Shown here: positions 1 through 64,000 of the stretch, one piece after another
How the letters are laid out: every line of letters starts with the position of its first letter
How positions within the stretch are numbered: position 1 is the stretch's first letter
Assembly: GCA_033442325.1 (NCBI GenBank)
Contig: JAWQFM010000007.1
Location: 830,719 to 894,718, forward strand
From: Salpingoeca rosetta
Lineage: Eukaryota; Protista; Choanoflagellata
DNA: 64,000 nt
Direction of reading: 5' to 3'
Made by a program: the position numbers and the translations under genes
Notes under the pieces: model-generated
Told to the model about the DNA's origin: nothing
Database searches by the model: none
The model's input: only the letters and a program-made list of their open reading frames with translations

Positions 1-7614
<7,614 letters not shown>

Positions 7615-7619
7615 TGTAT

Positions 7620-7657
<38 letters not shown>

Positions 7658-8009
7658 TTTTGGGTAGGTTGCGTGTGCGCACTGTAGCGCGACATGTGTT
7701 CAATTCGCGCGTCCATGTAATCGATTGATTGACCGTATGTCTTGTACATTCTCGACTGTCATCGTTTTGTTGGTGTGTAACTTATTTGGTTGGTTGGTGT
7801 GATTATGGTGTTCGTGTTGGGGTGCAAGACGTCGGATGCTGGCGCATGCATGCCTGCTCGTGTCCGTGTCCAGGCCGCCACCACCTGTCTATTTCATACG
7901 ACTACAACCAACTGCTAAGATGCCATGCGGAGGTTGGAGGCAGAATACAGCATGTGTGTGCATGTGTGCGCGCTTTGTGCGGGTGTGCGCGCTTTGTGCG
8001 GGTGTGAGT

Positions 8010-8158
<149 letters not shown>

Positions 8159-8176
8159 AATTCAGTTTTCTGGACA

Positions 8177-10438
8177 ATGCCGTTACGAAGCGAGGCGAAA
8201 GGTGAGGGTGCTGTTGCCATGATGCAGGCTGTGCGCGGTGCTGTGCGCGGTGCTGTGCGCGGTGCTGTGTGCGGTGCTGTGCGCGGTGCTGTACGCGGTG
8301 CTGTGCGCGGTGCTGTGCGCGGTGCTGCTTGCTTGCTTGGATGCTTTGCCGACTTGCCAGCTCGAGCACTGAGCACAGCCACAGGTGGGCTGGTTTGTCT
8401 CATTCAGGAACCAAACTGCTTGCTGCTGTGTCTCTCTGCGATTGCCAGGGTTCCCAAAGCGCAAAGGGAAGGCCGGTGGAGGTGCAGCATACGTTCCGAG
8501 CGTCGACGCAGAAGATTCGCCGCTGCCTCGAGCGCAGGTCAGACATGAGAGCCACGCACCTTGGCGTGCGCGCGACTTGCATGCGTGCTTGTGTGCATGC
8601 ATGTGTGCTTCGTGGTGTTTGTTGACTGCGTTGTGCGCCAAGGCTGCAGCTGATCATGTGTTTGAGTGTCCTTTTCACGATGCGACACTCGACTATGTCA
8701 TGCGTCACGCCCGCCACGCTACTATGTCATCCCAGACCTGCATTCGAACAACAAGCCCACACGTTCACACACACACGCACGCACGCACACATGCAGAAAC
8801 TCGGAAGCGTCTCCACGGAACCTGAGCCAGTAGGTTTGGTGCTTCTCTCTGCTTCTCTGCTAGCTTCCTTGTGAATACTTGTCTTCTCCGCTGCTCTCTT
8901 TGCACTGGACAATGTTGGGTTCTTGGACCACATACGTCACTCGCTTGCTTTTCTCTCATGTCGCTGTGCTTACACAGAAGCGTAAACCAGCTGCACTTCT
9001 TCTGCGCGATCCAAGCGAAATGGTGCGTGCATGTGTGTGTGTGTGTGTGCGCGCGCGCGTGCGCAAGTCAGTGTTCGCAAGTGTGGGTGTGCAAGTCAGT
9101 GTATGCAAGTATGTGTGTGTGTGTGTGTGTGTCCACTGACGTGAGGTGTGCTTTGCTTATATGTGAATGGCTGTAGTCAAGACCACGCACCGCAGATTCC
9201 TGGGGATCCTGGGACGAAATGATGTCAAGGTTGTGCAACTCGATGAACCATGACAGACGTTGGGATGCAATGCGGGCTTATATAACGGATGAGCAACACT
9301 CACGCGCGGTTGCTTGTTTCTACCAATCGCTAAATGTCATCACACTGACATGTTCGCACCCTACTACCCACGCACCTACTCATACGTGCGTACTTGTATG
9401 CACGCGCGCACACGTGCGCTTGTCCCTACCCACGAATGCCTGTCAGGGATGAGGAGTCACCACTAGCATCGCCAAGGACGTCGGCACCCCCAAACCAGCT
9501 GCCAGACACCGCAACAGCCAACCAGCCGCCCAAGGCCCCCATACAGCGCCAAACACAGGCAGCCACGACTGCTGGCGACGACAGCAGCGATTGGGACTTT
9601 GATGACGATGATGACAATGGCGGTAACGGTGGCGCGGTCAGCAAGCCGACAAGTGGGCAAATCAGTGCTGTTGGCAGCAGTGGTGCTGTGAACAAGACAG
9701 CTGCACATGTGCAGCCGATCTCCCCATCTCCGCCCACCAAGTCCCCAAAGCCATCCGCAGGGTGCGCATGCGTTTGTGTGTGTGTCTGTGTGTGTGTTTG
9801 TGTGTGTGTCTGTGTGTCTGTGTGTGTGTCTGTCTGTCTGTCTGTGCGTGTGCGCTGTGCTGTTGCTGTTTCTTGACACCACGTTACTCTCGGTCTCACC
9901 CACCATTGCATATGCCTTCCGCAACAAACAACCACTACCACAACAACAACTACCCACGATTACGATCACGATCACGATCCCCACCTTGTGCTCGACCAGG
10001 TGGTTGTCTGTGCTGGATGACCCGTCCTCTCCACCGCAGGCACAAACAGCAACGGCGTCACAGCGAGCGCCATCTTCAACAGCAGCAGCGATGCCGCCAG
10101 CGCCCACGAGCTCGGGTGACAACAACAACACCAACAGTGTCACAGATGAATTGCAGCTGCAGCCGACACACCCGCAGCACGACGATGTGTTGCATGGGGA
10201 CAGCAACACGGTCGAGAGTGGGGCGGGTGACGTGCACTCTGAGCACTTGCATGACAAACACCGAACTGCCCCTCGCCCCAAACCATTCAAAACACGAAAG
10301 AAAGGCAAGTCAACCAGCAAAGAAGGCCAACCTGCAGCAAGCAGTCGTGGCTTTGGTTCGCTCTTCCGTATGGGAAAGAATCGCCAACAGCAGCAGCAGC
10401 AGCAGCAGCAACAACAACAACAGCAGCAGCAGCAACAA

Positions 10439-10488
<50 letters not shown>

Positions 10489-12259
10489 GCAGCAGCAGCA
10501 GCAGCAGCAACAACAACAACAACAGCAACAACAACAACAACAACAGTACGGTGGTGAAGTGATGACAGGCCCCCCTCCGGTTGTTGCTTCACTGTCGCCC
10601 ATCTCTGCAAACCAATCCAATGGATACTTGCAAAAACAAGCCGCTTTGCCGCAACTGCAACCGCAACACCAACAGCAACACCAACAGCACCAACAACAGC
10701 AACGACTGGGGGAAGAACAGGCCAAATCCACCGCTGCTGACATTCCTCCCAAGGTCCACACACATGTACACGTTGGCCTTGATGACGCGACGAGCAGTGG
10801 ACAGTTCAACCTTGCTTCTGAACAGCAACTCAGGCATTGGGAGCAGGCAAACGCAGGAACCTTTTGTGGCGCTTCAGTGGATGAACATTCCAGGTAGGTA
10901 TACGTGTGTGCCTGTGTGTGCTTGTGTGCATGCACATGCGTGTATCTGCGTGTATGCTTGTCTTCTTGATGCTTACAGCTGCGTTTCCTCACAAACACCC
11001 CTCCGCTTCCTTCTTCGCCATCTGTCCATTCACGCCGTTGCCTGATGTGCAAGGATGCCGCTTGTGTTCCACCCCATCTCGTCCCCGTCGTCGTTCACGG
11101 CGCGCACGTGGCGAAACACGTCATCTGTGGACACATGTGGCGATCGCACGGAAACAGACGCAAGAAGGGGCTTTGCTGCTGCATTTTCTGGTGCGTTTTC
11201 ATTGTCGAATACCGTTGTTCGCTTCATGGTGTGGACGATACTGCACATGCACGCGTGCCATTGGTGCATGTGTGTGTGTGTGTGGGGGGGGGGGACAAAG
11301 CCTCGTTGTTGTGGTGGCTGACTCTCATCCGACAAACATGGTGTATTCCATCCCTCTCGCTGTCTTTGACTTCACATCAGGTCTGCGTTCTGGAGTGGAT
11401 GTGATTCTGATGTTCTTCCTGGAGGCCCTGACGTTCGCCCTCTACGTCGTCCGAAAGGTGTGTATGTGTGTGTGTGTGCGTATGGATGTGTATGTGTGCT
11501 TGTGTGTGTGGTGTGTACAAGTGTGTGGTGTATGGATGTGTATGTGTGTGCTTGCATGTCGCGTTATGTTCGTGTGATGTTGGGTGTCTTGCCCTGCTGT
11601 ACTCACGCCACCAACGTCACTGTACGCCTGGCCACCAGCTTGTTGTGGAAGCGCTGGCGCTGATTGCGGATTTGCTGCTGAAACCGCTCCTGCACGCTCT
11701 CTTCAACGACATTCTCCACCCGGTCTTCGTCTTCCTCATCAACGTCGCGTCAAGCATCGCGGTGAGGCAACGACAGGGGGAAGGACGGGAGGAGGCGGAG
11801 CAGGAGATGGAGATGGAGACACATAATGTGTGTGTGTGTGTGTGTGTGTTTGATGTTGCTTCTTGTGTTCTAACGCTGGATTCATTCCACTCACTCCCAC
11901 CCGCGTGTTCAGGCTGTGCTTGAAGTTGTTGGGCGATGGATTGAACCATTTGTCTCTCTCATCGAACGCCTCCTCAGGTCTGTGTGTATGTGTTTGCATA
12001 TGTGCGTGTGTTTTTGCATATGTGTGTATGTGTTTGCATATGTGTGTGTGTTTGCATGTGTGTGCGTGTGTGTTTGCACATGTTTGTATCGTCCAAATAC
12101 TCTCCACCGCTTCCTTTCTCCGCCCCCCCCCCCCAATAGTGAACTTGAGTTCAGATCTCACCATCCGCGCCGTATCCCCACAGATCCTTCCGGCTTGTTG
12201 AAGTCAACCAAGGGAAACCAGCACGAGCATCAAAGTTGCAAGAGCCGCTCGACGTGTAA
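8177..12259 (+). CDS. Multi-exon protein with a disordered poly-Q N-terminus and a caveolin-like hydrophobic C-terminal domain
   Basis: N-terminal exons: MPLRSEAK(G), FPKRKGKAGG..., DEESPLASPRT..., and a poly-Q exon ending at 10893. Later exons: 11054-, 11381-11457, 11639-11761, 11913-11977, 12184-12259. These splice to ...SFTARTWRNT...VILMFFLEALTFALYVVRKLVVEALALIADLLLKPLLHALFNDILHPVFVFLINVASSIAAVLEVVGRWIEPFVSLIERLLRSFRLVEVNQ...DV*. Confidence 0.6.
8228..8327 (+). repeat. 12-bp intronic minisatellite (GCTGTGCGCGGT)n
   Basis: About 8 near-identical tandem units in the first intron of the 8177 gene. Confidence 0.9.
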
Positions 12260-12716
12260 CAGCGACTTTCTTTGTCACCAACACTTTTCACACACGCGCG
12301 TAAAAACTTGTGCATGGTTTCTCTGCTAGCTTACAAGGTTTGTTTTTGTCTCTGTGGGTTGTCTTTCATTCCCTCTTTCCTGCTGTGTTCATACGCCCAT
12401 CCACCGTCACCTGCATGCCTACACACACACACACACACACACACCTCACGCACACACACCACACACACACGCTTTTGTGCTTACTTGAACTTCCTTCCAT
12501 TTGCGGTGAATGCTTTTGTTCTGTCTTCTTGTTCATTTCATTGGCGCAACACCTGGTGGTTCATGTGTCCCATACAAACATCGCCATGCAATTTCAACAG
12601 TGAATGAAAGCATGTTACGACTTGTGATACAAACCAGCGTGAAGCAAGCCACTTGTGACAGCCGTGAGCAAAGCGATTGCGAAACACGACTCGCAGAACG
12701 GAGATGTGGTGTCACG

Positions 12717-19342
<6,626 letters not shown>

Positions 19343-19479
19343 CCTCGATGTCCTGTTTGTAGGTCGCCTTGGATTGTGTTTGGCCTTTAAATGGTCCATT
19401 TCCACTTTCCAGAACAACAAGAAGAAGCCACGCCCCAGCCACCTCTCGCCCCTTCTCGCCACCACCACCACCATCAACC
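19343..19479. promoter_or_regulatory. Putative compact bidirectional promoter
   Basis: Only 137 bp separate the divergent ATGs at 19342 (-) and 19480 (+). Confidence 0.45.
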
Positions 19480-22400
19480 ATGGCTGATAAGCCCGTCGTC
19501 GTCGTGTTCACGGCCAACTCAAACACAGGCAAGTTGACACATGAATGGAAGTTGCGTCGTGTCCTTGTTGTGTTGTGTTGCGGTGCTCTCACTGTACAGC
19601 TTCTTGCATTGCATTGCATTTGCTTGCATTGCTTGTTGGCTTGCGGGAGTGCCTGCCTGCAAGCAAGCAAATGTAGACTGCAGCACATTGGCGCCTTGGT
19701 GCTTGTTTTGCTCGTCGCCCCTGTCTCACTGAGCTCGAGCTGTGTTGGTTGTACAGGCACCGCTGTTGTGCGGGAACTGGCAGCCAACTATGCGGATGAT
19801 GTTCGCATTCGCTGCGTGGTCCGCAAGAAGGCAAACGCCAAGCACCTGCAGGGCCTTCCTATCGAGGTGCCAAGCCTCTCAACGTCTTTGTGTATCTGTG
19901 TGTGTGTGTGTGTGTTTGGGGGTAGGGGTTGTTGTTATTGTTGTTGGTATTGTTGTTGTTATTGTTGTTATTGTTGTGTCCGTGTGTCTGTGTGCGTGAC
20001 TGTGTCTGCGTCTATGTCTGTCTGTGTCTGTATCTTGTGCTTTCAACTGTTTTGTTTTGTTTTGATGCTGTGCTTGCAACTACTTGTTTTGTGTTCACTG
20101 GGCATAATTGTTCCTTGCACATGCAGGTCATCAACGCAGACATCACGCAGCCTGCGCTTCTGAAGGCGGTGTTTGCGGATGACGTGAACGTGTGCTTCTG
20201 GAGCACCCCAACAACACAAGGTGGCGTCTTGATTGCCATGGCCGCTGCCTTGTCTCTTCCTACACTGTTCGCGTGTGCCTGTGGGCGCCTGTGTGCATTG
20301 CTCTACCACCTTCACTGCTGTTTTGTGCTGCACTCTTCGTTCCTTTTACCCCGCTGGTGTGGTGAGCTTCTGACTGTCTTCACTGCTCTAACTGGTCACT
20401 GCTTTGCCTTCGTGTGGTTTCAGACCGTGCGGACTTGACGAAGCGGTTCGTTGACGCGTGCATCGAGTACGGCGTGGACTTCCCCGTCATCGTGTCCATG
20501 CTGGATGCAGGTGGGTGACAACCCGGCGCCGTGCGTCAGTGCGTGTGTGCGGAGGGGAGAGGGGTCTCATCCTGGCCCAACTTACACGCAGCATTGAAAG
20601 ATGATGAAAGCACAGCCTGTGGATTTGATGCCTGGATTGTGGCTCATCCCACACATGTGCACACCCTCTCACGTGACCGCACAGACAAGCGGGGCACGCT
20701 TCACCAGCAGCACTTTGCCGAGATTGAGGCCTACTGCGAGGTGTGTCGTCTGGAGGAGCCACTTTTTTTTTTTTGCATGCATGCAGGCATCAGTGGTGGT
20801 GATAGAGAGCTATGGTCACACACACACACACACTCACGCACACACACACACTCACTCACTCACTCACACACACACACACACACTCACTCACACACTCACT
20901 CACACACACACACACACTCACTCACTCACACACTCACACACACACACACACTCACTCACTCACTCACTCACTCACACACTCACTCACACACACACACTCA
21001 CTCACTCACTCACACATACACGCACTTTTCCTGTGGCAGAAAATGCGTGGCACCCCCGTGAAGCGCCAGCTGCTTGACACCGGCAAGCAGACCCTTGCCC
21101 CGATCATCCTCCGCTGTGCGCCCTTCTACCAAGTACGCACCATCGTGTCGTACACAGTGTGTGCGTGCGTGCGTGCTTTCGTGTGCGCATGCATGTGTAA
21201 TGTGCGTGCGTGCTTTCGTGTGCGCATGCATGTGTAATGTGTTCAACATGCTTTGTCAAATTGCACGTTCCTCGTTTGAACGTATCGTCTTACATTTCGC
21301 ACACATTGCCCTGCAGAACATGCTTGCCAGCCTGGCGGGCATTGCTGAGGGCCAGCTGTACTACCCGCTTGGCAAGAACGAGGGTTACCTGCCACACGTT
21401 GACCTCAAGGATGTTGGCAAGGTGCATGGCATGCTTGCTCTCTTGATCTGCTGCTGCCACTGTAGCTGTTGCTAGAATGCCGCTGCCGTATTTGAACGTT
21501 GTAAGTCTTTGACGCAACACTAATGTGATGTGACATTACACACGATTGTTGCATGCATGCATGCACGCACACACTGTTCGTGGCTGACAGATTGGGGCCA
21601 AGATCCTGGTCGACCCCACCCCACACGGCAACAAGACATACAACCTCATTGGCGAATACCAGCAAGGCAACCAACTGGTGCGTCACGCAGCTCTTCGCTG
21701 TGATGACACCTGATGCCTCCAACCAGCCTGTTGTCCAGATCCTTTGTGTGACTTGGCAGGCGCGCCCTGCACACGCCTTTGACACATGTACAAGTTCAGA
21801 CCAAACACGACACCATGGCCTCGTTCTCACGACTCTGCTCCATCATGTATGCGTGTCATGTTGTTTGCCTGCAGGCATCGTCCATCACCCGCAGCACGGG
21901 GCATCCATGCACGTACGAGGAAGTCGACGATCCCACAGCGGCCATGGCCTTTGCGGTGAGTAAGCATGTGCCAGCACAGTACGTTGTTATCACACGAAAC
22001 ACATTTACACCAAGGCGTCGAGCTACGTAGTGAAGAGAATATGAGCAGCCTATGTTCTTCGTTGTGTTTTGCTGGCCCAACCGAGCCCAACTCACCCACT
22101 GCCATGCGATGATTGATTTGTGCCTCGTCTACAATGCTTGCAGGCCCTTGGACTGCCGGAGTGGCTGGCTGACGCCAACACGGAGCTCATTGCATACTTC
22201 CGCGAGGACAAGTAAGCCGCAACACGCATGAAGGCATGATGAGCAGGCAGCCAAATTGGCATTGTGTGGAATAAGTGGTCGTATGGCTTAGGGTGTGTGT
22301 ATTTGAAAGCCTGAAAGCACCAACTTCATGTTGTGTCCCCAACTATGCTCACGCCAGTTTAATCGCTCTCCTCTGTTCTTTTGCTTTGCCCTTCACCATT

Positions 22401-22549
22401 GTCATCACTTCATCACTTGACCCACTCCCCTCCCTTGCCGCAGTGGCCAAGATATCAAGTCGGATGTGGAGGAGGTGCTTGGCACGCCGCCCACCAAGTT
22501 TGCCGCATTCTGCAAGCGCGAGATGAAGCCGTTCCTTGACGAGCTCTGA
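19480..22549 (+). CDS. NmrA-like / atypical SDR NAD(P)-binding Rossmann protein
   Basis: Spliced product includes MADKPVVVVFTANSNTGTAVVREL..IRCVVRK, VINADITQPALLKAVF, HQQHFAEIEAYC, PIILRCAPFYQNM, LPHVDLKDVGK, HGNKTYNLIG, DVEEVLGTPPTKFAAFCKREMKPFLDEL*. These are typical NmrA motifs. The first intron is GC-AG. Confidence 0.85.
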
Positions 22550-23336
22550 GGAAGGGGATGGCTGGTGTCTTGGAGAGCGTCGTGCTGCCATGTTCCATCG
22601 TCCCCCTTGACTGGGGTTCTGGGGTTGCGGAGGAGCCTCCATCATCTTCTGTCCAGGGAGCCAGGGATTACACATTTGCTTGTGCTTTGTGCTTGTGCTT
22701 TGTGCTTGTGCTCTGTGCTGTGTCGTCTTCCTTTTGTCCCGCTCTCTTCTGTGCCCTGTCTTGTCGGTGTTGTCTTCTTGTGCCAGCTGTTTCCTCGTTC
22801 AGTTCTGTGGTGTTGAGGTTTTGGGGGTTTGGATTGGCTGCTACCCTTCGATTCTTCTCTTCTCTCGTTGCTTTCGTTTACCATGGTTGTTTGCGGCATG
22901 TCATAAGTCACGTCTCACATCCTCACATCACATCACGTTCCAGCTCTCAGAGCTCTCCGTGGTTGTTGCATTGTCTGTCCTTCTCTCTCTCTCTTTGACT
23001 CTGAGTTGTCGTGTCGTGTCATCATGCCTCGGGAAGTGGCTTTGCTTCGTTTGCTTGTCTGCCGTCTTCCATGTCTTATCTTCTCCCGCATCACAGCATG
23101 AATGAAAGTGAAGGAGAGGGAGGGATGCAGGGATACACTGCAGAGGCAGGGGATGGATGGAAGGAGGGAGGGAAGGATCTAAGGATGGCAGGCAGATGGA
23201 AAGCTGGAAAGGATGGACTGATGGAACTATGGAAGAAGCGGCTATGGATGCAAGGCAAGCACAAGCACGCCCTTGACTGCCGTTTCATGAACTGCATGGG
23301 CAATTTTCCACAACCACGAGACAAAAGTTGTGCGTG

Positions 23337-23695
23337 ATGATGGCGAGCAGAGCACTGTGGCGGTCGCTGCGTTGCACTGGCAGCGGCAGCAGGGCAGCCG
23401 TGCTTGCACGAACGGGGCGCTCTCTCCGGTTCAACACCACTACGACCACCACCACATCTGCGACTTCATCATCAGACACAACGGCGGTGCCGCCACCCCC
23501 GCCAGCAACAGAGAGCGAGCAGCAGAACGAAGGTGCGGCAAGCCAAGCCAATCCACCAGCGTCCACCAACACCACAGGATTTGTTGTTCCCAATGATGTC
23601 CCCCCTGTCAGGTAAGCTCACACGTGGGTTGTGGGTTGTGGGTTGTGGGTTGTGGGTTGTGGGTTGTGAGCTTGTGAGCTTGTGAGCTTGTGAGC

Positions 23696-23741
<46 letters not shown>

Positions 23742-24344
23742 GTGTGTGTGTGTGTGTGTGAGCTTGTGGGTGCGTGTGTGTGTGTGGGTGTGTGCGTGTG
23801 TGTATGTGTGTGTGTGTGTGTGGTGCGCAATTCGAGTGAGGTGTGTGAGCGCACCCAACCTGCTCTCTGTCCTCCCCCATGGTTCACTCGCTCACGCCCG
23901 GGTGCAAACGGCTGAAAACGGCGGCGCAGGTTTGTTCAGCGGTATTCTGTTGAGCCCATCAACCACATGCTTGCCATTCGCACAGCAAGGGCGTACTCCA
24001 TCTCCAACGAGACGCTGCGTGCACACATCAAAGTATCTATGCACGATAAGACGGTAAGCATAGAATCGCACGTTGCGTGCAAGAGTTCAGTGCACCTGTC
24101 TCTGCCGTGGTGGCATCGCTCGGTTTCCCCCATGTGAAAGCGCGGTGCTCTGTGCGTCGTGTCCTCACACGCTTTCCCTGTGGCATTGGTTCCGTCACAC
24201 TAGAAAAAGAAGGGCCGCCCCAGAGACCCTATCCGTGGCATGGTGATCCTTCCCCACCTCTTCAAACCCGCGCAGAAAGTCATCGTCTTTGCCCGCGTCA
24301 GTCATCCTGCGTGTGTGTGTGTGTGTGTGTCTGTGTGTGTGTGT

Positions 24345-24382
<38 letters not shown>

Positions 24383-25742
24383 CTGTCTGTCTCTGTGTGT
24401 CGATGTGTGTGAACGTCCCTTCCATGTTTCTTCTGTGTAGTGTGCTCTGTATGCACTGCGTGTGCATTCGTGGACGCAACTGCAGTCCAGTTCCATGTGC
24501 ACACACGTGTGCCTCTTGCATTCAGCATCCCCTCTCATGCGATTCAATGCCATCTCCATGCATGCTGGTATGCACAGGGCAAGGACATTGACGATGCGCT
24601 GGAGGCCGGCGCCACAGCCGCTGGTCTCACGGACCTGATGGAGCAAGTTGTTGACGGCGACATTGACTTTGACGTCGCGCTCGCCACAGCCGATGTGATG
24701 CGTGATATCCGCGCTGCCGGCCGCTCGCTTCGACAGCGCATGCCCTCAGCCAAGAACGGTGAGATGCAAGCTGTGCTGTGCATTCAATGAAGTGCACTCA
24801 CGCCATGCCCGCTTGGGCTGATTGTCGTCAGTACGAGCGAAACATGACCCAAATTCAAACACACAACAAACAAACAAACAAACAAACAAACAAACAAACA
24901 AACAAACAAACAAACAAACAAACAAACAAACAAACAAACAAACACACTCACTCACTCACACTCACTTACTCACATGCACACATTCACACGTGCACTCTCT
25001 CACTCGTACTGTTAACTCTGAATGATGCTCACCCGTGTCCATACGCTGGTACTCGTCCATCTCTGCAGGGACGATTGTGGAGAACGTGAAGGAGGCGGTG
25101 CTGCGGTTCTCGCGTGGCATGCTGTATCGCACAGACGCACACGGCAACGTCAACATTGGCTTCGGCAAGGTGGAAATGACAGGAGGAGGGAGAGAGGAGT
25201 AAGACAGGAGGGGAACCATGAACGGAGCTGTGAGAGAAAGCCCTGCACATGGCTTGACGGCACATCGTGGCGCTGTACGCGAGTGTCGTGTGCATCATGC
25301 CACCAAACAATTCACGTGTTGTGGCACCCGCTTCTGTCTGCTCTTGGTTTCAGGCTGACCAGTCCATGGATGTCCTGCAAGAAAACCTCCTTGCCCTCAC
25401 AGAGAATGTCCTTGAACACAACCTGGGAGCACGCGGTAAGCACTTGCGTGTGTGCATGCACCCAGTGTTGTCTGCGCATGTGCTTGCACACGTGGTCGTG
25501 TCTGCCAATGCATGTGCCTTTCCCCGTTTCGCCCCTGCGCATGCGTGCATGTGTGCGTTCCATTGCCTCTGCTGCACCTTGTGGTTGCTCATCACACCAA
25601 CACCATTGCCATCGCCATCGCCATCACTGCAGACAAGTTCATTGAGCAGATGTACATTTCGTCGGACCATGCCCGCTCTGGCGGCCTTGAGATTCGCCGC
25701 AGCGACCTCCTCTCCGCCCTCGCCGCTTCAAAGAACGCATAG
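23337..25742 (+). CDS. MRPL1: Mitochondrial ribosomal protein uL1 (L1)
   Basis: Arg/Ser-rich presequence MMASRALWRSLRC. L1 motifs: DPIRGMVILPH..KVIVFA, ALEAGATAAG..L.EQVVDGDIDFDVALATADVM, LRQRMPSAKNGT, GNVNIGFGK, LQENLLAL, FIEQMYISS. Confidence 0.88.
24866..24944 (+). repeat. (CAAA)n intronic tetranucleotide repeat
   Basis: Directly visible; a similar degenerate array lies at about 55500-55650. Confidence 0.9.
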
Positions 25743-26054
25743 TGTGCCTGTCTGTGTGCGTCTCTCTCTCTGTGTGTGTGTGTGTGTGTGTCTGTCTGTG
25801 CTGTGTGTGTGTCTGTGTGTCTGTGCTGTGTGTCTGTGTCTGTGTGTCTGTGTCTGTGTGTGTCTGTGTGTCTGTGTGTCTGTGTGTCTCTCTCCATATC
25901 CTCTGTCGCCCTTGTGGACGATTGGTGCAAGATGTTCATAAAACCGACTGCGCTTCGCAACACAGCCAACAACAACAAACGAACCACCAAGAAGCCCTTG
26001 CTTGCCCTGCCTCGCCTGCAGTTTGTCATCGTGGTGCGTGTGGTGTGAGGTGTG

Positions 26055-27027
26055 ATGACGGCTGTTCAGAGTGGGAAGCACGCTCGCTCGCGCGGCGTGT
26101 CAAGTGCAGCGGAGGAGGAGCTGACACCACTGGAGCTCGCGCAGCAACGGATTGCACAGGTGACCCAGCAGGGCCACTGTTTTTCTTTTCCCCACAACCC
26201 TGCCAACGACTCTTGTTCTGCTTGTGGTTCTGCTTCTGCTGGTGCTGCCTCGCTTGCGGTGCGCTCACCACGTTGCTGTTGCTGATATGCTTTGTTTGAT
26301 GGCTGTTGGTGGTGACACCAGTTGCCTCAGTCCACCCAGTTCCTTGATCTCTCCGAGATGGGCCTGCCAGCGTTTCCAGAGGAAGTGTTCAGGCTGACGC
26401 ACTTGCGTGCGCTGTATCTCAACGACAACGATCTCGAAACCCTACCAGACCATCTCTTCCACGGCCTTCCAGATCTCACGTAGGCTCTCCATGCATGTGT
26501 GCGTGTCTGTGTGTTGTGGCTCTTTGTGTTGTGCTTGCGATGGATTTAGCTGATCCTCCATGCTAATCTGCTCACGCTTTCTACCATCCACACACAACCA
26601 CAACCACAACCACGCATGTGAAGATACCTTGACCTGAGGAATAATAGAATCGTGGCCTTGCCAAAGGGCACGAGGTTGGTTGCCGTGAAACATGCATTGC
26701 ATGTCATCACTGGAAGTGCTACTCCACCACACTTGCACACTCTGCGCCATCTTACCCTTCGCTTCTTCCGTGCCCACGCTCACGCTCGATCGTCACGCTC
26801 CGTCGTCACGCCCTCACCTATAACCACCACACCACCACTTCCACCGCCACCCCCACCTAAAGAGAAGCCCAGCGGCTGCGCACACTGCTGCTCGGCAACA
26901 ATCGCATCACGGCATTGCCCACAGAATTGGGTGATATCCAAACGCTGTGTGGTCTCAACATTGCCGGCAATCCACTCTTCTTTCCCCCCGACGACATCAC
27001 ACACCAAGGTAGCACTTTCGCTTGTGT

Positions 27028-27083
<56 letters not shown>

Positions 27084-27544
27084 GTGCATGTATGTATGGG
27101 GGGGGGGGTTCGTTGCACACGTGCTGATGTCGTCAACTGTGTGGACGTGACTGCGGATGTATGCACTTCCAGGTGTTCATGCCATCAAAGCGTTCCTGCG
27201 TGCTAGAACAGCCTCGCTCATCGCAGATCCGGGTATGCGCGTGCGTGTCTGTCTGTCTGCCTGGCAGTGTGTGTCTGTGTGTGTCTGTGTGTGTCTGTGT
27301 GGCTCTGTGTGTGTGTGTGTGTGTGTGTCTGTCCGTCTGTCGGTGACGTGTGAGTGTGTGATGATATATCTTGCTTATGACCACATTTTCATCGCCATGG
27401 TGGCGCCACAGCTTTCATGACCAACCCTGAGATCGAGCACACATCCCCAGAACCAGAACCACAACCGGTACGTGCATGGATGCGTGGGTCACAATTTGCG
27501 TGTCACTTGTTCCTTGTTTTCATGCCAAACACGCAGCATGCGCC

Positions 27545-27625
<81 letters not shown>

Positions 27626-27941
27626 CGACGACGGCGACGTTGCAATGTCGAACCCGTTTGCGTGGCAAGAGGACGAACGCCCGCTACCAACAACAGCAAG
27701 CAAGTCAACAGTACACACACAGGAGCACAGCAGCGTTGGGCACGTGCAGCAGCAGCACAGCAGCACAAACGCAAGCGCCACTGGTAGCGATGGTGGGGAC
27801 GGTGATGTGTTGCTGTGGCGAGCGAGGAGCAGACGAGGATTGGGTGCTGATGGCGACGACACAGAGAGTGTATCGTCAGCGCTGGCCAACAAGATGGTGA
27901 CCACTGTATTGGACAGGCTGGCCCTTGAAGAAGCAGAGTAA
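26055..27941 (+). CDS. Leucine-rich repeat protein, LRRC27-like
   Basis: Exons encode [106 protein letters not shown] and VHAIKAFLR (LRR cap). The start and last exon are uncertain; there may be a further exon ending near 28086. Confidence 0.75.
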
Positions 27942-28277
27942 CAACGAGCGAAGGAGGGAAGCAAGGGGGAGGGAGAAAGGTTGCGCCTTGTGGCTTGATG
28001 TTACATCAATAAGACTCTTGTTGTGTATTGAGAGACCGCTTTCACAAAGTATATTCAAACAAATGCAAGGACTCGCGTGGAAGTAACACGAAAGCATGTA
28101 ACATGCTGAGACGAACAACGCACGGGTCGACAAGCTAGCGAGGCGAAGAAATCGAATGCAACCAATATCGTGGACGTTGAGAGTTGTTGGTTGGGGAGGT
28201 CAAGAGCGAGAACATATCAACCACAACAACCAAAAGTCACACCACGCAACGCACACACGATGTGCCACGTGTCGGTA

Positions 28278-30733
<2,456 letters not shown>

Positions 30734-30786
30734 GAACGATCGGCGCGGTACAAGGGCGACTGCTGCAGCCACGTGCCGAGTCAGTG

Positions 30787-30857
<71 letters not shown>

Positions 30858-31220
30858 TGCAATGCTGCACTGTAAGGCCGCTACAGCGTGTTGTAGTGGT
30901 GCGCCTTGATGGATTGATGGATGGAGTTTGCCAGTCCAGCGGTTTTGCAGCTTGAGCGCAATCGATGCAAGCGGGAATGGTAGAATGGCGCGCGCGTGTG
31001 TGTGTGCGTGTGTGCGTGCGTGTGTTTGTGTCACATTTCACATTTCACACCACACAACACAGCAGCAGCAGCAGTGGCGTCCACGTTGCATGATTGGCTG
31101 TGTTGTTGTTGTTGTTTGTGCCATGCTGGCAGAGACGGCAAGGACTCGCAGTGCAGCGTTGGCACTTTTCTTCTGTTCTCTTGTTGCTTTGTTGCCAAAG
31201 GAAAAAAAAAGGTAAAGTAG

Positions 31221-31334
31221 TGCCGTCACCCAGGGTTTCTGTGCCTTCTGTGATGCGAAGGCCTGAACGACTGCTATCGAACTGGGGACCTTTAGATCTT
31301 CAGTCTAACGCGCTCCCAACTGCGCCATAACGGC
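31221..31334 (-). tRNA. tRNA-Phe(GAA) with a 41-nt T-loop intron (31235-31275; position 59/60)
   Basis: Exact reverse complement of 47162-47275, followed by an oligo-T terminator on the minus strand (A-run at about 31202-31210). Confidence 0.9.
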
Positions 31335-31691
31335 GAACTACGATTTGCTGAAGGCGGATGGTGGAATTTGCATATATCAAAAATTAGGCAACTTTTTTTT
31401 TGTGTGTTGAGAGAGTGCCCTCCACTCGCACTTTTCACTCCCCATTTCCCTCGCTAAGTCGCTTGCTCGTCGCCTGCTTTGCTGTTTGCAATGGGTCTTG
31501 TTGCTTCTGTTCCTCATACATCCAAAGGCCTATCGATTCTAATGAACTCAACTAACACAGCACTGTAACATAACAAAAGTGTCACTTAAACGCAAAGCAA
31601 GTGTCGCGCGTCCCTGCCCACAGGCACACAGACACACCCATCTACCCTTGGCTTTCCATCCTCCATTCCATCCGCGCGCTTGACAACAATG

Positions 31692-34648
31692 TCACCGCCT
31701 CTTATCGCTCTGCTGCTCTGTGAGTTGATGTTTCAACGACCGGATCACTTTGTCTGCCTTTGCCAGGCGCTGCGTCAACGTATCAATCCTTGTTATGTGT
31801 TCAGCAAATAGAAAGAGAAGGGGCGTTCAGAAACCACAGAATCATGTGAGCCAGCGAACACAAATAATTCACACACACACACACACACATTCCAAGCATT
31901 GTACCTTTTCCGGGTGTACGGGTGAGCAGAGATGGTGCCCTCCTGCAAGAAGAACCATCGAATCACACGTCATACACATTGCAGCAATCCGTGAGTGTGC
32001 GGCACACACACACACACATTCACGCACATACGCACACACACCCACAAACTCGCACACACACACACACATCGATACAACCACATGCTTACCTTGATTTGTG
32101 AGAGCTCTGCTTCAAGCGCTGCCTTGTCGGCAACCAAGCTGCTGACATCCTCAAGCGCCTTTTCCAAGTTGGCTTCCGCTTGCTCCTTCTCAGACTGAAG
32201 CGTCGCCACCAGCGAGGTCTGCTGTGCCAGTTGCTCTCGGAGCTGCGTGGATACCTTGGACGTCTCCACAATCTTCGTCTGCAGCCTGCCCTTGTCACTG
32301 GCAAGCTGCCTCAACTCGGCATCGCGTTGTTGCACAAGCAGCTGCGCATCTGCAATGCGCGCCTCCAGGCGTTCGGCCTGGGCAGCATGCGCCTGTTTGA
32401 GCTGTTGCAGCTCTTCACACGCCGCATCGCCGCGCTTCTTCTCTTCCACAAATTCGTCCGCCGCTGCCCTCTGTGCCTCTTCTTTCTCCCGCTCAAGCTC
32501 AGCTCTGATCGCATCCACTCGCGCCTTCATCTCATCCTTGGCAGCTGCAGCCGCCTGTTCAGCATCTTGTGCCTGCCGCTTGGCCTCTTGCAGTTGCAGC
32601 TGCTCCTGCTGCAGGGCCGCACGCACTCCCGCCACCTCCTTCTCTTTCTCCTCAAGCGCGTCTGCTGCCTTGGCGGCCGTGGCCTGAGCCTGCTCCAGCT
32701 GTGTGCGCGCGCGCCTCAGCTCTGCGCCAACACGTGTAACGCGAGTACTGTGCTGCTGCAGGCGGTCCATAACACGCGCACGTGCCGCCGCAATCAGCGA
32801 ACGCAGCGTCTCCGCGCACGCGCACGACGACTGAGATGCGCTGTCTTCAGCCATCTGTAACAACCGAGACAGGGCGTCACCATCGGACTTGTTCCCCAGA
32901 GCAGCTGATGCGGCTCGCGCCTCGTCCGCCTTCCGACGGCCAACGGGTCCGTTGCTGTGATCACCCCCATCCTCATCGCCGACAGCGCTGGCCTTCGTCT
33001 CATCACGTGCTTCACGGCTGCTGAAGTCGTTGTTGCTGTCGCTGCTGCCGTGGGTGTCGCTGCCCTGCTCCTCCCTGCTCTGTGGTGCCGTGTCGCCATC
33101 AGCATCGCCTGCATTCACTTCCTGAAGCAGTTCCTTGAGCTGCTGCACCGCAAGCGACAGCTCTTCCTTTGCCTGTGTCTCTGCGTCTTCCAGGCCCTGC
33201 GCCACAACTCTCACACGGGCAGCCTCCTCCTCTGCTGCCACCACTCGGCCTTGTTCTGTTTGCACCGCCGTCTCAAGAGCTGCAATGCGTTGCTTGTGAC
33301 CATCCACTGCCGCTTGCAGCTCGCGGTTTCTGTGCTCTGCAGCCGACAGCGCTGCCTGAAGGTCTTGGTGTTGTGTGCTGCTGGCTGCCGCCTGTGTCTC
33401 ACGCTCCTGTTCCAGCGCCTCCAACTTCGCCTGCAGCTGTGCACACTCTTCCTGCCACTCCTGCTTGGCACTGGCAGCGGCAGCATCTGCCTCGCGCTGT
33501 GCATGTGCAATCTTTGCGTCACAGTCTCTTTGGACAGCTGCAAGGGATGCCTTGTGCTCCTGGCGAGCGCGCGCAAGTGCCTCCTCCACAGCTGCAGCAG
33601 CGGCCGACGACTGCTCCTCAGCAACGCAGCGCTGGGCCTCAGAGCGCGCCTGCCGCAGCTGCTGTTGCAGCGCCGCCTTGTCGTTTTCGGCCTGCGCGCA
33701 CGCGTCCCGCATGCTGGCCAGGTGCGACTTGAGCGCCGCAACCTCTGCAGACAGCTCATCGCGCTGTTGCTCACATGCGAGCAGCTGCTCCCGTGCGCCC
33801 TGCAGCTCCTCGCGAAGGCGCTCGTCTGCTCGCGCGTCGATCGTGGGCAGCGTTATTGTCGGCACTGGCGACCCAATGGTCGTCGTTGCCGCACCGTCGT
33901 TCACATTGTTGGTGTCATCGTCGGGATTGTGATCGAACACAGAGGTGGTGCTGGCGTGGTTGGCCATGCTGCCGTCCAGTGTGATGTTGTGTCGCTGCGT
34001 GGATTCTGCCGCCGTGTGCAAATCAGACAGCAGTTGCTGGTTCTCTGTTTCAAGTTGTCTGTAAGCTGCCTCCTTCTCCTGCAGCTGATTCTGCAACGCC
34101 TTGACCTGGGCGGTGAGCTCTGCTTCCTGCTGCGCGGCCCTGTCTTCAAGCTCTTGCACCCTCTGCTGCTCCTCCTCTTGCTGCTGTCGCTGCTGCTGCT
34201 GCTGTTGCTGCAGTTCGTGCTGAAGACGGCGCACCTCTGCATTCAGGCCATTCACTTCTGCTCGCCAGTGTTCTTCTTGGGACCGCATCTGCTCCTCTAA
34301 TGTCGCGTGCGCCGCACATGCAGCCGACAGCTCGTTGCTCAGGGCGCGCACGTCCTCGGCGGACGTGGGTGTGTGTTGGGTGTCGGCGGTATCCATAGTC
34401 TGCACTTGGGCGCCCGCCTGAGCTTTGTCGCGCAAGCGCTGGTTCTCTGCTCGCAGCTGTGCCAGCTCTGCAGCTACGTCGCCCTGCTGGCCCAACGCAG
34501 CCAGCGCTTGCTGTAAGCCCGCGTTCGTCGCCTGGGTCCAAACACGCGAATGAACACATGCATGTACAAGTGCGTGTGTGTGTGTGTGTGAAATGGGGAG
34601 CGTGTGTCAATCGTATTGCGCATCTGCGTATCCCGAACCAGAGAACCC

Positions 34649-34734
<86 letters not shown>

Positions 34735-37700
34735 CACAGACCACAAGGACGTGCAGTTCGGTAGTAGCCGGTCAGCACACAATCGCACCTCCAACTGGGC
34801 GATGCGCTGCTGTTGCTGTTCCAATTCCGCTGTATGACTGCTTGTGCGGAAAGAGCTGGCGTGCTCCTCTCGGGTTGCACCTTCGCCATGCACTCCATCT
34901 GACAGCTGCCCTTCCAACGCACGGATGCGGTCCTGCTGCTGCTTGCGCTCGTTTCGCAATCTCTCCAGCTCGTCCTCAAGCTCCTGCCAACGCAGATGAA
35001 TCAGCAAAGCATGAGGGGTCTGCATGCGTCTGGCTAGTTGACTCATGTCAAGGATGGCGAGAAAACAACAAGCAACCACAATGCTGTTCCCTAAGTCCCA
35101 ACACATACACACACAGCGAGGCGAGCAACAGCCACGACACCTGTTGTCGAGCCTCTCCAGCGCGGGCTTTGTCAGCGAGTTGCTGCTGCGCATCCTGCAG
35201 CTGCTGCTCCAACTGTCGACACATGTCTTGTTGTGCATGCAAGGCGCGAGTGCTTCGCTCGCTTCCCTCCTCCTGTGACCGCAACGCTTGCAGCTGCTCC
35301 GAGTACTGGTACGTGAGCTGTGTCTGTGCATCGAGCTTTCGTCGCGCATCGCTCAAATGCCGTTTCAAATCCTCAATCTCCGCCTGCAGTGTGTGCATGT
35401 GTGTGTGCATGTGTGTGTGCGTGTGTGTGCATGTGTGTGCATGTGAGGGATCATGGAAGCCACGTTGTTGAGAATATGCTGTGCAATGACAATTGGGGAG
35501 GGGGAGTAAAGACGCAGCACATACACGGGCACGCAAGGCAGCGAAGCTACCTTGAGGACATCCTGGGCGTCCAGAAGCTGTTGGCGTTCGTGGTCACTTG
35601 CTGCTTCCACAGATTGCAGCTGATGCTGGATCTGGAACGGCGTTGTGGCAATGCAGTGAATCAAAACAGACGTGAATTTGCCCACAGCAGCAAACACACA
35701 TCGTGGAACAGTTTGTTGTCGTCATGTCCTTGCCCCCAACACACTACTGTGAGCTCCTCACACACACTCGCACGCTCAGGCCGCAGCGACTGCTTCAATG
35801 AAGCAAGAGCACATCATGGCGACACAGCATGAGTATGCACACACCTTGTCCAGCTGCCTTGTTGCTGTGCGTGCCTTTGTGTGCGCCTCCCGTTTAGCTG
35901 TGACTTCTTCGTCCAACTGTGCCTGCAAATCCTTCAACTCGTCCTCTGCACGACGAAGCTGAACAATCCACCACGCAATGACCGTTGTATGTCGACACGC
36001 ACGCACACACACGCACACGCACACAGGACATAGTCGTGGGTGTATGAGAAGCATGCGGCTGAGGAAACAACGGCATTGTATCGGTGTTGTGCGCTGTGAC
36101 AAACGAGGTCAATGAATGACACATTCGCACGCACACACACACACACACACACACAAACTACACAGCACAACAAGCACCAAGGCTCAGACCTGTGCGCGCA
36201 GTTGGTCGGATTGGGCGTGTGCCTGCTTGTGCTGCGTTTCCTGGCGTCCAACAAACTCCTCAACACCACGCTTGAGCGAGGGGAAGGCGGCGTTGACGGC
36301 GCTGGAGCACGAGGTCACGCGCGAAACCACGTCCTGAATCAGATCAAGAAGCGTGTCCTCAGACGCATTCTGCGCTGCTGTTTGTCGGGCAGTGGATGCG
36401 TGCAACTGCTGTGTCACATCAACGTGGTCGAGAGCAGATAGGGTGTGCAGCAGCTGCTTCGGGAGTGTCAGGCTCAGTTGCTCATGCAGACCCTGTGTAG
36501 TTGGAAAGCGGACGCAGTTGTGGCTTGTCGTGTCAGCTATGCACTTGGCGGTGAAGAACCACATGCGAGCAATAACAACACCCGAAGACACAACGCCACA
36601 GTTCCAACAACAACACACTCGAACATTCGCACACGCAAATACACACACACACGCACACACACATACGCACAGACAGACGCACACACACACACACACTCCC
36701 GCGCGCACACATGCTTGCATGCAGGCACACCTTAAGTTCGTGGACGGTTTTGGCGACCTTGAACTCAAGCACGTCGCCTTTGCTTGCCAGTGTGCGCAGT
36801 TGGTCCAAGCGCTTGTTTGGATTCGATCCCCCATCATCGCGGCAATTCCGATGCTGCTTCGCACCGCCACCACCAGCACCAGCACCGCCACGAGCGTCGT
36901 CATTGTCATCCAGCGCAATGTTGAACGCAATTCCGCGTGTTGGCGCGCGTTCCTGCCGCGGGGTGTTGTCAATTGGTGCCTCATGGTCTACACCACTGCC
37001 ACGTCGGCCAACGCGTGCACTGCTGCGCCGCCGAAACCCGGACTGTGGCCTGTGCCCTGCTGGCGGCTGTGGGCGGTGCGCTGCTGCTCCGGCAGCCACG
37101 GGGGATGGTGGGCGCGGTTGTCGGCGCCGTGGTGGCGTGCCGTTTCCTTCGAGGTAGCGCTCGTCTCGATGGCGATGGCGCTCATCGCTGCTGTCGATGT
37201 CACTGTGCTCCGTATCTGACACGTCCCGCACACGCGACCGCCGCTGGTGCCGCCGACGACGCCGTTGGCGGTCGTGGTCGTCGTCGTAAGCGTCATAAGC
37301 GTCGTGGCCGGGGTTATTGTGGTCGCGGTGTGCATCCACACCGCCGTTGCTCCCGCGTGATGATCGCCGGGACTGCGGTCGGCGTGCGCGTGTGTGATCG
37401 TGTGCAATCGGTGGCGGAGACATCCAGCCATCGTCGACACGACGTTCGTCCCCGCTGTCTGCGCGGTGGCGGCGGTGGCGGTGGCGGTGGTGGTGGCGGT
37501 GGCTGGATGACGGTGGGTGCACACGTCTGCCATCGCTCGCATTGGCCGGGGCGCCCGGTGACGGCGACCGTGACAGCGGGGATGCTCGTCCTCGGGCATC
37601 ATCATGGTGTTCACGCGCCCGTGCTGCCCCATGGCGATGCCGTGTGTCGCGTGGGTCGTGCAGCTGGTCCATGCCATGTTGTGGGCCGCCCGTGACGGGA

Positions 37701-37830
37701 AGAGCAGCAACGGCGGCCTCGCTTGGTTTGAACAGGTCCACACGCGCGCGCGGTGCACGCGTTGGTGGGGATGGCTGGTCGTTTGCTGTTGCAGCGTCAT
37801 ACTCGCTCTGAAGGTTTACGGACAGGAGAA

Positions 37831-37900
<70 letters not shown>

Positions 37901-38221
37901 GTTGATTGTGAGCATCGAATGCGCACGTGTATGTGTGTGTGTGTATGTGTGTGTGTGTGTGTGTGTGGTGGAAGGTGAATGCATACACGTGAGCACAGTA
38001 AGCGGCTCACCCGCAGCTGGCGCACGTCTGGTCTGCGCAGGGCGTCACGGTTTCGATTTCGGTTTCGGTTTGCGTTTGCATTTCGAAATTCAAGACTGTC
38101 TTGCAGGTTGGCAATGCTCTGCTCCAACCACGATGATGAGCGTGGATCAACAACATACTGCATCTCCAGCGTTTCGTTGCCCCTGTCACAAACATGGCCA
38201 AACGGCACGTCAGGCATATAT

Positions 38222-38265
<44 letters not shown>

Positions 38266-39102
38266 ACACTGACATCATCCGCAGTTACGCTGCACCAACC
38301 CTCTTCTCCTAGCGACTAGCCTGACTGCTACCTCTCTGCCTCCCGACAGCATCGTCGTGCACACTGACCTGCCGTGCTTGGCTGGGCTCTGGATGGTTTG
38401 CCGGATGGAGACAACAGCTGAGCGCTGCTCATGCGACGGCGAACGGTGGCGGCGGCGGTGGCTAGTTGATCGCGCTGGCCGCTGTAATTGGGTGTGGACA
38501 GAGACGTGGTGGGGTCATGTGAGAAGCAGGCTGGAAGGATGGATGGAAGGATGGATGGAAGGATGGGTGGGTGGCTGGGTGGGTGGATGAAAGGAAGGAT
38601 GGGTGGGTGGATAGAAGGAAGGGAGTAACCGTGTCTCGTTGAGAGAGGGAATGGGCGGCAGTGTGCATTGTATGCCCAAACTGTGATCTGCCCACGCAAA
38701 CTAACCTTGAGGTGGCTTGCTTCGACATAGGAGCGAGTGCGCTTGTCATACACGAGGTCTTCTTTGTCATGGAGCATTTCAACCCGATGTGTCTGGGGGT
38801 GGGGGATGGGAGAGGACAACTGGTGATGGGACAGCACATGAAGAAACATCGAGGCTGCTTGCAGCACGGAGCGAGACGCGATGTCACCAGTACTGGTACT
38901 CGAAGAGCATGTGTGCACTGCGCAGACGGCTCACCTTTGGGTCGGTGCCGAAGCGAATCACGTCTTTGTCGCGCAGCTCAACTGGTGCTCGCACCTTGAC
39001 GTCGTTCACAAAGGTGCCTTTTTGGAAGTGTGAAATACAGAGATGGCAGGGGAAGAGAGGACAATGAGACCAGCGCAGGCGTGTGCATGGTCAGGACGGG
39101 AG

Positions 39103-39178
<76 letters not shown>

Positions 39179-40157
39179 GTGTGTGTGTGCTGTGCGGTGT
39201 GTGCGCGTGCATTTGTGAACGCATCTCCACGCCTGTGTGTGTGTGTGTTGTGTGTGCTGTGCTGCGCGAGTGTACTCTGAGTGTGTGTGTGTGCTGTGCG
39301 GTGTGTGCGCGTGCGCCTGTGTACGTGTGTGTGCGCACGTGCGTGTGCCTGTGTGTGCATTTGTAAACGCGTCTCCACGCCTGTGTGCGTGTGTGTGTTG
39401 TTTGTTTCTGTGTGCCTGTATTTATGCACACACACATCTGCACAAGCCATGTCTCTGCTTCTCTCACTGAGCGAGCGCGCATCTGTGCAGAGAGTTACAG
39501 GCCCCACCAAGAACAACACGAACTCACCGACGCGTGACTTGAGGTCTTTGACGAGGAAGGACCGCTTGTTGGTGTCAAAGTAGATGACAGCATGCCTTGG
39601 ATCGCATGTTCTGGATCCCAGCCACACATCGCAACCCTCACTGTCTGTTCCAACCATCGTCTCCGCCTTGCACAGCTCATGCAGCCCTGCAATACAGCAA
39701 AGTGTGCGCGTCAGTGATCGAATGTACACGCATACACAGACAGAGAGACACACAGGCAGGAAGGCACAGGCAGACAGGCAGGCAGACAGACAGACAGACA
39801 CACAGACAGACAGGCAGGCAGGCAGGCAGACAGACAGAGAGACAGAGAGACAGAGAGACAGAGAGACAGAGAGACAGACAGACAGACAGACAGACAAACA
39901 CACAGACAGTCAGACACATACACACACAAACATGTGTGCACCGCAGCAAGCTCGCCGCAGCAAAGAAACATCATGACGTTCTCCCACAGTAACGCACCAG
40001 CAACAGTTCGCAGTTGCACGCGAGGCAAGGTTGGAGGAAGTGTCTTGGCATGTTCCAGCTTGGACGATGGTGGTGTTTGCTGTGCTGCAGCTTGCTTGCG
40101 CTTCTCACGCCCACCGCCGCGGTCTCGTGGATCATCCTGAACGTGGTCACCCATCAC
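31692..40157 (-). CDS. FHA-domain plus long coiled-coil protein, FHAD1-like
   Basis: N-terminal FHA domain over exons: [18 protein letters not shown]...[26 protein letters not shown]|[28 protein letters not shown]. Low-complexity exons follow, then an approximately 800-aa coiled-coil exon (about 32090-34510) and a last exon [31 protein letters not shown]. That it is a single gene is inferred. Confidence 0.7.
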
Positions 40158-40479
40158 CCATTACGTGACAATTATCTGCTGTTGTGTCTGAAGTCTTGGT
40201 GGAGACACGGCAGATGTGGATCGTGTGTGACAGAGGTGTTTGTGTTTGTTTGCTTTGGTTGTTGTGCAGCAGCGGACACACAACAGCAGCAGCGCAGCGA
40301 AATTTTCGGCTGGCGCAAACACCACAAACAGTAGTGGCGCACTCGTGCAGCCAGCAGCGACGTTGCGGAGCACCTGCTGCTTGCTTTGGGTTGTTGTGAG
40401 ACTGCGTCTCTCTTCCTCCCCCCTCCCACCACTCTCCCTCCCTCTCGAACACACACACGCGCACACAGAGTAGAGTAGG

Positions 40480-40897
40480 ATGGACGACGACGATGACATT
40501 GGATGGGAGGACCTGCACAAGCCGACATACTTTGTGTATGGCGGGTTGTTCGTGCTTTCGTACGAGACCCTGTTCTACCCTTTGGACTTTCTCAAGACGC
40601 GGCAGCAGTATGAACGCACGCCCACGACCATCGCCAGCATCGCCTCGGGGGTGTATCGACGCGAGGGCGTGCGCGGGCTCTTCCGCGGATTCGGCGCTAC
40701 CCTCGCTGGCAACTTTCCCGGGCAAGTAGTGTACTTTGGGGCATATGAGATGGCCAAGCACGCCTCGTTTACCTTGGCGCGGAAATGGAACGACAACTCC
40801 GACAGCAGCACCAGCACCAGCAGCACCAGCAGCACCAGCCCTGCTCGGCCCGCGACGACACCCACAGCGCCATCCGCCGACACAGCCAGCGCTATTC

Positions 40898-40931
<34 letters not shown>

Positions 40932-41945
40932 CGGTGGCAGCAGTGCTCGTGATGGTGGTGGCATCCCATCGGCGGCAGCATCGGCGGCAGCACAGGGCCA
41001 TGGGCCAAGACGGCCTGCAGCCGCATCCTTGCCTGCAAACCCTGATGGTGGACTTGCACTGCCTCAAATGTCGTCAGCAGACAGCACAGTGCACATTACC
41101 AGCACGCAACGGTTCATCGGGAACCTCTTTGCTGGGTTTGTTGCCGACCTTGTGTGCCTGCTCGTGTACACGCCTGCGGATATTGTTGCACAGCGTCACA
41201 TGGTGGCCACAGCAGCCGCCATCCTTCCCTCTCACTCAACAACATCACCATCACCAGCAGCGACAGCAGCAACACCACGAAGATCAGCAACAGCGTTGTC
41301 ACCAACAGCACCGACAACAACCCCGTTGCAACCCACATCGTCGACATCAGCAGCGGCTTCCACCCTAACGAGACCAGCACCAATCGCGCCGTCTTTGCAT
41401 GCACAACAACAACAGCAACAACAACAGCGCCATCAAAGGCAGCACCAGCAAGGGCAGCACCGTCTTTGCGGTTCAACAGTCTCGGCGAGAGGCGAGCGGG
41501 CGCACGTGCCTGATCTCCCAACCACGCGACAACTTGTGCGTTCTATCGTCAAGCAGGAAGGGTTTCGAGGTATGTTAACATGCACATGTGTGTGTACATG
41601 CATCCTTCCTTGTGTGCTGCACTCCTCTGCGACCGTATGCACCCTTGCGTGCTCATTTGAGCTTGTGACTCCTTGATACCAGGGTTCTATCGCGGGTACT
41701 GGGCGTCCGTTGCCACGTTCGCGCCATCCTCTGCCATCTGGTTTGCGGTGTATGAGCTGTGCAAGTTCAAGCTGGCGCACATGTGGCCGACAGCTGCGCC
41801 CAACGCGGCGACGCTGAACCACTTGGCCAGCGGGGCTGTCGCTGGGTTTGCTGCCACCGTCATCATGAACCCATTTGATGTTGCCAAGACGCGACTGCAA
41901 ACACTCGATGCAGGCATCAAGGAAGAGGCTGCCCTCATCAGGTAC

Positions 41946-41992
<47 letters not shown>

Positions 41993-42406
41993 TGTGTGTA
42001 TGTTGGGTGGCGGGGTTTGTGTGTGTGTCTATGTGTCTGTGTGTCTGTCTGTGTTCATGTGTGCATGTCTGTGTGTGGTGTGTGCGTGCGTGCCTGTACG
42101 TGTACGCACGCATTCACTCATAGCCACGCGCATCGTGTGTTTCGGAACATTGATCGACTGATGTGAGCGCGTGAAGCTCACCCTGCCCTCACCTTGCATC
42201 CACATGTGTGTGTGTGTGTGTGCGTGTGTGTGCACAGGCGCGGGTTTGTGTCATTGCTGCTGTGGACGATTCGGAGCGAGGGCGTTGCCGCCGTCATGAA
42301 AGGCCTGGGCCCGCGCCTCTGGTTCTCCGTTCCGGGATCAGCCATCACCTTCGCAGGTTACGAGTGGGCCAAGAGCCTGGCCAACGTCTCCAAGGACAAG
42401 GAATGA
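40480..42406 (+). CDS. SLC25A44: Mitochondrial carrier family protein, SLC25A44-like
   Basis: Three carrier signature motifs ([33 protein letters not shown]) and EGVRGLFRG / EGFRGFYRG / [13 protein letters not shown]. The N-terminal [15 protein letters not shown] is typical of SLC25A44. Exons about 40480-41569, 41683-41941, 42238-42406. Confidence 0.85.
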
Positions 42407-43115
42407 GGGGGGGGGGGTAGGTGGGCTGTTGTAGGCAGGCACCAACATCCCCAGTACACATTGTGTTGTACACAGGAGGGCATGTGATACGCCATGTATA
42501 TTGCTCGTGCCACTGCTCACGGATGACCCACGCAGTGCATGTGTGGCTCTGCTTGCTTAGACTACGTTGTGTGATGATTCAGATGCCTTACTTACTGATT
42601 CGACTCGTGTTATTATTGACCCATAAACGATTTGCTGGCCACTTTCAGCGAGCAGTGTGTGTGTGTGTGTGTGTATGTGTGTGTGTGTATGTGTGTGTGT
42701 GTGTGTGTGTGAAAGGGGGGAGGGTGTGAGGGTCACACAGTTTGATAACTCTAAAACTTGTTGACCATGAGCGAGTGACGTGTGATGTGACACGACATTG
42801 TAACTTCCTAAGTACCTCATTGGCATTCGATCATGTATTGCTCATTCATAAAACAAAAAGCACAGAAAGCAGCATGGCGCAACCGGTACGAAGAAAAGCA
42901 AGTGCTGGAATGTGTCACATCACGTCATATCACTTTCATTTCGTGGTTGTCTTCTTGGTTCATCTCTGTGCGCACCCAGCAGCAGCACGGCGCTACACTG
43001 CGCGCCCCAGCGAGTATGCCATCACCGCTGCCATCATCATCATCACCATCGTCATTATTCACAGCCCATTCCCAGCTTCTCATTATCGCTCCATAAAACC
43101 ATGCACCTCCATCCA

Positions 43116-45650
43116 CTATGCCTCGCTCTCGTCCACCAAGCTCCCCGGTGAGAGCTTTTCCTTCTGCCGCTTGATGAGGCGATACAGCAGCGGGCTCTGT
43201 GTCAGCCGGTGGCGCCGTGCACCCACCGCCGTCACAATCGACGGATCAACCTGCACATGCAAGCGCAGCGTTCAGCGTCCAACACATTCGCGTGAGTGGT
43301 TGTGTGTCGTGTATATTGTCTTGTGGGTATGTGTGTGTGACTGAGAAGAGGAAGCAAGCAACCCCCCACAATGGCAGCTGTTGTTTGGGAAACGACGATG
43401 TGTTGAAGTGTTGAGTGGTGTTTGCTTGTTTGTGGCGAGCATGTTTGTTGTTTCGCTCCATTTTTTCGCTCTGCTGTTCGCACCTGCTGCTCGTGGAATG
43501 CCTGTGAGACGTGCAGAGGCGTGAGCATCAGCACTGTTGCTTGTCTCCTGTACGTTTCCGTCCCGTGGCACACAACGCATCACAGTGAGGTGGTGAGATA
43601 GAGATGACCAGTGCAGCAGTGGGCACTCACGTAAGCGGCCCATTCATCAGCCTCGTCTTCGCTGCACAATGCCCTCTGCAACACGTGTGTGCCAACACAC
43701 ATACACGTACACATACACGCACGCCGCGCACACACGTGCATGTTCAGGTGCACAGGCAGAGTAGGCGTGTGTGCGCTGCATACACCTACGTTGGGTCGAC
43801 GCACTCGCCGCTGGTGAGAGTGACAACGGCGGAGTTGAGGTCGTACGAGTCAAGGCAGTGCTTCACTTCCCGCCCTGCACCAACAGCAGAACATGCAGCG
43901 AACGAGTGGAGGGTTTGGGCAGGTGCACGGCAAAATGTGTGAGCGCAGCAACCACTTCAATGCAGTGAGCAACACGTGTGGGTGCGATTGGGATGCATGG
44001 CAGCCACCCCAATGCGTCACCTGTGACACGGGTGGCACACCACGACACACAGCACACCACGATCAGCACAACAATGCGACTGACCAAAGTCCTGAAGATC
44101 CTGCTCGTGTACAAACTGCCAGGAGAGCTCGTGCTGCTCTGCCTGAACAATCAGCGCTCCCTTCACTCGCAGCGCTCGCAGCAGCTGCAGGCGCCATGAC
44201 GCAATGCACCACAAGAGCAAACGTGAGTGAGAGAGTGTGTGCATGTGCATGTGCATGTGTACACATGTATTTACATTTGAATGTGTGCGCGTGTGTACGC
44301 AGTTTGAGGAACGCAAAAACAAAGAGTTCTTGAGCACATTGCTGCTGTCTCGCTTCAACAGTCACACACCTGCAGCGTTGGAAAGACAGTCTTGTCGAGG
44401 AGGCAGAGCAGCTCCAGCACCAGATTCGCGTTGTCCATGGGCGTTGCCTTTCGCGCCATGTCGGTGACACTCGCCCCGTTCTGCGCGTGCGAGTGAATGC
44501 GTGTGCATGTGAGCGTGCGAGTGAGCGAGCGCATGCGCGAGTGCAGGTGCGCGTGTGTGCGTGTGCGCGCGTATGTGTTAGTTTAAATGGGCAAGGCCTT
44601 CTGCTCACGCACTGCAGCTGCAGCACATGAAACAATGTGGCGCTCACCTTCTTGCGCATGGACGATCTTCTCCACGCAATCAAGTCTGCCAGCCCAATTT
44701 TGGTGCCTGCAGGCAAAACACAAACACACACACACATCAAGCACACACACACACACACACATGTGGGCGTGGGTTTGGAACAGAGTGAGTGGAGAGAGGG
44801 TGTCAGCAAAGTGCCGTGCACGCACGTCAAGGCAGCACAATAAATCACGCCGCTGTCCACGTACTCTTTGCATCGATGGTGGCTGTTTGGGGTGTGTAGG
44901 GGACAGACTGGGGTCCACTCTTGACGGCAAGTCGTGCCACGCCTATCGTATTTACATGTTGGTGGCGCGGGTGAGTTCACAGAGAAACAACATGGGTTGA
45001 TACGCGTTCGTGTTTGATGACATGCATCAAGTATGACGTGTCACGTCTAATTTGGATCTCCCAACGCACCGCAGAAGAGTGGCAGGCTGTAAAGGGTGCC
45101 TGGGTGGAGGCCGCCGGTTGTCAGCGAGTCTTTGAGCGTCTCGGCGTCAACGGGGACACCCACATATTCGCCCTGGGCATCGACACACCCTGAGGCATTG
45201 GAAGACAGCACATACAGATCAGAAACGCAAAGGCCGCAGCACGTGGCTCGAAGAACAAGACAGCGCACACCATACAATCACTGCAGCTGGAGAGTGTATT
45301 GGGAACTTCATGCTCGGTGTCTGTACTTACGACTCATTTCTTTGTGTGGGAAGATGAGCGGGAAGAACCTCTCTCCATCCGGCGTCTCCTCGTGGGCCTG
45401 GTTGGTACCAACACGACAGGCAGGGGCGGGGGGGAGGGATGAGGACATGGTTTCAAGCAAGGCAGACGGAGGGCGTGGACAATGTGCAAGGCAAGGTGAA
45501 GTGTCAGTGCGTGGGAATGTCAAGAAAGAGGAAGGAATGGATGGACATTCAGCACGCATGAACACCGTTTCCCACACACAAACTTATACAACAAAACATA
45601 CTAAGACACTAAGATACCACACACACGCACACACACGCACACACACGCAC

Positions 45651-45697
<47 letters not shown>

Positions 45698-46339
45698 CAC
45701 GCACACACACGCACGCACATATGCGCGCACATATGCACCATATAGAGGCATTACAACACACCTGCTCTTGTAAACTCTGCACGATGGCCTGCTCCTCTGG
45801 GTCTTTGGGGTCGTAGCCGATGGTGTTTGGAGGGCTGACCACGCAAAACTGCTGCGCGATAGCTTTGCACATGGCCTTATGATTTGGATAGTGGGAGAGC
45901 TGGCAGTCCTTGGAGCAGTCTGCAGATGCACGAAGAATAGGCTGTTGAGCATGGGGTTGCGAAGTCACACAAGCACCAGCAAGCACGATGACCAAGACGT
46001 GCGCACGAGTATCCAATCCATAGTCTGCGCATCTGTGCCCGCTTGATCAAAAGCAGACACACACACACACACACATGTATGCTCACGCACATGTAATCCC
46101 CCCCTCCCACACACACGCACGCGCACACACACCCATGCACATCACCACATACATTCATACTCACAGCAGATGGACATGCAGCGGGCGCATTTGTGCTTTG
46201 GGCGTCGGGCCTTGCACGATGGGTTGCCGCATCGTGTTGAGTCTTGTAGCATCACAGACAGCTGGGGAGCAACGGTGCTCTCCGCGTTCATGTTGGCGGT
46301 GCTCGGTGGCCTGGCCTGGAAACCTTGTTGAAAGTCCAT
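43116..46339 (-). CDS. MYND-type zinc-finger protein, otherwise uncharacterised
   Basis: [17 protein letters not shown]|.[17 protein letters not shown] is a MYND finger. Further GT-AG exons lead to the last exon [10 protein letters not shown]...LVDESEA*. The start is uncertain. Confidence 0.7.
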
Positions 46340-47161
46340 CGTGTGCGTTTGTGTTTGTGTGTGTGTGAAGGTCAGTTCGGAATCGAGCGCTGCCTGTTGC
46401 TCGGCGAAAGTCTGAAGGTGGTGTGTACTGTGAAAGGTGGTGATGGTACAGCTTGTGCGAGCGCAAGTGCTGGTGGAGTTGGTTGAAACAGCAACGGACA
46501 ACAAGATGCCTGCGACTCTGAATGTGAATGAACACACACAGTTGTTCTTCCTTCCCCCATCACACAGCCACAGCCACAGCCACAGCCGTTGCTGTTGGCA
46601 TGAATTCGTCAGGGCCACGAGCAAACAAGAACACGACATAAACACGCACAGCACACCAGCACACACATCAGCACACACCTTGGTCGGGTGCACGATGGCG
46701 ATGATGAGCGAGATGGAATGAACAAATGAATGCAGCACCCCAAACACCAACGCGTCCATCAAACAAACAGCGAGCGAGCGAGCGAGCACGGCCACTGCAC
46801 CCACCACACACATGGACTTGAGAGAGGAGCTTCATGCCTTCGCGCCACTCGCTCTCGTCTGGCAACCCGAGCCCAGCACCGCTTGCCTTTGCACCGCAAC
46901 GCAACCCAACCCACACGCGTCCCTCACGCCAACCCGCCCTGACCAAATTCAAGGACAAAGCTTTGAACTGTTGGCGGCAGCTGTTGGAATCACCCAATCG
47001 TATACGGCGCCGCGAACAACAGCGAATGGTTTCGGAAACGGCGCGATGGGGAATTCCCTGACGAGGTTGCAAAACATTGCAAAAGATGGGAGCAATTTGC
47101 AAAGCAAGCAAGAGTTTTGTAAATGCAAATTCCACCTTCCGCCTTCAGCAAATCGTAGTTC

Positions 47162-47275
47162 GCCGTTATGGCGCAGTTGGGAGCGCGTTAGACTGAAGAT
47201 CTAAAGGTCCCCAGTTCGATAGCAGTCGTTCAGGCCTTCGCATCACAGAAGGCACAGAAACCCTGGGTGACGGCA
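47162..47275 (+). tRNA. tRNA-Phe(GAA) with a 41-nt T-loop intron (47221-47261; position 59/60)
   Basis: GCCGTTA-TG-GCGC-AGTTGGGA-GCGC-G-TTAGA-CTGAAGA-TCTAA-AGGTC-CCCAG-TTCGAT[41 nt]C-CTGGG-TGACGGC-A. All four stems pair (one G-U), giving a 73-nt cloverleaf once the insert is removed. A Pol III oligo-T run starts at about 47286. Confidence 0.92.
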
Positions 47276-47423
47276 CTACTTTACCTTTTTTTTTTTTCCT
47301 TTGGCAACAAAGCAACAAGAGAACAGAAGAAAAGTGCCAACGCTGCACTGCGAGTCCTTGCCGTCTCTGCCAGCATGGCACAAACAACAACAACAACACA
47401 GCCAATCATGCAACGTGGACGCC

Positions 47424-47461
<38 letters not shown>

Positions 47462-47664
47462 GTTGTGTGGTGTGAAATGTGAAATGTGACACAAACACAT
47501 GCACACGCACACGCACACGCACACGCACACACACGCGCACACGCACCCCGCTTGCATCGATTGCACTCAAGCCGCAAAACCGCTGGACTGGCAACCTCCA
47601 TCCATCAATCCATCAAGGCGCACCACTACAACACGCTGTAGCGGCCTTACAGTGCAGCATTGCA

Positions 47665-50388
<2,724 letters not shown>

Positions 50389-50875
50389 TGTGGACGGACA
50401 CCAATGACGCACGTCAACTACAGCGCGGCTGCGGTAGTGCGACACGTGGCACATCGTGTGTGCGTTGCGTGTTCGTTTGTGCTTCTGTTACTTCGAGTGT
50501 AAACGCTTCGCGTGTGTGTATTTTTTTTTTTCTTCCGTTCAAGCAATCGTTTATGTTATCGTGGCCTTACGCTCTTGACCCCACATATTCAGAAGAAAAT
50601 ACACAAGCAAACAAAGAGGGCTTTTGGGCAGTGTACCCGCCACACCCCTGCACCCATGCAAGAAGCATCTATTCATAATCAGTTCGGCTATTCCACTGTG
50701 ACACACTTGCGGACAACACATCCAAAATGACCACACAAGCGTGGATGATGATGTGTGCATGCGCATCCAGCAATTTCACCAAGAACAGAACGTCCACCAA
50801 GGACAAAACGCCCACTACTATTCAATTGCACACTCTTACACTCCAACACACACGCACACGCACACACACACACAC

Positions 50876-50935
<60 letters not shown>

Positions 50936-50984
50936 GCACGCACACACACACACACACACATGTCTCTCTCTCTCTTCCAGCACG

Positions 50985-51702
50985 TCATTTGTTGACGACG
51001 AGGGTTTGCAGCTTGGTGACCCACTCGCGCTTGACGTGCACATCCTTGGCATGGATGATAAACGTACGCGTGGGGCACACAATCTCAAACTTGTTGTCGT
51101 CGTTGTTGGTGACGATGACTGCCTTGATGGTGGGAATCTCAATTCGCCCCAGCACCTTCTTGGACTTGTACGACTTCTTGTATGTCAAGCACGCCCCTTC
51201 CAGGCAGAACCACCGCTTCTTCCAGTTCTTGCGTCCAAACGCAGAGCGACCCCCGCCCTTCTTGACGAGATACCCGCTGAAGTCTGCCTGCGTGAATGTC
51301 ACCATGCGCTCGAGTGCCTGCAAGCAAAACAAATTTTGGGACGCATGCGCAACGTTTGGAGCCAGTCAGATATGATCACCAAGGGGCTCACACGTTGCGC
51401 TCGTGTGTGCGTGTGTGTCGATGCGGGTGCGAGAGACAGACAGACATAGACATTGCATGCAAGCGTGCACAACCAAACATGTTTAATGTGTTACCGTTTG
51501 AAAGGTGTTGTCGACGTTGTCGTGTGTCTTTGCCGAAGTCTTGAAGAACGGGCACTGTAGCGACTTGGCCAGACTCTTGCCTGCACCACAGGTGGATTGT
51601 GGTGGCGTCAATGAAGCGTGTGAGTGGGCACAACGTGTAAGCGTGCAAGCAAGAGCAGGTACTCTGGGGCGCATCGCCCTCATGCTGCGAGAATGTGTCC
51701 AC

Positions 51703-51740
<38 letters not shown>

Positions 51741-52233
51741 GAAAAGGCATGGACACACCTTCGGTGTCTGGCACTGCACGCTGCTTGTCGCAGTCACTCT
51801 TGTTTGCGACGAGAACACACGGGAAGTACGCCTTTGCCTTTGTAACCCGCACTTCCTCCACAAGCTCCTGAGCACGTTGAGTACAGCACCCATGCACGAC
51901 CGGAGAACGTAGTACCGTTCTGGTGAGCGCCCTTGCACACACATACAGACACACACAGACACACACACAGACACACACACACACAGACACACACAGACAC
52001 ACACACACGCGCGCGCACATACACGCACACACGTGTCAGGTGCCGGGTGCACGTACGGAAATGGCTTCCAAGCTGGAGCGGTCCGTGATGCTGTAAACGA
52101 AGACGAAGCCATCCGCATCCGCAACTGTAAACGAGGCCACGATAATGAAGAAGAGCACGTCAGAGAGCAGAAACTTGCGCGGTGCAGTGGGTGGGCATGG
52201 GTGCTTTGGGCCATGCGTATGCGGCACCTTTCC

Positions 52234-52284
<51 letters not shown>

Positions 52285-52671
52285 CCAGTGGACTATTGCT
52301 TTTGCGTTGTGATGCGTAGGCTTACTTGCTTCGCGGCGGCTGGTTGGGTAGTCTGCCTCCCCGCCCCAGTCGAGAAAGGTGACGCGTTGCAGCGCTCCCA
52401 CAACGTATCGTTGCAGTTGGAACTTGTCTGTGGGTGATGTTGCGTGGTGTCATGTGCTGGAGTCAGAGGCACAGTAGAGAAACAACAACCATGTTTGTGC
52501 ATGTGTGTGTGCTAGTGGATGCAGATGATGAAGCTGAAGAGCAGCAATTCGATCACTGACTTACCGAGGATGGTGGGATGGTGCTGCGCTGGGAAGTAGT
52601 TGGAGTTGTTTGCAAACTGGAACAGGAGCGAAGACTTTCCGACATCACCTACAGGGTATGCATGTAACGAA

Positions 52672-52711
<40 letters not shown>

Positions 52712-53048
52712 GTGTGTGTGTGTTGTGTGTGTGTGTGTGTGTGTGTTGGGGGAGGTTGTTTGTGTATTGTGTGATTCAATTGTATGAGGTGAGCGTACGC
52801 AGGTGGAGAGGGAGGAGAAAGGAGTCAAGTACGCACACTTTCGAACACACACATACACACGCACACACACACACACACACACAGGGCTGTTACTCACTCT
52901 TTCCGAGGACAAGAACAGTGAATGTCTTGGAATCATAGTCGTTTCCGTCGTCCTCATCCTCAGATTCGCTGTCATCAAAGGTGGTAGGGTTATCGTCTGC
53001 GAGCGAGTCTTGTCGCGCATGAAGACGGGCGTCGTTCTCCGCGTTCAT
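50985..53048 (-). CDS. Ras-superfamily small GTPase fused to a C-terminal PH domain
   Basis: Spliced motifs: G1 VLVLGKSDVGKSSL, G2 HHPTILD, G3 FLDWGGE, DGFVFVYSITDRSSL, G4 VLVANKSD, G5 FFKTSAK. Last exon is a PH domain: FSGYLVKKGGG...NWKKRWFCL...REWVTKLQTLVVNK*. Confidence 0.85.
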
Positions 53049-53124
53049 CCTGCCAGGTTGCCTGCCTGCCTGTGCTTCCGTCAACCTCGAGTTGAGGGCT
53101 CGTCTCCCTTTGTATGTCTGCCAA

Positions 53125-53184
53125 GCAGCTCTCGTTGTCAGCAGCTCTCGTTGTCAGCAGCTCTCGTTGTCAGCAGCTCTCGTT
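53125..53184 (+). repeat. 16-bp tandem repeat (GCAGCTCTCGTTGTCA)n just upstream of the Ras-PH start
   Basis: About 4 tandem units visible. Confidence 0.8.
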
Positions 53185-53749
53185 GGCTGGTGCTGTCTGT
53201 TGGCGTTGGTTGCTCAGGAATGACGATGACAACAACAAGTGGTTGCGTGAATGAATGAATGAAAGAAGGCTCGCTCAAGCAAACGAGCTGTTGTGGCTGT
53301 GTTTTTTCAATGGCAAATGGTTCGGGGGATCTGATTGCTGGCTGGCTGGGAAGACAGACGGTGCGCCACAATGTGCCTAACTGCCCATGCACCAACACCC
53401 TGCCTGTCGTCATCCACCCACACACTCACACACTCACACACCCCATCCCAACACAGGCTGGTTGGCTTGTCTGGCATGTCGCATTCTGCATGGTTGGCGT
53501 GTCTGCCACAAGAAGCACGCAGTGTGCTTCCTTTCATACTTGACACATCGCTTCACTCTTCCCGTCAGCAAATACCAACGCGAATTGTTTACTTGCAACA
53601 TCATATAGTGTAGTAACACGAGAGTGTGTGGATTTGCAGTCCTTTTTGTCGTTGTCCTGTTTCCTCACACCCCCCCCCCCCACACACACACAGACACACA
53701 CACATACACATACACACATACACACAGACACACACACACACACACACAG

Positions 53750-53781
<32 letters not shown>

Positions 53782-53801
53782 ACACACACACACACACTGG
53801 C

Positions 53802-54016
53802 TCAGGTGAGCCAGGAGAGCAGGCCTGATCCCCGCGGCTTGAGCTTGGACAAGTTGCGGATGACTTCCTCCATCTTGCTGCTGAAGCGGCGATGGCCACT
53901 CTGAACCTGCGCGCACAACGTGGCAGTGTGGATGAATCGGCATGTCACGGTTGGGGGTGATTGGTATGGGCGGAGGGAGGACACAGGGGCTTGAACAGTC
54001 AACCAATGTGTTCACG

Positions 54017-54109
<93 letters not shown>

Positions 54110-55157
54110 GCATGCACAAACCTCTGTGGCAAGCGCCTGAAGGTTGTTCAAGGTGAGCAACAGTGGCTGTTGCAGCAGATGTGGGTTCTCGTACAAGAAC
54201 AAAGACACCTCCATCATGCCCTCTGGTGTCACGGTTTGGACATCAATATCCTGTTCACAAGCAATGAGGAATCACCAAAGGGGAGCAAAAGTGATGTGAG
54301 CCAACGTCGCGGCACACACACACGCACACACACACACACACACACACAAGAGTAGAAACGCACGTGCTTGCGGAGCTCGTCCAGAAGGTGTGCATGCAGC
54401 CCATCCACCAGGTCTGAGGCCAGAAGCAACAAAACGAGCGCAGTGATGAGAAGGCGAGCAATGGCAGCACTGTGCATGCACCCAAGACATCTCAACTGAA
54501 CATGATGTCGTGTGCTGCTGTTCTTCACGCTACCCCTAATGTGTCAACGCACCAAATGCGCGCTCAAGGACGCGGCGGCCTTCGCGCGTTACCTCAGCCA
54601 GCTCTGGATTCTCATCCTCGGCACTGCACACGTGTGCGTGTGTTGTGTTTGCGTGTGTTTGCGTGTGTTTGCGTGAGGTGTCATTGTACGTGTAGTGTGT
54701 GTGTGTGTGTTTGCGTGTGTGGTGTCATGGTACATGTAGTGTGTGTGATTGTGGGTGTTTTGTGCATGCAAAAGGTGCGTTGGGTGGGTGTAAGCAGACT
54801 GGCAATGTGACGACAAAGGTTGGTAGCGAAGAGGACGAGGGCTACGTGTGACAAGACGGGCTGAGCAACAACAGCAAGTAAGGATTGCAACGTCATGGCA
54901 ACTCCCACCGCGTTCGTACATTGGGGATTGCGCAGACGCAAACACGTTCCAGTTGTACATGGGGCGAACGGCAAGAAGCCCAAGCCCAACGCCAGCCTTC
55001 AAGACCGAAACGCACACAACACAACACAACACAACACAACAGGCAAACAAGGGCATGCAAGCGTGTGAGGCTCGGTGCGAGCATTGTCTGAAGGTTGGCA
55101 TAATGCGCACCAAGCAGAAGAGCTATCAAGACACTCCCACACTTTCAAACTCACATG

Positions 55158-55230
<73 letters not shown>

Positions 55231-55941
55231 TCAAGCTCACATAAACACAGGGCATGGCGTATCAACAACAGGAGCGGTACAACACACCCCTTTGTGAACG
55301 GGGTACGCGTTGAAGTCGCACAGCTCAATAGCGCGCCAGGGAATGATGGTGCGCTCTGGTGCCATGCAGTCTTGACAGAACATCTACGCAGCGAATATGG
55401 AATAGGGCGGGAGGAGGGGCGAAGCAACACGGTTGAGAACACAGACGAGGAGGCTGAGGAGAAGCCTAGCACTTGTCATGAGTAGCAGGCAGCAAACACC
55501 AACAAACAAACAAACAAACAAACAAACAAGCAAGCAAGCAAGCAAACAAAACAAAACAATCCAAACACACAAACAAACAAACAAAACAAACAAACAAACA
55601 AACAAAACAAACACACAAACAGACAAAACAAACAAAACAAACAAAACAACACAAATGATCACGCGTGTGGGACGAACGAACCTTGCCGGAGAAAAAGCAC
55701 ACGCCGCAGAACTCGAGCTGGTTGCTTGGATCGCTGAGTTCGAGAAACTGCTGGCAGCTTGGGCAGCGGCCGTGCTGCTCATGTCGCATTGACGCCAAAA
55801 GTTCCGTGTTCAGCACAACTTGCTCCTGAGTTGTTGGTCGTCCCAGAAGTACACACGCATGCAAACAAACACACACACACACAACAAATGAGTCACATGT
55901 TTGACACACACACATTACACAAAGTCACATTCCACCCAATC

Positions 55942-55999
<58 letters not shown>

Positions 56000-56519
56000 C
56001 AGTGAGGTAGCCGATATTCTCCACGGCGGAGAACATGTGCTTGACGGTGTAGAGTTCCAGTCGTCGATCCACAGAGAAGAAATCCTGCATCATTGGGGTC
56101 AATGGTGCCTCCTCCTCCTCCTCCTCATTTTCTTCCTCTTTTTCTGCTTCATCATCACAGACATCGTTACCATCGCCAGTGTCAGCACCACCATCAACAA
56201 CACCACCTTTCTCCGGATCATTACCATCGTCACCATCATGGCCACCATCATCGTCATCAACACCACCTAGTACATCACCGCCATCGCCACCACTGCGCCC
56301 TGCCAACGGCGTGCTGTTGCCGCTGGCAGACAGAGGCGACAGCGACGTGTCCTCGTCATCCTGTGCGAGACGCAGCGGTTTGCAATACGACGACGTGGGC
56401 GGTGCCGCTGGAGGCACAAACGCCTTTGGCCACAGCTCATCGCTTGCTGCGTCAAGTTCTGCCTCGCTCGCATCCCTGGAGCCCCTAGATAGGATTGGCA
56501 TACAAGCACATGTATGCGT

Positions 56520-56590
<71 letters not shown>

Positions 56591-56711
56591 GTGGGAGGAG
56601 AGGGTTGGTGATGTGAGAGGCACTTCAGTCAATGGCGCTCAAGTCAACGACTGCGCAATGAGTGAAACCAGGCGTTCAAGGAGCCCACAACCCCACTCAT
56701 CCACGATGATC

Positions 56712-56764
<53 letters not shown>

Positions 56765-56934
56765 CGCGCGACGTACAGCGGGAGGATGGTGCCAAAGGCC
56801 TGGTACATGCGGAACGGCTGCTCAAGAATGAAGGCAACGATGTCGTCCACATGCGCGCGCCACGTGTTGGTCTCCGAAAGGAAGAACTCTCGTGGTGTTG
56901 CATGGTGTGGCGCCACCTGCGCCGAGCAGCCACC

Positions 56935-56974
<40 letters not shown>

Positions 56975-57313
56975 TTGCAACCGCACCAATATCAGAGTGT
57001 AAGGGTGAATGTGGGAGAGGATGCGAGGCAGAACACCACTGGACATTTGACATGGTAGCAAATCAAGAAAAAGCAACTGCGTGGTTACATAACAACGTGC
57101 ACGTGTCACATCTGCTGTTCATTCTTACCGCACAGGCGGCGGTTGTGTATTCCATTGGCCGAATCCACTTCCTTCTTCGACGAAACGACCGCAGTGATGG
57201 CTGTGTCACGATGTCGATGATGTGGCGGTCAGTTCACTCAGCATAAAGGCAGTATTCAAGGCACAACCCATTTCCAGCGCAGTACCGCTCTGAACTGTAC
57301 TACAGCGACAAAG

Positions 57314-57361
<48 letters not shown>

Positions 57362-58463
57362 TCACACACACACATTCACATTCCAAACACACACACATAC
57401 TCACCTTGTCCTTTGGTGTGGCTGGGTTGCCGTCTGCGTCTGTCCACCTCAGACGATCAACGACGGGGATGCGAGGGACAACCCGCGCTGGCTGCTTGTG
57501 AATGCAGCGTTGGTTCTCATACACAGTGAAGTAACGCACATCTTGCTGCTCGGCCGCGTGGTGATCAGGCGCGTCGCGAGCAGACACGAGACGGTGTTGA
57601 TCGTGCTTCGGTGGCTGCTCGAGGACGGGCTGTGCCGTGGTGTCCGGTATTGAGGGCAGGGTGACGCGAGTCGACTGTCGCGCCGATGGTGTCGTTGATG
57701 CGGGGTCCAGCCAGTGAATGAGGCTGTCGTTCTCGCGCAGCTGCCGCTCAAACCAATTTGTTGACGCCTCAGAGTCGGTCGTTGCTGTCGAGGAAGCGGC
57801 AGCGAGCCTCTCATCTGCACGCGTCCCGTCATCCCCATCGTCATCATCGTCGTTCCCATCATCATCGTTGGTCGCACCATCGCCGGCATTAACACCATCG
57901 TCGTCATCGTCGTTGTCACCAGTCTCTGCAACAGCGATTCCGTTCTCCTCCTCGTGCACGTCGTTGTGCGGGACTGTGGGTGCTGCGTCTGTCTCCATTG
58001 CACGCTGCTGCACATCCTCTTGTACTTCAGTGGCAATCACCGCATCACCTCGATTTGATGCACCAGCGTCGTGCACAACAGGAGCATCTTCGCCATCGAG
58101 TGGCTCTTCCCCTTTTCCATCGCTCACGCCCATGTGTTCGTCATCAGCACCGTGTTGGTCCGGCACCTGTTCAGCTCCATATGCATGTACATGTGCATGT
58201 GCATGTGCATGCGCATCATCTGCCACCTCGGCGACCGTCGCTTCGGTATCCTCCTCCTCTCGCGGGCTGGCGCGTGGTTGGTCCTCGTGCGCGCTGCTGA
58301 TTGGGCTTGTAGCCGTCGTGCTGTCGTCCGTTGCTGGTGGTGCATCATTTGGGGGTGGCGATAACGCAATTTGCACGTCTTGCACGCCACCGTCATCATC
58401 ATGAACGGAAGGAGGAGCACACGCTGTTGGTGTGTCATCGTGAACTTGGACTGCATCCTTCTC

Positions 58464-58537
<74 letters not shown>

Positions 58538-58844
58538 GCATGGTGGAGGCAGGCGCCACCTCCCTGTTTTCGCCATTGTCCTGGTTGCCCTGACTGCTCT
58601 TTGCCTTCTTCTTCTTCTTGTGCTTCTTCTTCTTTTTCTTCTTTGGCTTCGCCTTGCTCACGGGCACTGCCGGGATGTCGTGTCCGACTGGCCGCGGTGT
58701 TGGCAGCCACTGCTGCGGTTGCGGCGCGCTCGCTCCCTCCACCAGCAGCCACACTGCACGATCACGACGAAAGGGGGAAGGGGAGAGTGAGAATCTGCAT
58801 TTGCCAACGAATACAATTGTGTAGGTATTCAACAGAGCGTATGT

Positions 58845-58928
<84 letters not shown>

Positions 58929-59474
58929 TTGCTGCCTGGCACTCTGTTGTTTCGTGACTCCCGTCTCGGCTTCTTCGATTGCTCCACACCACCACGACAC
59001 CGCCACCAGCAGCCAGCCGACGCGTCATCAGCCACTCACCTCCAACAAGCGTCTTGGCCACCTCCTTGACGTGCGCCTCGCGCTTCAGGAAGGCCGACGC
59101 CTTGTAACTGCAGCAGCGGACGCGACGGGTGAGCAAAACAGGAGAAGGCGGTCGATGGCGAGCAGGCGGTATTACCAGAAGCAAGCAGTTTCACTACCAC
59201 GCCCCAAGCACCATGCACACCCGAAACTCTGTTGTGCCACGTGACGCGTGCAGACACAAGTACGCACTTGTCTGATTCTCGAATGGCGCACGTGAGAATG
59301 TTAAAGATGAGCCGATCCCGCAGCACAAAGCCCATCAACCGCTGCACACACACACACACACACACATGTGCAAGCGTGTGTCCACGGCAGCGTGGTGAGT
59401 TGAAGATGTTTCACCAACGCATGAGAGCATAGTACGACAGGTGTACTTGTGCGAGAGCCTTTTTCCTCCCTGCA

Positions 59475-59544
<70 letters not shown>

Positions 59545-59552
59545 GCACGCAT

Positions 59553-59586
<34 letters not shown>

Positions 59587-60155
59587 GACGCAAACAGCGA
59601 TGATGGTGAACACACCAGGCATCGTCGCTCAGCGTTGTCCTCGCCACGCTCGATCTTCTCCTTGACCGGGTCGGGAAGATGGGTGGAGAACACATTGGTA
59701 TACAGGAACGAAGCGAGCTGCACAAGTACATTGCGTTTGAGAGGTGGGCATTTGTGGGGGTCAACATGAAGATGAAGAAGCAACCCCAGGCATGGCAGCA
59801 ACACTATGGTAAGGTGCAAGCAGCTGTGGCACAGCTGCGTACGACAATGCTCAAGAGTTGGGAGGACATACCCTGCTTGTTCTGACGAAAAACCGGCCTG
59901 CAAGCGTACTGTTTGGTAGCTGTCATGCATCACATCTCATCGCACGTGTGAGCAGGATCAAACGCCACAGTCTGAACGTGTCAGCGAGCATGCAACGCGA
60001 ACACGGAATGCAGCAGGGTGCATGGCAGAGCGAACAGAAAAGAACCTCTTCTCACGAGGCAGCTCTTACCACAGCGCCGTCCATGAAGAGATGGAGCAGC
60101 GGCTTTGTAACACCCTCGCTCGCCATGCTGCATCATGAGCCAAGCAAAAGGCATG

Positions 60156-60241
<86 letters not shown>

Positions 60242-61089
60242 CACCGGCATTGTTGTTGTGGTGAGTGTGTGTGTGAAATGAACATGGGTGTACATTCATC
60301 TGGTGCAGGAGAGCTCGTGGAGCACGGAGGGAGATCAGACACTTACACAACGCCATCCTGTAGCGCTCGCTGCTGCTGCCGCGCCATCTGTAGTTTCAAG
60401 CCCAGCAACCAAAAGATGTGTGGCACGTATGTGAGTTGCAAGTTGAAGCGCTATCGTCGCCATTGTCGTGGCAGCGCGTTGTCACGCTGAATCAACAGGC
60501 AGCAAACACAGCCAGTCATAGCGGCAGTGTGAAAACAAGAATAGCAGCCTTGAGCATGGCGCATACCGTGGCAATGTTCTGTGTCAGCTCCATCAGGTAT
60601 TTGAGTTGGTGCGGCAACTACACGATTGAACGCAGGTCAGCACGATTGAACACAGGTGAACACGGGTGAACAAGGGTGAACAAGGGTGAACATGGGTGAA
60701 CATGGGTGAACAAGGGTGAACACGGGTAAACAAGGGTGAACACGGGTGGAACCACACTCATACATACACACACACATACATACACACATACATCCACACA
60801 TACATACACACACACATACATACACACATACATACACACATACAAGCACACGCACACGCACACGCACACGCACACGCACACGCACACGCACACACAATGC
60901 AACAACTCAAGGAGGAGCAAAAAGTCAAAAGCTACAGAGCCGCCTTCTGAACACCCAACGCACACACACACACACGCACACACACACACACGCACACACA
61001 CACACACACGCACACACACACACACGCACACACACGTTGCGTACCATGCACGACATGTGCGGGCCGCTCGGGTGCGGGTGGCTTGCCAT
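53802..61089 (-). CDS. Large multi-exon protein with a DysF (dysferlin/Pex24-type) domain
   Basis: [10 protein letters not shown]...[16 protein letters not shown] and downstream [10 protein letters not shown] are DysF N- and C-terminal motifs. An acidic/poly-Q exon spans about 57405-58770. Last exon [34 protein letters not shown]. The start and single-gene status are uncertain. Confidence 0.55.
60651..60750 (+). repeat. 10-bp intronic minisatellite (CANGGGTGAA)n
   Basis: About 10 tandem units with a variable third base. Confidence 0.9.
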
Positions 61090-61430
61090 GTTGTCCGTTC
61101 GTCGCCTTTCGCGTGGTGTGGTCGTGTTTGTTTGTTTGTCTGTCTGTTGGATGTGTCGTCGGACAAGTAAATGAATGGACGCACAGGATGGGAGAAGGAC
61201 ACACCAACCAAAACAAACAAAAGCAGACAACAGTTTCTGATGAGTCAGAGAACTACAGTTTATTCTGTCGTATTCACAAATTTGGCGACACATGACATAC
61301 AAAAACACAGTAGCTACACGAAGACAACAACACACACATGCACACATGCACATACATGCACACACATCTCACACACGCACGTCACACACACATGCACACA
61401 TATGCACACACATGCAGCTGTGTCATGTTG

Positions 61431-62965
61431 TCACTTTGGTGACAGGTGCCACCAACCACGGCTGCGTTTGGGGGGTGGGGATATGTCGCTGATATCCGTC
61501 TCCTCCTGCTCATCGTCGTCATCGTCATCGTCATCGTTGATCTCGGCTTCACCCCCAAGCGGTGGCAAACGGGGCGGCTGTCCTGCTTTCGCTCGCTTGT
61601 TCCCCTCGCCCGCCTCCTCCCCGTCACCTTTCTTCTCCTTCTTGGGTGCGTGATCTTCGTGCGCAGCGGGGCCGCTACCATCCCCATCTCCATCGTCATA
61701 GCCGCTCGCTCTTCGCTTCTTCGCGTCCTGGCCTATCGCGGGCGTGCCATCTTCCCTGCTGGCGATCAGCTGGCTTACGTGGATCGAGGGTGCCGGCTCG
61801 GCCATCCTGGTGAGCAGCCCGTCCCGCCCAAGCAGCGCATCCACCAGTGCCCGCCACTTGCTCGACTCAAAGCCGGAAACAAACTCAAGCCGCCCAACCG
61901 TCTGCACGCACATGCAACGCCACATGAGCACATGCAAGAGGGATAAAGATGAACACACGCAAAGCGTGCAATAGAATCAATGTGGATGCATACACACACG
62001 CACACACACACGCACACACACACGCACACACACACGCACACACACACACGCACATCGCCTGGCTTACTTCGGGCTTGAGAACGCTGATGTAGTCGCGCCA
62101 CATCCTGAGGATAAAGGCGAGCTTGGTCATGAGGTTCTTGCCCTCTTTGAAGGAGCGCAAAATCTGCACCGCGAGAACCACCAGCAATTTGTACGCAATA
62201 CGTGAGCGCCTTAAATACATCATCGCTTCGCGGGAACGCGCAGCAACAAACAAAGCACGTCGCACGCTCTCGCATCTCCACAACCCGTAAACACACACAC
62301 ACGCACATATGCACGCCACATATACGTATACACACATATACGCATGCACATACACACACATACACACGCGCACCTTGAGGGAGTTTTCGAGCTGACCCAC
62401 GTCCTGGCAGAGGAGGAGAAAGCCGATGATGGCGTCGTGTATTTGGAAGCCAGATGTCGGCTGGGTGTGGAACGATGTCTCCAACAGCAGGCTGCGAATC
62501 AGCTTCACCTGTGCAGCGCATCATGCACACACACACACACAGAGTGAGCAACCAGCAATTGGCAAAGCAGGCATGTTCAACACATGAAAAAACACGCATG
62601 CGCACGGCGCGAAGCAATCGTCGCCTGGCCTCACCCATGTCTTCGGTTTGCGGAAGACAAGTCCGAGCTTGCAGTTGAAGGCTTCCTTGCGCTTTGTGCG
62701 GGTGGACGCCTCGTCCACATATGGACGAAGGACAGGTGACACGTGCCCGGCCTCCATGTGCCGCAAGTTGTTCATCGTTGCCGCCATGGCCCACGTAAAC
62801 CAGAACGAGGCATGCTGCACCCACGTCACGCCACGCACGTCCACAAGCAAACACGCATGCCCGCGCAGTGAGGAAATGGGTATGGCACACACGACACAGC
62901 ACGATGCAACATCACACAATGCGCATCGTGCCAGCAAACAAATGAACAGTCACACACACACGCAC

Positions 62966-63013
<48 letters not shown>

Positions 63014-64000
63014 CACACACACAACACACACACACACACACACAAACAGCGCCGCAGCGTAGCATGCGCACTGACCCCCTTCTCAAAGACGGTGCGGAGA
63101 AAGTCGGAGAGCTTGCCGCGGCGCCGCAGGTGGCTGTCCAGCCGAAGCAGCAGTAGCGGCGAGTTGCGTACAGCGTCCCCGAGAATGTCAAGGTCAAAGC
63201 TCAACACCATCGAATCACCTGCATCACCACACACAAATCACGAGGTAGTTGTGTGCGCGTTGGTGTGTGAGGTGGCCATTTTGCGCATGTGCATGCGTGC
63301 ATGCATGCGTGTACCGTGACACCACAGCTGCAGCAGACAACAACGCAACAACACCAGCCAGCCACCACTCAGAAGAAACCATTGTGCAACCGACCGTAAT
63401 CATGGAAGATCGTGTCCACACACTGCTCAACCAAGCACGTTGTCGACAGCAGCACGCGCTCTGGTTCACGCATGACCCGCAGCAGCGACTGCACAGCGCG
63501 GCCCATCTCAAACCTGCACACACACACACACATGGTGTGTGTAAGGATGCACGTCAATATAGTGATGGTGATGGCTGTTGAACGCGGTTGATGTGGAGAT
63601 GCGCAGCACAAAACGAATCTCTGCACGCACATGCACACACACACACACACACACACAAGTACGCACGCACACACACACGCACACAAGTACGCACGCACAC
63701 ACACACGCACACAAGTACACACAATCACCTTGAAGCGAGACCGGGCTTCTCTGCCATGAAGCCCTCGATGACCATAAACGCAAGACCTTTGCTGTTCGAT
63801 GGCGAGCGGACTTGGCTTGGGTCCAAAAACGAGTACGACACGTTATCCTCAACACCAAGCATCTCTGCGCGTTGCACGCACGACACGCAAGGCACACATG
63901 TTCAGTCGCACACAGGCAGGCGTGAGCCCCACCACGCATGCGCGGAAGACAAACAGCCAAGCACAAACACAAGCGCAAACACAAACACAAGCGCAAGCGC
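61431..64000 (-). CDS. Hypothetical protein, 3' part (gene begins beyond the window)
   Basis: GT-AG flanked exons encode FEMGRAVQSLLRVMREPER, DSMVLSFDLDILGDAVRNSPLLLLRLD, KLIRSLLLETSFH and ILRSFKEGKNLMTKLAFILRMWRDY. The last exon has an acidic tail and basic NLS-like motifs and stops at 61431. Confidence 0.6.

Follow-up and report, generated by a model that had tools for sequence, protein, structure and literature searches.

A candidate non-canonical T-loop intron in the tRNA-Phe genes of the choanoflagellate Salpingoeca rosetta

Textbook accounts restrict the nuclear tRNA introns of eukaryotes to position 37/38, and explain this by a TSEN ruler that works from the mature domain to the anticodon loop. 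The known exceptions are a red alga, some green algae and nucleomorphs. In C. merolae, 63% of tRNA genes are disrupted, often with several introns or with permutation, and introns outside 37/38—four of them in the T-loop—have been shown by RT-PCR to be excised (2013, PMC3728597). In the nucleomorph of Guillardia theta, inserts of 3-24 nt occur in the D and T arms of tRNA genes, tRNA-Phe(GAA) among them, and their excision was likewise confirmed by RT-PCR, although most cannot form a BHB (Kawach et al. 2005, cited in PMC4090602; PMC3728597). Non-canonical introns at 59/60 are also documented in archaea (Marck and Grosjean 2003; listed in PMC4090602), where they are cut by EndA and where the relaxed motifs need the (alpha-beta)2 or epsilon2 enzyme types. 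Here we describe a tRNA-Phe(GAA) gene of Salpingoeca rosetta, a close single-celled relative of animals, whose T-loop is split after nt 59 by a 41-nt insert. All four Phe genes found in the genome carry the insert, and it probably represents a protein-spliced tRNA intron at a non-canonical position. Among holozoans, no such occurrence was found in the literature searched, nor did any paper there link choanoflagellates with U6 introns.

Anatomy and genomic distribution of the tRNA-Phe genes

The gene lies in a 64,000-nt stretch of contig C7 (JAWQFM010000007.1, positions 830,719 to 894,718; hereafter the window), and its parts are listed in the table together with related features elsewhere in the genome. 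The first-pass annotation, which had proposed a complete cloverleaf interrupted between nt 59 and 60 in an apparent holozoan genome, is confirmed with respect to the sequence, and its placement among holozoans is correct. ARAGORN finds no tRNA in the unspliced gene, and Rfam RF00005 matches at only 31.4 bits, taking a false 3' acceptor strand from inside the insert. With the 41 nt deleted, however, ARAGORN returns a clean tRNA-Phe(GAA) with 7/4/5/5-bp stems, a 7-nt T-loop, G20, G37 and discriminator A73. The 41-mer occurs twice in the window against 0 expected, and the tRNA-plus-insert is therefore far beyond chance.

Features of the tRNA-Phe locus and of related loci (unprefixed positions are in the window; C numbers denote contigs of the assembly and L numbers loci)
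Feature	Position	Strand	Description
5' exon of tRNA-Phe(GAA)	47162-47220	+	tRNA nt 1-59: acceptor 5' strand, D-arm, anticodon arm with GAA and G37, variable loop, T-stem 5' strand, T-loop nt 54-59 that hold the B-box core
Candidate intron	47221-47261	+	41-nt insert between tRNA nt 59 and 60
Intron hairpin	47234-47253	+	GCCTTC (47234-47239), 8-nt loop, GAAGGC (47248-47253)
Intron tail AGAA	47256-47259	+	proposed to pair with T-loop nt 54-57 (47215-47218) as the central helix
Proposed 5' splice-site bulge or loop	47219-47221	+	AT|A
Proposed 3' splice-site bulge	47260-47262	+	3 nt, AC|C, next to the T-stem
3' exon	47262-47275	+	tRNA nt 60-73: T-stem 3' strand, acceptor 3' strand, discriminator A73
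Pol III terminator	47286-47297	+	run of 12 T, 10 nt after the gene
Second gene copy	31221-31334	-	identical; intron 31235-31275; run of 9 T downstream
Inverted duplication	47115-50188 and 28292-31381		arms of roughly 3 kb, 91-99% identical; one Phe gene at the inner edge of each arm
Upstream flanks of the two C7 Phe copies	47099-47120 and 31360-31381		about 45-65 nt before the gene; contain ATGCAAAT, which matches the octamer motif
Microsatellites	47387-47470 and 31080-31110		(CAA)n followed by (CTG)n and (TG)n, about 110 nt downstream of each Phe gene; CTG run differs in length between the arms
Open frame	40480-41676	+	between the arms; mitochondrial carrier domain (PF00153, E = 7e-22)
Phe genes, genome-wide	C7:877880, C7:861939, C9:847874, C9:842452	+, -, +, -	two inverted pairs on two contigs
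tRNA-Ser(GCU), complete	C9:1700949-1701089, C34:503067-503210	-, -	hairpin CCCCAGC/GCTGGGG conserved across all copies (loci L010, L011, L020-L024)
tRNA-Ser(GCU), 5'-truncated	C9:1700769-1700880, C18:1347004-1347118, C18:1347186-1347297	-, +, +	start at about tRNA nt 26, without acceptor 5' strand and D-arm; keep anticodon arm, T-loop intron, 3' end and T-run; in tandem behind or beside each other
U6 snRNA match	C9:815095-815270; L019 1501-1680		65-nt insert in the pentaloop of the internal stem-loop
Arrays following the Thr-CGU genes	C10:625943-627655 and C10:636200-636858; L046 1650-1960	+, -	at least 14 and at least 6 units, period about 125 nt

A BLAST search of the genome with the 114-nt gene recovers four places only. 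A search with the anticodon-arm pattern, allowing up to 2 mismatches, finds the same four plus one chance hit (C14:887142), and a search with the spliced-junction pattern, allowing up to 3 mismatches, gives a single chance hit (C5:221951); neither is a tRNA. No intronless copy was therefore recovered, although the assembly contains runs of N and unassembled Phe genes cannot be strictly excluded. A published tRNAscan-SE 2.0 analysis (Southworth et al. 2018, PMC6188563 Table S4b) lists the same four as the only Phe genes of S. rosetta, and flags all of them as putative pseudogenes. The two window copies are 15,828 bp apart, 5' end to 5' end, exactly the spacing of two Phe(GAA) calls on contig cont1.807 in that table, and a Thr-CGU pair spaced 11,145 bp apart matches cont1.921 in the same way; the table appears to rest on the same assembly and is thus not independent in that respect. 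tRNAscan-SE 2.0 searches for non-canonical introns only in archaeal mode (PMC8450103), which explains the pseudogene flags and directly bears out the first-pass suggestion that eukaryote-mode scans mis-score such genes. The same table gives Monosiga brevicollis four ordinary 73-nt Phe genes, so the insert was gained on the S. rosetta side. A metagenome search for relatives, using the T-loop, a gap of 25-55 nt and the 3' exon, gave 11 hits, all chance matches in what look like ordinary, mostly GC-rich contigs, and none a tRNA.

The C7 and C9 loci have unrelated flanks beyond a few bases on each side, sharing upstream only GTAG(T/C)TC directly before nt 1; the C9 copies lack the upstream flank of the C7 copies. 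Their exons are nevertheless 73/73 identical and their introns 40/41, the single change (T to A) lying in the loop of the intron hairpin. T-run terminators follow the two C7 copies and C9:847874. The fourth copy, C9:842452, lies beside a run of N and carries several changes in both exon and intron; it is either decayed or poorly sequenced. A 37-nt core of the intron, allowing up to 3 mismatches, occurs only in the Phe genes, and the insert is not a dispersed repeat or SINE. Nor is it a spliceosomal intron, since none of the junctions that leave a 7-nt T-loop has GT at the 5' end and AG at the 3' end of the insert, or a group I intron, since it is a 41-nt sequence with a single hairpin and no Rfam intron family matches. 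Among neighboring open frames, a Pfam scan found only the mitochondrial carrier; three other long frames nearby have no match.

Predicted splice motif and its recurrence in the genome

Five junctions would leave a 7-nt T-loop, but only 59/60 combines the T-stem (5/5) as outer helix with a 3-nt bulge at the 3' site and a 4-bp central helix between T-loop nt 54-57 and the intron tail (TTCG x AGAA, 3 of 4 pairs plus a G.A). No inner helix forms (1 bp). The motif is thus the relaxed hBH/BHL form that Soma et al. describe as typical of nuclear pre-tRNAs (PMC3728597), moved from the anticodon arm to the T-arm, rather than the strict archaeal hBHBh' form, which qualifies the archaeal-style label of the first-pass annotation. 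Sequence alone does not fix the junction, and for Phe alone the central helix is not significant (shuffle p = 0.08 Watson-Crick, 0.24 with G-U). Further, the bulge-helix conformer (-33.5 kcal/mol) is not the predicted optimum: folds in which the intron's own UUC pairs with the GAA tail are equally or more stable (-33.5 and -36.7 kcal/mol, the latter with the cloverleaf stems enforced). The 3' bulge survives in all of these folds.

The same architecture, with different intron sequences, recurs elsewhere in the genome. All five tRNA-Ser(GCU) copies—two complete and three 5'-truncated, the latter possibly pseudogenes or 3'-part genes—carry a 53-56-nt insert at T-loop 59/60, no intronless copy exists, and removing the insert restores a class II tRNA-Ser. 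The Ser intron tail CGAA pairs 4/4 with UUCG (p = 0.005). RNAfold recovers this helix and the 3-nt bulge unaided in one of the two complete genes (C9:1700949), but predicts a different fold for the other (C34). Across copies the 5' part of the intron varies in three versions while the hairpin and tail stay fixed, which points to constraint on the 3' part. The only U6 match in the genome stops at model position 68 and carries an insert without GT...AG boundaries, flanked by the same register (4/4, p = 0.004), with an inner helix that forms with a 1-nt slip. A canonical Lys-UUU intron shows the same register at 37/38. Other disrupted genes may be hidden in published tables: M. brevicollis has Ser-GCT calls of 74 nt, too short for a class II tRNA, and five Lys-CTT "pseudogenes" of 91-166 nt, while for S. 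rosetta the paper itself states that Thr-AGT is lacking (PMC6188563 Tables S4a and S4b). A BLAST search with Thr-CGU found that each of the two Thr-CGU genes is followed by a tandem array whose units hold tRNA nt 31-73 plus the trailer and a CT-rich spacer; this resembles a satellite of tRNA 3' halves with a B box and no A box, and is unexplained.

The genome also encodes plausible machinery: two PF01974 catalytic paralogs whose exons carry what appear to be Sen34-like and Sen2-like motifs, a Sen54-like match, a weak Sen15-like match, and a multi-exon RtcB gene. Eukaryotic endonucleases are reported to cut BHB substrates by local structure (PMC4090602), and T-loop introns are spliced in C. merolae (PMC4090602, PMC3728597).

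Interpretation and comparison with known systems

We consider it likely that these are the working cytosolic tRNA-Phe genes of S. rosetta, and that the insert is a protein-spliced intron at 59/60; excision, the fold, the cut sites and the enzymes involved are inferred, in the absence of RNA evidence. An essential tRNA must come from somewhere. In the proposed course, RNA polymerase III transcribes the unit from the internal A box and from a B-box core (T-loop nt 53-59) that the intron leaves intact, because it starts only after nt 59, with nt 53-58 contiguous; transcription stops at the T-run. In the Ser genes the first intron bases even complete a B-box consensus, and the U6 insert contains a B-box-like GGTTCGATGCC. 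In the precursor, the acceptor, D, anticodon and T stems would form as usual while T-loop nt 54-56(57) pair with the GAA tail, placing the last two intron bases plus nt 60 in a 3-nt bulge against the T-stem and leaving nt 58-59 plus the first intron base unpaired. The 5-bp T-stem with its 7-nt loop would thereby copy the geometry of an anticodon arm, with 59/60 corresponding to 37/38. Without a closed 5' bulge, however, it is unclear how the 5' site would be measured. The tRNA splicing endonuclease would cut both sites by local shape and RtcB would join the exons, giving the T-loop UUCGAUC; the T-loop/D-loop elbow, and probably the T-loop modifications, can form only after splicing.

It is possible, though unlikely, that the insert is removed by another nuclease/ligase pair or an unknown guide, and that the apparent Phe motif is coincidence. 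The Phe motif alone is weak and lacks a defined 5' bulge, and most ectopic introns of the G. theta nucleomorph are excised without a BHB. However, the recurrence of the register with 4/4 pairs in two other gene families and in canonical introns of this genome, its restriction to 59/60, and the persistence of the 3' bulge argue against this, as does the presence of TSEN and RtcB, which are needed anyway for the many 37/38 introns. It is more doubtful still that all four loci are pseudogenes, with intronless genes lying in unassembled regions. Short inserts in the T-arms of eukaryotic tRNA genes are usually taken for pseudogenes (PMC4090602), the assembly has gaps, and one copy is degraded; but the published flag is an artefact of not modelling the insert, and three copies at two unrelated loci retain identical exons with the Phe identity bases, B-box core and terminators. 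This reading would require every functional Phe gene to be unassembled while four dead ones are assembled, and would need the same excuse for all Ser(GCU) genes and the only U6 gene found. Least likely is a mature tRNA-Phe that retains the insert as an extra arm: although nt 59 and 60 are probably the variable positions where the strand can leave the T-loop motif, making this the least damaging place for an insertion, and the insert folds into its own hairpin, no cytosolic elongator tRNA of this kind is known, the ends of the insert do not pair to form a cleanly emerging arm, the conserved tail is complementary to T-loop bases that must form the elbow—as makes sense for a transient precursor—and the same would have to hold for Ser(GCU) and the catalytic stem-loop of U6.

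A broader reading, which we regard as about as likely as not, is that S. rosetta runs a position-independent splicing system guided by local shape (hBH motif) and essential in vivo, which matures the only tRNA-Phe and tRNA-Ser(GCU) genes and also removes a tRNA-type intron from the single U6 snRNA gene. This would mean that the endonuclease of the closest relatives of animals still uses the archaeal-like, mature-domain-independent mode on natural substrates, one of which is not a tRNA. If the T-loop intron is real, it extends the exception to Holozoa, in a species with CRISPR genetics and a compact tRNA gene set, where all cytosolic tRNA-Phe—a single-isoacceptor and therefore essential tRNA—would depend on it. 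S. rosetta would then be a practical system for asking how a four-subunit, animal-like TSEN recognizes substrates without the mature-domain ruler. Because eukaryote-mode finders miss these genes or call them pseudogenes, published tRNA repertoires, codon-adaptation analyses and reports of "missing tRNAs" for protists can be wrong.

Compared with canonical 37/38 introns, the proposed motif shares a 3-nt bulge with the 3' splice site beside a 5-bp stem, a short helix between loop nt 1-4 and the intron tail, and a 5' site in an open loop; here, however, the motif sits on the T-arm, so the Sen54 ruler cannot apply as described. The inserts of the G. theta nucleomorph likewise interrupt eukaryotic tRNA genes in the T arm, but lie in a reduced endosymbiont nucleus rather than that of a free-living host. 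The archaeal 59/60 introns share the position and the logic of a transplantable bulge-helix motif that uses the local stem as its outer helix, although the motif proposed here is only hBH with a mismatched 4-bp helix, the enzyme would be heterotetramer-type TSEN, and no sequence relationship is implied. In C. merolae, as here, the genes are nuclear and of Pol III type, introns lie outside 37/38, including in the T-loop, with BHB-type junctions (hBHBh', hBH/BHL) that are only proposed here, the endonuclease is eukaryote-like, and standard eukaryotic gene finders miss the genes. In S. rosetta, where excision is inferred, only a few families are affected, each with a single intron, the host is a holozoan rather than an alga, and a Sen54-like gene and a weak Sen15-like hit exist, whereas Sen15 was not found in C. 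merolae.
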